A stretch of 64,000 nucleotides of DNA from Shigella phage Henu12. The translations under genes and the position numbers were made by a program. Below are positions 1-64,000 of this stretch, piece by piece; positions within the stretch are counted from its first letter, which is position 1, and each line of letters opens with the position of its first letter. The notes below the pieces were generated by a model that was not told where the DNA came from, made no database searches, and saw only the letters and a program-made list of their open reading frames with translations. The stretch is taken from sequence record OQ834936; one strand, 5' to 3'.

Positions 1-145
1 GGCTGATTGTAAGCTCTGGACAGTCAGACGCTGTAGCTAAATGTGCTGTAAAGAATAAGCACAAACCTAAAACAAATTTCTTCATTTGCACTCCTATTTT
101 GTTAAACATGCAGATAATTATACACTAACCTGCACATTTTTCAAA

Positions 146-170
146 TAAAAAAGGCTGCCGAAGCAGCCCC
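146..170 (-). terminator. intrinsic terminator (GGCTGC-UUCG-GCAGCC hairpin plus U-tract on the minus transcript)
   Basis: Perfect 6-bp GC inverted repeat at 153-168 with tetraloop, followed on the minus strand by a T-run; sits just 3' of the rIIB-like stop. Confidence 0.6.
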
Positions 171-186
171 TTTAGGAATTTACTTA

Positions 187-1308
187 TTAAACTTCACGTT
201 TACGCTGAGAAATCAGTTCACCAGCAGTACCTACAACTACGTGAAGTGCTTCTGAACCATCCCACTCTTTGATGATTTCACGGCGACTATTTACAATCGC
301 TGCAACTTCATAACGGGAAGCTCGCATTTTCATGTCGTTGTAGTCAGTTGGTACTGAAACAACATCACGAGGATGAACACGAACTTTCAGGATAGTGTCA
401 CCAGAGAAGCTAGTTACATAATCCCAAGCACCAACGTGCAGACCCTGAGAGCAGGTTACATGGCGGTTATTATCAACCATCCAACGTGGCATCTCTACAA
501 TGTTACCCAAATCATTTGGAACTTTGCAGGTACGAGAGTCAAACAGTTTACCACCACGAGTTGTGACTTTCTTCCAACCGATGATATAACCTTCTTCATC
601 AATTTCAACATCGAGGTGTGATACGAAGCCCCAAAGTTGTTCTACAGAGTCTTTTGATGGGTTTTCCATCAGTTTTTCAAAGAATGCAATCAGTCGAACA
701 AAGCCATTATCACCTTTCTTCATCATATCCAGAATACGGTCTACCAGAGTTGAGCGCATCTGAACAGCACCGTAATACAGGTTGTCACCTTTGATGGTTA
801 CAGCACCTTGAGTGAAGTTCTCAATAGACTTGCGAATGTTCATCAGTTCAAAAGCTTTCTTGTACTCACCTGAAACAACAGCCATTACAATATCAGTGTA
901 GTTAGGGTGAGTTGACTCAACAATCTCAGACTCTGCACCGAAAGTCATGATAACAGAATCACCAGTAATCATGTATTCAATCTGGCTGTTATTCTGCATT
1001 GCTTCATGCAGAGCATTTACAGGTTCTGCTTTGACTGCTTCTTTAACAGCTTTTGCAACAGGTTTCTGCTTAGATACCTTCTTGGTCGCTTTAACTTTCT
1101 TAGCACTCTTTGCAATATCTTTCAGAGTCTTTGCAGGTTTTGCTTTGGTTTTCCCTGACAGCAGCGTTGCTTCATGGCGCTCTACAGCACGACCTACCGA
1201 ACGGGTTGAAGTGTTATACTTCAGAGCGATTGCAGTTTTGGTCAGTTTACCTTCTTTAACCAGTGCATAGATTTCTGCGTCGATTTGTGCTTTAGTCTTA
1301 GTAGTCAT
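187..1308 (-). CDS. rIIB: rIIB-like protein
   Basis: 373 aa ORF immediately downstream of and co-oriented with rIIA; Lys-rich N-terminal region; C-terminal motif VHPRDVVSVPTDYNDMKMR; assignment rests mainly on synteny. Confidence 0.55.
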   Translation of the reverse strand: MTTKTKAQIDAEIYALVKEGKLTKTAIALKYNTSTRSVGRAVERHEATLLSGKTKAKPAKTLKDIAKSAKKVKATKKVSKQKPVAKAVKEAVKAEPVNALHEAMQNNSQIEYMITGDSVIMTFGAESEIVESTHPNYTDIVMAVVSGEYKKAFELMNIRKSIENFTQGAVTIKGDNLYYGAVQMRSTLVDRILDMMKKGDNGFVRLIAFFEKLMENPSKDSVEQLWGFVSHLDVEIDEEGYIIGWKKVTTRGGKLFDSRTCKVPNDLGNIVEMPRWMVDNNRHVTCSQGLHVGAWDYVTSFSGDTILKVRVHPRDVVSVPTDYNDMKMRASRYEVAAIVNSRREIIKEWDGSEALHVVVGTAGELISQRKREV

Positions 1309-1358
1309 TTCAATATCTCTCTTTGTTGTTTAAAATTACTTAGTGGTTCGTATTCTAA

Positions 1359-1374
1359 GGGGCTTTTCAGCCCC
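1359..1374 (-). other. GC stem-loop GGGGCU-GAAA-AGCCCC (minus sense), no U-tract
   Basis: Perfect 6-bp inverted repeat between rIIA stop and rIIB start; identical copy at 6211-6226. Confidence 0.5.
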
Positions 1375-1388
1375 TGTCAAACTATTTT

Positions 1389-3761
1389 TTAATCCCAGCA
1401 TACAGTATCTTCTGGAATGCTCTTAGTGTCAAAACCTAAAAACTTACCAACTTCGACGGGTGATACTTTATTCCAATCCAGATTAGAAAGCAAGAAGTTT
1501 TCTTTACGGCGTTTCTCAAAGTAATCTTTGAACTTACTTTCAAGACGCTTCTTAGCGTTATCCAGAACCTTTCTTGGCTTACAAGAGCCTCTCATATTCC
1601 TGCGAATGGTATCAAGAGTGCTGGTAATATCTTTGTAAGCAACTGGTGCAGCAGTGTATGCCAAGCGTCCAAACATTGCTTCTATAGCCTCTTCATTCCC
1701 CTCTAAGAAAATAGTCTTCTTAAAGTCTTTACTGTAAATGTGGCCTCTGGACTTACGCTTATCAGCAAACATAAAGTTTCGAGAAATCACATTACAATCA
1801 GTAATATCATGATTATTAGTCATATATTGGTGAGTCAAGAAACGATGATACTCAATCCAATGTGTAGCATCAATGAAATCTTTCATCACTTGTTCATTGA
1901 CTTCTGTCCAGTCTTCAGGAATCTTTTTCCAGTTGGCTTTACGGAAGACATAAACTGACTGTCCAGTTAACTCTGTCATCAACGTTGCAGCACGTTCTGG
2001 TGAACATGAGAAGATTCCACCAATCACTTCATCACTCTGTGCTTTGATATACAGTTGTGGTTCTTCAATCTCATCAAAGTTCTCTTTAACCTCTGTATAA
2101 CGAATCATGTAAGTATTTGGACATATAAATGCTTTATACAGTTTTACAACACCACGTACAATAGTACGTTTTTCATAGTGGTGCTCTTTAGATGACATTG
2201 TATGCACACTTAACAGACTCTTGTCAAGCATATGCAAAGCTACAAACTCATCAAATTGCTGCTGACTGCTGAACAAGAAAGCAATACCATTGTAGCGACG
2301 GAAGTTAGAGTCTTCCTGTTCACGGTCACGGCAAGCTCCACGGATAATCTGGTTTTTACCAGTTGTCTTCTCAGACCCGTTCTTGTTTCGACGGTCATTA
2401 ATAAGGAACAAATAGTTGCTCAACTTGTCTTTACTCATTGCACCAAAGATACTAAACATTGCTGCATCTTGTGAATAAGTTGCTGAAGTTGCTCGAATAC
2501 GGTTCTCCAGACTGCTGTACTTGTAGTATGCTACAGGTTCATACAGATTACCAATATTAGGAACTGGATTACCATCTTTGTCAAGCCTCAAGTTACCTGC
2601 ATCATCTTTCAAGAATGACGGAGAACCATCTGCTTCAGTTAACTGACCACGACGGATACCTAACAGTTTTTGTTCAAGCTTTTTCAAGTTCTGGCCTTGC
2701 CATTCCAGAGAATCTTGGACGTGAATAAAGATTTCACGAGCCTCCTTCCTCATGGTATCATAGGCTTGAGCAGCATCAATCAGAGTTGGCTTGTTAGCAA
2801 TCTCTTTTACCACATCTTCTACGATTGTCTTAGTGATTTTCTTCACAGCTTCAACAATCTTGGTCTTAGTGGTCTCATTCATCTGCAATGCTTCACGAGA
2901 TGCAGCAATAGCCACTGAACCAATTGGCATGTAGATGTTAACAAGGTCTACAGCACTACGGAAGAACTGAGGCAGAATGTTTGTAAACTCTGAGCCAAGC
3001 AACTCACCCATTTCAACCGGATAAGCAATGTTACCCATGATTACATTGAAATGGACGCTGTTACTATTTGAGCGCCAGTTCTCTTTGTACTTCATTGCAT
3101 CATAGACACCATCTTCACGAGAAATGGAAGTCATTGCTTCAAGAATGTCATAGTACTCAACATTACACTCTGGCTTAACTTTAAAGTACGAGTATACATT
3201 GCTCGCTTCTTCATGAAACTTGTTGATACGGTTATCGGATACCGCTACTCGAACAGCTAAACCATTTGGCTCTGTAGTTGGGTTAGTAGTCAACTTAGTT
3301 ACTTGAGGGATACCATTCTCAAGGTAAACTGAGTATTTGTTAACTACACCATCAACATAGCTTGATACAGTGAATGACTGAGCAATTGCAAATGGGGACT
3401 TTGAACCGATACCCATAGCACCAATGTAGTCGTTTGAATCGTTCTTTGTAGATTCTCCATAGGTCATGTAAAGTTTCATAACTTTATCATGAGTCAGTCC
3501 TGTACCAAAGTCACGAACTTCAAAGAATGGCTCGAAACGAGTTGGTAAGTGAACCAAGAAAGGTTTATCAACGTTACCAGAATCAATGTGAGCATCTACT
3601 GCGTTACATGACAATTCACGAATTACAGCACGTTCTTTATATGTGTAAACACCTGAGCTTAGAAGACTGAACATTTCAGGTGTCATCTTAATCTGAGCCT
3701 GAGAGGTTTCCAGTGTACTTGAGCTTTTAATTACCGTTGCGTGGTCATTTACCATGCGCAT
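1389..3761 (-). CDS. rIIA: rIIA protein (GHKL/Bergerat-fold ATPase domain)
   Basis: 790 aa; N-terminal motifs ELSCNAVDAH, DFGTGL, GAMGIGSKS typical of GHKL ATPases as in T4 rIIA; followed by rIIB-like gene. Confidence 0.8.
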   Translation of the reverse strand: MRMVNDHATVIKSSSTLETSQAQIKMTPEMFSLLSSGVYTYKERAVIRELSCNAVDAHIDSGNVDKPFLVHLPTRFEPFFEVRDFGTGLTHDKVMKLYMTYGESTKNDSNDYIGAMGIGSKSPFAIAQSFTVSSYVDGVVNKYSVYLENGIPQVTKLTTNPTTEPNGLAVRVAVSDNRINKFHEEASNVYSYFKVKPECNVEYYDILEAMTSISREDGVYDAMKYKENWRSNSNSVHFNVIMGNIAYPVEMGELLGSEFTNILPQFFRSAVDLVNIYMPIGSVAIAASREALQMNETTKTKIVEAVKKITKTIVEDVVKEIANKPTLIDAAQAYDTMRKEAREIFIHVQDSLEWQGQNLKKLEQKLLGIRRGQLTEADGSPSFLKDDAGNLRLDKDGNPVPNIGNLYEPVAYYKYSSLENRIRATSATYSQDAAMFSIFGAMSKDKLSNYLFLINDRRNKNGSEKTTGKNQIIRGACRDREQEDSNFRRYNGIAFLFSSQQQFDEFVALHMLDKSLLSVHTMSSKEHHYEKRTIVRGVVKLYKAFICPNTYMIRYTEVKENFDEIEEPQLYIKAQSDEVIGGIFSCSPERAATLMTELTGQSVYVFRKANWKKIPEDWTEVNEQVMKDFIDATHWIEYHRFLTHQYMTNNHDITDCNVISRNFMFADKRKSRGHIYSKDFKKTIFLEGNEEAIEAMFGRLAYTAAPVAYKDITSTLDTIRRNMRGSCKPRKVLDNAKKRLESKFKDYFEKRRKENFLLSNLDWNKVSPVEVGKFLGFDTKSIPEDTVCWD

Positions 3762-3793
3762 AAGAATATCTCCTTAGTTGTCGATGTGGCAAA

Positions 3794-3822
3794 CTATATA
3801 ATTTTATAGATGCCACTGTCAA
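3794..3822 (-). promoter_or_regulatory. sigma70-like promoter upstream of rIIA
   Basis: Minus strand reads TTGACA, 16-17 nt spacer, TATATA, about 30 nt upstream of the rIIA RBS and ATG. Confidence 0.5.
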
Positions 3823-3823
3823 G

Positions 3824-4003
3824 TTACTTTTTAAATTTCTTTCCAGTTCCATTACAGTAAGGGCAACAATGACCTATACCAACTACCCCAGAACCTTCAC
3901 ACTCATCACAAGGTTCAGTCTCTGAGAAGTACTTGCATAGTAACATTGCAATAGCAACTATACAACCGAGTGAAAGAACAATTTCTAACCAATAACCTTG
4001 CAT
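3824..4003 (-). CDS. small membrane-anchored DnaJ-type zinc-finger protein (59 aa, below ORF-track cutoff)
   Basis: ATG at 4003 preceded by AGGAG 8 nt upstream; translation MQGYWLEIVLSLGCIVAIAMLLCKYFSETEPCDECEGSGVVGIGHCCPYCNGTGKKFKK has one hydrophobic helix and two CxxCxGxG repeats. Confidence 0.4.
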   Translation of the reverse strand: MQGYWLEIVLSLGCIVAIAMLLCKYFSETEPCDECEGSGVVGIGHCCPYCNGTGKKFKK

Positions 4004-4332
4004 ACCTTATCTCCTATAGTTCTGAATAGGACAAAACTTCTGTCATGAACAATACTCGAAGATACTGCAAAACTATTCTCAAGTATCTTTTTGTTTGGAT
4101 TGTAAAATTCTTCTTGAAACAAATCAAGAGCTTCTTGATGGTTCTGTGGAAGACCTTTGATATAGACCTTCAAAGTAACCGTTGTATAAATCTCAGAAGC
4201 TAACTCTGATTGTGCTGCTTGAAACAGTTCATTGATAAACTTATGACCATCTTCAGGACGCTTAATGTTTTCCCAACGTTCTTCAATGATTAAATTAACA
4301 TTCATCTGTTTAATTTTCATAGTAATCTCCAC
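3985..4332 (-). CDS. hypothetical protein
   Basis: 115 aa ORF, co-oriented, preceded by a terminator and followed by an overlapping small ORF. Confidence 0.45.
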   Translation of the reverse strand: MEITMKIKQMNVNLIIEERWENIKRPEDGHKFINELFQAAQSELASEIYTTVTLKVYIKGLPQNHQEALDLFQEEFYNPNKKILENSFAVSSSIVHDRSFVLFRTIGDKVCKVIG

Positions 4333-4333
4333 A

Positions 4334-4358
4334 AATTAAAAAGGCTCCCGTAGGAGCC
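4334..4358 (-). terminator. intrinsic terminator (GGCUCC-UACG-GGAGCC plus U-tract)
   Basis: 6-bp GC inverted repeat at 4343-4358 with tetraloop and T-run on the minus strand, directly 3' of the Nampt-family gene. Confidence 0.6.
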
Positions 4359-4373
4359 TCTTATCATACTGTT

Positions 4374-6200
4374 TTAAAGTTGCTTGTCAATAGTATTTCG
4401 AACATCACGCAGGTTAACGTAACCATAAGGTTGCGAGTTACTAAATACCAGTTTCAAAGCACTATGACAGTTGTCAATTGCACCTTCAAACTCTGCAAAG
4501 CCAAAACCATCTACAGCTACCAGCTTGTCACCATCCCACATAGGGACAACTCCACCAAAAGCAGACTTCTTAAGACCGCTGTCAGTTTTAGGGTCTTTAG
4601 CCAGCATAATTTCTTGACCATCCATCTGTGCAAGAGTTGCTTTAACAGCAAATGCAAAGGTGTCACGAGTCAGGTACTGATAGGTGTATGAGCCTACACC
4701 AAACACTACGTTAGAACTTGCAAAACCTTTATCAGCAAGACGTGACAGAATCTCATTAGCCCTTTCCAGAGTGATAGAATCACCGTAGATTAGCCCAATG
4801 TGCTCATCCAGTACTTTGTACCCTTTGGAGTTAACAGTGCCACCAAAGATGTTATACAGCGTGTGTATAGCTCCATCAATTTCTGCTGTTAACATACGCT
4901 TCACAGTAAACTGTCCAGTTTTCTGAGCGGTAATCAGGTTGATTGTGTCAATATAATCAAAATCTTCATTTTCAACAACCATCTCATAACCTTCAGAGAT
5001 TAACCAAGCAGAGAACCCAAAACCAATATCAGACATTTCACAATTCAAGATTGTGTCATGCAGATGGGTATTATCTGGTGCAAGACCTTTCATGTGCTTG
5101 TAGAACATTGACTTAGCAGTTTCCCATTCAACGGCTTTGTAACCTGTAACAATGTGAACAGGGTCTCCAGAGTCTGGACGAATTACCAACTTACCATCAC
5201 GATTCAGAATTACATTACGTAGCTCTGGCAGAATCTGTGTAACAGTACGCCAGAAGTTGTAAGTATCTGATACGGCACTTGCAATACCAGTTGGGTAAAC
5301 TTCTGTCAGAAGGCGATGGAAAGTTTCTACCTCACCACGCCAACGTTTGGCATCTAGTAATCCTTCAGACTGCATAATGTACTGTGAGTGAATATCCTCT
5401 TCTGTCAGGTCTTTCATATTCCATGAAATGTTTGCACACATCACAGAGTGTTCAGTTGCTGGTACAGAGTTGCCAATATCACTGATTGTCATAAACTGAC
5501 CATAAGCACGTTTAGCAGTATACACAGCAGGGAAGCTGTCAGTACCTTTAAAGCTGGTCAAGTGACCTACAGCATTAAAAGCATCATCTGTGAAGCCAGA
5601 CATACCACGCATTGCAAAATCATGACACTGCCAAGGTAAATGGAAGTCATTGTCACAGGTCTTGTCAGCCCATTGTTTACAGATACGTTTGTAATGCAGT
5701 GCAATAGTTGCAATCGTACAAGCCTTCCAGATTTCAGCAGAGAAAGCATCTTCAAGGTAACCAGCTACCCAATGGAATCCCTCTACAGTGTTTTTAAAGA
5801 CAATCATCGGGACACGCATAGGGACAATTGTACCTTCCTCTACAGAGTAGACTTCAACAGGTAGGTAACCCAAGTCATGAAGTTCTTCCCAATGTTGACG
5901 ACCAATAGCATCTGCACCAAGGACACCATTCATGATTTCCAAGATTTCGTCAATGGCTTCTTTCTTATCACGTTCAAAGAACGTTGCATTCCAGTGGTCT
6001 ACCAGATAGTCTTTTACAAAACGCTGAATACCAAAGGCTACAACACCATCAATCTCTAACGGAGAGTTAAACCATTTATCTCCACGAGGTGTTAAGTTCA
6101 GCATAAGATACTGTGTAGCATCTGGATACTGGTAGAAATGGCCAGATTTGTAGGCATCTGCATTAAGTGCTGCTGGTACTGCATAAAGTGATTTAGTCAT
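4374..6200 (-). CDS. nicotinamide phosphoribosyltransferase family protein (Nampt/NadV-like; could be a Namat-type NAD+-forming transferase)
   Basis: 608 aa; N-terminus ALNADAYKSGHFYQYP resembles the Nampt start (LLATDSYKVTHYKQYP); GVGSYTYQY-type motifs; about 100 aa longer than canonical Nampt. Confidence 0.8.
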   Translation of the reverse strand: MTKSLYAVPAALNADAYKSGHFYQYPDATQYLMLNLTPRGDKWFNSPLEIDGVVAFGIQRFVKDYLVDHWNATFFERDKKEAIDEILEIMNGVLGADAIGRQHWEELHDLGYLPVEVYSVEEGTIVPMRVPMIVFKNTVEGFHWVAGYLEDAFSAEIWKACTIATIALHYKRICKQWADKTCDNDFHLPWQCHDFAMRGMSGFTDDAFNAVGHLTSFKGTDSFPAVYTAKRAYGQFMTISDIGNSVPATEHSVMCANISWNMKDLTEEDIHSQYIMQSEGLLDAKRWRGEVETFHRLLTEVYPTGIASAVSDTYNFWRTVTQILPELRNVILNRDGKLVIRPDSGDPVHIVTGYKAVEWETAKSMFYKHMKGLAPDNTHLHDTILNCEMSDIGFGFSAWLISEGYEMVVENEDFDYIDTINLITAQKTGQFTVKRMLTAEIDGAIHTLYNIFGGTVNSKGYKVLDEHIGLIYGDSITLERANEILSRLADKGFASSNVVFGVGSYTYQYLTRDTFAFAVKATLAQMDGQEIMLAKDPKTDSGLKKSAFGGVVPMWDGDKLVAVDGFGFAEFEGAIDNCHSALKLVFSNSQPYGYVNLRDVRNTIDKQL

Positions 6201-6210
6201 CTTTTTATCT

Positions 6211-6226
6211 CTCTCAAAGTGGGGCT
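6211..6226 (-). other. GC stem-loop GGGGCU-GAAA-AGCCCC (minus sense), no U-tract
   Basis: Identical to the 1359-1374 hairpin; lies between the Prs-family stop and the Nampt-family RBS. Confidence 0.5.
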
Positions 6227-6244
6227 TTTCAGCCCCTAAAGTTG

Positions 6245-7144
6245 TTATTCAATATTTGCTACGGTCACTTGTGAGAAGTGGGAAAGACCACGGTCTTTTT
6301 CATCCCCTAGTGAGTTTGTAGTGTAGATATGGTCGATACCATTGTCAAGGAGATTTTCAACACCTTTAGAGAAAATCCCATGAGTGACATACAGTTCCAC
6401 ACGTTCTGCTCCAGCTTCACGAAGATACTTTGCAGCCTCGATAAAGGTTCGACCACCGTCACAGATATCATCCAGAATCATGACAGTCTTACCTGTCAAG
6501 TCTACATCATCAAGGATTCGCATACCAGTGATTTCACCAGTTTTCAGGTTTCGTACCTTAGCCATTGTAATATAAGGTTTATCAACCTCTTTAGCAGCCT
6601 CTTCAGTCTTCTTAGCTGCACCTGCATCTGGAGCCACTAAGTAATCAATGCGTGGGTCACTTGCAAAGTGGACTGCTGCCTCTTTTTGAGGGAGGTTGTA
6701 GAAGCTCTTAAACAAATTCTCTGCAACATTACTGTGAGTATCCAGAGCACATACTGCATCGAACTCCATAGCATTTACAAGATTTGCAAAGACTTTAAGT
6801 GCTGCTGCATCACCTTTAAACATGTGACGGTCATAGCGAGCATTTGGTAAGAATCCAAAGACAACAGTTTTCAGAGTTGCTTTCTGAGGAATCAAACGGT
6901 CAATTGCTTCTTTAGCCATAGCTAATGCAAAGAGTGTGTCTTTGTCATAACCTTGTACTGTGAAGACTACGTTTTCAATCTTACCAGCAGCATGTTCAGC
7001 AAAGTCTACTAAGTCTTCTGAGAAGTTACCACCAATCTCCCCAGAAGGGAACTGGATAATGTTGAAGGTCTCTTGATGAGAACCTTTGGAATTTGAATTA
7101 AGTAGAACTCGAATAGTAGTTTTCATAATATTTCTCTCAGTCAA
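6245..7144 (-). CDS. ribose-phosphate pyrophosphokinase family protein (Prs-like; could be an ADP-ribose pyrophosphokinase)
   Basis: 299 aa; Prs-like motifs FPSGEIGGNF (cf. RFSDGE), FGFLPNARYDR (cf. GYARQDRR) and the PRPP-binding loop MILDDICDGGRT. Confidence 0.8.
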   Translation of the reverse strand: MTERNIMKTTIRVLLNSNSKGSHQETFNIIQFPSGEIGGNFSEDLVDFAEHAAGKIENVVFTVQGYDKDTLFALAMAKEAIDRLIPQKATLKTVVFGFLPNARYDRHMFKGDAAALKVFANLVNAMEFDAVCALDTHSNVAENLFKSFYNLPQKEAAVHFASDPRIDYLVAPDAGAAKKTEEAAKEVDKPYITMAKVRNLKTGEITGMRILDDVDLTGKTVMILDDICDGGRTFIEAAKYLREAGAERVELYVTHGIFSKGVENLLDNGIDHIYTTNSLGDEKDRGLSHFSQVTVANIE

Positions 7145-7442
7145 AAGTTACAAATGTTACAGCCATAGCTGATTTACATTTCTTTGGGTCTACAATGTGG
7201 TAGATAACTGAACAGTTTCCTGTTCCGTCTGGTACTGGTTTTGTCCAAGTACGTTCAATATTTGGCTCTCCAAACTCTTTATAGAATCCGTTGGAATAGT
7301 GGTTTACCATCTCAATAGCAAGTGCATCTGGAACGTGACCACGTATCATATACATCTCACAACCATTTCCACCATCACTCACTAGTGGTATAATATCCCA
7401 TTGTTCTCTAGCCATGATAAGTTGCCTCATAAACTGTCTCAA
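7137..7442 (-). CDS. hypothetical protein
   Basis: 101 aa ORF, co-oriented, overlaps neighbours by a few nt. Confidence 0.4.
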   Translation of the reverse strand: MRQFMRQLIMAREQWDIIPLVSDGGNGCEMYMIRGHVPDALAIEMVNHYSNGFYKEFGEPNIERTWTKPVPDGTGNCSVIYHIVDPKKCKSAMAVTFVTFD

Positions 7443-7923
7443 GCTTCAACAAGAGAGATATTGCCAGAAATGCGTATTCCCTGTCAAGCATTGGTGGCAT
7501 ATTATTTATAAGATATGCTTCCTGTTCTTCCCAAGTCATCTTAGGAGCTTCTGGAAGCTTCTCTCCCTGCTTCTGGTTATCTTCTTGAGTCTGGATAAAC
7601 CAGTTCGAGCAATGGTGCTCTCCACCTTTTGTCACGGGCTTATGGTGGCCTAATGTGAAAGCTTTCTTTCCAGAATATCTACAAAGCTTATTAAGAGTTG
7701 CAATAGTGTTCTTGACAACACAGTATTCATAGAGGTTGTCAATAGTATAGTGAGGGTAGTACTGGAACAAGGCACTATCACGAAACTTACCACGGTTCCA
7801 AAGTACCATGTGGTTAGAATTTGAAGGGTCATACTGATGTGAATCGATGAACTCTTGACGCTCATCAAAATCAAGACGAAGAACAGACATTGCAGCAGCA
7901 CGTTTCAGATTTGAATGGTACAT
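7408..7923 (-). CDS. hypothetical protein
   Basis: 171 aa ORF; no motif recognised. Confidence 0.45.
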   Translation of the reverse strand: MYHSNLKRAAAMSVLRLDFDERQEFIDSHQYDPSNSNHMVLWNRGKFRDSALFQYYPHYTIDNLYEYCVVKNTIATLNKLCRYSGKKAFTLGHHKPVTKGGEHHCSNWFIQTQEDNQKQGEKLPEAPKMTWEEQEAYLINNMPPMLDREYAFLAISLLLKLETVYEATYHG

Positions 7924-7931
7924 GATTTCTC

Positions 7932-7962
7932 CAAAATAAAAAGGGAACCTTTTACAGTTCCC
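7932..7962 (-). terminator. intrinsic terminator (GGGAAC hairpin plus U-tract)
   Basis: Inverted repeat GGGAAC/GTTCCC at 7943-7962 with T-rich run on the minus strand. Confidence 0.5.
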
Positions 7963-7975
7963 TAATCATATACGT

Positions 7976-8287
7976 TTACTGAGCTATTTTCAAGACTTTT
8001 AAGAAACCTTCCTCACCAATTGCATCATAAACGTTTTCAGTTGGCTTGATAAGGTTATTCAAGCATACAATTTTCTTACGCTTCTTGTCATAAGTAAGCT
8101 TCAGTTGTTTCAACTCTTTGTCATCTTCAGGGTGCTCATTGTACATCTTCACAGCTTCTTTAAAGCTAATGTAGCCACCACCTAGAGTAAGGAAACCTGT
8201 ACCACAATAGTGGGAGTTGTGTTTATCAGCCATAAACTGGCACAGGATAGAAATCTGAATTTTACGAGTGTTATAAACCTTTTCCAT
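7976..8287 (-). CDS. hypothetical protein
   Basis: 103 aa ORF. Confidence 0.45.
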   Translation of the reverse strand: MEKVYNTRKIQISILCQFMADKHNSHYCGTGFLTLGGGYISFKEAVKMYNEHPEDDKELKQLKLTYDKKRKKIVCLNNLIKPTENVYDAIGEEGFLKVLKIAQ

Positions 8288-8298
8288 TTTAATAATCC

Positions 8299-8556
8299 TT
8301 ACTTGCTACGTTTACGGTTGCGAGCTTTTTTAGCTGCACGTTTAATTGCTGCTGCACCAGTTTGGCGATGAGCTTGCTTCTTACCACCTTTACCACGTCC
8401 AACATGGATGTAAGGTTGCTGTTCAATCTGGCTTGCAAGAACCTGTGCAACTGCTGAAGCGTCTACTCCAACCTGCTTACCAGTCATTGAAACGATAGCT
8501 GCTGCTTTTGCCAGAGCTGCTAAGAAACCTGCTTTCATGTTTGAAAAAATTCCCAT
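8299..8556 (-). CDS. hypothetical small protein with Ala-rich N-terminus and highly basic C-terminus
   Basis: 85 aa; C-terminal KRAAKKARNRKRSK. Confidence 0.4.
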   Translation of the reverse strand: MGIFSNMKAGFLAALAKAAAIVSMTGKQVGVDASAVAQVLASQIEQQPYIHVGRGKGGKKQAHRQTGAAAIKRAAKKARNRKRSK

Positions 8557-8571
8557 TTTAATATCTCTCTG

Positions 8572-8892
8572 TTAAAGTTTAATACAGAACTGCTTCAGTT
8601 CTTCTTCTGTTACTGCGACAACTTTATCATCAACTCTCAAGTTTGTCGCGTAAAAGTTTGAGAAATGTGCTTTGTATTTTACTTTAAATACTCCGGCGTC
8701 CTCAATCTGCTTCAAGGCTGTCATTCCAGTGGAATCAAATAGGCTTTTTGTGTAGTTTCTCCACTCTTCAAGAGTTTCTGGATTGACTTTATAGCTACCA
8801 AACAGTGACATGTTACAAGCTACCATAACAATCTCACCACGTTTGAATCCACCATTACTCTGTACGCCATTGACAGTCGCCTTGCCAGCCAT
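8572..8892 (-). CDS. hypothetical protein
   Basis: Start chosen at the internal ATG (8892) that has a GGAG RBS; the longer ORF-track version would overlap nrdG by about 120 nt. Confidence 0.4.
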   Translation of the reverse strand: MAGKATVNGVQSNGGFKRGEIVMVACNMSLFGSYKVNPETLEEWRNYTKSLFDSTGMTALKQIEDAGVFKVKYKAHFSNFYATNLRVDDKVVAVTEEELKQFCIKL

Positions 8893-9346
8893 ATTCTTTT
8901 CTCCACAAGTTTTGGTTATCTGAACCACGATATGGTTTGTTCGTTGGTTTAGAAGCATCATACTTACCATCAATCACTACGTCAACATATTTCATCACTT
9001 CTTTGTTAATTTTTTCATGAAGCTGAAATCCTGTCCACAGCCAGATAGTCTTGTCTGGATAGATAGACTTAACCTTCTGACAAATCTTGGTGACTTCCTC
9101 AATATTACGGTCATCAAGTGGTTCTCCACCAAGAATTGACAGACCACTTATAGAGTCATCTTCCAAGAGTCTTATAATGCCATAAAGGTTTGCATAAGTA
9201 AACTCTTTACCAGCATTAAACTTCCAAGATTCCTTGTTAAAACAACCTTCACAGTGATGTTTGCAGCCAGCTACAAAAAGACTGACACGAGCACCTTCAC
9301 CGTTCGCTGTATCGAATTTTCGTATTTCCATGTAGTTCATTAGCAC
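8855..9346 (-). CDS. nrdG: anaerobic ribonucleotide reductase activating protein (radical SAM)
   Basis: 163 aa; CKHHCEGC radical-SAM cysteine motif near the N-terminus; adjacent to nrdD. Confidence 0.8.
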   Translation of the reverse strand: MLMNYMEIRKFDTANGEGARVSLFVAGCKHHCEGCFNKESWKFNAGKEFTYANLYGIIRLLEDDSISGLSILGGEPLDDRNIEEVTKICQKVKSIYPDKTIWLWTGFQLHEKINKEVMKYVDVVIDGKYDASKPTNKPYRGSDNQNLWRKEYGWQGDCQWRTE

Positions 9347-9732
9347 ACCTCAACTTCAAAACTTACATGTTTTGTGACGTACTCTTCACAATGCTCTTTA
9401 ATAAATTCCTGAAGCAGTTCATCTTCCTGAGCACGAGTCATCAAAGCAACATACTTTGGATTTATTGTTTGCTGAATACTGTAGAAAGACATGTCACCAA
9501 TTTCTGTACCATATGAATCTGACCATGTTCCAGTTACTACTAAGACTTTATCACTCAACTCCGTAGGGAGTTCAATGTCATCATCCTTTGCGTCATCAAT
9601 AACAGAGTCAGTTATTAAAAGAGTACATGCTATGTAAAACTCTGAGTATTTTCTGTGAGTTTTCTCACAAGAGCCACACTCTAAAGCATAGTCTTTAAGC
9701 CAGTTCATTTGATTTTTATTTAATTTAGTCAT
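9340..9732 (-). CDS. hypothetical protein
   Basis: 130 aa acidic ORF. Confidence 0.45.
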   Translation of the reverse strand: MTKLNKNQMNWLKDYALECGSCEKTHRKYSEFYIACTLLITDSVIDDAKDDDIELPTELSDKVLVVTGTWSDSYGTEIGDMSFYSIQQTINPKYVALMTRAQEDELLQEFIKEHCEEYVTKHVSFEVEVC

Positions 9733-9828
9733 TTCTCTTTCCTTTCAATGTGTTGTATAAAAGCCCTAACAAGAAACCTAGTAAGACAGAGCCTACTAAG
9801 GTGACTAACAAGAATGTCTTAATCATCA

Positions 9829-10113
9829 TCAATACCACCATATTGTTTGGTTGTTATCACAAACATACAGGTACTCTGTCCCGATTTGTGGGACGATGAT
9901 TGTAGTGTTGCCTGATATGACTGTCATATAGTATATGTATTCCCTGCTTTGTGATGTTTGCTGACAATTGTTTGCATTCATCCAAATTCTTGTTTGATAA
10001 GTGTCATATATTAGTAACCCTACTAGTATTGCTAATGCAATTCCAAGGAACCATAACCAGAATTTAGGCCAAAAGTCATAACTCATACTGTGACCTCTTG
10101 ATAAACTTTCCAA
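9829..10113 (-). CDS. hypothetical membrane protein
   Basis: 94 aa with hydrophobic segment FWLWFLGIALAILVGLLIY. Confidence 0.4.
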   Translation of the reverse strand: MESLSRGHSMSYDFWPKFWLWFLGIALAILVGLLIYDTYQTRIWMNANNCQQTSQSREYIYYMTVISGNTTIIVPQIGTEYLYVCDNNQTIWWY

Positions 10114-10265
10114 ACATTCTTTGTAAACTCTTCATCGTACCAAACACCGTTAGCAGCTTGCCAAGACACAGTGTATTTGTCTTCAGACACATGCTTGAGA
10201 ACAGCCTCAAAAGTTCGATTAGATTTTCCTGCAACGAAAAGATAGACCTTACCAATTTCCAGCAT
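10083..10265 (-). CDS. hypothetical small protein
   Basis: 60 aa ORF; a competing overlapping frame exists. Confidence 0.3.
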   Translation of the reverse strand: MLEIGKVYLFVAGKSNRTFEAVLKHVSEDKYTVSWQAANGVWYDEEFTKNVWKVYQEVTV

Positions 10266-10329
10266 TGTGGTATCTTCAATAAAAAAGGTGATGCAAGCCT
10301 ATCAAGACCTACACCACCTTGTCAACTAC

Positions 10330-12471
10330 TTACATAGATTTTCTATCCTGAATCTCAGCAATTTTTGCATCGTTCATTCTGGAAGTGCCTTTAATCTTAG
10401 TCCAGCCAAGATAACCACAAACACGGTTAATCACAGAGATATCATGTGAGTTGCACTTAGGACATAATTCAACATCTGCACTTGGACGGTGACCACAATT
10501 TTCACAGATTGCTAAATCAAAGTTAACACCTTGGTAGAAACCTTTACCCATACCTCTTGTCACACAAGCTCTGATAGCTTTATGGTTCTCTGGGTTAGCA
10601 ATACGAACATATTGGATATGACCACCATTACAAGAGTGGAAGAAAGGTTCTTCTAGGTCTTGCTTTTCAAATGGTGTAATATCTGCACCAACATTCATAT
10701 GGAAGCTGTTTGTGAAGTATTCTTTATCAGAAACACCTTTAACAACCCCGAACATATTTCTAAACTGCTTCAATTGCGTACCACAAAGACTCTCAGCAGG
10801 TGTACCATAAAGTGCATACAGGAAGCCGTCTTCCTGCTTAAACTGCTCCAGCTTGCTATTCAGATAGCTTAAAACCTTGCTTGCAATATCACCATCAGAC
10901 TCATGCAATCTTCTACCTTGAGCAAGCACTGTTAATTCATCTAATGCGGTCACACCAAAAGATGCTGTAAAAGACTTAACAGTGTCCCAACCAATCTTAT
11001 CAGTTGGCTTCTTATGACCTTTATACAATCCACCTTGTGTAAATGCTAAAGGGTTAGAACTTGCTGGCATATTAGCAATCATCTCATAACGCTTCTTATG
11101 GAAGCTTCGAATCATTTCAAGGTATTTGTCAAGCTCTTTCCAGAAGTCTAAATCATTCTCTTCAGAGTACTTGTAAATCATCGGCAGATTAAGAGATACT
11201 GCACCAATGTTTGCTCTACCTGTGTAGAACTCTTTACCTTCCTCATCATAGTAAGGAGATAAGAAAGCCCTACAACCCATTGGAGAGATAACTGCACCTG
11301 AACGTTCAAAAGCTTCTGCAACAGAACCATGACCAGACACACTTAAGAAGTCTGGATACATAGCTTTAGAGCAACACTCAATAGCCTTATCATAAAGCTG
11401 CCCCTGCCAAGGGTCTAACATATGTCTTGTTTCATCATAGATATAAACCAGTTTAGGGAACACAACAGGCTTCTTAGATTTACCTTGACCATTCATCCTA
11501 ACATCTAGAATAGTCTTAGCAACCATAAATTGCAAACGGTTATCTTCACTAGCCATGTCTGGTTCAAGTAAACCAAATGTTAATGTTGTGAATGCAAAGT
11601 CACCACGACTGCAAGGAACAGTGTTCAGTTTCATTTCCAAAGATTGGAATCCTTGAGTTAGTTCAATCTGGAGTTGCTCTTTAGCGTAGTGGTATACTTC
11701 CTTGCTTGGAATATTATATTGCTTTGCTTTTTCCAGATGATACTCAAAAGACTTCTTAGCATATGGCACAAGAACCTTGTCAATCTCTGGGATGGTGAAT
11801 CCTCCAAACTGCTGTGCAGTTGCTGAAAGTACAACATCACCGATAACCTGTAAAGCTGAGAGTACAGACTTAGGTTCACAGTACTCAATGCCGGACATTT
11901 CAAAGCCACCTTTCAGGACACTTCCAATGTCAAACAAGCAGCAGTTAATACCCCCGAAGATTAAATCTCTTAAGTCATGGATATAAATAAATCCATCCTC
12001 AATAGCTCTTGTTTCTTCTGGTGTTAAGTGGTACTGCTTAAAGATTTCTTTTGTCAGATACCCACGAATGATTGAACCTTTTGTAGAGATTAAGCTGCTG
12101 TCAAAGTTAGCATTCTCACGGTCACCTAAGAAGAGTGTGTCTTTAGTTTTCTGGTAAAGTTCATCCCAATTCTGTGCAACCTCTTTACGATAGTTTCTGT
12201 AGGTTGAGTATGACTCATAGATTTCATGGTTTACCTCTGCCAGAGTTCCCTCTACAATACTGTGAACATCATCTACAGAGATGAGCATAGCATTCTGATT
12301 AGTTGCTCTGACAAGCAATCTCATAAAGGCTGATTCAAGAGCGTGAATAACTTCTAGTGGTAACTCTTTGTAGCCAACTCTATTAGCTGACTTGGTAACT
12401 GCTTCGACGATTTTATTTACATTTGGTTTTTCCAGTGAACCGTCTTTCTTAATAATTTGTACTTTAACCAT
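10330..12471 (-). CDS. nrdD: anaerobic ribonucleoside-triphosphate reductase (class III)
   Basis: Start set at MVKVQ (GGAG RBS); N-terminal ATP-cone; C-terminal Zn-ribbon cysteines and glycyl-radical motif RVCGYLG. Confidence 0.85.
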   Translation of the reverse strand: MVKVQIIKKDGSLEKPNVNKIVEAVTKSANRVGYKELPLEVIHALESAFMRLLVRATNQNAMLISVDDVHSIVEGTLAEVNHEIYESYSTYRNYRKEVAQNWDELYQKTKDTLFLGDRENANFDSSLISTKGSIIRGYLTKEIFKQYHLTPEETRAIEDGFIYIHDLRDLIFGGINCCLFDIGSVLKGGFEMSGIEYCEPKSVLSALQVIGDVVLSATAQQFGGFTIPEIDKVLVPYAKKSFEYHLEKAKQYNIPSKEVYHYAKEQLQIELTQGFQSLEMKLNTVPCSRGDFAFTTLTFGLLEPDMASEDNRLQFMVAKTILDVRMNGQGKSKKPVVFPKLVYIYDETRHMLDPWQGQLYDKAIECCSKAMYPDFLSVSGHGSVAEAFERSGAVISPMGCRAFLSPYYDEEGKEFYTGRANIGAVSLNLPMIYKYSEENDLDFWKELDKYLEMIRSFHKKRYEMIANMPASSNPLAFTQGGLYKGHKKPTDKIGWDTVKSFTASFGVTALDELTVLAQGRRLHESDGDIASKVLSYLNSKLEQFKQEDGFLYALYGTPAESLCGTQLKQFRNMFGVVKGVSDKEYFTNSFHMNVGADITPFEKQDLEEPFFHSCNGGHIQYVRIANPENHKAIRACVTRGMGKGFYQGVNFDLAICENCGHRPSADVELCPKCNSHDISVINRVCGYLGWTKIKGTSRMNDAKIAEIQDRKSM

Positions 12472-12484
12472 TCTGACTCCTAAT

Positions 12485-12508
12485 GCAAAAAAGGTCTCCG
12501 AAGAGACC
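12485..12508 (-). terminator. intrinsic terminator (GGUCUC-UUCG-GAGACC plus U-tract)
   Basis: 6-bp inverted repeat at 12493-12508 with tetraloop and T-run on the minus strand, upstream of the nrdD RBS. Confidence 0.6.
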
Positions 12509-12520
12509 CTTATATTAATT

Positions 12521-12721
12521 CTACTTAGAAAACTTTTCAATAAGCTTTTTAAGCTTTCCGCTCAAATCATGTTTGATATCTAATATCTCAAAGATAACCC
12601 ATACTAACATAGCTCCAAACAGAGCACCTTGTTTTAAATCAGTAAATAGGCTAGTAACCATGAATGCCAGAGCAATCATCGGAGCATCTTCAACAAAACC
12701 ATCCCATAAACGTTTAAGCAT
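12521..12721 (-). CDS. hypothetical small hydrophobic protein
   Basis: 66 aa with hydrophobic core. Confidence 0.35.
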   Translation of the reverse strand: MLKRLWDGFVEDAPMIALAFMVTSLFTDLKQGALFGAMLVWVIFEILDIKHDLSGKLKKLIEKFSK

Positions 12722-12956
12722 TATTCACCTCTGCCATAAAGTTTTGTAGTGTTCCAACAGGTTTCATTTCATTATCTTCAACCTTCATAATGAAAGGCAT
12801 CTGACGAACAGGTATCTTTGCAATATCCATCAGGTCACTTAGCTCATAATCTTTCCCAAGCATTCTAACAACATGGTCTAAGCCACGAGCCTGAGCAAAG
12901 TTCTTAGCAGTCACACACTGTGGGCATCCATCTTTTGAGTAAATTACATAAGTCAT
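12714..12956 (-). CDS. glutaredoxin-like protein (NrdH/NrdC-type RNR redoxin)
   Basis: 80 aa with CPQC active-site motif near the N-terminus; sits between nrdB and nrdD. Confidence 0.7.
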   Translation of the reverse strand: MTYVIYSKDGCPQCVTAKNFAQARGLDHVVRMLGKDYELSDLMDIAKIPVRQMPFIMKVEDNEMKPVGTLQNFMAEVNNA

Positions 12957-14029
12957 TAAGGAACCTCTAAAAATCCTGAATTTAAATCATCAACAACAGT
13001 ATTCAAAAGATACGCACCATTTTGTTGTTCTTGGTTAGCGTTTTGCTCTTTATCAATTTCCATCTTCTTAATCATATATTTCAAAGGTGGTTCTTTAGGA
13101 GCTACGAAGTCTCTTGGAATACCAAACATATCATACAATGGAGCAGCGTTGTAGTAAACCCATTCGTGAAGAAGTTTTGTATTTAAACCTACAACAGCAC
13201 GTCCTTCAGAGAAAATATAATAAGACCATTTCTCTTCACTTTCAACTACCTCATCCAGAATTACTTTAATTTCTGGGAGTACTTGACGGAAAGCTTCTTG
13301 CCACTCTTCATCTTTCAAAGTTTCTTTTAATGCTTCGATATCAATCTTTGTGTGAATGATTTCGTCAAGCATAATTTTCTGTACTGCTTGTGCAATCCCT
13401 TGGAACTTATCTTGTGCATCAAGTGCAAAGGTACATGCAAAGGATGCCATGAAGGAAATACCCTCAAGTGCTGTTACTGCAAAGAGACCTTTTAAGATTA
13501 CTTTGTGGAAGTGTAAAGGGTCTTTCTCCATTAGCTCTTGACGAACATATCTTAAACGATAGTTAATACCTTCGTCAAGAAGTTCTGCCAGTGCTCTGTT
13601 CACAGTCTTCAATCTGTCCTGAACAGCAGCGTTCTGGTTAATCTCATCAAGGATTGTTTCAGGGTTCTTGATACACTGACGAACAATCTCTGAATAAGTT
13701 AGTGCATGAAGGTTCTCAATTTCTGATTGCTTCATGATAGCAGTTGCATAGATATCATCAGAGATGAATGGTGCAAATGCAAAAGCTAAACTCTTAGCAA
13801 CCTGTGTATCTGCTTCCCATTGCCATTTCAGAATCTCAAGCATTACACCAGACATTGATTGAGGGACACTCTCAAAGTCTAAACGTGACTGTTCAAATGG
13901 GAACTCATCTTCAGACCAGTCTTGTGCTTTCTGCTGCTTATACAGTTCAAAGATTTTTGGATAGTGTTTATTCAGTGAGTCGAAAGTTTTTCGTTCACCG
14001 CCTAAGAAAATTGGATGTGGATTAATCAT
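12956..14029 (-). CDS. nrdB: ribonucleotide reductase class I beta subunit
   Basis: 357 aa, length and diiron-carboxylate-type content, immediately downstream of nrdA. Confidence 0.85.
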   Translation of the reverse strand: MINPHPIFLGGERKTFDSLNKHYPKIFELYKQQKAQDWSEDEFPFEQSRLDFESVPQSMSGVMLEILKWQWEADTQVAKSLAFAFAPFISDDIYATAIMKQSEIENLHALTYSEIVRQCIKNPETILDEINQNAAVQDRLKTVNRALAELLDEGINYRLRYVRQELMEKDPLHFHKVILKGLFAVTALEGISFMASFACTFALDAQDKFQGIAQAVQKIMLDEIIHTKIDIEALKETLKDEEWQEAFRQVLPEIKVILDEVVESEEKWSYYIFSEGRAVVGLNTKLLHEWVYYNAAPLYDMFGIPRDFVAPKEPPLKYMIKKMEIDKEQNANQEQQNGAYLLNTVVDDLNSGFLEVP

Positions 14030-14409
14030 TCTGGTAAGATTCCTGTATCTAGAAAGTTTCTGGCTTCAGTTGTTGTCATAACAACCCATTTGTCCTTGTT
14101 GAACATATCAAGTGGTCTTGCATATGTTTGCTTTGGATTAAAACAATCAACATATCGTATATGTTCTTTCCAAGAACCATCTGGCATCTTAACTTTTAAG
14201 TCTAAGTCTGCAATATAATACAAAGACCGTCTTGGAATATAAAATAAATATAGTGAGTTATCTTTGCTACGTATTCTCGCATTGCGAATTAAATCTAGCA
14301 TACCTTTCTCCAAGTTAATTTTAGAGGGTCTTTTACGACCCTCATAGTTATTCAAACTAAACGCCACAACCCTCACAGTAGGCATCTTGTAGTGCTGATT
14401 TACCAACAC
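14026..14409 (-). CDS. hypothetical protein between nrdA and nrdB
   Basis: 127 aa basic ORF overlapping the nrdA 3' end; start uncertain. Confidence 0.35.
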   Translation of the reverse strand: MLVNQHYKMPTVRVVAFSLNNYEGRKRPSKINLEKGMLDLIRNARIRSKDNSLYLFYIPRRSLYYIADLDLKVKMPDGSWKEHIRYVDCFNPKQTYARPLDMFNKDKWVVMTTTEARNFLDTGILPE

Positions 14410-16591
14410 CGATACGACTGTTAAGGTAGTACATAGTTTTCAAACCAACAAGGTTTGCATAAATCATGTACTTCAAAGCTTGCTCTAATGATACCTTCTT
14501 AGACTTCGAGTAGTCAACATAGAAATCTGAAGAGATAGCTTGACCAGTGAATTTTTGAACAATTGCATAGCAATCAATCATATCAAATGTGTCAATACCC
14601 CAAGCAATTTCATATACATACTTCAACTCTTCATAATCAGGTACAATAAACAGAACGTTACCAGTTGCAGACTTCTTAGTTAAGATGAAGTCACGAATAG
14701 GGTACAGACCGTTTGTTGTGTTAGTTGCCAGAGAAGAACTCTCATTAGGCATGTAAGCCTCTAACACAGAGTTACGGATTCCTCCATTTTCTTTGATTCG
14801 CTGTGACAGGTCGTCCCAATCATAACGAAGTTTTGCATCGTGCTTTTCATCAATTTTCTTGTTAGCAGTCTTAGGTGGAACCCAACCATCAGGGTACTTA
14901 GTAAACTGCATGTACTCTGGTACACCACGCTCTTTTGCGAGTCTTAAAGATGCTTCATGCAAGAAGTAAGAGTGCATCTCAGCCAACTCATGAAGTTTAG
15001 TTTTACCAGCCCTTGATGAGTAGTTCACATAGTTCTTCGCAAGGTAGTGAGCCACATTAGTAAGGCCAATACCAACAGAACGACGCTTCTGAACATGGTT
15101 ACGCATCGACGGATACGGATAATCCATAAGGTCAATAACGGAGTCAACCATTGCCAGAGCATAATAAGCAACGTCAGCGTATTCATCTTCTGAGATTCTC
15201 CCTGCAACCAAACTAGCTAGGAAGCAAAGAGCAACTTCACCGTCTTCTTTCTTGGCTGTGTAGCTATACAGGTCTCTTTCATCCTCAAAACCGTGAACTG
15301 GTAAGACAATCTCCATACACAGGTTTGACATTTTCAAAGGCTCTTTGAAAGGTGTATGATAGTTTGCGTTGTTAGTAAAGAACGGGTAAACACGTCCTGT
15401 AGCATAACGTTGTTGAATAAACAACTTGGCAACTTCACGAGCCTTTACACGTTTATGTTTAACACCTGTATGAACTGCGTGACCTACTGCCATAGCAAAT
15501 TCATCAGCACTTGCTGTGTAGAACATGTCATACAGTCTTGGTGCATCTTTGTAAGAGAATAGCAACCAATCTGTATCGTACTGTACACATTGCCAGAAGT
15601 AATCATTTGCACCAAATGAGTAATCCATTTCATTAATACGCTTTGCAGGAACCGTTGTAGGGTGCTTCAAGCGTAGCAAATCCTCAATCTGTGGGTCTAA
15701 TGCAGTGAAGAAGTTATTAGCTGAACCACCACGACTCTTCTGCTTATTAGCCTCTACAGCAGCACGTACAAGCTTATAATAAGGGAGTTTTCCCATATGC
15801 TCAATAGTGTTTTGTCGGATTCCATCACCAATTGTTCTGGTCTCCATCAGCATACCAATACCTGCTTGCTTAGTGGTCATGTCATAAGCTACTTTTGTAG
15901 CAATGCCAAGAGATTCAGCAGTATCATTTGCTTTAATTAGGCAGCAAGAAGCATAGCCAGATTTTGTAGCTCTCAGACCGTTCAGGTACGGTGTAGGAGC
16001 ATTAATCTTCAGGTCAGATAGATATGTGTAGAGCTTAATAACATCATCTAAACGACGCTGTTTAGGCTGTCTTTCAAAGGCTTTCATAGCCATACCCATG
16101 AACATAAACTGTGGAGACTCAAACAGTTTACCACTTTTAATATCACGAATGCCGTATTTATCACGGAACTGTTTCAGTACTGCATAACCGTATGAGATAT
16201 CTTTTGAGTGAACGATGTGACCTTGTAAATAGTCAATTTCTTCAGGTGTATAATCCATGTGCTCCCAAAGTCCCATCTGTTCCATCTTCATCACGAATGG
16301 AAGTAGCTGAGGAACCTTTGTAAATCCACCAAAAGCTTCTTTGTAGATAATGCCAAGAAGTAGTCTCCCAGCCATATCAGAGTACTCTTGAGTTTGTTTA
16401 TCAATACAAACGTCAATCATAGCTTGGTGCATTTCTTTTGTTGTGCAACCTTCATAGACACGCTTCATAGCTTCCATTACAACCTCTGACCAGATAATTC
16501 CTCTCTTGTCAGCCCATGAAGCCCATTTATTTAAACGTTCTGGTTCGAATGGTACGATTGTACCGTCTGATTTGCGAATAGTAGTAATCAT
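14357..16591 (-). CDS. nrdA: ribonucleotide reductase class Ia alpha subunit
   Basis: 744 aa; N-terminal ATP-cone (VIKRDGTIVPF-type); C-terminal CEGC redox pair. Confidence 0.9.
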   Translation of the reverse strand: MITTIRKSDGTIVPFEPERLNKWASWADKRGIIWSEVVMEAMKRVYEGCTTKEMHQAMIDVCIDKQTQEYSDMAGRLLLGIIYKEAFGGFTKVPQLLPFVMKMEQMGLWEHMDYTPEEIDYLQGHIVHSKDISYGYAVLKQFRDKYGIRDIKSGKLFESPQFMFMGMAMKAFERQPKQRRLDDVIKLYTYLSDLKINAPTPYLNGLRATKSGYASCCLIKANDTAESLGIATKVAYDMTTKQAGIGMLMETRTIGDGIRQNTIEHMGKLPYYKLVRAAVEANKQKSRGGSANNFFTALDPQIEDLLRLKHPTTVPAKRINEMDYSFGANDYFWQCVQYDTDWLLFSYKDAPRLYDMFYTASADEFAMAVGHAVHTGVKHKRVKAREVAKLFIQQRYATGRVYPFFTNNANYHTPFKEPLKMSNLCMEIVLPVHGFEDERDLYSYTAKKEDGEVALCFLASLVAGRISEDEYADVAYYALAMVDSVIDLMDYPYPSMRNHVQKRRSVGIGLTNVAHYLAKNYVNYSSRAGKTKLHELAEMHSYFLHEASLRLAKERGVPEYMQFTKYPDGWVPPKTANKKIDEKHDAKLRYDWDDLSQRIKENGGIRNSVLEAYMPNESSSLATNTTNGLYPIRDFILTKKSATGNVLFIVPDYEELKYVYEIAWGIDTFDMIDCYAIVQKFTGQAISSDFYVDYSKSKKVSLEQALKYMIYANLVGLKTMYYLNSRIGVGKSALQDAYCEGCGV

Positions 16592-16608
16592 TATATTAAA
16601 TCCTACAG

Positions 16609-16634
16609 GTGAAAAAGGGTCTCCGAAGAGACCC
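16609..16634 (-). terminator. intrinsic terminator (GGGUCUC-UUCG-GAGACCC plus U-tract)
   Basis: 7-bp inverted repeat at 16617-16634 with tetraloop, T-run on the minus strand. Confidence 0.6.
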
Positions 16635-16642
16635 CTTAGAGA

Positions 16643-16978
16643 TTAAATGCTAAAAATCTTTTTACTTACCCAGAGTTCAACGAACTTCTGTGATACTTTT
16701 GTCAGTGAACCTTTAGACATTGCATTCATGTACCAGTAACGTTTACCTTCATCGAATGCCATGTCAAGTTTTTCACTAACATCATCTTCAAGTCGTGCAA
16801 TTGAGAAGTTGCCACGTACTTTGCAGACAACACGACCAAATTTGATATCACTGCGACCTTTGCAATCTTCAGTGTACATTACAAAGTCACCATGACGGAG
16901 TGTCTCACCAAACTTATCAGTGCCTAATTCTTCGCCAGATTTAATTTCTTCTTTAGTTAACTTTTTAGCTTTAGACAT
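16643..16978 (-). CDS. hypothetical protein
   Basis: 111 aa ORF. Confidence 0.45.
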   Translation of the reverse strand: MSKAKKLTKEEIKSGEELGTDKFGETLRHGDFVMYTEDCKGRSDIKFGRVVCKVRGNFSIARLEDDVSEKLDMAFDEGKRYWYMNAMSKGSLTKVSQKFVELWVSKKIFSI

Positions 16979-17297
16979 GGTATCTATCCAAGTTTCGTTT
17001 CAAGTAAATCCACTGGTCATCTGTGCGCTCTACACCCATGAACAGGGGGGCTACAACAACTTTACCAAAAGTATTTCTGTGCTGGCAAATCTCGTAAGAG
17101 TACGGTTTATCAATATTCAGCCCATACTTATACAACACTGCTGCTAATACTTGTTCATTATCCAGAATCGTTTCTGGCTTCTCTCCGTACTTGTCTAACA
17201 GTGAATCATTCATAAACACTGTCATAGAGAGGTTGTAGTTGGAGAAGTGGCTTTTTGCCACCACTTCTTCACCTTTATTAATGTTCTGTGAATCCAT
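16971..17297 (-). CDS. hypothetical protein
   Basis: 108 aa ORF. Confidence 0.45.
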   Translation of the reverse strand: MDSQNINKGEEVVAKSHFSNYNLSMTVFMNDSLLDKYGEKPETILDNEQVLAAVLYKYGLNIDKPYSYEICQHRNTFGKVVVAPLFMGVERTDDQWIYLKRNLDRYHV

Positions 17298-18033
17298 TAT
17301 AACCGACTCCTTTCAACCACTGCTTGAGGTTGATTGCATCATAATTCAATTTCGGATATGAGGTTACATGGAACTTCTCACCATCATAGTACACAATATC
17401 CGCAAGCCATAATCCATTCTCACGGCAGAAATCTTTATCTGCTTTTGAAGAGATTGGTTCAACTTTAGAAAAGTTTTTAATGCCAAGACTACCAAGACTT
17501 CCAATCAGTCCTTGGCAGATAACGCATGTGTCAGATGTTACCACAAATAATTCTTTTGCGTCAACTTCTGCAATAAAACTTTCAAGTTGAACTTTTGGAA
17601 GATTAGACTGTTTCATAATCTTACCATCAGACTTGCGAATAATTGCAAACCACTCTTTACCTTCAATAATTGATTGACGCAGGTAACATTCATCACCAGT
17701 ACGTTTTTCAATATCAAACATTCGCTGTACAGCTTCTTGATAGTCGTCTGTGTATTTGAGGTTGTTGTTTTCACAAACAGCCTTAATAGCACCATCATGG
17801 TCATGCTGTGTCAGGAAAATTAAACCGTCAAGTACATACTGCAAATCAGCTTGAGCATCAAGGGTCTCAACAGGGTCTTTGGCTTCTACTGCTGCGACTA
17901 ACTCTCTAGCTTCTTCAAGCATACACAGGGATTGACTTTTCAGTGATTCCCAATACTCTGTGCTGTATGGCTCTTTTGGATTATTGCCACAACGTAGATT
18001 CCAATCTCTTACGGATTCTCTGGAATTAAACAT
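17278..18033 (-). CDS. MazG-like nucleoside triphosphate pyrophosphohydrolase domain protein with extra C-terminal domain
   Basis: 251 aa; N-terminal LEEARELVAAVEAKD resembles the all-alpha NTP-PPase EExxE motif; the C-terminal half is unassigned. Confidence 0.45.
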   Translation of the reverse strand: MFNSRESVRDWNLRCGNNPKEPYSTEYWESLKSQSLCMLEEARELVAAVEAKDPVETLDAQADLQYVLDGLIFLTQHDHDGAIKAVCENNNLKYTDDYQEAVQRMFDIEKRTGDECYLRQSIIEGKEWFAIIRKSDGKIMKQSNLPKVQLESFIAEVDAKELFVVTSDTCVICQGLIGSLGSLGIKNFSKVEPISSKADKDFCRENGLWLADIVYYDGEKFHVTSYPKLNYDAINLKQWLKGVGYNGFTEH

Positions 18034-18263
18034 TAAGCCTCCTTATCTTCAAACAACTTTTGTTGAGACTCAATATAGTCCATTCGTTCTTTGAGTTCAA
18101 CACGTTTGCTTAACAGATGTTGAATTTGTGATTCCAGAGCATCCATCTCAGCTTCTGTAGCTGACTTAGCTTTATTGATAGTCTCCTTCAGTGCTGCTAC
18201 GCCGCTCTGGATTTTAGAAACATGGTCATTTTTGATTTTATTAAACATTTTAAACTCTCTCAT
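18033..18263 (-). CDS. hypothetical coiled-coil protein
   Basis: 76 aa, heptad-like charged pattern. Confidence 0.4.
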   Translation of the reverse strand: MREFKMFNKIKNDHVSKIQSGVAALKETINKAKSATEAEMDALESQIQHLLSKRVELKERMDYIESQQKLFEDKEA

Positions 18264-18750
18264 TAAGTTTCATGATTTTAGTGATTCTCTTCTCAGCTTC
18301 ATCATAAGTCTCTTTTGTAAGAAACTTGATTGCTGCAATGTTTGCATTGTAGAAGAGTCGAAGCTTAGAGTCAATCCTTTTTGTCATGACGTCAAACTTA
18401 TGTTGTAGGTTAGCTTCGCCGTAAACTAAGCCACCTCGCGTATAGTAAGTCTGGATAATGTAGAAGTCAAATTCTTTTTCACCAAATGCTTCAATATCTT
18501 TCTTGATGTACTCAGAAGAAGTTTGGTAGACCATCCAATCACTTTCTTTTGTCACTACTTTACGTCTGGTCTTTCCAGCAACCTTCTTCTTAGTGATACT
18601 GTTAAACTGCTTTTTACCCAAATAATATTGACCAGTCTTTTTACAGTATACTAAGTAGACAAATCCGAAGTACTTAGCGGGGTCAATCTCCCCGCATAGT
18701 GAAATCCAGTGACCATAAGTAGGGCAATTGCCAAAACCTTTAATCTTCAT
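18250..18750 (-). CDS. GIY-YIG domain nuclease (seg/EndoII-like)
   Basis: 166 aa; GFVYLVYCKKTGQYYLGKK fits the GIY-(x9-11)-YIG pattern. Confidence 0.45.
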   Translation of the reverse strand: MKIKGFGNCPTYGHWISLCGEIDPAKYFGFVYLVYCKKTGQYYLGKKQFNSITKKKVAGKTRRKVVTKESDWMVYQTSSEYIKKDIEAFGEKEFDFYIIQTYYTRGGLVYGEANLQHKFDVMTKRIDSKLRLFYNANIAAIKFLTKETYDEAEKRITKIMKLNERV

Positions 18751-19247
18751 TCATAAGTTTCTCCGTGATTTGCAAACTCTCTGTGGAGTTCTTCTCTTTT
18801 CTTTCTAATTGCTTCTTTGGCATCATCAACGTTATCAAACAGACCAAGGAAATGTGTTACACCGTGAACCATAATCCTTGCTCTCCACTTCTGTGAAGCT
18901 TTGTTGAATGATACACCTTTTACACCAGATGTATTGTTGGAGTGTATTTTTCTATTCCAACAATTTTCAGCTTGAGTGCAAACTCTCAAGTTCATTCTTC
19001 GGTTGTCATCAGTAATTCCGTTACGATGGTCTACACGGTCTGGTAAGAACCCCTCTGTGTAAAGAATGGCTAAATCATGAGCCATGTATGATTTTCTCTT
19101 TATGGTAATCCTGATATAACCCCTTTTATGGGGTGTTCCAGCAACTGAACCAATGACTGTCCTATTAGCCGATTTCTTCAACCAAGTAAAGACCCCTGTT
19201 TCGGGGTCATAGTGTAGATATTCTTTAAGAATCTGCCGAGTTAACAT
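18747..19247 (-). CDS. HNH homing endonuclease with AP2 DNA-binding domain
   Basis: HNH motif VDHRNGITDDNRRMNLRVCTQAENCWN and AP2-like GVSFNKASQKWRARI; paralogous to 28826-29341; the ORF could start as far upstream as 19283. Confidence 0.75.
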   Translation of the reverse strand: MLTRQILKEYLHYDPETGVFTWLKKSANRTVIGSVAGTPHKRGYIRITIKRKSYMAHDLAILYTEGFLPDRVDHRNGITDDNRRMNLRVCTQAENCWNRKIHSNNTSGVKGVSFNKASQKWRARIMVHGVTHFLGLFDNVDDAKEAIRKKREELHREFANHGETYE

Positions 19248-20298
19248 TTGGTGTCCACCCATACTTATCAAAAGTGAAATCATCTTTCTTATTTCTTTCC
19301 TGATAAGCTAAGAAAAAGTGTTGCTGCATTAACTCTAAAGGTGTTCTGGTAATTGTCTGACCATCCCATGAAACATAAGTGTAAGAGTCTTTCTTAGCAT
19401 ACAGTTCATAAATTGCATCAAGACATTCTTTGTAAGTAGTTTTACCTTCAAGAGCTTTCATTACTGCAACTTTACCAGCACCCTTTAAACCGAAGTAGTT
19501 ATCTGCGTTATCACCAGCTACGGCTTGGTAGCAGAGGAATTTAAATCCTACTCCAACTGTCTTCTTAGCTTTTGGTGTAGATTTTATTGGGCAATCCCAA
19601 ATTTCACCAACGTTATTATCAGCGATAAAAATCAATGGGGCTTTCTCATAAGTCATATCAATGCAGTAAGTACCTTCAGCTTGTCGAAGGTCTTTGTCAA
19701 TACTCATGAGGGCAGCTTTTTTACCCATCTTTTCAGCTTTTGCAATAACGATAGAGTCAGCTTCAAACCCATCAAGAATCAGCTTAAACTCTGGTCGTGA
19801 CAGAAGATACTCACGACAAGCAACTAGGTGTGTAGGTGTTACAGCTTCTTTTCTGTTACCTTGGTATTGGTGTTCAAGACCTTTGATATCCTTGTGTTTG
19901 TGAACACCTTTCTCAGTAAGGTAACCCATCCATTTGCGTTCTTTACCAACGACTTTCAACCACTCCTGAAGAACTTGCTGTGTAGCCATAATTGCTTCAG
20001 CTTCACTTTTAGCTTCTTTCCAAGTCTGTCTTTCCCATTCATCTTCATCAAAGTCAAGTCCTAACTCTTCAGTTAAAACTCTTTGGTCAGACAACCATTG
20101 TGCTGCCAGTTTTGCACTATCAAAAGCATCGGATTCTTCAGCAGTGATTTTATTCACATACTTGTACTTTGCTTTTTCAACTACACAAGCACCTTTGTAA
20201 GCAATGCTATCAGAGTCAATAAAGACGTGTGTAACGCTCTCTGGGAGCTTTGTTAAGGTGTATTGTTCCATTGTACTCTCCATACGAAAAAGCCCCAT
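19225..20298 (-). CDS. 5'-3' exonuclease (FEN/RNase H family)
   Basis: 357 aa; VFIDSDSIAYKG (cf. Pol I 5' nuclease LILVDGSSYLYRA), GFEADSIV acidic cluster, GLKGAGKVAVMKAL helix-hairpin-helix-like segment. Confidence 0.55.
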   Translation of the reverse strand: MGLFRMESTMEQYTLTKLPESVTHVFIDSDSIAYKGACVVEKAKYKYVNKITAEESDAFDSAKLAAQWLSDQRVLTEELGLDFDEDEWERQTWKEAKSEAEAIMATQQVLQEWLKVVGKERKWMGYLTEKGVHKHKDIKGLEHQYQGNRKEAVTPTHLVACREYLLSRPEFKLILDGFEADSIVIAKAEKMGKKAALMSIDKDLRQAEGTYCIDMTYEKAPLIFIADNNVGEIWDCPIKSTPKAKKTVGVGFKFLCYQAVAGDNADNYFGLKGAGKVAVMKALEGKTTYKECLDAIYELYAKKDSYTYVSWDGQTITRTPLELMQQHFFLAYQERNKKDDFTFDKYGWTPNVNSADS

Positions 20299-20333
20299 AC
20301 GTCTGTACAGGGCTTTGTAGTAGTTACTGACTA

Positions 20334-21194
20334 TTACTCGTCGTCAGTTTCGAAATCATCTTCGTCGTCATCATCTGGGTTTGGCAGGTCGTCGTCATCG
20401 TCATCACCACCTTTACCTTCATCACCAGAATCTTTTGCATCTTCTTCAGTGATTTCACCGTTGTCTTCAACACCTGCAAGACCAAGCATTGCCAGTTCAT
20501 CTTCATCCAGTTCAGTCTCAGTAGCACCACCAGTACCACCAGTGTAAGGAACCAGAGTATCAATGATAAATTGTTCCTGAATTGGCTTGGTCAGAACGTT
20601 ACCTTCAAATGTGTAGAAGTGAGTCGCCAGAATCACACTACCAAATGAACCGTTACCAACTGCAATATCTGGATGAATTACATCGTAAGTCTTATCATCA
20701 TCGTGCTTATCAGATTTTGCTGCCTTGATTTTCTTCATAGGCTGCTTAACTGCAACACGCTTACCGTTGATTTCTTCAACCAGCATTACAGGGAAACTCT
20801 GTTTTGCTGACCACACAGCACCGTCTTTATATGCTGCTGAACGGCTAACCTTCAGGATGTGATAGGTGTCAGCTTCAAACGGAGGCTCACAACCAAACTT
20901 CTCTTCGAAGTCATCTGCATCAACAGCCTCTGTAGTAACTTTATCCCAACCTTCAGGACTCTTTTTAGACTTGGTGAACTCTTTAAAGAGCTTGTTACCA
21001 TCTTTTGCCAGAATTGAAACGCTGTAGTTACAATCTTTGCCCGGAAAATGCTTATCCACAGATTTACCCTTTTGAGGACGTGGAATAGTGTTCAGGTAAT
21101 AGAACCAAACATCTTTCAGCAGGTAACGAAGAGTCTCACGTTCTTGACCATTGTACTTCTCTACCGGAGCTTTCATTTTAACAACTTTAGACAT
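20334..21194 (-). CDS. putative ssDNA-binding protein with acidic C-terminal tail (T7 gp2.5-like)
   Basis: 286 aa ending GDDDDDDLPNPDDDDEDDFETDDE; sits in the replication block; assignment is by analogy. Confidence 0.4.
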   Translation of the reverse strand: MSKVVKMKAPVEKYNGQERETLRYLLKDVWFYYLNTIPRPQKGKSVDKHFPGKDCNYSVSILAKDGNKLFKEFTKSKKSPEGWDKVTTEAVDADDFEEKFGCEPPFEADTYHILKVSRSAAYKDGAVWSAKQSFPVMLVEEINGKRVAVKQPMKKIKAAKSDKHDDDKTYDVIHPDIAVGNGSFGSVILATHFYTFEGNVLTKPIQEQFIIDTLVPYTGGTGGATETELDEDELAMLGLAGVEDNGEITEEDAKDSGDEGKGGDDDDDDLPNPDDDDEDDFETDDE

Positions 21195-21245
21195 TTTAAT
21201 ACCTCTTTCTCAAATTAACTTTCAACTCAACTATCAAGGAGTACA

Positions 21246-21274
21246 ATCTTACAGACTTCGTACTCCCTTGTCAA
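21246..21274 (-). promoter_or_regulatory. sigma70-like promoter upstream of the SSB-like gene
   Basis: Minus strand TTGACA, 17 nt spacer, TAAGAT, then AAGAGG RBS and the ATG at 21194. Confidence 0.45.
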
Positions 21275-21279
21275 ACACT

Positions 21280-21417
21280 TTAAGCAGATTTCTTAGCTGC
21301 TTTACGAGCCGTCTTACCTGTACGAACTCGCTTCTGTACATAGTGTTCAGCAGATTTACCAGCAGTTGCTTTCATGGAATCGCCAAATACTTTCTCGAAT
21401 GCTTTAGAATGTTTCAT
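21280..21417 (-). CDS. small basic protein (45 aa, below ORF-track cutoff)
   Basis: ATG overlaps the stop of the upstream ORF in an ATGA arrangement; translation MKHSKAFEKVFGDSMKATAGKSAEHYVQKRVRTGKTARKAAKKSA. Confidence 0.3.
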   Translation of the reverse strand: MKHSKAFEKVFGDSMKATAGKSAEHYVQKRVRTGKTARKAAKKSA

Positions 21418-21695
21418 GAATCTCTCCGATATATTTCATATTCAAAATGTTTATTAGTCAAGGTAAAGGTGTAAACTGTAGATAACCCATCAATCGCTAA
21501 TGCAAATTGCTCAACATTATCTTTTGATAAGTGTTCAAACTTTACTTCATGTCCCTTGTTGATGAGTACTTTACCGAACTGCTCTATCTTAGTCAAGCAC
21601 TCTTTTACAAATTTTTCTCTGCTTTTTTCTGAATAGAAGGGTTCAAAACCCTCCTTCAGATAACTATCAATCAGTTTCGAACGGACAGTCATCAT
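21414..21695 (-). CDS. hypothetical protein
   Basis: 93 aa ORF downstream of the primase-helicase. Confidence 0.45.
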   Translation of the reverse strand: MMTVRSKLIDSYLKEGFEPFYSEKSREKFVKECLTKIEQFGKVLINKGHEVKFEHLSKDNVEQFALAIDGLSTVYTFTLTNKHFEYEIYRRDS

Positions 21696-23658
21696 TATCC
21701 TCGTTAATCACAGGTGGAATGGTGGAACTTTCACGTTGTTCTTGTGTGTAAATCTCTCCAGATTCACGGTCAAAATCAACATCTTCATAGTGTGGCATAG
21801 AGTCATCGTAATGGTCTTCAGCCTCACCAATACCAAACTGCTGACGAATATTCTCTGCTGCACCATCAATATCAACACCACATCCAGCAGCCTTTACAAG
21901 ACGACCTGTATCTGGATTATACCAAGTGTGACCAGCAATACCAGTTGACTTACCATGACGGCGACATTTTGTTAGCTTGATTTTTGTCAAGTTCTTTTTA
22001 ACAGGGTCTGGGTCAACCTTGTTACGCATAAGCAAAATGTTGTTCATGGAAATCTGGAAGTATGCACCAGAACCCTTGATATCTTCTTCAGAAATATCAC
22101 CACCTTCAGAGTTGGCCTTTTGACCACCTGCACTCTTACGAACGTGACATACGTTTACCTGAGCATACTGATAACGCTTACAGCGACGAAGTAACTCAGA
22201 CAGAACTTCTTCTTCATCTGTATCAGAGCGTGACAGTGCCAATGTAATAGGGTCAAGGATGATAATCTTACAATCGAGACTGTTAACCAGATAGTCAACA
22301 AACTCCAGCAGGTTATCTTGGTCAATTGCCCCTTGGTGGTCTACGATGTGAATACGACGACCTTTTGACAACTCAGCATGTGCAACCTTAATCTCATCCC
22401 AATTACGCTCATCGTAAGGAATCTCTGAAATCTGCTTACTAAGATGGATTGCACAGAGCATTTCCATAAGTTCTTCGTAAGTATCTTCTACAGGAATTAC
22501 ACCGATGTTGTACTCAGTATCTTTCCATGCTTTGTAAATCATCTCACGAGTATATGCAGATTTACCTACAGATGAAGGTGCAGCAAGGGTTGTAATCTCA
22601 CCTAAACCATACCCGCCATAAGTCAGCTTATTCAAATCCCCGAAAGAATCTGGGAAAGGAATTAAAGGAATCTGACCACGATTCTTCATAGCATCGAAAC
22701 CATCTGCAAAGTTCTTGATACCAGCAGGGCAGTAACGAGGTGCATTGTAGATTCGTTGTTTAAATCCTTCTAAGACTGTATCTTTGTCTTTGAAGAACTT
22801 AGTCCACCACTCACTAAGGTCTTTAATACCTTCAGGATACTGGAATAGTCTTACTTTCTCAATAGGTAAGATACCAGCAGCTTCCTTAGTTGCTTTAGCC
22901 CCTGCTTCATCATTATCAAAGCATAGGTAAATCTCATCAAAGGAAGTAATATACTGATAGTTCTCTTTGATAGACTTAACATTAGCACCAGATGGTACAG
23001 AAACGTGGCAGTAATTCTTACGTCTAGACTTATCTTTAATTGCTAAAGAAGTCATGTAGATTGCTGTAGCACATTCCATCTCACCTTCCCAGATGAAAAG
23101 ACGGTTACCACCTTCTGGAGCAATCCATGAACCGAACATAGCCAGTTCACCTTTAATATCTCCGACACCACCAGAAAAGTCTTTCAACTTCCCACGTAAG
23201 TGCTCTTTGTGATAGTCATCTGGATATTTGTGACGAACACGATAACCTACATGTTGCAACTTACCATCTTCATCCTTTTTGTATGTTGGATAGAAATGTG
23301 CATCAATATCACCGTTATCATCAATATCAACTTTAATACCGAGACGCTCAAGGACTTTTGCAGGAATCTTCCTATCTTTTAAATCCATTGCTTCTAGGTT
23401 TTCTTTCACATCATCCAAATCCATACCACGAAATGTACGGTTTTTATTCTCTGAACCTGAAGTATGAGTACTCACAATCTGCCCTTTATCAAAATCCCAC
23501 TCTGGAAAACCTTTTCCACAACTGAAACATGTCATTGAATATGAACCGTCATCATGACGATATATAGAACCTGCATCTGAAGATAAACATTGAGGGCGTG
23601 GACATGCACAGTGGCCTACAAATGTTCCAGCATCTTTCAGTTTTCTCTGTTTAGCCAT
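21667..23658 (-). CDS. bifunctional DNA primase-helicase (T7 gp4-like)
   Basis: 663 aa; N-terminal Cys4 zinc ribbon; TOPRIM-type DNDEAG; Walker A AAPSSVGKSAYT in a DnaB-like C-terminal half. Confidence 0.85.
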   Translation of the reverse strand: MAKQRKLKDAGTFVGHCACPRPQCLSSDAGSIYRHDDGSYSMTCFSCGKGFPEWDFDKGQIVSTHTSGSENKNRTFRGMDLDDVKENLEAMDLKDRKIPAKVLERLGIKVDIDDNGDIDAHFYPTYKKDEDGKLQHVGYRVRHKYPDDYHKEHLRGKLKDFSGGVGDIKGELAMFGSWIAPEGGNRLFIWEGEMECATAIYMTSLAIKDKSRRKNYCHVSVPSGANVKSIKENYQYITSFDEIYLCFDNDEAGAKATKEAAGILPIEKVRLFQYPEGIKDLSEWWTKFFKDKDTVLEGFKQRIYNAPRYCPAGIKNFADGFDAMKNRGQIPLIPFPDSFGDLNKLTYGGYGLGEITTLAAPSSVGKSAYTREMIYKAWKDTEYNIGVIPVEDTYEELMEMLCAIHLSKQISEIPYDERNWDEIKVAHAELSKGRRIHIVDHQGAIDQDNLLEFVDYLVNSLDCKIIILDPITLALSRSDTDEEEVLSELLRRCKRYQYAQVNVCHVRKSAGGQKANSEGGDISEEDIKGSGAYFQISMNNILLMRNKVDPDPVKKNLTKIKLTKCRRHGKSTGIAGHTWYNPDTGRLVKAAGCGVDIDGAAENIRQQFGIGEAEDHYDDSMPHYEDVDFDRESGEIYTQEQRESSTIPPVINEDNDDCPFETD

Positions 23659-23851
23659 TCACACCTCTTCGTTGTAGTTCTGCCTTAAGACCGTTTTCAA
23701 TCTTATCAAGCTCATGGATTTCTTCTGCAATCTCTTTCCTTCTTGAAGCGACCCTTTCAAGTCGCTCCATCATAACTTCTTTGGAAAGAGATGAGAGTTC
23801 CACTGTACGGTGGTCAATTACTTTAAAGTTATTATCTCTCATCTTCAACAC
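23651..23851 (-). CDS. hypothetical protein
   Basis: 66 aa charged/coiled-coil ORF. Confidence 0.4.
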   Translation of the reverse strand: MLKMRDNNFKVIDHRTVELSSLSKEVMMERLERVASRRKEIAEEIHELDKIENGLKAELQRRGVNG

Positions 23852-23854
23852 CTT

Positions 23855-24595
23855 TTATAGATTGATAATGGTTTTAAGTTTACTCTCTAACTCTTCCATC
23901 GTTCCGTTATTCTGGATAATATCACGGGAGAAGTTAGTGGAGATACCTTTTTCAGAACTGTGTGACGCAACCTGAATAGCATTGTTTCTGGTCACCTCAA
24001 TTATCTGACTATCATAACTCTGAAGAAACTCTGCTTCAAGGTCAAATCGTAAATCACATATTAGAGCAATACCTATATGAGACTTGTTATGACATTCTCC
24101 AAAGAATGATTCCATTCTCTCAGCAAGGTCTCTTATCCAGAACTTCTCACCTAACACTTTACGGACAACTTCACTACCCCATATCTGCTGGATTTGGCGT
24201 GATGAGAATATGTACTCTTCTTTTAAACCGAGCCTTGTTTTGAAAGTCGGTTTAGCCACCTTCTTAATTTCAGTGATAAGTTTATCTGCAATTTCACCAC
24301 ACAATTTATCATCACTGTGGATACCTTTGTCTTTCATAATTTTGTAGAAAGCCCACTTAACTTTTTGTAATACTTCTGAGAATGTCAAGTCAAACTTTTT
24401 AGGAGTTTCCTTTGTTGCCCCATACAGGTCTTGCCAATCCAAATCAAAGATGAATCCAGCAGTTGCTTTTAAGTTGTCTGCAAACGCAAAAACTTTAACA
24501 GTATAGCCAGAGTCAATCAAGAGGTTTTTCACAAGTGTGCATGATGTATCTTTTCCAGAGCGAGCCTTTCCAGTGAATGCAATTACTGATTTCAT
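23855..24595 (-). CDS. deoxynucleoside monophosphate kinase-like protein
   Basis: 246 aa; P-loop FTGKARSGKDT resembles T4 gp1 dNMP kinase (GVKRSGKDT). Confidence 0.55.
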   Translation of the reverse strand: MKSVIAFTGKARSGKDTSCTLVKNLLIDSGYTVKVFAFADNLKATAGFIFDLDWQDLYGATKETPKKFDLTFSEVLQKVKWAFYKIMKDKGIHSDDKLCGEIADKLITEIKKVAKPTFKTRLGLKEEYIFSSRQIQQIWGSEVVRKVLGEKFWIRDLAERMESFFGECHNKSHIGIALICDLRFDLEAEFLQSYDSQIIEVTRNNAIQVASHSSEKGISTNFSRDIIQNNGTMEELESKLKTIINL

Positions 24596-24609
24596 TGTGT
24601 ATCTCCATA

Positions 24610-24645
24610 ATAAAAAGCCCCCAATTAAGGAGGCTTAAAAGTTAA
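24610..24645 (-). terminator. putative intrinsic terminator
   Basis: GCCUCC/GGGGGC imperfect hairpin followed by T-run on the minus strand. Confidence 0.4.
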
Positions 24646-24651
24646 TAACTG

Positions 24652-25446
24652 TTACTGCAAGCGAGCACCAGACAGTTCACGTTCAGCCATGCTGTCTAAC
24701 TGTTCAACAAACTCATCACCAAAGTTGATTGCCAGCTTAGTACTCAGTACTGCTGCACCAGTTTGCGTGAAGACTTCGTTAAGTGCTTTTGAGTGAGCAC
24801 CTTGAGAGATTTCTTCAACAAACGCAGGGTCTGCTTCAAGCATCTTAGAAACCTCTAAGAGAGCATGGATACCCATAATGCTGAAGATTGCATTGAGCAT
24901 TGAAGTTAATTGAACCTGAACAGGATTCATTTCAATATCTTCACTAATCTCAACAAGACGCTTCATAGTCTCTTCAGTGAGAGTCAGAACTCGTTCAGAG
25001 ATTTCTTCAAAGCCCCAATCCAGTTTTGCATAACGTGGAGCTTGGTCACTCATACGTTTTTCAAGTGAAGCCATTACAGATGCAACAGATGCACAGATAC
25101 ACTTCATGATTTCTGCATCAGACATGTTATCAAGTTCTTTGATACCAGCTTCAGTCATCTGGATATAACCACCAGAATACATCTCTGCAAATACGTATGC
25201 AGCAAAGGCATCAACACCAATTGCAATGGTTTTCAAAGCAACTGTCTGGTTACTCAGAAGATATTCAACCTCTTTACGGAAATCTTCGTCATTCTCTACA
25301 GCGTTTTTTACAACACGCAGAGATTCAGGGATAAATTTTCCTGACAGTGAGTTGCTACGCATAATGATAGCAAGAGTCTCAACAGTGTTCAGCATGAATG
25401 CTTCGTCAATACCTTTTTCTTCCAGAATCTCATTTACAGTTTTCAT
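24652..25446 (-). CDS. hypothetical protein
   Basis: 264 aa acidic ORF. Confidence 0.5.
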   Translation of the reverse strand: MKTVNEILEEKGIDEAFMLNTVETLAIIMRSNSLSGKFIPESLRVVKNAVENDEDFRKEVEYLLSNQTVALKTIAIGVDAFAAYVFAEMYSGGYIQMTEAGIKELDNMSDAEIMKCICASVASVMASLEKRMSDQAPRYAKLDWGFEEISERVLTLTEETMKRLVEISEDIEMNPVQVQLTSMLNAIFSIMGIHALLEVSKMLEADPAFVEEISQGAHSKALNEVFTQTGAAVLSTKLAINFGDEFVEQLDSMAERELSGARLQ

Positions 25447-25870
25447 CTTTAATCTCTCTCATTTTGTTAATAGTAAGTCGTGATAATCTTAAGCTTTCTT
25501 GTGAAGAGAAGTCAAGTCCTTTTTCAGACCGTGGGAAGTAATTTCTGTCCCACGTATTCTCTGCATCCTGAAGCAGTTGGGATAGACTATCTAAGTCCGT
25601 TCCATTTTGCAACTTATTTTTTAAGGTATCTATCAAAAAGATTGTGTCTTTCGCTTTACGTCTTTCTGAAGATATCTCTTTCATGTGCTCAAATACAGAA
25701 CACTTTAAACCTTCGTCGTATCCACTTGATAGTTCTATCTCATGCTGAACATCAACCATTCGACGATGTTGATAAGCATACTCCTTCTGAGCCTCGATGT
25801 AAAGTGCTTCAACTCTTTCTAAAGCTTGGACAAGGTTATTGATATCTGGGTGAACGTACATCCTCTGCAT
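25430..25870 (-). CDS. hypothetical protein
   Basis: 146 aa ORF; first gene of the minus-strand block at the divergent region. Confidence 0.5.
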   Translation of the reverse strand: MQRMYVHPDINNLVQALERVEALYIEAQKEYAYQHRRMVDVQHEIELSSGYDEGLKCSVFEHMKEISSERRKAKDTIFLIDTLKNKLQNGTDLDSLSQLLQDAENTWDRNYFPRSEKGLDFSSQESLRLSRLTINKMREIKDENCK

Positions 25871-26129
25871 GATTGCCTCTGTTAAGTATCTATAAAGATT
25901 TTAATCTCTTATCTTTATGTATGTTATACATATAACTTTAAAGCTTTTTAAAAGCTATTAAAAATCTTTTAAGACTTTTAAAGAAACTGTATAGTTAATC
26001 TATAAAGGGAGTCTATTAAGATAAAACCCACTTCGAAAAGACTAACACCTTGTCAAGTAGTTTGTCAACTTGCTTTTTGCAGAAAATTGCTGTAGGGTAT
26101 TATCCAGAATGATTTGAGAGGGAGTAAAA
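25871..26129. promoter_or_regulatory. divergent AT-rich intergenic control region
   Basis: 260 bp between divergently transcribed blocks; repeated TATAAAG and CTTTTAAAG-like motifs and tandem TTGTCAA repeats at 26050-26069. Confidence 0.45.
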
Positions 26130-28829
26130 ATGGACAATGTAGATTTCGAAAAATTACATTTGGTTGGTGATACAGAAACTGATGGGTTGCTCCTTGAGTT
26201 TACAAAAGCACACGTAATGGCTTTCGCAGACTATAAAGATGACAGTGATGAACCTGCTGTGTGGGTTTTCACTGATGAGCCTATTCTTGGTCACAAGTAT
26301 ACAAAATACATCAAAGGTGGTCTGCGTGAAGGTGTTGAGTTTGCACTGAAAGCTAAACGTCTTTGTATCCACAATGGTCTTGGTTATGACTGGTGGGTGT
26401 TTAATCACATTGCACCTGACCTGTGGAACTTTGAGAATCCTAAGTGTAAGCCTTGGAGTGACTTCTTTCAGGATTCACTTATCCAATCTCGCGTACAGTG
26501 GATGGATAGACCTACACCAAAAGGTTACAAAGGTGCTCATGGTTTGGCTGCATGGGGTGCTCGTGTTGGTGTTCGTAAACCAGAGATTGAAGAGTGGGGT
26601 GTATGGAATGCAGAGATTCTTACTCGTGTTGTAGAAGATATTAAGATTAACGCCAAAACTAAACGTGCTCTTGATAATGAGTACCTTAAGCTTAAGAAGT
26701 GTGGTGTTGACACTTATGAAACCTATATGCGAGCTAAAGAAACATCTTTCTGGATGAGCCAGCAAGCTATCAACGGTTGGAAAGCTGATGTAGAACTTAT
26801 GCAGTTCCATGTTAAAGAACTTGACAAGTTAACTAATGAGTTAGCTGCTGAGGTTGAGCCACACCTGCCACCAACTATCAAGACAAAAGGTAAGGTCACA
26901 GGTGAAGAGTTTGCTAAGTCTTGGAATGAGTATGTGGATACATTTGGTCACGTTGACGGCTTAAAAAGGATTACCAAGTACCCTAAGACAAAGTATCGTG
27001 AACAGATGCGTGAAGGTGAGTTGAAGCAATACCCTATCAAGCCATATGGAAAGCCAACTACAAAGATTTTTAACGTTGAGAAACGTAACTGCTACACACC
27101 AACTAATACGGTTACCAAAGAAGAGTACCCTGAAGGTTTCGTAGCAATGAAAGATGCTCGTGCAGTTTGTAATGAACTGAATGAGAAGATTGGGAAGAAG
27201 TGTAAAGATTGGAAACCAGTTAAGACTGTGAAGATTGTGAAGTACTATAATGTGCATGTTGTAAATCACTTCGAGTTGGAGTCAAGTCGCTACACTGGTT
27301 TGATTGATGCACCATTCACACCAATTGAGTTTGAAGTTTCACGAATGACTCAGGTAGCTGTGGTGAAGGATTACTTAAAATCTGTTGGTTGGATTCCTGA
27401 TGATTGGAACTACAAAAAAGATTCTGATGGTCGTCCGGTTAAGGTTTGCAGATTCAAAGACAACAAAAAGATGATTCGCAAACATCCTAAGTGGGATGAG
27501 ATGGTTGAGCGTTGTGGGTTGAACTATATTGAGCATGAAGGTGTCTATTACATCGAGCATAACTGGTCTGTTAAGAAGTACACAGATGTGCTTGAGCCTT
27601 GCTTGATTAGGACTTCACCAAAGCTTACAGAGTCTTCTTATGATACAATCGAAGGTGAGCTTGGACAGAAGATTGCGAAGTACTATACTTTGATGCACCG
27701 ACGCAGGACTATTGAGAACTCAAAGGATGATGAGAAAGGTTGGCTGAACCAGATTCGTCCAGATGGTCGTTTGAGTGCAGGTGCAATGGTGTTTGGTACT
27801 TCTACTGGACGTATGACTCAGTATGGTATTGTAAACGTACCTTCTGGTGCTGCTGTTTACGGTGAGCCAATGAGGGCAGTGTGGATTTGTGAAGAGGGAA
27901 CCAACGTAGTATCTGTTGATATGAACTCTGCACAGCTTGTACTACTCTGTAACTTCATGGGTGATAAAGACTTCACCAAAGCGGTAACAGAGGGTAAAGA
28001 AGAGATTGAGTTTGTTCGTCAAGAGGATGGAAGATACTACTGCAAACACTTTGACCAGTATCTGAATCCAGAGATTGACAAGTATCTGCGTTATGACTCT
28101 GAAAACGATTTGTACGTAGTTTACTCAGGGACTGATGCTCACACTCTGAACAGTATCTACTTCAGCCTTAATGATGAGCAAGATATCTTGACTTGTCGTG
28201 CTACTCAGGATGAGAATCTTCTTCATGAGATTAGCAAGGGACGTAAGAAAGCTAAGAATGGTATCTATGCCCTGTTGTTCGGTGCAGGTGATGAGAAGTT
28301 TGCTAAAACAATTAAAGCAGCAACTACTCAGGAAGGTGCATTGACTAAGCAGACTTACTTTGTGCGCTTGCCGAAGATTAAGAAACTGTTAGACAACTTG
28401 GAAGCTGATTTCAAAGCAACTAAGAAAGCACTTGAAGAGGTGTTTGGTAAAACTGCTGCGATAGCTAAAGGTGGTTTTGTGAAGGTTGCTGGAGCTTGGC
28501 TGTGGTGTAAGTCTCCACACAAGCTGTTAAATTACCTTTTGATGGGTTCAGAAAGTCAAGTCCAGAATGAAGCAATTAACCTTGCATGTCGTCGTATGAT
28601 TGATGAAGGTTTGATGAAGTTGAATGGTCGTAAACCAGCTATTGGCGCTCGCTTACTCTGTGCTTACCACGACGAAACAAGTTGGGAATGTCCAGAGCAC
28701 ATGACAGCAGATGTGAAAGCAGTAACTGACTGGTATTATGGTCAAGCATCTAAGAACCTTGGACTAAGGAAAGAAACCTTGGTAACAGGTACTGGTAAAG
28801 TTGGTAAGAGCTGGTATGAGGTACATTGA
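26130..28829 (+). CDS. DNA polymerase, family A, with 3'-5' exonuclease domain
   Basis: 899 aa; Exo I motif DTETDG near the N-terminus; motif C YHDE; terminal His characteristic of Pol I-type enzymes. Confidence 0.9.
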   Translation: MDNVDFEKLHLVGDTETDGLLLEFTKAHVMAFADYKDDSDEPAVWVFTDEPILGHKYTKYIKGGLREGVEFALKAKRLCIHNGLGYDWWVFNHIAPDLWNFENPKCKPWSDFFQDSLIQSRVQWMDRPTPKGYKGAHGLAAWGARVGVRKPEIEEWGVWNAEILTRVVEDIKINAKTKRALDNEYLKLKKCGVDTYETYMRAKETSFWMSQQAINGWKADVELMQFHVKELDKLTNELAAEVEPHLPPTIKTKGKVTGEEFAKSWNEYVDTFGHVDGLKRITKYPKTKYREQMREGELKQYPIKPYGKPTTKIFNVEKRNCYTPTNTVTKEEYPEGFVAMKDARAVCNELNEKIGKKCKDWKPVKTVKIVKYYNVHVVNHFELESSRYTGLIDAPFTPIEFEVSRMTQVAVVKDYLKSVGWIPDDWNYKKDSDGRPVKVCRFKDNKKMIRKHPKWDEMVERCGLNYIEHEGVYYIEHNWSVKKYTDVLEPCLIRTSPKLTESSYDTIEGELGQKIAKYYTLMHRRRTIENSKDDEKGWLNQIRPDGRLSAGAMVFGTSTGRMTQYGIVNVPSGAAVYGEPMRAVWICEEGTNVVSVDMNSAQLVLLCNFMGDKDFTKAVTEGKEEIEFVRQEDGRYYCKHFDQYLNPEIDKYLRYDSENDLYVVYSGTDAHTLNSIYFSLNDEQDILTCRATQDENLLHEISKGRKKAKNGIYALLFGAGDEKFAKTIKAATTQEGALTKQTYFVRLPKIKKLLDNLEADFKATKKALEEVFGKTAAIAKGGFVKVAGAWLWCKSPHKLLNYLLMGSESQVQNEAINLACRRMIDEGLMKLNGRKPAIGARLLCAYHDETSWECPEHMTADVKAVTDWYYGQASKNLGLRKETLVTGTGKVGKSWYEVH

Positions 28830-29341
28830 TGCGAGATTGTGGATTCACACATGAACAGTTAAAGTCTTGGTTAAACTATGACCCCGAAACAGGGGTCTTA
28901 ACGTGGATTGGCAGGCCTCCACATAGTAGTAGGGTGGTTATTGGGAGCCAAGCCGGAGCAATCAAGCGCACAAGGTCTGGTGTGTATATGCACACACAGA
29001 TTTTAGGATACAGGACAGGCAATCACCGAATTGCTTGGTTCTGGATGACAGGCAAGTGGCCTGATAAACACATTGACCACAAAGATGGAGATGGTTTGAA
29101 TAACGCTTGGGACAATCTCAGGGAGGCCACAAAAGAACAGAACATGTCTAATAGGAGACAACCCAGAACATCAAAAAACTTAAAAGGTACAAGTAGAAGC
29201 AAGTCTGGTAAGTGGATAGCCCAGATTAACCATAATGGCAAGACTATACATATAGGTACATACACAACAGAAGAAGAAGCCCATAAAGCTTACTGTGAAG
29301 CTGCTATTAAACTCCACGGAGAGTTTGCAAAACTAAGTTGA
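28826..29341 (+). CDS. HNH homing endonuclease with AP2 domain
   Basis: 171 aa; HNH motif IDHKDGDGLNNAWDNLREATKEQNMSN and AP2-like segment; shares YDPETGV(L/F)TW with 18747-19247; start overlaps the polymerase stop. Confidence 0.75.
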   Translation: MMRDCGFTHEQLKSWLNYDPETGVLTWIGRPPHSSRVVIGSQAGAIKRTRSGVYMHTQILGYRTGNHRIAWFWMTGKWPDKHIDHKDGDGLNNAWDNLREATKEQNMSNRRQPRTSKNLKGTSRSKSGKWIAQINHNGKTIHIGTYTTEEEAHKAYCEAAIKLHGEFAKLS

Positions 29342-29392
29342 CAAGGTGCTCATGGAAGAGTACCTTATACTATATCTTGTATAGGAGGTTAC

Positions 29393-29611
29393 ATGACACT
29401 TTCAGACGTTATCCAACAACTTCAGGTAAGTGGTTACACTCAAGAGCAAATTGATGAGCTAAACATCATATCCATGCCAAACCGTTTTGTTAAAGCTTTT
29501 GGGTTAGAAGTTGTAAGGATGGCACATATACTCATTGTGGATGGTCTTCTTATCAAAGACAGAACTGGTGCTTTGAAAGGTAAGAGAATCGATATCACGG
29601 AGATATTATGA
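29393..29611 (+). CDS. hypothetical protein
   Basis: 72 aa ORF with AGGAGG RBS. Confidence 0.45.
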   Translation: MTLSDVIQQLQVSGYTQEQIDELNIISMPNRFVKAFGLEVVRMAHILIVDGLLIKDRTGALKGKRIDITEIL

Positions 29612-29817
29612 GTCACCGTGGTAGAACTCATCTTGCCATGATGCAAGGGGCTTCAAAAGAGACTATCAAGAATCGTAAGAAAACTCTTTTTGACAGAATG
29701 AATAGACTCATTGACAATGCAAGTCTACCTAACTCTGAAAAGGTTTTCTTGAAAGGGAATCTGAAGAGTATTGCACAGGAACTTATTGACATTGAATTTT
29801 GGAGACACCAAAAATGA
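29608..29817 (+). CDS. hypothetical protein
   Basis: 69 aa basic ORF, translationally coupled to neighbours. Confidence 0.45.
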   Translation: MSHRGRTHLAMMQGASKETIKNRKKTLFDRMNRLIDNASLPNSEKVFLKGNLKSIAQELIDIEFWRHQK

Positions 29818-30017
29818 CTTATGAAGAAGCTATTGAAGCCATGAAGAGTGGTCACAAAGTACGTAATGAAAATTTCACATCTGATGAGTTCTTCGAAATG
29901 AAAGATGGGAAGATTGTCTGTGAAATGGGTTACCCAATGGCTACATGGTATAAGGGAGAACCTTGGCAGAAAACTGGATGGAGTATCTTTAATGAAATTT
30001 TACACCATTTGGGGTAG
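29814..30017 (+). CDS. DUF2829-like small protein (candidate Tad2-like anti-Thoeris sponge)
   Basis: 68 aa from the ATG in ATGA overlap with the upstream stop; MTYEEAIEAMKSGHKVRNENF...W pattern resembles the DUF2829 N-terminal signature. Confidence 0.4.
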   Translation: MTYEEAIEAMKSGHKVRNENFTSDEFFEMKDGKIVCEMGYPMATWYKGEPWQKTGWSIFNEILHHLG

Positions 30018-30135
30018 AGTCGGTAAAGGTTATGACTGGATTCTCCTTAAAACAAATGTTAAAAGTAATGAGATAGTTTACTACAAAGTCTATTACCATA
30101 AAACTTTTAGAGAGGTAGAGTATCGTGAGCAGTAG
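29992..30135 (+). CDS. hypothetical small protein
   Basis: 47 aa from an ATG with GGAG RBS; shares a W-R-G-x-GYDW-hydrophobic motif with the next ORF. Confidence 0.3.
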   Translation: MKFYTIWGRVGKGYDWILLKTNVKSNEIVYYKVYYHKTFREVEYREQ

Positions 30136-30376
30136 AGAAGAAGAAGCTTTAGCAATCTTCAAGAATGAAGATAAATCAATATCTTTTGTATCAGAGGCTT
30201 GGTGCAGGGGCTTAGGTTATGATTGGTATCTCTTCTTATGTGCTAAGAAAGATGTTAAACCAGTTGATGAAACCCGATTCAAAGAACTGTATACTGTCTG
30301 CCAAGAGGGTTATGAAGAACACTACGAAGGCTCTTTGAATCCTGTAAATTCAAAAGCTTCAGATTTATTTTATTGA
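30125..30376 (+). CDS. hypothetical protein (paralog-like to 29992-30135)
   Basis: 83 aa, GTG start in the ORF track; motif WCRGLGYDWYLFL. Confidence 0.4.
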   Translation: MSSREEEALAIFKNEDKSISFVSEAWCRGLGYDWYLFLCAKKDVKPVDETRFKELYTVCQEGYEEHYEGSLNPVNSKASDLFY

Positions 30377-30386
30377 GAGGTCTAAA

Positions 30387-30623
30387 ATGTTAAAATTATT
30401 GATACCAGCTTTAGTAGTTCTACTAGTTGGGTGTAACCCTTCTTACGAGAATAAGGATGCTTCTTACAGACTTCCTCCAGAAATGCAAGACTGCAAGATT
30501 TATAAGCTTAATGGTGATGCAACTAGCAGGGATGTTATTGTAGTTCGCTGTCCAAATTCTCAGACGACTACTTCTTACAAGTATGGAAAGAATAGTCAGT
30601 CACATACTACTGTTTTTGATTGA
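30387..30623 (+). CDS. putative lipoprotein
   Basis: 78 aa; signal peptide with lipobox LLVGC. Confidence 0.5.
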   Translation: MLKLLIPALVVLLVGCNPSYENKDASYRLPPEMQDCKIYKLNGDATSRDVIVVRCPNSQTTTSYKYGKNSQSHTTVFD

Positions 30624-30633
30624 GGATATTAAT

Positions 30634-30840
30634 ATGCAGGTTCTGGTAAATTTTATCTATAAGTATGAAAACATCTTCAGCACCATGACTGAAGGTCAAC
30701 GCAATCCAGTTATCCCACGGGAAGGGGAGATTGTTGAGATTAATGACTGGAACCACAGAGTTGCAGAGGTCAAGCATAAACTTAAAGATGGTTATGACCA
30801 CCAAGTTGTAAATGTGTATTTAGAAGGTAAGTGGCAATGA
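30634..30840 (+). CDS. hypothetical protein
   Basis: 68 aa from an ATG preceded by GAGG. Confidence 0.4.
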   Translation: MQVLVNFIYKYENIFSTMTEGQRNPVIPREGEIVEINDWNHRVAEVKHKLKDGYDHQVVNVYLEGKWQ

Positions 30841-30931
30841 GCATCTTACATATCATCTCTGAAGATTTTGGAGGGTGCTCTTGGCACTCATTTTTCACAA
30901 AAGGTTGTCTAGCTTGTGAGGCACGTAAAAA

Positions 30932-32032
30932 ATGACAATTCTGTACAAACAAAACAAAGATGGTTCTTTCAACGTTTGGTCATGTGTTGCTGTAGGTGAT
31001 AAAGTTGTTACAACCTACGGTAAAGAAAATGGCAAGATGATGTTCGAAGAGTACACAGCAGAACCAAAGAACATTGGTAAGAAGAATGAGCGTAATGCTG
31101 AACAGCAAGCTCTCTTTGAAGTTGCTGCTAAGTACAAGAAGCAGGTTGACCGTAAAGGGTATGCTTACACAAAGTCTGAAGCAGAGAATGTTGAGAAGGT
31201 TGGTGTACAGCTTGCTCAGGATGCTTCCAAGATAAGTCACAAGAAGTATCTGGTATTCCCTGCCGATGCTCAACCTAAACTTGATGGTGTTCGTTGCAGG
31301 ATTTCAAGAGATGCTGACTCAGAAAGTTTTACGGCATATTCTCGTGAGAACACGGTATACAACATTCCTGTAGAGTTGATTCCTGATGTTCTTCTTATGC
31401 TGAAACTGCACAAAGATGTTGAGGATTTCGATGGTGAGATTTATGCTCATGGTTGGGACTTGGAAGATATTGTATCTATGATTAAGAATGCTGACAATCC
31501 AGACCGTCACCTTCTTAAGTTCTACTGGTATGATATCTGTGACAAGACTAAATCTTGGCCTGAGCGTCGTGAAGTTATTGAGACTTCACCTTTAAATGAC
31601 CTGAGAAATGGCTGTAGAGTTGTCCCTGTTAAATCTCGTCGTGTTAACTCTTGGGAAGAATTTGACACTGCTCATGATAAGTGGGTTGAAGCGAAGTTTG
31701 AAGGGGCAATGTACCGTTCAATCTCCCCAGATTCATTCTATGAGTGTGGTCACCGTTCATACTTCTTGATTAAACATAAGAAGATGCACACCAAAGAGTT
31801 CACAGTAACGGGTGTGAAGACTGATAAGCGTGGTCATGGCAAGTTCGTTGTAGAGACTCTTCCTAACGTCTTTGTAGATGTTTCATGGAAAACTACACAC
31901 GAGAAGAAAAAGTATCTTGCTGAACATCCTGAAGAGTTTATCGGGAAGCCTTTAACGGTTCAGTTCCAGAAGATGACTCGTAAGGGTTCTTTACAGTTCC
32001 CTGTTGGGCTAGTAATTCGAGACTATGAATAG
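30932..32032 (+). CDS. ATP-dependent DNA ligase
   Basis: 366 aa; adenylation motif I KLDGVRC; size matches T7-type ligases. Confidence 0.8.
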   Translation: MTILYKQNKDGSFNVWSCVAVGDKVVTTYGKENGKMMFEEYTAEPKNIGKKNERNAEQQALFEVAAKYKKQVDRKGYAYTKSEAENVEKVGVQLAQDASKISHKKYLVFPADAQPKLDGVRCRISRDADSESFTAYSRENTVYNIPVELIPDVLLMLKLHKDVEDFDGEIYAHGWDLEDIVSMIKNADNPDRHLLKFYWYDICDKTKSWPERREVIETSPLNDLRNGCRVVPVKSRRVNSWEEFDTAHDKWVEAKFEGAMYRSISPDSFYECGHRSYFLIKHKKMHTKEFTVTGVKTDKRGHGKFVVETLPNVFVDVSWKTTHEKKKYLAEHPEEFIGKPLTVQFQKMTRKGSLQFPVGLVIRDYE

Positions 32033-32195
32033 AGGCCAGTATGTTTAGTGCAATTGTTCTGTTTATATTTGTTGTTTTATCATTGGCTTACTTCACAAGT
32101 AAACTCTTAAGTATAACATACAAAGCAGCCTTAGCCCTTACTCTGTTGTCATTTGCAGTAAATGCAGCAGTTAGAATGTATTTAGTATAAAATTG

Positions 32196-32223
32196 TTGAC
32201 ATGAGTAACCTGACGGGTATACT
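32196..32223 (+). promoter_or_regulatory. sigma70-like promoter overlapping a nested inverted repeat
   Basis: TTGACA, 16 nt spacer, TATACT; overlaps the outer palindrome arm CTGACGGGT (32210-32218), which pairs with ACCCGTCAG (32248-32256). Confidence 0.5.
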
Positions 32224-32267
32224 ACCTATATAGAAAATTATATAGGAACCCGTCAGAAACCTCGGGG

Positions 32268-32654
32268 GTGTTTATGAAAAAGTTACTTGTTGGTGTCATT
32301 GCTCTTGGTATGAGTTTTAGTGCAGCAGCTATGAAGATGCCTGAAGCAAACTTTAATGGTATCGCTTTAGAATCTTGTAAGATTGTACAGAAAATCGCTT
32401 CAAATGCTGGAGAGTTGACTAAACCGTTGTCTGCTCAGACTGTTCAAGAAATGACTGATAAGATGGTTGACTACAACTACCATTTTATGGGAGATTACTA
32501 TGACAGATTAGCAGATGAGATGGTCACTCAGAACGTTGACCTTCTTGATAGCAAAGGTATTGAGACTGTAGAAGATGTGAAAGACAACTTTATGCGTGAG
32601 TCTTTCAAAGGTGTTCAATACTTTATTGAAAATCGTCACTGCATGGGTTTATAA
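32268..32654 (+). CDS. putative secreted/periplasmic protein
   Basis: 128 aa; N-terminal signal peptide MKKLLVGVIALGMSFSAAA. Confidence 0.5.
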   Translation: MFMKKLLVGVIALGMSFSAAAMKMPEANFNGIALESCKIVQKIASNAGELTKPLSAQTVQEMTDKMVDYNYHFMGDYYDRLADEMVTQNVDLLDSKGIETVEDVKDNFMRESFKGVQYFIENRHCMGL

Positions 32655-32656
32655 TC

Positions 32657-32860
32657 ATGAAGAAGAACATCTGTAGAACAGACTATGGTGAAGTGGTCGA
32701 TGATGACGGAGTAGTTATTTACAGAGTTTGGGCTAATGATTTTGCAACCGTTGTAGAATCTTTAGATAACTACATTAATGGGACTCGTGAAAACGTCAGA
32801 GCAACTAATCTTGATTCGTTAATAGACACTTCTCGAAAACGGAGAAAGAAAGATGAATGA
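32657..32860 (+). CDS. hypothetical protein
   Basis: 67 aa ORF. Confidence 0.4.
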   Translation: MKKNICRTDYGEVVDDDGVVIYRVWANDFATVVESLDNYINGTRENVRATNLDSLIDTSRKRRKKDE

Positions 32861-33152
32861 AGTCTTTGACCCATATGCACCTCAAGATTCTTGGGAGGCT
32901 GATAGAGAGGCTGAAATGGAGAGTTATGTCTGTCCAATGGATATAGAAGAGATGAAAGACTTTGTATCTTTCAGATTCTTTAAAGAGATTGAGAAGCTAA
33001 AACTTTCTCAGGCTCAAGTAGCAACTGTTTGTGAAATCTCGCAGAGTCGTGTGTCAAATATCATTAACGACCCTCAAAAGATTTCTTTAGAGTACATGCT
33101 TAATGCTTGTACAAAACTTGGTGTAAATTTTAACTTAAGGCTGGCAGATTAA
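32853..33152 (+). CDS. HTH (XRE/Cro-type) DNA-binding protein
   Basis: 99 aa; C-terminal LSQAQVATVCEISQSRVSNIINDPQK resembles an XRE helix-turn-helix. Confidence 0.5.
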   Translation: MNEVFDPYAPQDSWEADREAEMESYVCPMDIEEMKDFVSFRFFKEIEKLKLSQAQVATVCEISQSRVSNIINDPQKISLEYMLNACTKLGVNFNLRLAD

Positions 33153-33153
33153 T

Positions 33154-33513
33154 ATGAAACGTGAAAATGCAATCTTTAATGATAACTTTGCAATTGGCTT
33201 CTATGGTAAACCAACTCCAGCAGAGAAACTTTATGGTAATGCAATTCTGGAGACCTTGAAAGAGGTTTACACAACTGGTGGTATGAAGCATACTGAAGCA
33301 AACCGTGTAAGAGGTTATATGGCAATTGGCTCTGCAATCTCTAACATCAAACTTGAAACTACAAGTGCTAAAAAGGTACGAGACCACTTCATCAAAGAGT
33401 TGTCAGATAACCTAGATGGTGTTGAAGTCAAGGCTGTCTGGTTAGATGTTGATGGTCACAACTACACAACTTTTGTGTTTAAAAATGAGGATATCAAATG
33501 TCTCTTCCCTTAA
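33154..33513 (+). CDS. hypothetical protein
   Basis: 119 aa ORF. Confidence 0.45.
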   Translation: MKRENAIFNDNFAIGFYGKPTPAEKLYGNAILETLKEVYTTGGMKHTEANRVRGYMAIGSAISNIKLETTSAKKVRDHFIKELSDNLDGVEVKAVWLDVDGHNYTTFVFKNEDIKCLFP

Positions 33514-34001
33514 AACTCGATTTATACTTTGGGTACAGTGTATTGCAAGGCAGCATACTATCACTACCAAAGTCAGATTATCGTTGTGATTTAGGTTCTG
33601 TGAAACGTGCATCACACTTTAACAACAACATCTTAGGCTTGCAGACACTTCACAGGTGGCTTGAGGAAGATGGACGGTTGAATGAATATCTTCACCAACT
33701 AGAACTAGCCAAAGAAGAAGGGCATATGGGTTGGGATTTACTACCCCATCTGTACAAGCCTGCAAGCCCTATGGAGATACGCTATAACGAACAAGCAATT
33801 GATAGTTATAACAAATATAATATAACTATTGGCTCCAGAGCTTGGAAGGAGTATATGAAACTCCGTGAAATCATCATACAGACTATTGGAAAGCGTGTAG
33901 CAAAAGGTCTTGCTTATGATGAAAAGGTTGACTGGAATACACAAAAGTGTATAAAATTCTTCAAGTACGATAATGACAAGGATACTTTTGTAGAGGTTTA
34001 A
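33498..34001 (+). CDS. hypothetical protein
   Basis: 167 aa ORF. Confidence 0.45.
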   Translation: MSLPLKLDLYFGYSVLQGSILSLPKSDYRCDLGSVKRASHFNNNILGLQTLHRWLEEDGRLNEYLHQLELAKEEGHMGWDLLPHLYKPASPMEIRYNEQAIDSYNKYNITIGSRAWKEYMKLREIIIQTIGKRVAKGLAYDEKVDWNTQKCIKFFKYDNDKDTFVEV

Positions 34002-34002
34002 C

Positions 34003-34518
34003 ATGAAAATTGGAATTACCTTTTGCCAGCCTGAAGCAGAGTTCTTGAAATCAATGTTGTCTGAGCATATGAAAGCTACAAATCATACTGAGAAGACATT
34101 CTTGATTGACACTAACTATGATGCAGGAACTATTGAGTTCATTGATGAAGACACTGCTGACTCTCTGTGTGTTCTTCCTGCTCACTTATTTACTCCAGAG
34201 CTACGTGACAGTCGTTCTATTGAAGTTAATCTGGAGCCAAGTATTGAACTCTACTCAGACATACAGTATCCAAGAAGCTTTAAAGCATTGCTAAACATCT
34301 TCATAGCTGATATTGTAGAGATTGTTAAGCAGACCGAAGGTGGTCATGTAGTAACTGCTGAGTATGAACAAGGGACTATCAAACTGACAGGTGACTTTGG
34401 TTCTATGAGTTTCTTAGACTTTGTTCCAAAACACTTTGAAGATTTCCTGTCAAGTGAAGTTGATGACCTTGATTTCATACTAAAATTTGAACGCACTTTT
34501 AAGGTAAACAAAAAATGA
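34003..34518 (+). CDS. hypothetical acidic protein
   Basis: 171 aa ORF. Confidence 0.45.
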   Translation: MKIGITFCQPEAEFLKSMLSEHMKATNHTEKTFLIDTNYDAGTIEFIDEDTADSLCVLPAHLFTPELRDSRSIEVNLEPSIELYSDIQYPRSFKALLNIFIADIVEIVKQTEGGHVVTAEYEQGTIKLTGDFGSMSFLDFVPKHFEDFLSSEVDDLDFILKFERTFKVNKK

Positions 34519-34787
34519 AAATCTTAAGCGGAGTATCACAGTGTTACATGAATGATGGTGAGCCAGTTAAATGCTGCCATTGTGGAGGTGAGAACTTCCA
34601 AGGTGAAGTTTCAGAGATTGTCTCTGGCAACATCGCTGAAGAGTACACCCGTTGCTGTGGATGTGGAAAGATTTTATCTTTTTGGGCTTATGGAAGTTAT
34701 GAACCACAACCTCACCTTATTTACCATCCGAACAGGATTGTGAAGCGTGTTCTGAACTGGTTCATTATCAAAGGATTTACAAAATGA
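34515..34787 (+). CDS. Cys-rich putative zinc-ribbon protein
   Basis: 90 aa with CCHCGG and CCGCG cysteine clusters. Confidence 0.45.
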   Translation: MKILSGVSQCYMNDGEPVKCCHCGGENFQGEVSEIVSGNIAEEYTRCCGCGKILSFWAYGSYEPQPHLIYHPNRIVKRVLNWFIIKGFTK

Positions 34788-35329
34788 TTAAGCTAATTTT
34801 TGCAAGTGGTATTAACGGGGAATTTGGCACAGCTACTGGAATGCCTTGGCCTCGTAATAAACAAGATATGGCAGAGTTTAAGAAGCAGACTATTAACCAG
34901 TTAGTCTTGGTGGGTAGCGAAACTTGGAAGACTCTTGGGAGCAAACCTTTGCCAAACCGTGAGAACCTTGTCTTGACAAACTCTCTTGACTTTTATGGTC
35001 TGGACTTTAAAGATGATTCTCATTGCAAAGCAAAAGTTAAGTCTGAAGCTTTTGGGGCTTTCCTAAAGTATATTGATAGTTCTATTGATGAAGATGTTTT
35101 AGTAATCGGTGGAGCCAATATCTTAATCTCAGCTTTGCCGTATGCTGACGTAGTTTTCCACAGTGTTATTAAGGAAGTTACTGAAGAGGCTACTGTCAAG
35201 CTACCTTATGAGGGTTTCTTCCAGTACTTGTATGACACAGAGTTATTTGCTAAAGTACAGTCCAAACCCTCAGAAGATAAGTCTGTGGTGTTTGATACCT
35301 ATGTTCCACAAGTAAGAGGACGTTTCTAA
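34784..35329 (+). CDS. frd: dihydrofolate reductase
   Basis: 181 aa; IFASGINGEFG...MPW N-terminal signature; directly upstream of thymidylate synthase. Confidence 0.8.
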   Translation: MIKLIFASGINGEFGTATGMPWPRNKQDMAEFKKQTINQLVLVGSETWKTLGSKPLPNRENLVLTNSLDFYGLDFKDDSHCKAKVKSEAFGAFLKYIDSSIDEDVLVIGGANILISALPYADVVFHSVIKEVTEEATVKLPYEGFFQYLYDTELFAKVQSKPSEDKSVVFDTYVPQVRGRF

Positions 35330-35330
35330 T

Positions 35331-36230
35331 ATGTCACAAGCAGATGTAAGCTACAAAGCTATTTTAAACCATGTTTTATCAGTTGGTGAGTTGCGTAAAA
35401 CCCGAACTGGCTCAGTGATTTCGACCTTTGCTCCACCTGAGTTCCGTTTTGATATGCGTAGTGGATTCCCATTAATCACCTCAAAACAAACATTTATGCG
35501 TCAAGTCCTCGGTGAAGCATTATGGTTTATGAACGGTGAAAACCAACTAGGCCATTTGCGTTACAGAACTTGGGGGGAGAACGACGGAGAGCGTTGGACT
35601 ATCTGGACAGATGATTTTAAACGTTGGTTGAAAACAACCTATGCTACAGAGAATGATTGGCTGGAGGACGCTGGAGGAAGAATCTACGGAGTACAATGGA
35701 GAGCCTACGAAGGTCATGGTGGCGTTGTTGTAGACCAGTTGAGTAATCTTGTAGAGAAGATGAGAAAGTCCCCTACAGACCGTTACATGCTCGTTAACGC
35801 ATGGAATGCAGCAGATATCTCAAGTAACTCTATGGCATTAGCACCTTGTCATGTACTTTTTCAGATTTATATCTCGAACACTAATGAGGTGGATTTGAAA
35901 TGGTATCAGCGTTCTTGTGATACGTTCTTAGGGTTACCGTTTAACATCGCTTCCTATGCCTTTATCTTGGAAGTGTTGTGTAAACTGACGGGATATACAC
36001 CGCGATATCTGATAGGGACTTATGGTGATACTCAAATATACCAGAACCATATGTCGCAGGTTTTTCAACTTCTTGGTAATGAAGAGTTTCCAGCACCTAA
36101 GTTTGAAATTCATCAAGATTTGAAGTCTCTTGAAGACTTGAGACATATGACAGCAGATGACTTTCTAGGTGGGTTGAAAGGGTATAAACATGCTGGTAAG
36201 ATTGAAGCACCTTTATCAGTAGGTAAGTAG
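35331..36230 (+). CDS. td: thymidylate synthase (ThyA type)
   Basis: 299 aa; active-site PCH; typical ThyA length. Confidence 0.9.
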   Translation: MSQADVSYKAILNHVLSVGELRKTRTGSVISTFAPPEFRFDMRSGFPLITSKQTFMRQVLGEALWFMNGENQLGHLRYRTWGENDGERWTIWTDDFKRWLKTTYATENDWLEDAGGRIYGVQWRAYEGHGGVVVDQLSNLVEKMRKSPTDRYMLVNAWNAADISSNSMALAPCHVLFQIYISNTNEVDLKWYQRSCDTFLGLPFNIASYAFILEVLCKLTGYTPRYLIGTYGDTQIYQNHMSQVFQLLGNEEFPAPKFEIHQDLKSLEDLRHMTADDFLGGLKGYKHAGKIEAPLSVGK

Positions 36231-36232
36231 AA

Positions 36233-36262
36233 ACAAAAAAGGCTCCCGTAAAAAGGAGCCTT
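36233..36262. terminator. bidirectional terminator between convergent genes
   Basis: GGCTCC/GGAGCC 6-bp inverted repeat with 8-nt loop, A-run on one side and T-rich run on the other; sits between the td stop and the stop of the minus-strand gene. Confidence 0.55.
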
Positions 36263-36266
36263 AGAA

Positions 36267-36641
36267 TTATTTCTTTTTAGTGCTTTGGGTATTTTGTTCT
36301 GTAATTGCTTGCAAAGCTGATACAGATTGTGCTAAGTTGTTAACACTGTCAGAGAACTTATCAAGGGTCTTAGTCAACTTAGCGTTTTCTCCCTTAACAT
36401 TCTCTAGCTGAACTTTCTGGTTCTCCATCCCTAATTGTAGGAGCTTCATATCAGACTGTAAATCACGAATAGCTGAATAGTTACCTTTTGAGTAACTATC
36501 CAACTGTTGTAACTTTGTGTTGATAGAAACTTCTTGCTTTCCATCAGAGACCTGCATCGTAGTGTACATGCCAATTACACTGAAAATACCTACAACAATT
36601 GCACCAATGTTGTTCTTAAAAGCCTCTTCAATCCACTTCAT
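36267..36641 (-). CDS. membrane-anchored coiled-coil protein (possible i-spanin-like or fiber-associated)
   Basis: 124 aa; N-terminal transmembrane helix IGAIVVGIFSVIGMYTT followed by a Gln/Leu-rich coiled coil. Confidence 0.4.
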   Translation of the reverse strand: MKWIEEAFKNNIGAIVVGIFSVIGMYTTMQVSDGKQEVSINTKLQQLDSYSKGNYSAIRDLQSDMKLLQLGMENQKVQLENVKGENAKLTKTLDKFSDSVNNLAQSVSALQAITEQNTQSTKKK

Positions 36642-36835
36642 TATTTTTCACCCTTAAAAGCCTTTTCCAAGGTATCTACAAATTCATCATCGATAGGTGT
36701 GTCTGTTTTACTCGCAAGGTATCTTGCAAGCTTAAAGAACACTTTTTCAATCATGTATTCGCTAAGAAGAGAAAGTAGAAGCTTCCAGAAGAATGCCCCA
36801 AGATTTTTCAAGAGGATTGCTAGAATGGTTGGCAT
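36641..36835 (-). CDS. small membrane protein (holin-like, speculative)
   Basis: 64 aa; hydrophobic N-terminus and charged C-terminus; ATGA overlap with the downstream gene. Confidence 0.35.
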   Translation of the reverse strand: MPTILAILLKNLGAFFWKLLLSLLSEYMIEKVFFKLARYLASKTDTPIDDEFVDTLEKAFKGEK

Positions 36836-36921
36836 TTAATCACCTTACTTCTTGAGCCAAGATGGTGAGAATACCTACTAAGAAATATTAACACCATCTT
36901 GACAGTTAGTCAACAAGGTAA

Positions 36922-39453
36922 TTATGCAGTTCTTACCCAAGCCATTAGTTTAATGTAAGTGTTAAGAACACTGAATGCTGCACCAGAACCAGTTGCCCCA
37001 GTGTTACCACTTAATGTGTGGGCATGAGCACCAATTGTCACAGTGTGTGTATGGTTACCATCGCCAGCAGCACTACCAGAGAATCCGTGAGCGTGGTCAC
37101 CTACAGCTTCTGTTGCTTGATAACCTGCAACACCAGCCCATTGACCAGCAGCACCGACATAAGCAAACTGCTGAGAAGTGTTCAGGTAACGAACTGCAAC
37201 ATTATGGGCGTGACCACCCGCACCAGCCGTTGAACCAGACACAGAGTGTCCATGCCAACCATTTAATGAAGTCCCAATCGTCCCGTGGTCATGTGTAGAT
37301 GTTGTTGCAGAGAAACTATGTGTATGACTTGGAAGATGACCTACAGCAATACTCTTAGAGTCTGAGCCACCTACAGAACCAACATCCTCACCAGTTGAAG
37401 AGGCAATTCTAATAGTTCTGAACTGACCATTTGATAGGTAAGCCCAAGTAGTTCCTGCAAATGCTGTATTAGGGTTTACATTCGATGCAAAGAACGTTAC
37501 CATACCAACTGGATAGATTTTGTTAAGGTCTGTTGAGTTAGAAATAGCTGTTGCAATCTTCTGGTCAGTCTCTGCTTTAGTGTAAGCTCCAACATCTCCA
37601 GCAGAAGGTTTCTGGAAAGTGTTGTAATCAATTACCACATAACCATCAACCGCATTAGCTGGCTTAGTAGATGACACAGTAGGAGCAGAATGGACAGTAA
37701 TAACTGCACCATTGACACCCTGAAACTCTACCAGAGTACCCATCGCATATGGCCCAACTTGTAAGTAAACATCATAGTTATCTCCACCAACTGAAACAGT
37801 ACATACATCAACACCAACACCACTATCTGTACTTCTGTAAAGAACAGCATTTAGACCCGATGGGTTTGCATTTCCACTTCTCAATACTAGTTCATTTTTA
37901 CCACACTGATTAAATGAACCAACGTTGAAACCTGTACCACCATAGAGTCTTAAAGTTGCTGTTGATGGTGTTTGTGGCATTGTTACAGTAGCAATTTTCA
38001 CCCAACCACTGTCATAAGTTGTTGCATTCATAGCAGTAGCTCTTGAGAATACAGTATTAGCAACACTTTGTGTGTAGTACCTTGCATCAAAGTTAGATAC
38101 ATCTGTAGGGATAACTTGACCTTCAACTCTTAAAGGTTTATTGAGATAAGCTACATCCCTTAACTCTAGATATGTATTCACCTTATAGTTGTGAAAGCGA
38201 ATAACATCAGAACTGTCGAAATTACCAATAAACCATCTACCAGCACCAGTACTATCTTTTGCAATAACCCCGTTGCTATTCATTGGCTGGGTATTCTGAA
38301 GAACTAGTGGAACTCCATCTGCAAGAATAGTTTGAGCACCTGTGAAAGTGTTTGCAGAGTTATTTCTTGCAAGACTACTTAATGTTGCAGCCGGAATATA
38401 TCTTGAGTCAAAGTTAGCAAAGTCAGATGGTTTAACCTGACCAGTCACATTCAGAGGCTTGCTGAAGAAGAACTCTGTAGAGAGTCTCATAGTTGCACCT
38501 GTCATCTGGTTAAACAAGTTAACATCCTGCTTAGTCCCATCAGGTTGACCAAGATACCAAGACTCTGAACCAGAACCTGCGTAGGCTTGAACAAATACTG
38601 CACCGTTTGCTGTAGCTGGTTTCAATCTAAGCAAAGACCCATCAGAAATAATTGTCTGATAGTTTGTGAAGTTGTTTGCACCTGAGAAGGTATTATTTTC
38701 AGTTAGTCTTGCAAATCTTTGGTCAGCAGCATTCTGAGTGAAGTATCTAGCATCTAAGTTAGAGAAGTCAGAAGGTTGAACTTGACCAGTGATTCTTAGT
38801 GTTTTATTGATAGCAATATCATTAGTGAGATTAACTAGGGAACCGGTCTTGTTGTTGTAGAAAATAACATCGTCACTTCCTGAATCATTACCTACATACC
38901 ACCTATTAGCTCCAGTACTATCCTGGCCTCTGATATACAACGGTGAGTTCTCAGAAGAGTTTTTTAACCTAATAGCTTCACCATTTGCTTGAATAACTTG
39001 TTGGGAGGTAAAGATGTTATTTGCAGCTAGTCTTGAGTATCTTGCATCATTTTCCTCATTTGTTCTCATACCCAAATCAGCAGGGCTTGGTTTATTTAGA
39101 GTATGGTAAACAAATGCTGTTCTTGTTGCATCAGAAACCTTCAAAGCTAACCCATTAGCGTTAATTTTAAAAGTCTTGGCAACATCCCCTAAAATAATCT
39201 CAGAAGAACCTGTTGGGTCTAATAAATCTTTTCCACCGTAAGTTAACTTAACAATACCCAGATTACCTGTCATATTCCCGCCAGCTAATTGCAAGAATCT
39301 TTCAAGTCTGAATGAAGCTAAGAAGTTTGCATAGGTCATTTTACGGTCTTCATCACCTAGCATATCTGACCTTTTAATTACTCTCAAATGTAATAGGTCG
39401 TCTGAGCGAACTGTATCAATTGTGTTTAGTTCACTTAGTTTGTATTCAGCCAT
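36922..39453 (-). CDS. tail fiber protein with internal repeats and C-terminal HxH-rich tip
   Basis: 843 aa; three roughly 110-aa repeats (GQVxPSDFxNxDxRY...); C-terminal His-x-His repeats ending AFSVLNTYIKLMAWVRTA. Confidence 0.75.
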   Translation of the reverse strand: MAEYKLSELNTIDTVRSDDLLHLRVIKRSDMLGDEDRKMTYANFLASFRLERFLQLAGGNMTGNLGIVKLTYGGKDLLDPTGSSEIILGDVAKTFKINANGLALKVSDATRTAFVYHTLNKPSPADLGMRTNEENDARYSRLAANNIFTSQQVIQANGEAIRLKNSSENSPLYIRGQDSTGANRWYVGNDSGSDDVIFYNNKTGSLVNLTNDIAINKTLRITGQVQPSDFSNLDARYFTQNAADQRFARLTENNTFSGANNFTNYQTIISDGSLLRLKPATANGAVFVQAYAGSGSESWYLGQPDGTKQDVNLFNQMTGATMRLSTEFFFSKPLNVTGQVKPSDFANFDSRYIPAATLSSLARNNSANTFTGAQTILADGVPLVLQNTQPMNSNGVIAKDSTGAGRWFIGNFDSSDVIRFHNYKVNTYLELRDVAYLNKPLRVEGQVIPTDVSNFDARYYTQSVANTVFSRATAMNATTYDSGWVKIATVTMPQTPSTATLRLYGGTGFNVGSFNQCGKNELVLRSGNANPSGLNAVLYRSTDSGVGVDVCTVSVGGDNYDVYLQVGPYAMGTLVEFQGVNGAVITVHSAPTVSSTKPANAVDGYVVIDYNTFQKPSAGDVGAYTKAETDQKIATAISNSTDLNKIYPVGMVTFFASNVNPNTAFAGTTWAYLSNGQFRTIRIASSTGEDVGSVGGSDSKSIAVGHLPSHTHSFSATTSTHDHGTIGTSLNGWHGHSVSGSTAGAGGHAHNVAVRYLNTSQQFAYVGAAGQWAGVAGYQATEAVGDHAHGFSGSAAGDGNHTHTVTIGAHAHTLSGNTGATGSGAAFSVLNTYIKLMAWVRTA

Positions 39454-39469
39454 TTATCAATCCTCTTTA

Positions 39470-39487
39470 TAGGGGCTGTGTAGCCCC
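39470..39487 (-). other. GC stem-loop GGGGCU-ACAC-AGCCCC directly upstream of the tail fiber RBS
   Basis: 7-bp inverted repeat between the two fiber genes, no U-tract. Confidence 0.4.
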
Positions 39488-39498
39488 TTTATAAATTT

Positions 39499-40707
39499 TT
39501 AAGCAACTCTCTTCCACACATAAACAACATAAGATGGTTGTTCAACACTGAAAGCTTGTCCACCACCAGTGCTACCAGAAGTACCAGAGTGAGTGTGGTC
39601 AGCATTAGCAATGTTAACCGTAATGTTGTGTGAGTGAGCACCAATAGCTACAGAGTGGCTATGTGAGCCAATTGCTACAGAGTGAGCGTGAGCACCAACA
39701 TACAAAGAGTGGTTGTGTGCTCCAATCGTCACAACGTGAGAGTGGTCACCTGCCCCATAAGTTGGTTGTGAAGTTGATGTTACACCACCATCACCACCTG
39801 CTGCAAAGTTGTTGTTACCACGTCCACCAACGTTCTGTACAAGAGCTTGGTGAGTGTGATTGCCAGAGTTGTTTGTATTCCTTGAACCATAGTCAAAAGT
39901 ACTGGTATACTTAGTTCCATAGTCAAAGTCACTTGTAGATTTTGTACCATAATCAAACACACTCGTTGTCTTATTTCCGTGGTCGAAACTTGAAGCTGAC
40001 GCACTATTACCATGCGTGTGAGTTCCACCAGTTAAATAAATAGAGTGGGTGTGTGGTGGTAAGTTATTCTGAGAAAGTGCTACAGATGCACTACCAAAAT
40101 TAGTTTCAACTGGTCTTGTGTCAGAATCATAACCAACTAATGCTCTACCTTTAGAGACAAGTTCCCAAGTCCCTCCGCACAGTAAATATGTAGCAGGGTT
40201 TGCAGGGTTAACTGACAAATGAATAGTACCAATTGGATAGCTATTCTGGATAGCTCTATATAAAGCATTCACAGCTTTTGCAGTAGCATACTTATCAGCA
40301 TCTTCAGAGTAAGAGTTTGAATATGTCCAGTTTTGAATATTAGACAAACCTACTTGAATCTTGTTAGTGTTGTGAGGGTTATTCTTGTCATTAATGTGAT
40401 TTTGAATAAGGGCATTAACTTCATCACTTGAAAGGATTCCAAGGTTTAATCTAGCCTCAGCAACATTTACCACGTCTGACAAGTTATTAGCAGCCACTAA
40501 TTGGAGTGCGTTAACAACATTACCAAGTTCTACGTGAACCTTTGTAACACCGTGTGGGTTATTTCTTAAAGATGCGTGTGGAGCAAGTAATTGCTCAAGT
40601 GTGCATCGTTTATCCTCAATACCTTGCTTAAGGTGAAAGATATCACTTAAATCAATAGGCAACGAGGCTTGAGGTAATGCACTAATTTGAATTTCACCTA
40701 CTGGCAT
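39499..40707 (-). CDS. tail fiber protein (second, HxH-rich C-terminus)
   Basis: 402 aa; C-terminal GAHNHSLYVGAHAHSVAIGSHSHSVAIGAHSH... ending QAFSVEQPSYVVYVWKRVA, paralogous to the tip of 36922-39453. Confidence 0.7.
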   Translation of the reverse strand: MPVGEIQISALPQASLPIDLSDIFHLKQGIEDKRCTLEQLLAPHASLRNNPHGVTKVHVELGNVVNALQLVAANNLSDVVNVAEARLNLGILSSDEVNALIQNHINDKNNPHNTNKIQVGLSNIQNWTYSNSYSEDADKYATAKAVNALYRAIQNSYPIGTIHLSVNPANPATYLLCGGTWELVSKGRALVGYDSDTRPVETNFGSASVALSQNNLPPHTHSIYLTGGTHTHGNSASASSFDHGNKTTSVFDYGTKSTSDFDYGTKYTSTFDYGSRNTNNSGNHTHQALVQNVGGRGNNNFAAGGDGGVTSTSQPTYGAGDHSHVVTIGAHNHSLYVGAHAHSVAIGSHSHSVAIGAHSHNITVNIANADHTHSGTSGSTGGGQAFSVEQPSYVVYVWKRVA

Positions 40708-40709
40708 TA

Positions 40710-41009
40710 TTAGCTCCCTTTATATTCGTATGTGTAAAGGTTAGTCGTGCTAGTGGGTGCAGTTCCTGTTACTGTGTCAATTAATTCCCAACCATTGGAA
40801 ACTAAATCAGGTTGCTCTGTAGCAAATGAACGAACCTCTCCAACCGTACCATTTACTTTGTTAAGCAAATAGTTGATAATATAGTTAAACCACTGACGAC
40901 CCATAGGCTCACCCCTTAATAGGCCAGTGGCTTGAATTTCTGGAGGTGGTAAAACTTTAAGCTGGTTACCATCAGCATCAACTGTGTCTGTAGACCATGA
41001 AAGAGACAT
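40710..41009 (-). CDS. hypothetical tail/baseplate protein
   Basis: 99 aa ORF within the baseplate-fiber block. Confidence 0.4.
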
Positions 41010-41905
41010 TATGAACTTCCTTCTTGTTGAGATTTATCTTTTCTGCCTTTGACGATTTGGGCGACTTCTGCCATAATCCCATAATCACCACCTGCTACTG
41101 TTTCTTTACCAGCAATGAAATAGTCGTTGCTATTGTTTGTTTTGCTGACTTTTAAATAATCTTTACTGGTACTTCCACCAGTTTTATCCACTCTTACATA
41201 ACCATCTCTTACACCTGCATCTGCAAAACTACCTAATTTATTTGCTTCTAGAGAGCCACCTGTGTTGTTCGTAATAAGACCCTTGTTAGTGTTTGTTACA
41301 AACCAGTTATTGTTCTCATCAGTAATTGCCAGAGATGAATCAGCAACCTCTACAGGAGTCCAAGCAGTACCATTTAAGGTAACATCTCTAAGGATAACTG
41401 CTGAACCAATAGTTGTTGCAGCAATCTTAGAAAGTGTGTATGCTGTATCTAACACGTTATTACGAGTGTTTACACGGATAACAATTCCACCAGTCATTGG
41501 TGTGATATGTTCAAAGATTTGACTAAACGTTGCATTGTAAAGGGTCATAACAGCCCTTTGTAAGAAGCTTGGTGTGGTATCAGAACGTCTTAAGAAAATT
41601 TGAATGTAGAGGATAGCTCTGTAAGTGTCATCATCAGCACCAATAGGTCTAGGGACTTTAATCAAAGCCCCAATGTTATCAAGTTGTGTGCCAACACCTA
41701 CACGAATATTTCTTTCAGTATATAACTGATTACTGATATCCTCTAATAATTGTAACTCATCTGTGATAGATTTCAATAGACTCGTGTAAATAAACTTATC
41801 TTTGAATTGAGTTACAGTTCTTTCGTCCAATGTTTTCTCATAAAAGTTTTCAATCTTTTTAAACATTGTTACTCCTTGGTAATTGTATACTGTGAGCTTT
41901 CCCAA
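41009..41905 (-). CDS. baseplate/tail fiber-associated protein (P2 gpI-like position)
   Basis: 298 aa; position after the J-like baseplate gene. Confidence 0.4.
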
Positions 41906-43338
41906 ACAGTGTACTGGTCACCATCAATAGTGATTCTTGAAGTTGTGTACTGCCCCTCAGCAGGTGGAATTGCTTGGTTATTTGAAAGTGCTACTTTGAT
42001 TTCATTAATCTCGATACCTTGAATCACATCATAGATATGTCCATAGATTCTGTTAGGGATTACATCGTTACCAACTTTCAAAGTTCTACCGTAGGCATTA
42101 ATACCTTGAACAATTCTGTCATGAATATCCTGTTCAGGGATGTTAAGAGTTTCTTCATCGTAAAGAGAGTAAGTAACCTTGACAAAAACGTATTTAGGCA
42201 TTGGTCTACTAAAGTAAACGTCGTGAGGTAATGAACCTAAGTCATATGCAGTACCAAAGATAGTACCAAATGCACGAATACCAGCAGGTTTCGTGTCCCA
42301 GATTGCCTGTGCAATATTATCATTCTGACCACCAACTACAACAATCTTAAAAGACTTCGGAGGAAGACCATCAGCGTTTGTTGTCTCAGTATCATTTTCT
42401 ACACCAGAAGCATCAGACACACCTTGAACCCTCTTGACAGCAGCCACAATAGCGTCTAAAGTACCTACACCAGTAACGGCTAAGGATTCTAGGTAACGCT
42501 GTCTAAGCTCTGTGTCAGTTTCTTCGTTACGACCAGTTACTAAATCATATCTGTTGAATACACTATCAAGACCATCTACAGTTGTCTCAATTTCAATAAG
42601 TGTCCCTGCTAAGGTCTGGATAGCTCCAGTTTCTTCAGCTACAACGTCACTAATTGACACAATCTTTGTAAATGTTAGGAAGGTTGTTGCAGTTACAACC
42701 ATAGGGTTTGTTCTTGCAATGATATCTCCAGTATCTTTGTAGATTCTTAATAGGGAGCCATCATTAATAACTTCAGCCTTTGCAACAATACCACCATTAA
42801 TAGCATCTGCTAAGTTTTGTAGCAGGGTTGTGATGGTGTCGGAACTTGTAGGGTGATAAGAGTACTCAACGTTATCAATGATAATAACATAGTTTGCATC
42901 AGTACGTAAAGAGTTAACTTCCAAATTTGCTTCAACACAGTAAGAAGGTGTCAATGTAAATGTATTCACAGGGTAAAAGATATTACCTGCTGTGCTTCTT
43001 AATCTTGTAGTGGCTGGTACAGGAGCACCAGAATTACCAGTGAACTCAGCTTGGCCTCTTGTAGCCTGTGCCACATATCTGTATACAGCATTCAAAGCTG
43101 TTACATCATCTAAACTGAATCCTTCAGCTTTGTCAATAGTACCACCGTCATAAATTTCTGACAAGATTTCATGAACGTCTGCAAGACCCCGGCAAACAGA
43201 AGCTAAGAATAACCCAAGTTCGCTATCTTCAGAAACATCAAGGTTTGGTGAGATATCTCTATACAGACTTGCTTTAACATCATCCAAGATTTCTTGATAT
43301 CTTTTTGTTTGTAAACCTGTAGTTGTTAATCCAGCCAT
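41869..43338 (-). CDS. baseplate J-like protein
   Basis: 489 aa; size and position (after the W-like gene) match P2 gpJ / T4 gp6-type baseplate wedge. Confidence 0.55.
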
Positions 43339-43753
43339 TAAATGTTTACCTCTGTATTAATTTCAACATCGTCAGCAGTTGTCGTTGCATTAAATCTTAC
43401 TGACACTTTCCTCATTGCATTATCCATTGTTGAAGAGTAGTTGTAGATGTTTGTTACATCTCTCGTTTCAACAAGGTAACCTTTCATATAATTATCAAAA
43501 ATAGAGGTCTTCTGCTTGAACTTAGCAAGCTGTAAATAAGGGAATCCAGCAGATGTATTAAAGAATACCTCTCCAGCCCTTAGAAGACACCTAATATGTA
43601 ATCTTTGAGCTACCTGAGTAGCTTTATCGTCTTCTGGGATAATTCTAATCTGATTACCCGTAATTTTTAAATCTCCGTGAGCAACGTATACAGAATCATT
43701 TCCTAATTTAGCTACGTAGTCACCACCAAGATTAATTGCAAAATCTGTTTTCA

Positions 43754-43754
<1 letters not shown>
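43338..43754 (-). CDS. baseplate W/gp25-like protein
   Basis: 138 aa; small protein between the V-like and J-like genes. Confidence 0.45.
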
Positions 43755-46515
<2,761 letters not shown>

Positions 46516-46516
<1 letters not shown>

Positions 46517-48753
46517 TATTCATCCTCTGGGTAGCTAGAGTTTAACAGAATATCTTCCTGACTCTTATCAGTGATATCCACCATCTTAGTAGCAATCTGC
46601 TTACCATCCAGATTAAAGGAAACGTTAAGCGTCTGCTTAGTTTGCAATGGTAGTCCAGAGGGAGTCATCATCATAGGTGTCTGGTTAAACTTGTTTGCAA
46701 AGTTATTTAGAGACTCAGACAGGTTGTTCATGATAATATCCCAATTTGACAAACCATTATCAACCCTCTGAATATTTCCAGAAGTGTCTGTGGTATATTG
46801 TGCAAACTGAAGTTGCCCATTCTGGTCAAAGAACATTGGACGTTTTGGATTAGTGATTCCTGAGATAGCTTCATTGAAAGGATTAGGTGTGTTAACCTCG
46901 TTAAATCTCTTTCCAGCATTCTTGTCAACTGAACCAGATAACATTAATGCAGAACCACCTACACCAAGAGCCATTCTGGTTGCTGATACACCAGCCGTTG
47001 TAGCTGCTGTTTCTGCTGCTGTAGTTAATCCAAACTTCTGTGCAATCTTAGCTAAGATACCTTCTTCAAAGATACTCTTGACAAATGCTACAGTACCACC
47101 AAAGATTTTAGCGACTTTTGTAATAGCTGCAATTGAGACACCAATAGCGGTGAACGTAGCAACTAACTCAGCAGAATCCTTGATTAGTTTCTGTTGACTA
47201 GCATCTAATTCCTTGAAATAGCCCATTGAGGTATAGTACAATGAAGAAATGCGGTACATGATATCTGTCACGAAGTCTAGAAGGTTACTAGCACCTTTTA
47301 AAAGGTAACCAATACCTGTACCAAGTGCTTCAGATGTACCAAGGGAACCTTGCAAGAACATTGCAACTGAGTTAGAGAGTTGTGAGATACCTTCGCTAGA
47401 GTTGTTAAACAAAGCTACAAGGGTGTTATCCCACATTGCCTTTGCTTGACCCATAGAGGTAGCTGTCTGCTTAGAAACTGCATTCATACCACCTGCTGCT
47501 TCAACAAGCTCTCTCATTTTTTCTGAGACTTTTGGTAGAACGTCTTTTGCAAGAAGCTGACCATCTTTCATCATCTTGTCAAGTTCTTGTGGAGTTTTAC
47601 CAATAGCATCAGCAAATAACTGAACCGCACCTGCCAAACGGTCACCTAACTGACCACGAAGTTCTTCAGCCTGAATCTTACCTTTAGATGCCATTTGCTG
47701 GAAAGCAACCATGATACCTTTCAAGTCTTCATCAGAAGCACCACGAATACGTGAGAACATAGCAGCATTTTTATAGAACTCTTGAGTTCCTTTAAAACCT
47801 AACTCTGGTTGAGCACCAGCAGCGAAGTTTGAGTACTGCTTCATAGTGTCTGTGTAGTTCTGACCAATCTGGTGAGAGAACGTAGCAGCGAACATTCTAG
47901 CTTGCTGTGTATCCCCTCCAAAGATAGCTGTTGAGGCTAACTGTGCAGACTGTCTCTTTACACCTGCATCAATAGTCTTCTGAGCTAATTCCAGCATAGC
48001 ATACGCTGAAACAAAACCACCTACAAGCTGTCTTAGTGAAGAGTTTGCTCTGTCTTGTAACCAAGCTGACTCTCTGACTGCCTTAAGTCTAGCATTTTCT
48101 GCAATAACCCAACGTTTGGTAGTGTCAATGAGTTTCTTGACTTCCATCTCATACTCACCAACTTTACCACTACCTTTGTACTTATTATAGATTCCTTGTA
48201 AGCTTCCTCTGAAGGAAGTAGCCATTTGGTTACCTTGTCCACCAATTGTTTCAAGACGACGAGTCAAACCAGAATAGAAGTTGTTGTTAAACATTCTTTC
48301 CATCTGTCTTTGAGCAATATCAGGTCTAACTCTAGGTGAACCACCACCTCCAACCGGAGGGATAGTGTTACCACGGCCTCTACCAACTCCACCACGAACA
48401 TTGACTTTACCTTCAACATTCATAGCTTGTCTTAGAGCCTTATTAATTTCTTTGGCTGTTTTCTTACCCTGTGTTTCTAATCTACGAAGTGATTTTACAC
48501 CTTGTGAATCTAAATTCATAGCATTGTTTAGGGATTTATTGATTCTGCCTGAAGCAGTCTGAGCGTTTTTTACAAGTCTGTTTAGAGCGTCTTGTGAACT
48601 TCTATTAGGCTTCACATCAAAGGCTTTATTGATATTGCGTTCAATACGTTGAGCAGACTGCATAGCCATTTTCTCAACTCTTTGCAAACCCTTAATAACC
48701 TTTTCACTGAATCCAAGTTCAACAATAAAACTATCAACTGTATATTGTGCCAT
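46516..48753 (-). CDS. tail tape measure protein
   Basis: 745 aa; Ala/Gly/Gln-rich, likely helical; sits between the chaperone genes and the baseplate genes. Confidence 0.7.
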
Positions 48754-48980
48754 TAAATTTTACCTGCTTTTCTGAGTTCGTTGTAAGCCATTTCTTCTTT
48801 ATATGACTTCTGGATTTCTAAATATTGACGTAGAGATAATAAATCAACGAAGGTCATATCAAAAAGTTGGTTGAGTGTTTCTTTACACCCATCCATACCA
48901 TAAATAGCAAGCACAAATTTCATCTCATCTGCTTCATCATAAGTTGCCTTTACAGCCCCGTCAGTCAGCGGGGTCTGCAT
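48753..48980 (-). CDS. tail assembly chaperone (putative)
   Basis: 75 aa ORF between tube and tape measure. Confidence 0.4.
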   Translation of the reverse strand: MQTPLTDGAVKATYDEADEMKFVLAIYGMDGCKETLNQLFDMTFVDLLSLRQYLEIQKSYKEEMAYNELRKAGKI

Positions 48981-48988
48981 AGAATAAC

Positions 48989-49390
48989 TTAAGCTTCCTG
49001 TTGAGAAGTTAGGCTTTTGAAAATGCTTGCCTCGAAAAAACTTCCGAAGTTTGCCTCCAAAGCAAAAGCTAAAAAGTCAATAAATTCACCGTAGTTCGCT
49101 TGGAAGTAACTATCAATTTTCAGTGGGAAGTCATTAACTGTTGCCCCCTGAAATAGTGTCTCTGCCATTGCATCAATATCTAGTTCATCAACCTTTTCAA
49201 AGCAAGCTTCAACGAGTTCTTTAAATGGGATTTTAGATTCCCCATCTTTAGAGGTTAAACCAGAGAACATCTGTGCAAATGCTGGTACAACTGCTTTACC
49301 AAGTTTCATAGAGATACGGATACCATCTCTTGCTCCAAGAAGAATAATAGTTACCTTCTTGCCATTAATCATTTTAGTTTCAGTCTTCAT
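48989..49390 (-). CDS. tail assembly chaperone (putative)
   Basis: 133 aa acidic ORF between tube and tape measure. Confidence 0.45.
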   Translation of the reverse strand: MKTETKMINGKKVTIILLGARDGIRISMKLGKAVVPAFAQMFSGLTSKDGESKIPFKELVEACFEKVDELDIDAMAETLFQGATVNDFPLKIDSYFQANYGEFIDFLAFALEANFGSFFEASIFKSLTSQQEA

Positions 49391-49416
49391 TGTGATTCCT
49401 TAAAAGTTATGCTATA

Positions 49417-49453
49417 AAAACACAAAAGGGGAAGACCTTTTACAGTCTCCCCC
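49417..49453 (-). terminator. intrinsic terminator after the tail tube gene
   Basis: GGGGAAGAC/GUCUCCCCC hairpin with T-rich run on the minus strand. Confidence 0.5.
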
Positions 49454-49466
49454 TTATTAGGATTTG

Positions 49467-49913
49467 TTAAACGCTTGACGCAGGGATTGTTGAAGTGTAG
49501 TCTAACTTCTCACAACCGAAAATCCAAGTTTTCGAGTTCTGGTCACGACCTAATTCAATCTGTGGAAGCTCTTGCAACCAAGCATTAATACCTGTTGCCA
49601 GAACTGAACCAGATGGGTCGTAAATTACAAAGTTAGATGAGATATCTTCTTCAAGTTCCATGTCATCTTGTTTAGCTTGAATTGCAGAAAGCATCTGGTT
49701 TGATAGAGAAGTCTGCATTAGCTCAATCTCAATCGTACCTGTCTTGTCTGCATTTCTTGTCAGAGCTACTTGACCACCTGCACCTACAACTGGCGTAACA
49801 AGTGGAGAAGTTCTCTGAAGACGCAAGAATGAGTCTGGTGCAAAACCTTCAATGGCAATGCCATTCCAGCTACAAACTACATCTTTAGGGGAATATTGCT
49901 GATACATAGCCAT
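49467..49913 (-). CDS. tail tube protein
   Basis: 148 aa; directly downstream of the sheath gene. Confidence 0.6.
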   Translation of the reverse strand: MAMYQQYSPKDVVCSWNGIAIEGFAPDSFLRLQRTSPLVTPVVGAGGQVALTRNADKTGTIEIELMQTSLSNQMLSAIQAKQDDMELEEDISSNFVIYDPSGSVLATGINAWLQELPQIELGRDQNSKTWIFGCEKLDYTSTIPASSV

Positions 49914-49927
49914 TCCTAATTACTCCT

Positions 49928-51280
49928 TTATTCGTAAGCCACTGTGCCTTTCAAGTCAACATCCAAGATAGCCCCTGCAAGAATACCGTGGAAGGTAACG
50001 TCTTTCAGGATACGTGCTTTCTTATCTGCCAATGCAACTTGTGAGGCTTTAGGAACAGTAACGGTGTAAGTTGACAAAAAGTTTCTGTTAACTGCTCGCT
50101 GAAGAGATGTTTCAATGACCTGACGAATACGGGTAATACCAGTATCATCATAAGTAATCTTACCACCCTTCTGATTAATTAGCAAGTCTCTCAGAGATGT
50201 TTTCAAATCAGATTCAAGCCAATCAACACCACGTACAATATCAATCCATTCACCACCAGAAGTGATACCTCTACGCACTACAGGAACCCCACCATCGAGG
50301 TCAATGAAATTACAGCTACGGGTATCCAAAGCTGACTTCTGAATGCTTGTCAGTGGTCTCTGGTTAGCAGGTTGTAGAGATGCTGCAACACCAGTTAATT
50401 GAGCGTTACCCCAAGCAATTGAACCTGCATCATATGGAGAACCATATGCGATGTAAGCCATTTCTGGGTAGTCATACTCGGCTGTGTGATGCCACAAGCA
50501 AACTGTACGAGTGTACTTGCTCTTAGCTAACTGTGCCGGAACGTCAGTAGCAGAAGCCAGTTCAGTTCCTTGCAGAGCTTTCACGTCATTGCTTGCTGTG
50601 AAGAAAATCTTTCTGCGAGCCTGAATCTCAGAAGCCATTGCAGTAACGAACTGTGAAGTTCTGTCTTCAGTTGCAATAAAGTACCAATCAGTTGAGTACG
50701 TTTCAATTGCAGCCAGAGCTACAGAAGCACTATCAGCAGTTGTTGCAGAGATTGAAAGAGTCTGTGCAGTTGTTGTAACTTTTACGAAATCATTCTCTCC
50801 AGCTTTTGTGATAATCATCGTAGCAGAACCAGCAGAACCGGAAACGCTAACTGTTACATTATCCTTCAAAGCAGGGTTTGCTTCAATCTGTGTCTTAAAC
50901 TGAGTCAGTACAACTTCAGCAGTGTCATCAGACTGAGCAGTGTACTGGAACGGTTGAGAAACACCGCCACCTACAGCAACTGTCAGAGAGTAATCTGTAC
51001 TTTCAGTAACTTCGTCAGGAATAGAAACAGTATATTGCATAGTTCTTCTACCAATATACAGTTGAGTTACTTTTGGAGTTTGGCTCCATAGCTGTTTTGC
51101 AGCTTTATACGCAGCAGTACTTTCATCAAAGTCTTCAGCTACTTCTGTTAATGAAGTATAACCACGGATTCTTTCTTCAAAGTTATCTGTTGAAGCAAGG
51201 AATAATGGTAAACCAAAACCTTCTCTTGTAGTTCCTGCTGTGTTCAATGTAATATCTACATTAACAATTGGATTCCACAT
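49928..51280 (-). CDS. contractile tail sheath protein
   Basis: 450 aa; canonical sheath-tube-chaperone-tape measure order. Confidence 0.7.
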   Translation of the reverse strand: MWNPIVNVDITLNTAGTTREGFGLPLFLASTDNFEERIRGYTSLTEVAEDFDESTAAYKAAKQLWSQTPKVTQLYIGRRTMQYTVSIPDEVTESTDYSLTVAVGGGVSQPFQYTAQSDDTAEVVLTQFKTQIEANPALKDNVTVSVSGSAGSATMIITKAGENDFVKVTTTAQTLSISATTADSASVALAAIETYSTDWYFIATEDRTSQFVTAMASEIQARRKIFFTASNDVKALQGTELASATDVPAQLAKSKYTRTVCLWHHTAEYDYPEMAYIAYGSPYDAGSIAWGNAQLTGVAASLQPANQRPLTSIQKSALDTRSCNFIDLDGGVPVVRRGITSGGEWIDIVRGVDWLESDLKTSLRDLLINQKGGKITYDDTGITRIRQVIETSLQRAVNRNFLSTYTVTVPKASQVALADKKARILKDVTFHGILAGAILDVDLKGTVAYE

Positions 51281-51880
51281 TTATTTTACCCCTTTGGAGT
51301 CTACATCTAGATGGATAGTATATTCTGGTGGCTCCTGTCCTTCCTCGTAAACCAATTCACCATCCACAATGACACGTTCAATAATACTTCCACGTTCATC
51401 TTTTAATACTGAATTTTTTACAAGGGTTACAACAAGAGGTGCAGAATTTTCAAAATCTGTGTTGAGATAAGTATAATCATTTGGGATAGCCCCTGTATCA
51501 AGTACTGAAGCACCTGTCATGTCAGCTAGATAATCTCTTGTAGTACTCATCTCTAATCTTTGTTTTAGCTCAAGCATAATACTGTGAGCACCTTTACCAT
51601 TTACAGTAATCAGTACAGGAATCTGAAAAGCAATTCTATAACAAACTACATCATCTTCCACGAACTTATCAAGAACCCAACCATAAGGTGTGGTAGCATC
51701 TTGACAGTATACTGTAATAAAAGGCTGGTCTGGTTTTAGACCTTTATCATTGGAATTATCTGAAGGGTAAGCCCTAATAACATTTGGTCTGTTATTCTTG
51801 TCTCTCGCTAAACGGTGACCAATAACATCAACCAAAACTCGGACAATACCTTTCTCAAGTTCTGCTGTTTCTAACTGCAT
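51281..51880 (-). CDS. hypothetical neck/tail-completion protein
   Basis: 199 aa; position between head and sheath genes. Confidence 0.4.
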   Translation of the reverse strand: MQLETAELEKGIVRVLVDVIGHRLARDKNNRPNVIRAYPSDNSNDKGLKPDQPFITVYCQDATTPYGWVLDKFVEDDVVCYRIAFQIPVLITVNGKGAHSIMLELKQRLEMSTTRDYLADMTGASVLDTGAIPNDYTYLNTDFENSAPLVVTLVKNSVLKDERGSIIERVIVDGELVYEEGQEPPEYTIHLDVDSKGVK

Positions 51881-52256
51881 TCATCTTATCCCTTCTAATA
51901 ATGATATACTCATAATGGGATGTGTGAGCTAATTGTTCAGACCAATCCATTGTCATAAAGACTTCGTATTCGTGTCCCTTAATCATGACAATATCCGCTT
52001 CAGTCCAATCAACATCATCAGACGTTCTTAACTCAGCTACAGTGAAAAGGATTCTTGTATCTGTCAATCTGATACCTTCAGGTAAAACAATCTGTGTACC
52101 ATTCTTTACAGAACCCTTAATATAAGGTTGAATATTACCTTTACAGTTAATTGATACAATATCCTGTGAAGCTACCCAATCACCATCTTCATTGTAATAA
52201 CCATCTTCAGATACCTTCCTTTTAACTACAAAGCTGTGTCTATTTAAGAGTCTCAT
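51855..52256 (-). CDS. hypothetical head-tail joining protein
   Basis: 133 aa ORF. Confidence 0.4.
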   Translation of the reverse strand: MRLLNRHSFVVKRKVSEDGYYNEDGDWVASQDIVSINCKGNIQPYIKGSVKNGTQIVLPEGIRLTDTRILFTVAELRTSDDVDWTEADIVMIKGHEYEVFMTMDWSEQLAHTSHYEYIIIRRDKMNAVRNSRT

Positions 52257-52735
52257 TTTTTAATACCTTTCTTAGTAGAGATTTTATAAACAAGGTTATC
52301 TCGTAAATCTCCAGTTTCCACAAGAGGGGCATTGAAACCTTTCTTTTTAACTGTAGATGGAGCGTTAGGAGGCAATATAGCCGTATTACCAAAACCTCTT
52401 TTAATTGCTTTCTGAGCACTCTTTGCAAATGCTTCTAAAGTATCTGAGGGGTCAGTATTAAGACTGTTTAATTGCTTATAGAGATTCTTCTTAGTCTGCT
52501 CTAACAAGGCCTGTCTGTGTAACATCATAGTAATTTCAAACAACCTACGATATACTTTGCCTGAAGCTGCTGGTACACCAATAACTTCATGCAAGTACAT
52601 TAAAGCAGAGTAAGAAAAACCAGAGCTATGTTGACCTTGTTCCTGAAAATACCCAACTTGAGCATTAGCCGTATGCAAGTTCTTCATAGCCCCGACTAAT
52701 TTAGCTCTAGCGGGGTGAATAACCCTTTTAACCAT
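52253..52735 (-). CDS. hypothetical head-tail joining protein
   Basis: 160 aa ORF. Confidence 0.4.
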   Translation of the reverse strand: MVKRVIHPARAKLVGAMKNLHTANAQVGYFQEQGQHSSGFSYSALMYLHEVIGVPAASGKVYRRLFEITMMLHRQALLEQTKKNLYKQLNSLNTDPSDTLEAFAKSAQKAIKRGFGNTAILPPNAPSTVKKKGFNAPLVETGDLRDNLVYKISTKKGIKK

Positions 52736-53184
52736 TATTCATCTCGCTCGATAATAAATACACCGTTGACACGTTCACAGTAATCTCTACCATAGTATCT
52801 AACAGCATCGCCATATTCAGTATATTTCTTGACAGAGCAAGGATTTTGACGACGCATGTCAATATCACACTGGTTAATACCACCCGCATAAGGGAGGCCA
52901 CTAACAGAGCTTTTAACTAGGTCGTCATAGACAGCTTTCAGAGATTTGAATCTGGAAGAGTTTCGTAAATAAACACCACCAACTTTCTCATCTCCCATCT
53001 TGGCTACTTGAAAGAGTAAATATTTAAGAGCTTTGATGGCTGCTTTCTTTTCATCCTTTCCAGATTCTTGGTAGAACCACTCTAGCACCGATTGGTCAAT
53101 GAGGATTTCATTGTTGTCAGTATCGGTGCAGAGGATTCGAACTCTATCAAGAGGGTTATTAGCGGGGTCGCCTGTATAACACAT
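52735..53184 (-). CDS. hypothetical head completion protein
   Basis: 149 aa ORF immediately after the capsid gene. Confidence 0.4.
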   Translation of the reverse strand: MCYTGDPANNPLDRVRILCTDTDNNEILIDQSVLEWFYQESGKDEKKAAIKALKYLLFQVAKMGDEKVGGVYLRNSSRFKSLKAVYDDLVKSSVSGLPYAGGINQCDIDMRRQNPCSVKKYTEYGDAVRYYGRDYCERVNGVFIIERDE

Positions 53185-53206
53185 TTATAACCCTCCTTTC
53201 AAGTTA

Positions 53207-54310
53207 TTACTCAGCGTCTGAACGAACGTCAACAAGCAGTTGAGGACGTGTGCAGTATGGCAGCATGTAAGAGTGGGCTTCGAAGTCAATACCTTCGTCA
53301 CGGTCTTTCTCATATTCGAACACATACAGTTCCTGACCCAGAGTGTTTGCATAACCCATCTTAGGACATGGAGCGTAAGCAACTTCGAAGATGTTGTTAG
53401 CTTCACCCAACATTGCTACGTTAGGGAATGCGTGACCTACACCAACATTAGTATCAGATACACCGTCAATGCTAACCAGAGTATGAGTCTTACCACGCTT
53501 ATCTTTGAACTTACCGTTGTACTGTACGAATACAACACCACCGTAGTAGAAGCGGTTCATGTGAGCCTGAACACCATCAGTACCACCAGTTCTCAGAGAA
53601 CCAGTAATCTGTTGCCAAGCCAGCGGAGTCTGCTGTGCAAGGTATGCGTCACGAATCTTAGGATGCTTGATAAGCTTGCTGAAGAAAGTTCTGTCAACAA
53701 CGATGTGAATTTCTTCACCGTTGATTACAGTACCTGTCTTAGCTTCATCTTCCATGTGCATACGCAGGTCTTCAATGTGCGCATCGATATCAGAGTTCGG
53801 GTTGTCCAAGTCGAAGTAGATAGTCTTCTTAGTTACATCGAACTGCTTGTACAGGTCTGCGTACAGAACACCGTTAGCGTCGATAACTTTACCCTTCAGG
53901 GCTTGCATAAACAAGAACTCACGAGTAATATCAAACTTGGTACGAATCTTCATCAGCTTCTTAGCACGTACAACTGCTTCAGTAGTCAGTTCATTTGCAG
54001 TGCCTGGCTGACGAACACCCTGAATCTCATCAGGAGTGATGCTCTCAACTTCCTTGAAGTACATCATCGGGAAGCTAATCTGACGAACACGCTCAGGAGC
54101 GCTAGTCTCAGCTTTACGGCTGGTACGGTCTACCGCATCCAGTAAGCTGATATCCCAATCAGTCAAGTCCATCAGGAAAGTAGTCTGTGTTTGTGGAGCA
54201 GAACGGAACAGTCCCAGACCAGAGATATATCCGTAAGTATTTGGAATAGACTGGACTTCACCAGTTAAGTCAGCAAGGAAAAATCTGCTTTTTTCAGAAT
54301 TAGTCAACAT
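53207..54310 (-). CDS. major capsid protein (lambda gpE-like arrangement)
   Basis: 367 aa; follows the decoration and protease genes in lambda-like order. Confidence 0.7.
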   Translation of the reverse strand: MLTNSEKSRFFLADLTGEVQSIPNTYGYISGLGLFRSAPQTQTTFLMDLTDWDISLLDAVDRTSRKAETSAPERVRQISFPMMYFKEVESITPDEIQGVRQPGTANELTTEAVVRAKKLMKIRTKFDITREFLFMQALKGKVIDANGVLYADLYKQFDVTKKTIYFDLDNPNSDIDAHIEDLRMHMEDEAKTGTVINGEEIHIVVDRTFFSKLIKHPKIRDAYLAQQTPLAWQQITGSLRTGGTDGVQAHMNRFYYGGVVFVQYNGKFKDKRGKTHTLVSIDGVSDTNVGVGHAFPNVAMLGEANNIFEVAYAPCPKMGYANTLGQELYVFEYEKDRDEGIDFEAHSYMLPYCTRPQLLVDVRSDAE

Positions 54311-54341
54311 TGTAAAATTCTCCAGAATGTCTTATTATTAA

Positions 54342-54719
54342 TTACAGGCCAGTTGGGACGAAATCAATACCTTTCGCCTTAAGAGCAGACTTGACAGCAG
54401 CAGCATCAACACTATCTGCCAGAGTTAGCATGTCTTTCAGTTCAGCGTCACGGTAAATACCAACAACTTTTAACTGACCGTGGTAAGACAGTTGTAGGTC
54501 TGCGTAGAAGTTAACGATACATACAGAATCTGCCTGAGCTTCTTCACCTGCTGCAACTTTAGTACCATCAGCTTTCAGAACTTCACCTACACGATACTCA
54601 GTGCTGGCTACTGGAGCGTACTCTTTACGAGAGTGACCAGTTGGTGTAATCTGTTCCCAAAGGATGATATCGTTCAGAGGTTCTCTGTTACCTAATTTAG
54701 TAAAACCTTGATATGCCAT
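54342..54719 (-). CDS. head decoration protein (gpD-like)
   Basis: 125 aa between protease and capsid genes. Confidence 0.5.
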   Translation of the reverse strand: MAYQGFTKLGNREPLNDIILWEQITPTGHSRKEYAPVASTEYRVGEVLKADGTKVAAGEEAQADSVCIVNFYADLQLSYHGQLKVVGIYRDAELKDMLTLADSVDAAAVKSALKAKGIDFVPTGL

Positions 54720-54731
54720 TATTTGTGTTCC

Positions 54732-56078
54732 TTATTTGATAAGAGTTTTCAAAGCATTCTGGAGAGCCAGTTTGCGTTGGTCAGCGTTAGCATTAGCATT
54801 TGCTTCTGGAGCGGTGTCTTTACCGTCATCCACTTCTGCTTCGCCGTCATTGCCAAGTTCTTCCATAGCGTTTGAGTGTTCCAGAACAGCACCAGCAGTT
54901 TCTTTCAGCTTAGTGATTTCAGAATCCTTCTCAGACATGGCAGAAGCATGGGACGCGATAGTTTCATTAAGTTTCTGGTTAGCACCTTCCATAGCATTCA
55001 TAAACAGAACACTCAGAGGGTTGTCAAGACCAGCACCTAAAATAGCTGTTGCAGCTTCTTTTGCATCAAACCCAAAAGCTTCAGCAGATGCAGAAATCTT
55101 ACCAGTTAAATCTGTAAGAACTGTTTCCTGTTCCTTAGCTTTCATTTGAGCAACCTGAAGACGCAGAGCTTCTAGTTCTTGCTTTTCTTGTTCAGTCATT
55201 TCTTCACCTGAATTGTTTGTGTTTAAACTTACAGGAGCTTCTTCAGAACCTTGTAAGTAATTTAAGAAATCATCTTGAGACATGATAGAGTTAATTAAAC
55301 CAAGTTCAAGAGCTTCCTGAGCAGAATAAACATTCGCCTCAGTATTCTTTACAGCTTCTTCAGAGATATTACGTGAGTCTGCAACAAAACTAGTAAAAGT
55401 CTTGTAAGTGTCATCAATTCTCTTTTGAAGTCTATTCTTGCTTTCTTCTGATAATGCTTGGAATGGGGAACCCATACCTTTAAATTCACCAGCTTTAATA
55501 ACGTTAATAGTTACGCCATTCTTTTCAAATGCTTTAGTTAATTCTTGGTGAACCATAATCACACCAATTGAACCAACATCTGCATCTGGTGATGCAATAA
55601 TTTCTTCAGCGGAAGATGCAAGAGCGTATGCAGCAGAGCAAGCAAACTCATCTACATAAGCAATAATTTTCTTTTGGCCTCTTGAAGCCATGATGTGACG
55701 TGCCAACTCAAAACAACCTGACGCTTCACCACCACCTGAATCAACGTGCAGCACGATAGTCTTAATAGACTCATCTGCTAGGGCTTCGTCAAAGCCTCTG
55801 CGTAAACCTTCATAAGAACTTAGTCCACCAGTACACATTGCATCCATGAAGGTCATACGATGTGTTAGGCCACCCATAATAGGGATGATAGCAATGTCTT
55901 CTTTAACTTTTAAAAGACTTCTTGCTTCACCTTTTGGCTTATCGAAGTTTACTGCTGCTTGTACCTCACCTAACAAGCGGTTATTAACATAAGTCGCTGC
56001 TGAGTGGGCTAATGATTCTGTAGCTAGTAAAGGTTGGTTGAATAATCTGTCAGCAAGTCTGAAGATATTCGAACTCAT
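54732..56078 (-). CDS. prohead protease / scaffold (S49 SppA-family, lambda gpC-like)
   Basis: 448 aa; ClpP/S49-like core (IVLHVDSGGGEASG...SAAYALASSAEEI...SIGVIMVHQ) plus Ala/Glu-rich coiled-coil C-terminal half. Confidence 0.7.
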   Translation of the reverse strand: MSSNIFRLADRLFNQPLLATESLAHSAATYVNNRLLGEVQAAVNFDKPKGEARSLLKVKEDIAIIPIMGGLTHRMTFMDAMCTGGLSSYEGLRRGFDEALADESIKTIVLHVDSGGGEASGCFELARHIMASRGQKKIIAYVDEFACSAAYALASSAEEIIASPDADVGSIGVIMVHQELTKAFEKNGVTINVIKAGEFKGMGSPFQALSEESKNRLQKRIDDTYKTFTSFVADSRNISEEAVKNTEANVYSAQEALELGLINSIMSQDDFLNYLQGSEEAPVSLNTNNSGEEMTEQEKQELEALRLQVAQMKAKEQETVLTDLTGKISASAEAFGFDAKEAATAILGAGLDNPLSVLFMNAMEGANQKLNETIASHASAMSEKDSEITKLKETAGAVLEHSNAMEELGNDGEAEVDDGKDTAPEANANANADQRKLALQNALKTLIK

Positions 56079-56089
56079 TTTTACTCACC

Positions 56090-56422
56090 CTATTTATTTA
56101 AGTCAATGGATACTGAAGAGATAACATAAATTCCTTCTTCAGCAAAGAACTGAGGGCTACTTAGAGCACCTGTTGCCACGCACTTAGAGTTGTCATCCCA
56201 TAAACTAAAATGAGAAACTGTAGCAGAAGCCGGAACAGTAATATTAACTGTGTCTTCTGAGGCAATTAATCCATTGTTAGGTTCTGAGAAGAAGATAGCC
56301 ACTGGCTGAGTAACCTTGTTTGCTGTAGGGTCTGCCGTTGGGTCTACATTGTGTAATACAATAGTTGTCGGGGTTAGTGTGGCTAGGATTTTATTCTTAC
56401 CATCAATCGTTAATGTTCCCAT
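56090..56422 (-). CDS. hypothetical protein
   Basis: 110 aa ORF between portal and protease. Confidence 0.4.
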   Translation of the reverse strand: MGTLTIDGKNKILATLTPTTIVLHNVDPTADPTANKVTQPVAIFFSEPNNGLIASEDTVNITVPASATVSHFSLWDDNSKCVATGALSSPQFFAEEGIYVISSVSIDLNK

Positions 56423-56922
56423 TAATTAAACCTTACTTTTTGTTTAAGGATTGTTGAATGGTTACCAGATTCATCTACCACATTTACAATCATATCATAA
56501 ACTTTACCTTTGACAAGTACTTTGTAATCATTTTGTGAAAAAATGTACTCAAGTCTGTTAGACTCTTTATTTACTGTCATTGGAGATTGAAATGCTGTAT
56601 CAATGGTAATGAATGCAGCTTCAACACTATTAACGTTAACACGTTTATTCTCACAGTTATATAACTTTACACCCAAAAGGCATGAACTGTCAAATGGAAT
56701 TTTAACAATTTCGTTACAATTGTTTGAAATAAACTGTTTTCCGCTCATTGGAGCATCAAGTAACCTGCAAATAGTGAAAACGTCAGAGGTTCCACCATCA
56801 CTAACATACCCTGAAAGGCTGACCCTTGAGCCAGCCTCTACAGTTAATTCATCAGTGATAATTAAGACACCTCTATAAGAATGCACTCGCGTAGCATTGG
56901 AAATAGAGATAACTTCTGCCAT
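56422..56922 (-). CDS. hypothetical protein
   Basis: 166 aa ORF between portal and protease. Confidence 0.4.
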   Translation of the reverse strand: MAEVISISNATRVHSYRGVLIITDELTVEAGSRVSLSGYVSDGGTSDVFTICRLLDAPMSGKQFISNNCNEIVKIPFDSSCLLGVKLYNCENKRVNVNSVEAAFITIDTAFQSPMTVNKESNRLEYIFSQNDYKVLVKGKVYDMIVNVVDESGNHSTILKQKVRFN

Positions 56923-58388
56923 TATTTGTTTGCCTTATTAGCCGTACTTGGGTCTTTAGCTGAAGGAGTTTTAGCAGTCCCTTCTCCAGCAGTTTGATAA
57001 CCATCACCAGAACGACTTTGAGTGTTTGGAGATAGCTTCTCAGATACTGGTTTAGACTCATCAGCAGGTTCAAGGTCAAGATATTCTCTAAGCTTGTTAG
57101 ACAATGGTTTGTCAACTTCCAGAGCACCAACTGCAACGGTCTTCTGAATAAAGGATGCAATAGCTTCCAAATCTGGAGTCTCAATATCATCATACACAAT
57201 TTCTACGTGTTCTTCATCATCCCACATATTCAGTGCATAAGTCTGAGCAACCAAATCACGGTTAATTACATTCTTCACTTGCTTCAGAAGAATATCAACT
57301 GACATTGCCAGTAAGCTTGTCTTAGAATCTGCCAGAGAGAATGAGCCATACTTTGACTGTCCCATAGCAAGAACATCAGACATAAACGCCATCATAATTT
57401 GCTTAGAGTATCTATCAATGATAGAACCTGTATCATAAGCTTTAGCACCCTGTCGAGAAACTAATGAGAACTCAAAGATATCTTCTTTAGTTTCTGGGTC
57501 GATAAATCTAGGCCAAATTAAACCTGCTCTGTCATTAGCAATTAAATCATTTACTACTTCTTGGCAGTATTTAACAAAAGCTTTCTTTTCAGGTTCTGCA
57601 TCTTCACCTAAGTAATCAGGTGGAAGACCAATCTTTGGCATACCTACTAAGTCTCTGGAAACACCAACTGCTTCAAACTCTTCAATTTGAACTTTGTATT
57701 TCCAAGGAACATAAGCATTAAGTAATGGTGAACGTCCCTCTGGGTTACCATATTCATCGTCATACTTGAACAATAAGAATTTACTTCTAGGAAGCTTTCT
57801 TGTCAATGGTTGTTCACCAAGATTAATTGCTCCTGCAATATGGGAAACATTACGCAGGTTCTGTCTAACACCAATGACTTTTCTATAGTCAGAGTCAAAG
57901 TACCATTTGTCTAATGTAGTCTGATTACGGATTGGTAATTTAGCCCAACCAATTAAACCATCATTATATTTTGAAGGGTACTTACCTTTCTTGCCTTGAC
58001 GTTTCTTATAAACTTTCTCGTTTACACAGAAACCGTAAGTACAGAATGACATTACAGAGTTAATAAAGTCAGCCCAATCGTGCTCCATGTCATTCATTAG
58101 TGAGTTAAAGAAATTAGCCCTTTCAATCATCTTGGCATCTTTCTCTTTTCCCTTCGGTGGTACGAATCTCCAGTTAACCTTTCTGACAAACATCTTAATA
58201 ATATTTACAGAGGCTGCTACTGAAGGGTCTCTCATCATAAGTTGGAAAGTCTTAATACTTTCTGGGAATCTTAAAGCCTGTCTAGGTTCTTCATAGATTC
58301 TTCCTGAGCGAACTTTAAGGCCAAGACTCCCAACCTCACCCATTCTGAATGGAGGAAGGCTTTCTTGTGTTTCTGTGATATCTGCCAT
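56922..58388 (-). CDS. portal protein
   Basis: 488 aa; immediately downstream of the large terminase. Confidence 0.7.
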   Translation of the reverse strand: MADITETQESLPPFRMGEVGSLGLKVRSGRIYEEPRQALRFPESIKTFQLMMRDPSVAASVNIIKMFVRKVNWRFVPPKGKEKDAKMIERANFFNSLMNDMEHDWADFINSVMSFCTYGFCVNEKVYKKRQGKKGKYPSKYNDGLIGWAKLPIRNQTTLDKWYFDSDYRKVIGVRQNLRNVSHIAGAINLGEQPLTRKLPRSKFLLFKYDDEYGNPEGRSPLLNAYVPWKYKVQIEEFEAVGVSRDLVGMPKIGLPPDYLGEDAEPEKKAFVKYCQEVVNDLIANDRAGLIWPRFIDPETKEDIFEFSLVSRQGAKAYDTGSIIDRYSKQIMMAFMSDVLAMGQSKYGSFSLADSKTSLLAMSVDILLKQVKNVINRDLVAQTYALNMWDDEEHVEIVYDDIETPDLEAIASFIQKTVAVGALEVDKPLSNKLREYLDLEPADESKPVSEKLSPNTQSRSGDGYQTAGEGTAKTPSAKDPSTANKANK

Positions 58389-58400
58389 TCTTTCTACCTA

Positions 58401-60017
58401 TTATCGTCTTAGCCCCTGATATGGATTACTCTTCATAATATCTGTATGAGCACCCATTGAAGGTGGCTTGAATAGTTTAACTTCGTTTAGACTGTTGAAA
58501 GCATCACTGGTAGCATCCACTTGGTCATCCTTAGTACGACCATCACCACAAAAACCTTCTAGTTCTTGGAAATATGCTTCATTCCAAGAGCCTCTAACAA
58601 TTTTGACAAGTCCTGCCTCAGAAGCAGCAGAGAAACCCGCAAAACGGGTGACTTTATCTTTATTTGTTGGTTTAGCTCTTGCTCGGAAACCTTTCTCAGC
58701 AAGTTTTCTAATAAGGGAGGTTGCGTAGGATTTACCAGCAGCGCCGGGGTCTTGAGGGATAAAAATACCTGTGCGCTTACCATCACCTTCAGCAGTTTGG
58801 TTAATTTGTGTTTCAACTCCAGAAGGTCTATCTCTAAATCTTACTACGTTAATCACATAATAGCAACCATCTTTTTTAGATTTACCCATTTTAACACCTG
58901 CTGTCCAGTCAGGGTTAGGGTTAACCTCAGAAGGTAATGTTGCTGCTAAGTCCCATGCTCTCACGTCAAATACGTCTGCTGGAACACTATCAACAATTTC
59001 ACACCATTGTCTTTGCCAGTAGTTTGAACCTTCAGCACGAGCTTTCCAGTTACCAAAACGTAAACGTGCAACGTTAACTGGTGTGTTGTTTTCTAATTTA
59101 CCACGATACTTAGGTTCAAGGAAATCTAGAATAGGGTTGTCATCGATTGTACCGGAAATAAAGGTATATGTTTGAGGAATCTCAAGAGGGAACATTTCAA
59201 GAATTTTATCTCTATCCCAATCAGAAACCATGACACCATCATTCATAACATACCAACGAATCCTACCGCACTTCTCTGGGTCTGGATATCCAGCATCATC
59301 TAGGAAAGGTTCTACCCAATCATAAATAAAGTGGTCTCTATCTGGGTTCATTGAGATTTTCATATATGAGTCGCCTTCAGCACCAGAACGTAAACGTGTC
59401 TGAAGATATGAAATCTGTGAAGCCGAGAAGTGTGTACCTTCGTCGAAATAAATAGCTGAGTATTCGATACCTTGGTGACCTTCTGAGTGTTTCTCAAGTT
59501 CCAAATAAGTAAACTTGATAGTTGCTCCAGAAGGGAAAGTGATAGTCATTTTCTGTTCATGTGGAACTCCACCAAACTTACCAAATAACTTCTTAGCCGC
59601 AGGCCACAAACCACCTTGTAACTGTGTTGTATTTCGACGGAAATAAACAGCATTATAGTTTGGGTCTTCAATGAACCTTAGTGAGTCCATTAATAGGGCA
59701 GCAGTCTTACCAGCACCAGCAGCACCACCATATAGTACCAAGTCAGCATTAGTGTTCAAGAATACCTCTTGAGAGCCAGGCTGTGGAGCTACATAGTTCT
59801 TGTCAGTCATCAATTTAAAGATGAGTCTTACTTGGTCTGGGGTGTACCTTAATAAAGTCAGAATTTGAGTTGGAAGGAATTTAGAGGGGTCTTTACCAAA
59901 GGATTTGATAATATCTTTTACTTCTTCAGAAAGCCCCAACTCACCTGCTAGGACTTTCCTTACATCTTCCACTCGCTTCTGCTTAATAACATTTAAGTCC
60001 ATTAAGCACCTCTGCAA
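58401..60017 (-). CDS. terminase large subunit
   Basis: 538 aa; Walker A VLYGGAAGAGKT; C-terminal acidic nuclease-like region. Confidence 0.8.
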   Translation of the reverse strand: MQRCLMDLNVIKQKRVEDVRKVLAGELGLSEEVKDIIKSFGKDPSKFLPTQILTLLRYTPDQVRLIFKLMTDKNYVAPQPGSQEVFLNTNADLVLYGGAAGAGKTAALLMDSLRFIEDPNYNAVYFRRNTTQLQGGLWPAAKKLFGKFGGVPHEQKMTITFPSGATIKFTYLELEKHSEGHQGIEYSAIYFDEGTHFSASQISYLQTRLRSGAEGDSYMKISMNPDRDHFIYDWVEPFLDDAGYPDPEKCGRIRWYVMNDGVMVSDWDRDKILEMFPLEIPQTYTFISGTIDDNPILDFLEPKYRGKLENNTPVNVARLRFGNWKARAEGSNYWQRQWCEIVDSVPADVFDVRAWDLAATLPSEVNPNPDWTAGVKMGKSKKDGCYYVINVVRFRDRPSGVETQINQTAEGDGKRTGIFIPQDPGAAGKSYATSLIRKLAEKGFRARAKPTNKDKVTRFAGFSAASEAGLVKIVRGSWNEAYFQELEGFCGDGRTKDDQVDATSDAFNSLNEVKLFKPPSMGAHTDIMKSNPYQGLRR

Positions 60018-60023
60018 ATAGAA

Positions 60024-60230
60024 TTATTCAGAAACTTCTTCAGATTCCTGTTTAGGTTCTACACCAAACTTTTCATCTACTAAATTAAGAAGTTTATCCA
60101 TCGTTGCTTCTTGTGGGTTAATACCAGTTGCAACAATTAAACGTTCAGCCACAGCCATTACAGTTGCTTGAAGCATCTGAGCCTGTTTCTGAGTTTCATA
60201 TAGTTCTTTGTAAACATTAGTCTCGTTCAT
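60024..60230 (-). CDS. hypothetical protein upstream of terminase
   Basis: 68 aa ORF. Confidence 0.4.
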   Translation of the reverse strand: MNETNVYKELYETQKQAQMLQATVMAVAERLIVATGINPQEATMDKLLNLVDEKFGVEPKQESEEVSE

Positions 60231-60359
60231 TGTATTTCTCCAAAATTAAAGTTATAGTGATTCCCCTGAAAAAAGACGGTGCAGAGACCGTCAAGGAGAA
60301 ACCACAATGTATGCCAGAGACATACTGTATAGGTCTGCCCATAAAGTATAACTCTATAA

Positions 60360-60420
60360 AAAAGCCCTGTCTAAAAATACTCTCCGGTAGCGAAAGGGAG
60401 AATACTCATAGCAGGGCATA
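60360..60420 (-). terminator. putative terminator at the 3' end of the tRNA array
   Basis: Long imperfect hairpin (GCCCTG...CAGGGC with internal CTCTCC/GGGAGA) followed by TTTTTTAT on the minus strand. Confidence 0.45.
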
Positions 60421-60447
60421 ATAACTTTGAGAGAGATATTAATAAAT

Positions 60448-60523
60448 TGGAGTATCGGAAGGGATTTGAACCCTCATAAACCTGTTTTGCAGACAGGCAC
60501 ATATCCATTTCTGTCACCGATAC
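60448..60523 (-). tRNA. tRNA-Cys (anticodon GCA)
   Basis: Manual fold: 7-bp acceptor stem, anticodon loop CUGCAAA, T-loop TTCAAAT, encoded CCA. Confidence 0.75.
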
Positions 60524-60530
60524 ATTAAAT

Positions 60531-60623
60531 TGGAGGAAGATACCAGACTTGAACTGGTACGCCGATTTCTCGGTTACTGGCAGTTTAGCAAACTGCTCCC
60601 TTACCTTTTAGGGTTAATCTTCC
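60531..60623 (-). tRNA. tRNA-Ser (anticodon GCU), long variable arm
   Basis: 93 nt; acceptor GGAAGAT/ATCTTCC; anticodon loop TTGCTAA; T-arm ACCAG-TTCAAGT-CTGGT. Confidence 0.7.
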
Positions 60624-60624
60624 A

Positions 60625-61359
60625 TTATTTGTTCAGAGCTTCTTTCATCTCTGGAGTTGCGATAGTATCAATCACACCAGTTTTACATGAATCGTCAAAC
60701 CAGCTTGGTAGAACATTCGCAAGGAAACCATTAATATTTGTTTTCAGGTATTCTGCAATCAGTGCTGCTTCATCTGCAATCATCTGAGTTACTTCATTAG
60801 CATATGCAGTAATCTTTGTAATACCCTCATTAATCGCTGTAACGGCCTGTGTAGCGAGTTCAGAGATTGTATCTAGTCCTTGGTCGATTGCATCTTGCAA
60901 ATCGCTTAGGACGCTATTTACAGCGTCTATGGAGGTATTAATCAAATCCATCGCTTTATTACCGTACTCGGTAGCTACGCCCATGATACCGCTAAACGGT
61001 GTACATCCAACCTGTTCACCTGCTGCTCCCATAACGTTAGAGTAACCTTTAGCTACTTGCATACGTTGTGAAAACTCATCTACAGACTTTTGTCCATACT
61101 CAGTGAGTGTACTTGTCGTTGAAGTTGTACTTCCAAGGCTTGTTGTGAAGCTTCCTAATAAGGCTGTTGTCAGTCCAGCAGCAACTAAAATCTGTTGTGT
61201 TGCAGGGTCTGTTACAGAACTAATTGAGTTCACTAATGATTGAGAAGCAGCTACAGTACCACCAAGAACTGCTGCACCAGTAATAAGAGGGTTAGAGAAC
61301 CCATTACCAGTTTTAAGGAGATTAAAAATCTCTTTACTTTGTTCTGTCATCTCTTTCAT
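60625..61359 (-). CDS. hypothetical Ser/Thr/Ala-rich protein inside the tRNA region
   Basis: About 244 aa from the internal Met; low-complexity S/T/A/G-rich sequence; the ORF-track start at 61422 would overlap a tRNA-like element. Confidence 0.4.
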   Translation of the reverse strand: MKEMTEQSKEIFNLLKTGNGFSNPLITGAAVLGGTVAASQSLVNSISSVTDPATQQILVAAGLTTALLGSFTTSLGSTTSTTSTLTEYGQKSVDEFSQRMQVAKGYSNVMGAAGEQVGCTPFSGIMGVATEYGNKAMDLINTSIDAVNSVLSDLQDAIDQGLDTISELATQAVTAINEGITKITAYANEVTQMIADEAALIAEYLKTNINGFLANVLPSWFDDSCKTGVIDTIATPEMKEALNK

Positions 61360-61377
61360 TATGCACCTATAAAGTTG

Positions 61378-61452
61378 GTAGCCCATCGGGATTTGAACCC
61401 TGTTCTCATGTTTTTCAGACACGCGCTTTAACCATATAAGCTAATTGAGCTA
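61378..61452 (-). tRNA. tRNA-like element, possibly tRNA-Phe (anticodon GAA), noncanonical
   Basis: T-loop TTCAAAT and acceptor pairing present, but the T-stem has only 3 clean pairs and the acceptor/D junction is irregular. Confidence 0.4.
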
Positions 61453-61458
61453 TTAAAT

Positions 61459-61535
61459 TGGGGTGACCTACGGGAATCGAACCCGTATAGACCATGTTCA
61501 CAGCATGGGTCATTATCCATTTATGATAAGGCCAC
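61459..61535 (-). tRNA. tRNA-His (anticodon GUG)
   Basis: Manual fold: D-stem TCAT/ATGA, anticodon stem CCATG/CATGG with loop CTGTGAA, T-arm ACGGG-TTCGATT-CCCGT, CCA encoded. Confidence 0.75.
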
Positions 61536-61566
61536 ATTTAAGGACTCTCGTAAGAACCCTTAGAAG

Positions 61567-61642
61567 TGGCAGCAGTATAAGGATTTGAACCTTAATCTTT
61601 CAGCTTCAGAGGCTGGAGCATTGCCAGTTATGCTATACTGCT
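61567..61642 (-). tRNA. tRNA-Gln (anticodon CUG)
   Basis: Acceptor AGCAGTA/TACTGCT, anticodon loop CTCTGAA, T-loop TTCAAAT. Confidence 0.6.
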
Positions 61643-61648
61643 AATATT

Positions 61649-61727
61649 TGGTACTCCATATCGGATTCGAACCGATACATAACACAGATTTTAAATCTGG
61701 CCTCTCTGCCAATTGGAGTAATGGAGC
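61649..61727 (-). tRNA. tRNA with Leu-type anticodon UAA (class I length)
   Basis: Acceptor and T-arm ATCGG-TTCGAAT-CCGAT are clear; anticodon loop TTTAAAA; D-loop CAATTGGCAGA; variable region only about 7 nt. Confidence 0.5.
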
Positions 61728-61729
61728 AT

Positions 61730-61805
61730 TGGCGGGGGATGATGGAATTGAACCATCTTCTTCGATTTCAAAGACCGAGGTTTTAACCTTGTAAACTAAT
61801 CCCCT
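61730..61805 (-). tRNA. tRNA-Gln (anticodon UUG)
   Basis: Anticodon stem TCGGT/ATCGA with loop CTTTGAA; T-arm GATGG-TTCAATT-CCATC. Confidence 0.6.
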
Positions 61806-61813
61806 ATTAAATT

Positions 61814-61890
61814 TGGTGCAGAATAGAGGATTCGAACCCCTAACTAACAACTTCGTAGGTTGCTGCTCTATCCATTTGAACTAATTCTGC
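61814..61890 (-). tRNA. tRNA-Arg (anticodon ACG)
   Basis: Perfect acceptor GCAGAAT/ATTCTGC; D-stem GTTC/GAGC; anticodon loop CTACGAA; T-loop TTCGAAT. Confidence 0.75.
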
Positions 61891-62052
61891 AATATCCTTT
61901 TGAGATTCCTGTCTAGCTCTCTTCTTATCTCTTCTGAGAAAGCGTTTACGATGGTCTGTACGCCATTTGTAATAATCTTCTTCACCATCATGTGCTGCAC
62001 AGCAGCCACAACTTGCAATTTCAACTTTACCATGTCTACCATAAGGCTTCAT
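61840..62052 (-). CDS. hypothetical Cys-rich basic small protein embedded in the tRNA array
   Basis: 70 aa ORF with GGAG RBS 7 nt upstream of the ATG; its 3' 50 nt overlap tRNA-Arg(ACG). Confidence 0.3.
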   Translation of the reverse strand: MKPYGRHGKVEIASCGCCAAHDGEEDYYKWRTDHRKRFLRRDKKRARQESQKDIAELVQMDRAATYEVVS

Positions 62053-62067
62053 AGGAATCTCCTAATT

Positions 62068-62145
62068 TGGTGTTCCAAGACGGATTCGAACCGTCACTAA
62101 TACAAGGTTTGAGCTTGCATCCTCTGCCAATTGGGATACTGGAAC
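62068..62145 (-). tRNA. tRNA with Leu-type anticodon CAA (class I length)
   Basis: Acceptor GTTCCAG/TTGGAAC; D-loop CAATTGGCAGA; anticodon stem GCAAG/CTTGT with loop CTCAAAC; T-arm GACGG-TTCGAAT-CCGTC. Confidence 0.5.
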
Positions 62146-62146
62146 T

Positions 62147-62221
62147 TGGTACTCGCTGAAGGACTTGAACCTTCTTCACCAACTTGTAAGGATGGGGCTT
62201 TACCGTATAAACTAAGCGAGC
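62147..62221 (-). tRNA. tRNA-Val (anticodon UAC), tentative
   Basis: T-arm GAAGG-TTCAAGT-CCTTC; anticodon loop CTTACAA; one mismatch in the anticodon stem. Confidence 0.5.
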
Positions 62222-62317
62222 TTTAAAAGAGGTCTGAAGTTGTGCCGCTAACTCAACTCCGTGGAATTTGTTACGGTCTTCAGTTGACTCAAGCGGTCTT
62301 TCACTTGACCTCAAAAT

Positions 62318-62394
62318 TGGTGCTGCTCACAGGACTCGAACCTGCATCTCCATCCTTACAAGGGATGTGCAATAGCCAATTATACGAAAGCAGC
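62318..62394 (-). tRNA. tRNA-Thr (anticodon UGU), tentative
   Basis: Anticodon stem CATCC/GGATG with loop CTTGTAA; T-loop TTCGAGT. Confidence 0.55.
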
Positions 62395-62400
62395 ATTATT

Positions 62401-62475
62401 TGGAGCATCCAGAGGGAATCGAACCCTCAACTTCAGTTTGGAAGACTGTAGTTTTCCCATTTAAACTATGGATGC
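62401..62475 (-). tRNA. tRNA-Gly (anticodon UCC)
   Basis: Acceptor GCATCCA/TGGATGC; D-stem GTTT/AAAC; anticodon loop CTTCCAA; T-arm GAGGG-TTCGATT-CCCTC. Confidence 0.7.
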
Positions 62476-62481
62476 ACTAAT

Positions 62482-62557
62482 TGGTGGAGAAGCAGGGAAT
62501 TGAACCCTGTACTTAAGTTTGCAAAACTTATGTTTTAACCATGTAAACTACATCCCC
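62482..62557 (-). tRNA. tRNA-Ala (anticodon UGC)
   Basis: G3-U70 wobble pair in the acceptor stem; anticodon stem TAAGT/ACTTA with loop TTTGCAA; T-arm CAGGG-TTCAATT-CCCTG. Confidence 0.7.
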
Positions 62558-62563
62558 GATATT

Positions 62564-62639
62564 TGGTACAGGTGGAGGGAATTGAACCCATCGTCTTACT
62601 GATTAAGAGTCAGCCGCATAACCATTTTGCTACACCTGC
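62564..62639 (-). tRNA. tRNA-Lys (anticodon CUU), tentative
   Basis: Anticodon loop CTCTTAA; T-stem partly mismatched. Confidence 0.45.
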
Positions 62640-62646
62640 ATTAATT

Positions 62647-62722
62647 TGGTACACCTAGAGAGAGTCGAACTCACACTGAACAGATTCTAAGTCTGCTGCC
62701 TCTTCCAATTGGGCTATAGGTG
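62647..62722 (-). tRNA. tRNA with Leu-type anticodon UAG (class I length)
   Basis: D-loop CAATTGGAAGA; anticodon stem GCAGA/TCTGT with loop CTTAGAA; T-loop TTCGACT. Confidence 0.5.
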
Positions 62723-62974
62723 CATTAAATCTTTGTAGAGAACTTCCAAGACCCCAAAGCAACAATGGTGTAGTTTGCCTCAGAAGTTCTCTAAAAAGAC
62801 CTAAACAGTCTTTGCATAGTCTTGTTTAATCCGGTGACTAGAACCTTTGGAGAGCTTGATACTATCTCTTCTCCGTGACACCTACTAGGTGCTTCATCAG
62901 TGCCGTGTACGCCAATACACGGAGGGAAACCTAACGCAACATTCGAACGGAGCGCGGCTTTAAATCTTATTAGG

Positions 62975-63062
62975 CGGTAAGTAAAGGAGTCGAACCCTCA
63001 CCGTATCTCTACAGTGGCAACAGTTTTCAAGACTGTTTGGCTGCCATTAGCCGCTACCTACC
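62975..63062 (-). tRNA. tRNA-Ser (anticodon UGA), long variable arm
   Basis: 88 nt; acceptor GGTAGGT/ACTTACC; anticodon stem ACAGT/ACTGT with loop CTTGAAA; T-loop TTCGACT. Confidence 0.65.
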
Positions 63063-63075
63063 CCTAATAAGACTT

Positions 63076-63158
63076 TGGCATGGGACGGAGGAATCGAACC
63101 CCTTTGAGTAAGTTTTGGAGGCTTACGCACATGCCTTAGTGTCTTAACATCGTCCCAT
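63076..63158 (-). tRNA. tRNA-Trp-like (anticodon CCA), atypical 83-nt length
   Basis: Perfect acceptor ATGGGAC/GTCCCAT; loop CTCCAAA; T-loop TTCGATT; about 7 extra nt in the D region. Confidence 0.45.
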
Positions 63159-63299
63159 ACTATAATTCGAAGCTTACCCTGTTATCTCAACACTGTCAAG
63201 CTTCTTCTCAGATTATTTACATGTTCTGGAAAACATGAGATACAGACCACCTCCTTACAGGAGACCCGTTAAGGTCGTCTAAGTAATCTGCTAACTATT

Positions 63300-63376
63300 T
63301 GGCACACCCTACAGGATTCGAACCTGTAACTCAATGATTAGAAGTCATTTGCTCTGTCCAGTTGAACTAAGGGTGC
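63300..63376 (-). tRNA. tRNA-Arg (anticodon UCU)
   Basis: D-stem GTTC/GAGC; perfect anticodon stem AATGA/TCATT with loop CTTCTAA; T-arm ACAGG-TTCGAAT-CCTGT. Confidence 0.75.
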
Positions 63377-63608
63377 ATTAACATTTTAAAGGGTACTCAT
63401 TGCATTTAAGCCAAGCCCCATAAGGGATACCCTTTAGAATGTTGCCCACTTTATTAATCATACCGTGGGCTAGTACGCCAAATTCTTTGATGAGGGTTTG
63501 GAAGACCTCACTGGTGTTTAGCCTATTAAGCTACTGCCAGAAAAACATTATCGTTTGCATTTATTTTAAGTTTGCAAAATAGACGCTACGCTAACGAAAA
63601 CTAAGGTT

Positions 63609-63637
63609 ACTATAAAGTAGTCACATCTCAATGTCAA
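63609..63637 (-). promoter_or_regulatory. sigma70-like promoter internal to the tRNA array
   Basis: Minus strand TTGACA, 17 nt spacer, TATAGT, directed toward the downstream tRNA genes. Confidence 0.45.
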
Positions 63638-63652
63638 CAACTTTATTGAAAT

Positions 63653-63728
63653 TGGTACTGTGAGAAGGATTCGAACCTTCTGCCTTTCGGTTATCAGCCG
63701 AATGCACATCCATATGTGCTTTCACAGC
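63653..63728 (-). tRNA. tRNA-Ile (anticodon GAU)
   Basis: D-stem GCAC/GTGC; perfect anticodon stem TTCGG/CCGAA with loop CTGATAA; T-arm GAAGG-TTCGAAT-CCTTC. Confidence 0.75.
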
Positions 63729-64000
63729 ATTGTTACTCCTTCGTGCACCTCTCTGTGACAATTTGCACACAGCAATACACACTTATCAACTTCAGACTTC
63801 ATTACCTCTATAGAGAAGTGTTTTTGTCCTACTGTAAAGTCCTTTGTATTAGGGTCTAAGTGGTGAAACTCTAAAGCCTTTATGCACTTATTGTATCCAC
63901 AAATTGAGCAACAACCACCTTTGTAATCAACTAAAACCCTCTTAAGTTTGTCACGAGACTTTTTAACGTGTTGTGACTTTGCTTTCTTTTCTTCGTCAGG
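63722..64000 (-). CDS. HNH nuclease (partial; 5' end beyond window)
   Basis: Minus-strand frame open to the window edge; C-terminal region LEFHHLDP...CVLLCANCHREVHEG has the HNH Cys/His pattern; stop overlaps the 5' end of tRNA-Ile by 7 nt. Confidence 0.55.
   Translation of the reverse strand, partial: PDEEKKAKSQHVKKSRDKLKRVLVDYKGGCCSICGYNKCIKALEFHHLDPNTKDFTVGQKHFSIEVMKSEVDKCVLLCANCHREVHEGVTML

Follow-up and report, generated by a model that had tools for sequence, protein, structure and literature searches.

The 64,000-nucleotide stretch of DNA analysed here (the window; Shigella phage Henu12, record OQ834936) comes from a FelixO1-like phage and is identical to Shigella phage Henu11 across the stretch compared. 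It carries 18 tRNA genes, all on the minus strand. An original prediction, made from the letters alone, held that three gaps in this tRNA array (62724-62972, 63377-63652 and 62222-62317) contain neither tRNAs nor convincing open reading frames (ORFs), and that they might encode small stable RNAs. ARAGORN places no tRNA inside any of them, and the ORFs present there are at most 47 amino acids long and unsupported. A fourth tRNA-free gap (63063-63299) is missing from that prediction; in it lie a structured region and a tRNA-Trp-like gene of non-canonical form. HNH endonuclease genes, which are mobile and shuffle this region, occupy neighbouring gaps in relatives. The features encountered in gaps 1, 3 and 4 are as follows.

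62724..62972, minus strand: gap 1 RNA, with multiple hairpins, ~250 nt
~62928-62958 (H1), 62903-62922 (H2), 62879-62891 (H3) and 62727-62803 (H6, a long terminal hairpin), minus strand: predicted parts of the gap 1 RNA
62229..62312, minus strand: gap 3 RNA, a long hairpin of irregular shape, ~84 nt (GAGGTC...GACCTC), its loop AACAAATTCC invariant
63200..63299, minus strand: first half of gap 4, a structured RNA; GCAGATTACT and GGTGGTCTGT form a stem around a hairpin
63076..63158, minus strand: tRNA-Trp(CCA)-like gene with A1-U72, G73, a 3' CCA and G3-C70

The inverted repeats noted previously are present (CCGTGTA..TACACGG at 62903-62922; GAGGTC/GACCTC at 62229-62234 and 62307-62312), and each gap recurs in 253-610 phage records, so the lack of conservation among related phages that would have spoken against the prediction is not observed. 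Gap 1 is confined to FelixO1-like phages (253 records), and its core of ~90 nt (62806-62893) is near-invariant across 28 distinct sequences. Of the 49 predicted pairs, 48 are intact throughout these sequences and the remaining one is disrupted in just one of them; one pair is compensated on both sides, many others switch from G-U to A-U or G-C, and the sequence-variable H1 gives way to other sequences that likewise form hairpins. A protein-coding role for this gap, where phage FelixO1 has a 65-amino-acid annotation (ORF46), was rejected: the subgroups differ by a 1-nt indel that puts the ORF out of frame, and its counterpart in the window is only 26 amino acids long. Gap 3 is 95-99% identical in 250 records, whereas the whole 62100-63800 stretch matches mostly at 80-95%. 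Its homologue in the Vequintavirinae phage TH18, which follows a tRNA-Gly, has its outer stem rewritten from GAGGUC/GACCUC to AGAUGUC/GACAUCU. On such comparative grounds, gaps 1 and 3 are considered lineage-restricted structured RNAs.

In gap 4, some relatives carry a 24-nt hairpin insertion in a loop of the first half. The gene at 63076..63158 has acceptor, anticodon and T stems but is called as a tRNA by neither ARAGORN nor Rfam (RF00005), and the spacer that separates its acceptor and D stems is six bases too long. Compensation on both sides is seen for four pairs of the anticodon stem and for one pair each of the D and T stems; the gene's identity elements were judged against what we take to be those of E. 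coli tRNA-Trp. A possible promoter lies ahead of it (TTGACA 63194-63199, TAAGCT 63171-63176).

Because the gaps are conserved in about 250-270 related phages and show compensatory base changes, they are structured RNAs rather than junk spacers. The available evidence supports the view that the tRNA-free gaps hold conserved, folded non-coding RNAs, which would be transcribed on the minus strand together with the tRNA array and freed by tRNA processing. The idea of small stable RNAs therefore stands as regards structure and conservation, and one gap also has a promoter of its own. The proposed analogy with T4, whose species 1 and 2 RNAs (rnaC and rnaD) are small RNAs of unknown function, applies to the position inside a phage tRNA cluster and fails at the level of sequence, since rnaC and rnaD show no similarity to the gaps and share only T-loop-type words with the window tRNAs.

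The suggested Rfam comparison was also carried out. In an E-value scan of 60000-64000 the gaps match no family, with tRNA hits and sub-threshold noise as the only output, and a gathering-threshold scan of 14 related loci found no family besides tRNA. YrlA (Y RNA-like, RF02553) was considered since some neighbouring modules join a long stem to a T-arm, and was rejected: the sole hit scores 21.6 bits against a threshold of 69 and overlaps genuine tRNAs, and no YrlA hit was obtained in the related loci. A further reason for the rejection is that YrlA RNAs are tied to Ro60 loci (PMC4201824). Searches for antisense targets of gap 1, gap 3, the first half of gap 4 and the module at 63377-63443 (described below) gave nothing above shuffles against E. 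coli ssrA and chance-level matches within the 64-kb window; when the same four were compared with E. coli genomes by BLAST, no chromosomal gene was matched.

The remaining gap (63377-63652) has a more elaborate organization. An RNA of ~165 nt is predicted on its minus strand, starting from a near-consensus promoter and comprising the following parts in 5' to 3' order, with a further module at the end of the gap.

63609..63637, minus strand: sigma-70-type promoter, TTGACA (63637-63632), 17 nt, TATAGT (63614-63609)
63574..63603, minus strand: 5' anti-tmRNA domain TAGTTTTCGTTAGCGTAGCGTCTATTTTGC, collinear reverse complement of E. coli ssrA nt ~77/81-106
63559..63573, minus strand: A-rich single-stranded linker ending in ATAAAT immediately before the resume codon
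63523..63558, minus strand: tmRNA-like tag frame, GCA AAC GAT AAT GTT TTT CTG GCA GTA GCT TAA TAG
63511..63540, minus strand: helix-5-like stem CTGG...CCAG, which encloses the tag-frame end and stop codons
63478..63510, minus strand: pseudoknot A, hairpin TGAGG/CCTCA whose loop CCAA pairs with a downstream TTGG
63444..63477, minus strand: pseudoknot B, CGTACT:GGTATG interleaved with GCCCAC:GTGGGC, with the conserved loop GATTAATAA
63377..63443, minus strand: stem-enclosed module, stem AACATTCTAAAGGGTA / TACCCTTTAAAATGTT, loop CCCTTATGGGGCTTGGCTTAAATGCA

The promoter had been pointed out previously, and it proves to be the best match in the region searched (60200-64000; 11 of 12 positions, the top score) and to read on the minus strand, as the tRNAs do. 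Judging from its spacing, transcription would start near 63602, which coincides with the first bases of the antisense block. Analogous promoters (TTGACA-17-TAGATT and TTGACA-17-TAATCT) stand immediately ahead of the same element in siphoviruses and in Erwinia phage M7, and three independent promoter contexts put the start site at the antisense block.

The 5' domain is complementary to a part of E. coli ssrA that comprises the resume codon, bases upstream of it and the tag codons for Asp-Glu-Asn-Tyr. Collinear exact blocks correspond to the reverse complement of ssrA nt 97-106, 86-91, 75-81 and 68-74. The local-alignment score of the window version is reached by 1 in 500 to 1 in 1000 shuffles, and a permutation test of the L016 version by none of 20,000. 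Host ssrA is a better partner for this domain than the element's own tag region in 65 of 66 variants (mean binding of -33 kcal/mol to host ssrA nt 60-112 versus -16 to the own equivalent region), and the sense-like part of the element has diverged exactly at the sites where self-pairing would otherwise be possible. Cofolding predicts that phage U2-C31 pair with ssrA 106-77, and the duplex is still predicted with full-length ssrA, at a net -6.5 to -17 kcal/mol. Pairing is less extensive for the window version (~22-25 bp; RNAduplex -28 kcal/mol, z = -1.0) than for the lambdoid one. Like an antisense sRNA, the element has beyond-chance complementarity to a defined target and its own promoter, which would place the seed at the 5' end if transcription starts where the spacing indicates. 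An intramolecular closing helix for the domain, AGUUU/AAACU, was picked out by eye and rejected, as it is unconserved across variants.

An Erwinia tmRNA variant, TAGAAGCAAACGACGAAAACTA, predicted from phage M7 as a host-specific compensation, had no hits in genome contigs, and a second, loose-pattern scan of the contigs gave 120 chance matches, none with the element. Because Ackermannviridae of Salmonella and of Klebsiella carry the same 5' block, the variants do not demonstrate covariation that tracks the host.

Downstream of this domain, the element resembles the mRNA-like part of tmRNA. The hexamer at positions -6 to -1 is ATAAAT in 56 of 66 sequences (ATAGTC at the same site of E. coli ssrA), and position -4 is A in every sequence. 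The frame encodes ANDNVFLAVA followed by two stops, compared with the E. coli ssrA tag ANDENYALAA, and its length of exactly 10 codons plus stop is kept in every one of the 66 distinct homologues. Constraint acts at the peptide level: codons 1, 2 and 10 vary only synonymously (Ala1 as GCA or GCT, Asn2 as AAC or AAT, Ala10 as all four GCN codons), and Leu7 is CTG or TTG in 64 homologues, although part of the frame also forms the helix-5-like stem and the apparent coding conservation could for that reason be partly structural. The element thus shows the hallmarks of an mRNA-like domain, with A-rich leader, resume codon, short tag frame, hydrophobic-Ala end and stops in helix 5.

Covariation supports the predicted structures. 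Across the 66 distinct sequences, 98.7% of the cells in all helices pair, versus 32-48% when the partners are slid by 1-3 columns. Changes on both sides occur in 11 of 19 pairs (138 cells), and the observed values are reached by 0 of 500 shuffles; neither this nor the other shuffle statistics are probabilities, because the homologues are related sequences. The helix-5-like stem is paired in 95% of cells, with G-C replaced by A-U in 23 sequences. Pseudoknot A is 99.6-99.7% paired, and its loop-tail variants CCGA:UCGG, CCAA:UUGG and CCAG:CUGG covary. In pseudoknot B, helix 4 is 99.5% paired with three pairs changed on both sides, and the second stem keeps its pairing through more than eight different sequences and lengths. 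The single-sequence fold of the element is not significant (z = -1.2), and the pseudoknots are revealed only by the comparative data. Both lie downstream of the tag and none lies upstream, where the antisense arm takes the position of pseudoknot 1. The two closest Rfam models remain below their gathering threshold of 47 bits: tmRNA (12.1 bits; 63517-63567, minus strand) and tmRNA_permuted (21.7 bits; 63526-63644, minus strand), the latter over a stretch that includes the promoter.

The half of tmRNA that accepts an amino acid is absent. ARAGORN found neither a tRNA-like domain nor a tmRNA in the window or in ~70 module-bearing loci, no acceptor stem with G3:U70 was seen when reading the flanks of the module, and 32 of 59 module loci scanned together contain no tRNA at all.

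The tag module, as we refer to this element, was found by BLAST in 610 phage records that belong to at least four unrelated lineages: Ounavirinae (including Erwinia phages), Ackermannviridae, Schitoviridae and unclassified siphoviruses of ~45 kb. It also occurs in 171 of 5426 complete E. coli genomes (~3%), in lambdoid prophages. Its position was examined in one E. coli prophage and in a lambdoid-like IMG/VR locus; both have the Q antiterminator region on one side of it and the lysis genes on the other. None of the E. coli matches listed has an annotation under the module, and full-text literature searches found no published description of it. Its upstream context differs by lineage, being a promoter, a stem module or a tRNA, and the neighbouring modules vary freely between loci, with T-arm-bearing ones adjoining it in some. 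In 19 of 102 loci the tag module has beside it, on the same strand, the stem-enclosed module of 63377..63443, which in the window extends as far as the RNase P site of tRNA-Arg(tct). The loop sequence of the stem-enclosed module recurs without annotation in 398 E. coli genomes, where it sits in prophages and on plasmids of some 90-190 kb. The chimera of tmRNA-like tag and anti-tmRNA arm is a previously unannotated phage RNA, unannotated wherever checked.

Several known systems offer parallels. Bacterial tmRNA (SsrA, RF00023) shares with the phage RNA the A-rich leader with A at -4, the GCA resume codon, a 10-residue tag with an Ala-Asn-Asp start and a hydrophobic-Ala-(Val/Ala)-Ala end, stops inside a helix-5-like stem, and H-type pseudoknots downstream. 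Unlike tmRNA, the phage RNA has no acceptor stem, G3:U70, T-arm or CCA; it is ~165 rather than 363 nt long, has only two pseudoknots with none upstream of the tag, and its 5' end is antisense to tmRNA instead of homologous. In two-piece tmRNAs of alpha-proteobacteria and cyanobacteria, the coding and acceptor segments reside on separate base-paired chains, as is proposed here. However, both of those pieces come from one gene and pair via the acceptor stem and helix 2, whereas the proposed partner here is an intact host tmRNA paired at its mRNA-like region; the acceptor piece upstream in the same gene that characterizes two-piece tmRNA (RF04321) is lacking.

Phages also encode base-pairing sRNAs and anti-sRNAs, such as DicF, and AsxR and AgvB of Stx prophages. 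The phage RNA resembles these in being a short phage transcript with a 5' seed complementary to a host RNA, and its prophage copies reside in the leader of the late operon, flanked by Q and the lysis genes. It differs in that its predicted target is tmRNA rather than an mRNA or sRNA, and in that it also carries a surrogate reading frame; we know of no described phage sRNA with this combination. The phage tmRNAs of the mycobacteriophage Bxz1 group and Bacillus phage G are complete, whereas the present RNA consists of the mRNA-like domain alone plus an antisense arm. In a 2014 survey, mycobacteriophages and Bacillus phage G were the only phages listed with ssrA; phage DS6A has an RNA that consists of a tRNA-like domain alone and shows that phages can have partial tmRNAs, which have been proposed to interfere with host tmRNA (PMC4131195). 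The RNA described here is the opposite half to that of DS6A, the likeness being that a phage carries part of the trans-translation RNA, and it occurs in enterobacterial phages, where no tmRNA had been reported.

We favour, tentatively and with slightly less than even confidence, a model in which the RNA of gap 63377-63652 unites an antisense arm to host tmRNA with a tmRNA-like tag segment, binds to the tmRNA of the host, and either blocks the host tag or takes its place. Its first ~30-60 nt are antisense to the single-stranded mRNA-like region of host tmRNA, from the end of pseudoknot 1 through the frame-setting bases and the resume codon to the initial codons of the tag. The remainder copies the mRNA-like layout (A-rich leader, GCA resume codon, 10-codon frame, stops in a helix and two pseudoknots). 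If the transcript is expressed and pairs with host tmRNA in vivo, the host tag template would be masked, and the phage resume codon and frame would be tethered beside the host tRNA-like domain. Having no such domain of its own, the phage RNA cannot work alone. Should the phage frame then be translated, rescue during infection might add ANDNVFLAVA in place of ANDENYALAA, or host tagging would at least be lost. We know of no precedent for a ribosome that resumes on a template held in place by an intermolecular duplex alone, which counts against the tag-swap mechanism, and a 30-40 bp duplex between phage RNA and tmRNA could instead simply be a substrate for RNase III.

An RNA that acts solely as an antisense inhibitor is a rather unlikely but serious competitor to this model. 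It would block tagging or trigger cleavage by RNase III, for which long duplexes are typical targets, and its 3' half would serve as an untranslated scaffold or as a decoy for S1, SmpB or RNase R. The same ssrA complementarity and the missing tRNA-like domain favour such an inhibitor, yet it leaves unexplained the fixed 10-codon length, the Ala-Asn start, the obligatory stop at codon 11, the hydrophobic-Ala end, the synonymous-only change at codons 1, 2 and 10, and the invariant A at -4. We consider it improbable that the element is the coding piece of a split phage tmRNA whose tRNA-like partner, for example a T-arm module or the gene at 63076-63158, lies elsewhere in the phage. Two-piece tmRNAs do occur in nature, T-arm-bearing modules adjoin the tag module in some loci, the tmRNA_permuted model gives its weak hit, and the D-region of 63076-63158 weakly resembles ssrA nt 286-308 (a score reached by 4 of 1000 shuffles). 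However, the neighbours of the tag module vary freely and over half the loci scanned together are without any tRNA, no G3:U70 acceptor stem was seen, 63076-63158 has G3-C70 and a Trp anticodon, no conserved partner complementary to the module ends was found, and a split tmRNA would not account for the antisense match to host ssrA.

Comparably improbable is an evolutionary relic, in which a captured and rearranged fragment of host ssrA (an inverted partial duplication) serves as a spacer or processing signal with no effect on trans-translation. The presence of both sense-like and antisense-like tmRNA segments and the shuffling of this region by HNH endonuclease genes would suit such an origin. 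Against it, the element has been kept in prophages and in four or more phage lineages that are unrelated, with covariation, peptide-level constraint, dedicated promoters and a sense part that has diverged exactly where it could otherwise self-pair. The least probable reading treats the gaps as non-functional spacers, homing-endonuclease remnants or small protein genes. HNH genes in the neighbouring gaps of relatives and the ORF annotated in FelixO1 point in that direction; against it stand the near identity of gap 3 within a more divergent stretch, the near-invariant core and compensated stems of gap 1, and the shifted frame and short window counterpart of ORF46.

Trans-translation is the main bacterial pathway for ribosome rescue and associated protein quality control, and it is a drug target. 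To our knowledge, phages have so far been known only to depend on this pathway or, rarely, to carry complete tmRNAs. It is possible, although doubtful, that the tag module represents a widespread class of phage RNA that reprograms ribosome rescue, in which an antisense-tethered phage tag (ANDxxxLAVA or ANDxxxLMAA) replaces that of the host and the RNA is a shufflable module of ncRNA arrays in enterobacterial phages, both virulent and temperate. Should the model hold, a single RNA would imitate tmRNA and also target it, which would be a new way of taking over the host. No natural RNA that acts on tmRNA would have been known before it, and it could be a naturally occurring tag template working in trans. 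The module is present in hundreds of phages of the types used in therapy (FelixO1-like, Vi01-like and N4-like phages, and siphoviruses of T1-like size) as well as in E. coli prophages. The seemingly empty spacers of phage tRNA arrays, like the lambdoid region between Q and the lysis genes, are shown to contain modular, exchangeable ncRNA arrays that annotation pipelines have missed.

The tRNA array of phage Henu12 comprises 18 tRNA genes on the minus strand (60448-63728; ARAGORN). The stretch from 62100 to 63800 is a 100% match to Shigella phage Henu11 (Ounavirinae, Mooglevirus), and 273 FelixO1-like phage records match it at 80-99% identity, mostly 80-95%. Three gaps in the array had been proposed to hold small stable RNAs: gap 1 (62724-62972), gap 2 (63377-63652) and gap 3 (62222-62317). 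As described in that proposal, they contain no tRNA called by ARAGORN and only short, unsupported ORFs; the inverted repeats quoted are found in the sequence; and the TTGACA-17-TATAGT promoter is present. This promoter belongs to the minus strand and, at 11/12, scores above any other promoter match of the region. Comparative alignment, which had been suggested as a check, revealed that all gaps are conserved among related phages with compensatory changes, and the Rfam search suggested with it returned no family above threshold in the gaps. A fourth tRNA-free gap (63063-63299; its first half, 63200-63299, is termed gap 4a) was absent from the original prediction and was found in 258 records. 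The individual features recognized in gaps 2 and 4 are as follows.

63377-63443, minus strand: stem-enclosed module with loop CCCTTATGGGGCTTGGCTTAAATGCA, found in 398 complete E. coli genomes
63444-63603, minus strand: gap-2 element, or tag module (5ʹ antisense arm, A-rich linker, tag frame, helix and two pseudoknots)
63558-63523, minus strand: tag frame, GCA AAC GAT AAT GTT TTT CTG GCA GTA GCT TAA TAG, encoding ANDNVFLAVA followed by two stops
63076-63158, minus strand: non-canonical tRNA-Trp(CCA)-like gene, folding into acceptor, anticodon and T arms

Junctions of the array are insertion hot spots. The tRNA-Glx/tRNA-Arg junction spans ~247 nt in the Henu11 annotation (L001 1970-2218) versus 8 nt in the window (61805-61814), and FelixO1 carries the 558-nt ORF48 at this junction; identity between the window and Henu11 stops near 61803. 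The tRNA-free gap at 61891-62067 (minus strand) holds a 70-aa ORF (61840-62052) with a Cys-rich N-terminus and a basic C-terminus, which overlaps the 5ʹ end of tRNA-Arg(acg). Another ORF (63722-64000, minus strand), corresponding to Henu11 gp64, begins just upstream of tRNA-Ile and overlaps it; its FelixO1 counterpart is the HNH endonuclease ORF44, and different relatives carry HNH genes in different gaps of the array.

Gap 2 was matched in 610 phage records by BLAST, and among the matches listed most records carry no annotation there. Query positions 86-210 recur at 72-82% identity in unrelated phages, including Ackermannviridae (~158 kb), Schitoviridae (~72 kb), siphoviruses (~45 kb) and Erwinia Ounavirinae, and a pattern scan of viral contigs yielded about 95 further loci. 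Of 5426 complete E. coli genomes, 171 carry the module as well, and the matches listed overlap no annotated feature. In one E. coli prophage, and again in a viral contig of lambdoid-like type, it is one of several arrayed modules flanked by the Q antiterminator region on one side and the lysis genes on the other. In phage Marshall (Ackermannviridae) it lies inside ~2 kb without annotated genes, and in Klebsiella phage May (Ackermannviridae) only tiny ORFs are called at the module.

Alignment of the gap-2 homologues revealed a reading frame in the style of transfer-messenger RNA (tmRNA), the ribosome-rescue RNA encoded in the host by ssrA. The E. coli ssrA tag is ANDENYALAA followed by two stops, and tags at the viral-contig loci include ANDDVVLMAA, ANDEQFLAVA, ANEEMYLAVA, ANDDLMLMAA, ANDNTFLAVA and ANDNYALAAA. 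In all 66 distinct sequences, the frame is exactly ten codons long and ends in a stop. Codon 1 (GCA/GCT), codon 2 (AAC/AAT) and codon 10 (all four GCN) change only synonymously and 64 of the 66 sequences use CTG or TTG at codon 7, with the middle codons free to vary. The base at -4 from the resume codon is A throughout this set, and the upstream hexamer is ATAAAT in 56 of the 66, versus ATAGTC in E. coli.

The frame is followed by a helix around the stop codons, then by a hairpin whose loop (CCGA/CCAA/CCAG) pairs with downstream UCGG/UUGG/CUGG, and finally by a second pseudoknot in which CGCACU:GGUGUG is interleaved with GCCC:GGGC and whose variable-length second stem is paired through >8 different sequences. 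Across the 66-sequence alignment, standard pairs occupy 98.7% of cells, compared with 32-48% after a one- to three-column shift of the partners; 11 of the 19 pairs change on both sides (138 cells), and 500 shuffles failed to produce values as high as those observed. Several of the pairs are G-U, and therefore the transcribed strand is the tRNA strand.

Upstream of the frame, the element opens with an invariant motif, (T)AGTTTTCGT, whose reverse complement is exactly ssrA nt 97-106 (ACGAAAACTA), the bases for Asp-Glu-Asn-Tyr of the host tag. The next collinear block, GCGAC, is the complement of GTCGC, which spans -3 to +2 of the ssrA resume codon, and further blocks (TTTGCGG against CCGCAAA, CTTTTTA against TAAAAAG) extend the combined coverage to ssrA nt 68-106. 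The FelixO1 and window version (TAGTTTTCGT plus GCGTCTATTTTGC) covers nt ~77-106. None of 20000 shuffles equalled the score of the lambdoid-type version, and the ssrA forward strand scored at background. The variant in the window itself pairs less strongly, and 1 of 1000 shuffles reached its score. Predicted binding of the 5ʹ domain averages -33 kcal/mol with host ssrA nt 60-112 versus -16 with the element's own equivalent region, the host RNA being the stronger partner in 65 of 66 variants, and the element's resume context (AAT|GCA) and codons 3-6 depart from those of the host exactly at would-be self-pairing sites. When the element is cofolded with full-length ssrA, the intermolecular duplex is still predicted; the net gain is -6.5 kcal/mol with the window version and reaches -17 kcal/mol. 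Consensus promoters set the predicted start at the antisense block in the window, the siphoviruses and Erwinia phage M7. A compensating variant predicted for Erwinia tmRNA was not found. The element is a putative RNA gene in two parts: the 5ʹ arm has complementarity to the mRNA-like region of host tmRNA, which is accessible, and the body forms a surrogate mRNA-like domain that lacks any tRNA-like domain.

Membership in the tmRNA family was considered and rejected. Rfam tmRNA models scored only 12 and 22 bits on gap 2, ARAGORN called no tmRNA in the window or in ~70 module-bearing loci and no tRNA at all in 32 of 59 module loci scanned together, and the modules neighbouring the tag module differ between loci. 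In form the element is similar to the half of tmRNA that is mRNA-like, and in its proposed topology to two-piece tmRNAs, but it departs from both in its missing tRNA-like domain and low Rfam scores. The phage tmRNAs known so far occur as complete genes, in mycobacteriophages and in Bacillus phage G, and phage DS6A carries an RNA of the tRNA-like domain only (PMC4131195); later genome reports added tmRNAs of Streptomyces phages. Nothing comparable was found described for enterobacterial phages. A full-text literature search of incomplete coverage found no description of a phage tmRNA mimic or anti-tmRNA RNA, and papers on these phage genera mention tmRNA only when citing ARAGORN. Because nothing comparable was found within that coverage, we rate the gap-2 element as categorically new.

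We propose that the phage RNA arm docks on host tmRNA. Docking would cover the host's resume codon together with the codons that begin its tag, and pseudoknot 1 would be disrupted on its 3ʹ strand. At the duplex end nearest helix 2 and the tRNA-like domain, the leader, resume codon and frame of the phage RNA would emerge, creating a two-piece-tmRNA-like assembly through which rescued ribosomes could add the phage tag. That the RNA acts on host tmRNA and has its frame used is a tentative reading, to which we give slightly less than an even chance. The same arm might instead serve pure antisense inhibition or cleavage, with the body of the element untranslated, which we judge unlikely. Selection on a translated tag would be expected to produce the codon pattern observed, although part of the frame is also base-paired; there is, to our knowledge, no precedent for a ribosome resuming on a template that is tethered in trans. 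Full tag replacement by the phage RNA seems rather doubtful.

Other structured modules accompany the tag module at some loci. The module with loop CCCTTATGGGGCTTGGCTTAAATGCA adjoins it in 19 of 102 loci and, in E. coli genomes, has unannotated copies both in prophages of the chromosome and on plasmids of about 90-190 kb. Its GGGGCU matches the tmRNA 5ʹ end, perhaps by coincidence. Exchangeable RNA modules form arrays in lambdoid prophages and ~45-kb siphoviruses (loci L016, minus orientation, 4060-4640; L133, 3400-3870; L005, 1450-1860). A long, conserved stem, ACAACAGGTAAGAGCATT ... AGTGCTCTTTCCGTTGTGG, closes off each module; a T-arm-like GGTTCGAATCC is present in some inserts, and a terminal module, GTGGTGAATGCGCAGGCTGATGCGC...CCGGCCACCAC, is conserved. 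None of these array modules matched Rfam. Vi01-like phages may likewise carry a large ncRNA array around the tag module (Ackermannviridae loci L003, L007 and L011). In Erwinia phage M7 (L006 1405-1465), a mini tRNA-like sequence uncalled by ARAGORN lies just upstream of the tag-module promoter, with an acceptor-like stem and a GGTTCGAATCC T-arm and without an anticodon arm.

The remaining gaps were aligned using 11-28 distinct FelixO1-like sequences. Gap 1 (253 phage records, essentially all FelixO1-like, 80-90% identity) has a near-invariant ~90-nt core flanked by hairpins that vary in sequence and keep their pairing, one of them being substituted by several unrelated hairpin-forming sequences. 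In its long terminal hairpin, both partners of one pair are substituted, G-U pairs have switched many times to A-U or G-C, and pairing is lost only once, at one pair of a single sequence. Gap 3 (250 records, 95-99% identity, higher than for most matches to 62100-63800 as a whole) is a single long hairpin with a distant homologue directly after tRNA-Gly in Escherichia phage TH18 of the unrelated subfamily Vequintavirinae (L273 1201-1283), where the core CCGC..GTCAACTGAAGACCGTAACAAATTCCA is kept and the outer stem GAGGUC/GACCUC becomes AGAUGUC/GACAUCU. A protein-coding gap 1 was rejected: FelixO1 ORF46, the only ORF annotated there, is frame-shifted between subgroups by a 1-nt indel and shortened to 26 aa in the window. 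Given this, together with the conservation and kept pairing, gaps 1, 3 and 4a are read as structured RNAs rather than spacers, apparently new and lineage-restricted, which processing of the bordering tRNAs would be expected to release as discrete RNAs. The parallel originally drawn with T4 holds for position only: the gaps show no similarity to T4 rnaC/rnaD. Nor do they have complementarity to E. coli ssrA above shuffles, matches to the rest of the 64-kb window above chance, or any match in E. coli genomes. In T4 rnaC itself (species 1 RNA; L274 1909-2047), CTTAATAACC reproduces ssrA nt 118-127, where the stop codons and helix 5 lie, and a T-arm comes next; the match is weak (E = 0.036 versus ssrA alone), and rnaC has no tag-like frame.

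The tRNA-Trp-like gene in gap 4 is conserved in FelixO1-like phages, with a partial match in Pectobacterium phage Wc4-1. Between subgroups its anticodon stem is compensated at four pairs (GUAAG/CUUAC versus AACGG/CCGUU), as is one pair in each of the D and T stems. A1-U72, G73, a 3ʹ CCA and an anticodon loop of CUCCAAA or UUCCAAC are all present, and these are the features that give E. coli tRNA-Trp its identity. The acceptor and D stems are set apart by six additional bases, and because of them the gene is called by neither ARAGORN nor Rfam; it is also absent from the Henu11 annotation. Its D-region weakly resembles ssrA nt 286-308 (4 of 1000 shuffles reach the score).

The original observation on the gaps of this tRNA array is borne out and its interpretation is supported in part; the gaps are richer than was first proposed, chiefly through the candidate RNA at 63444-63603 (minus strand), which appears both to mimic and to target tmRNA.
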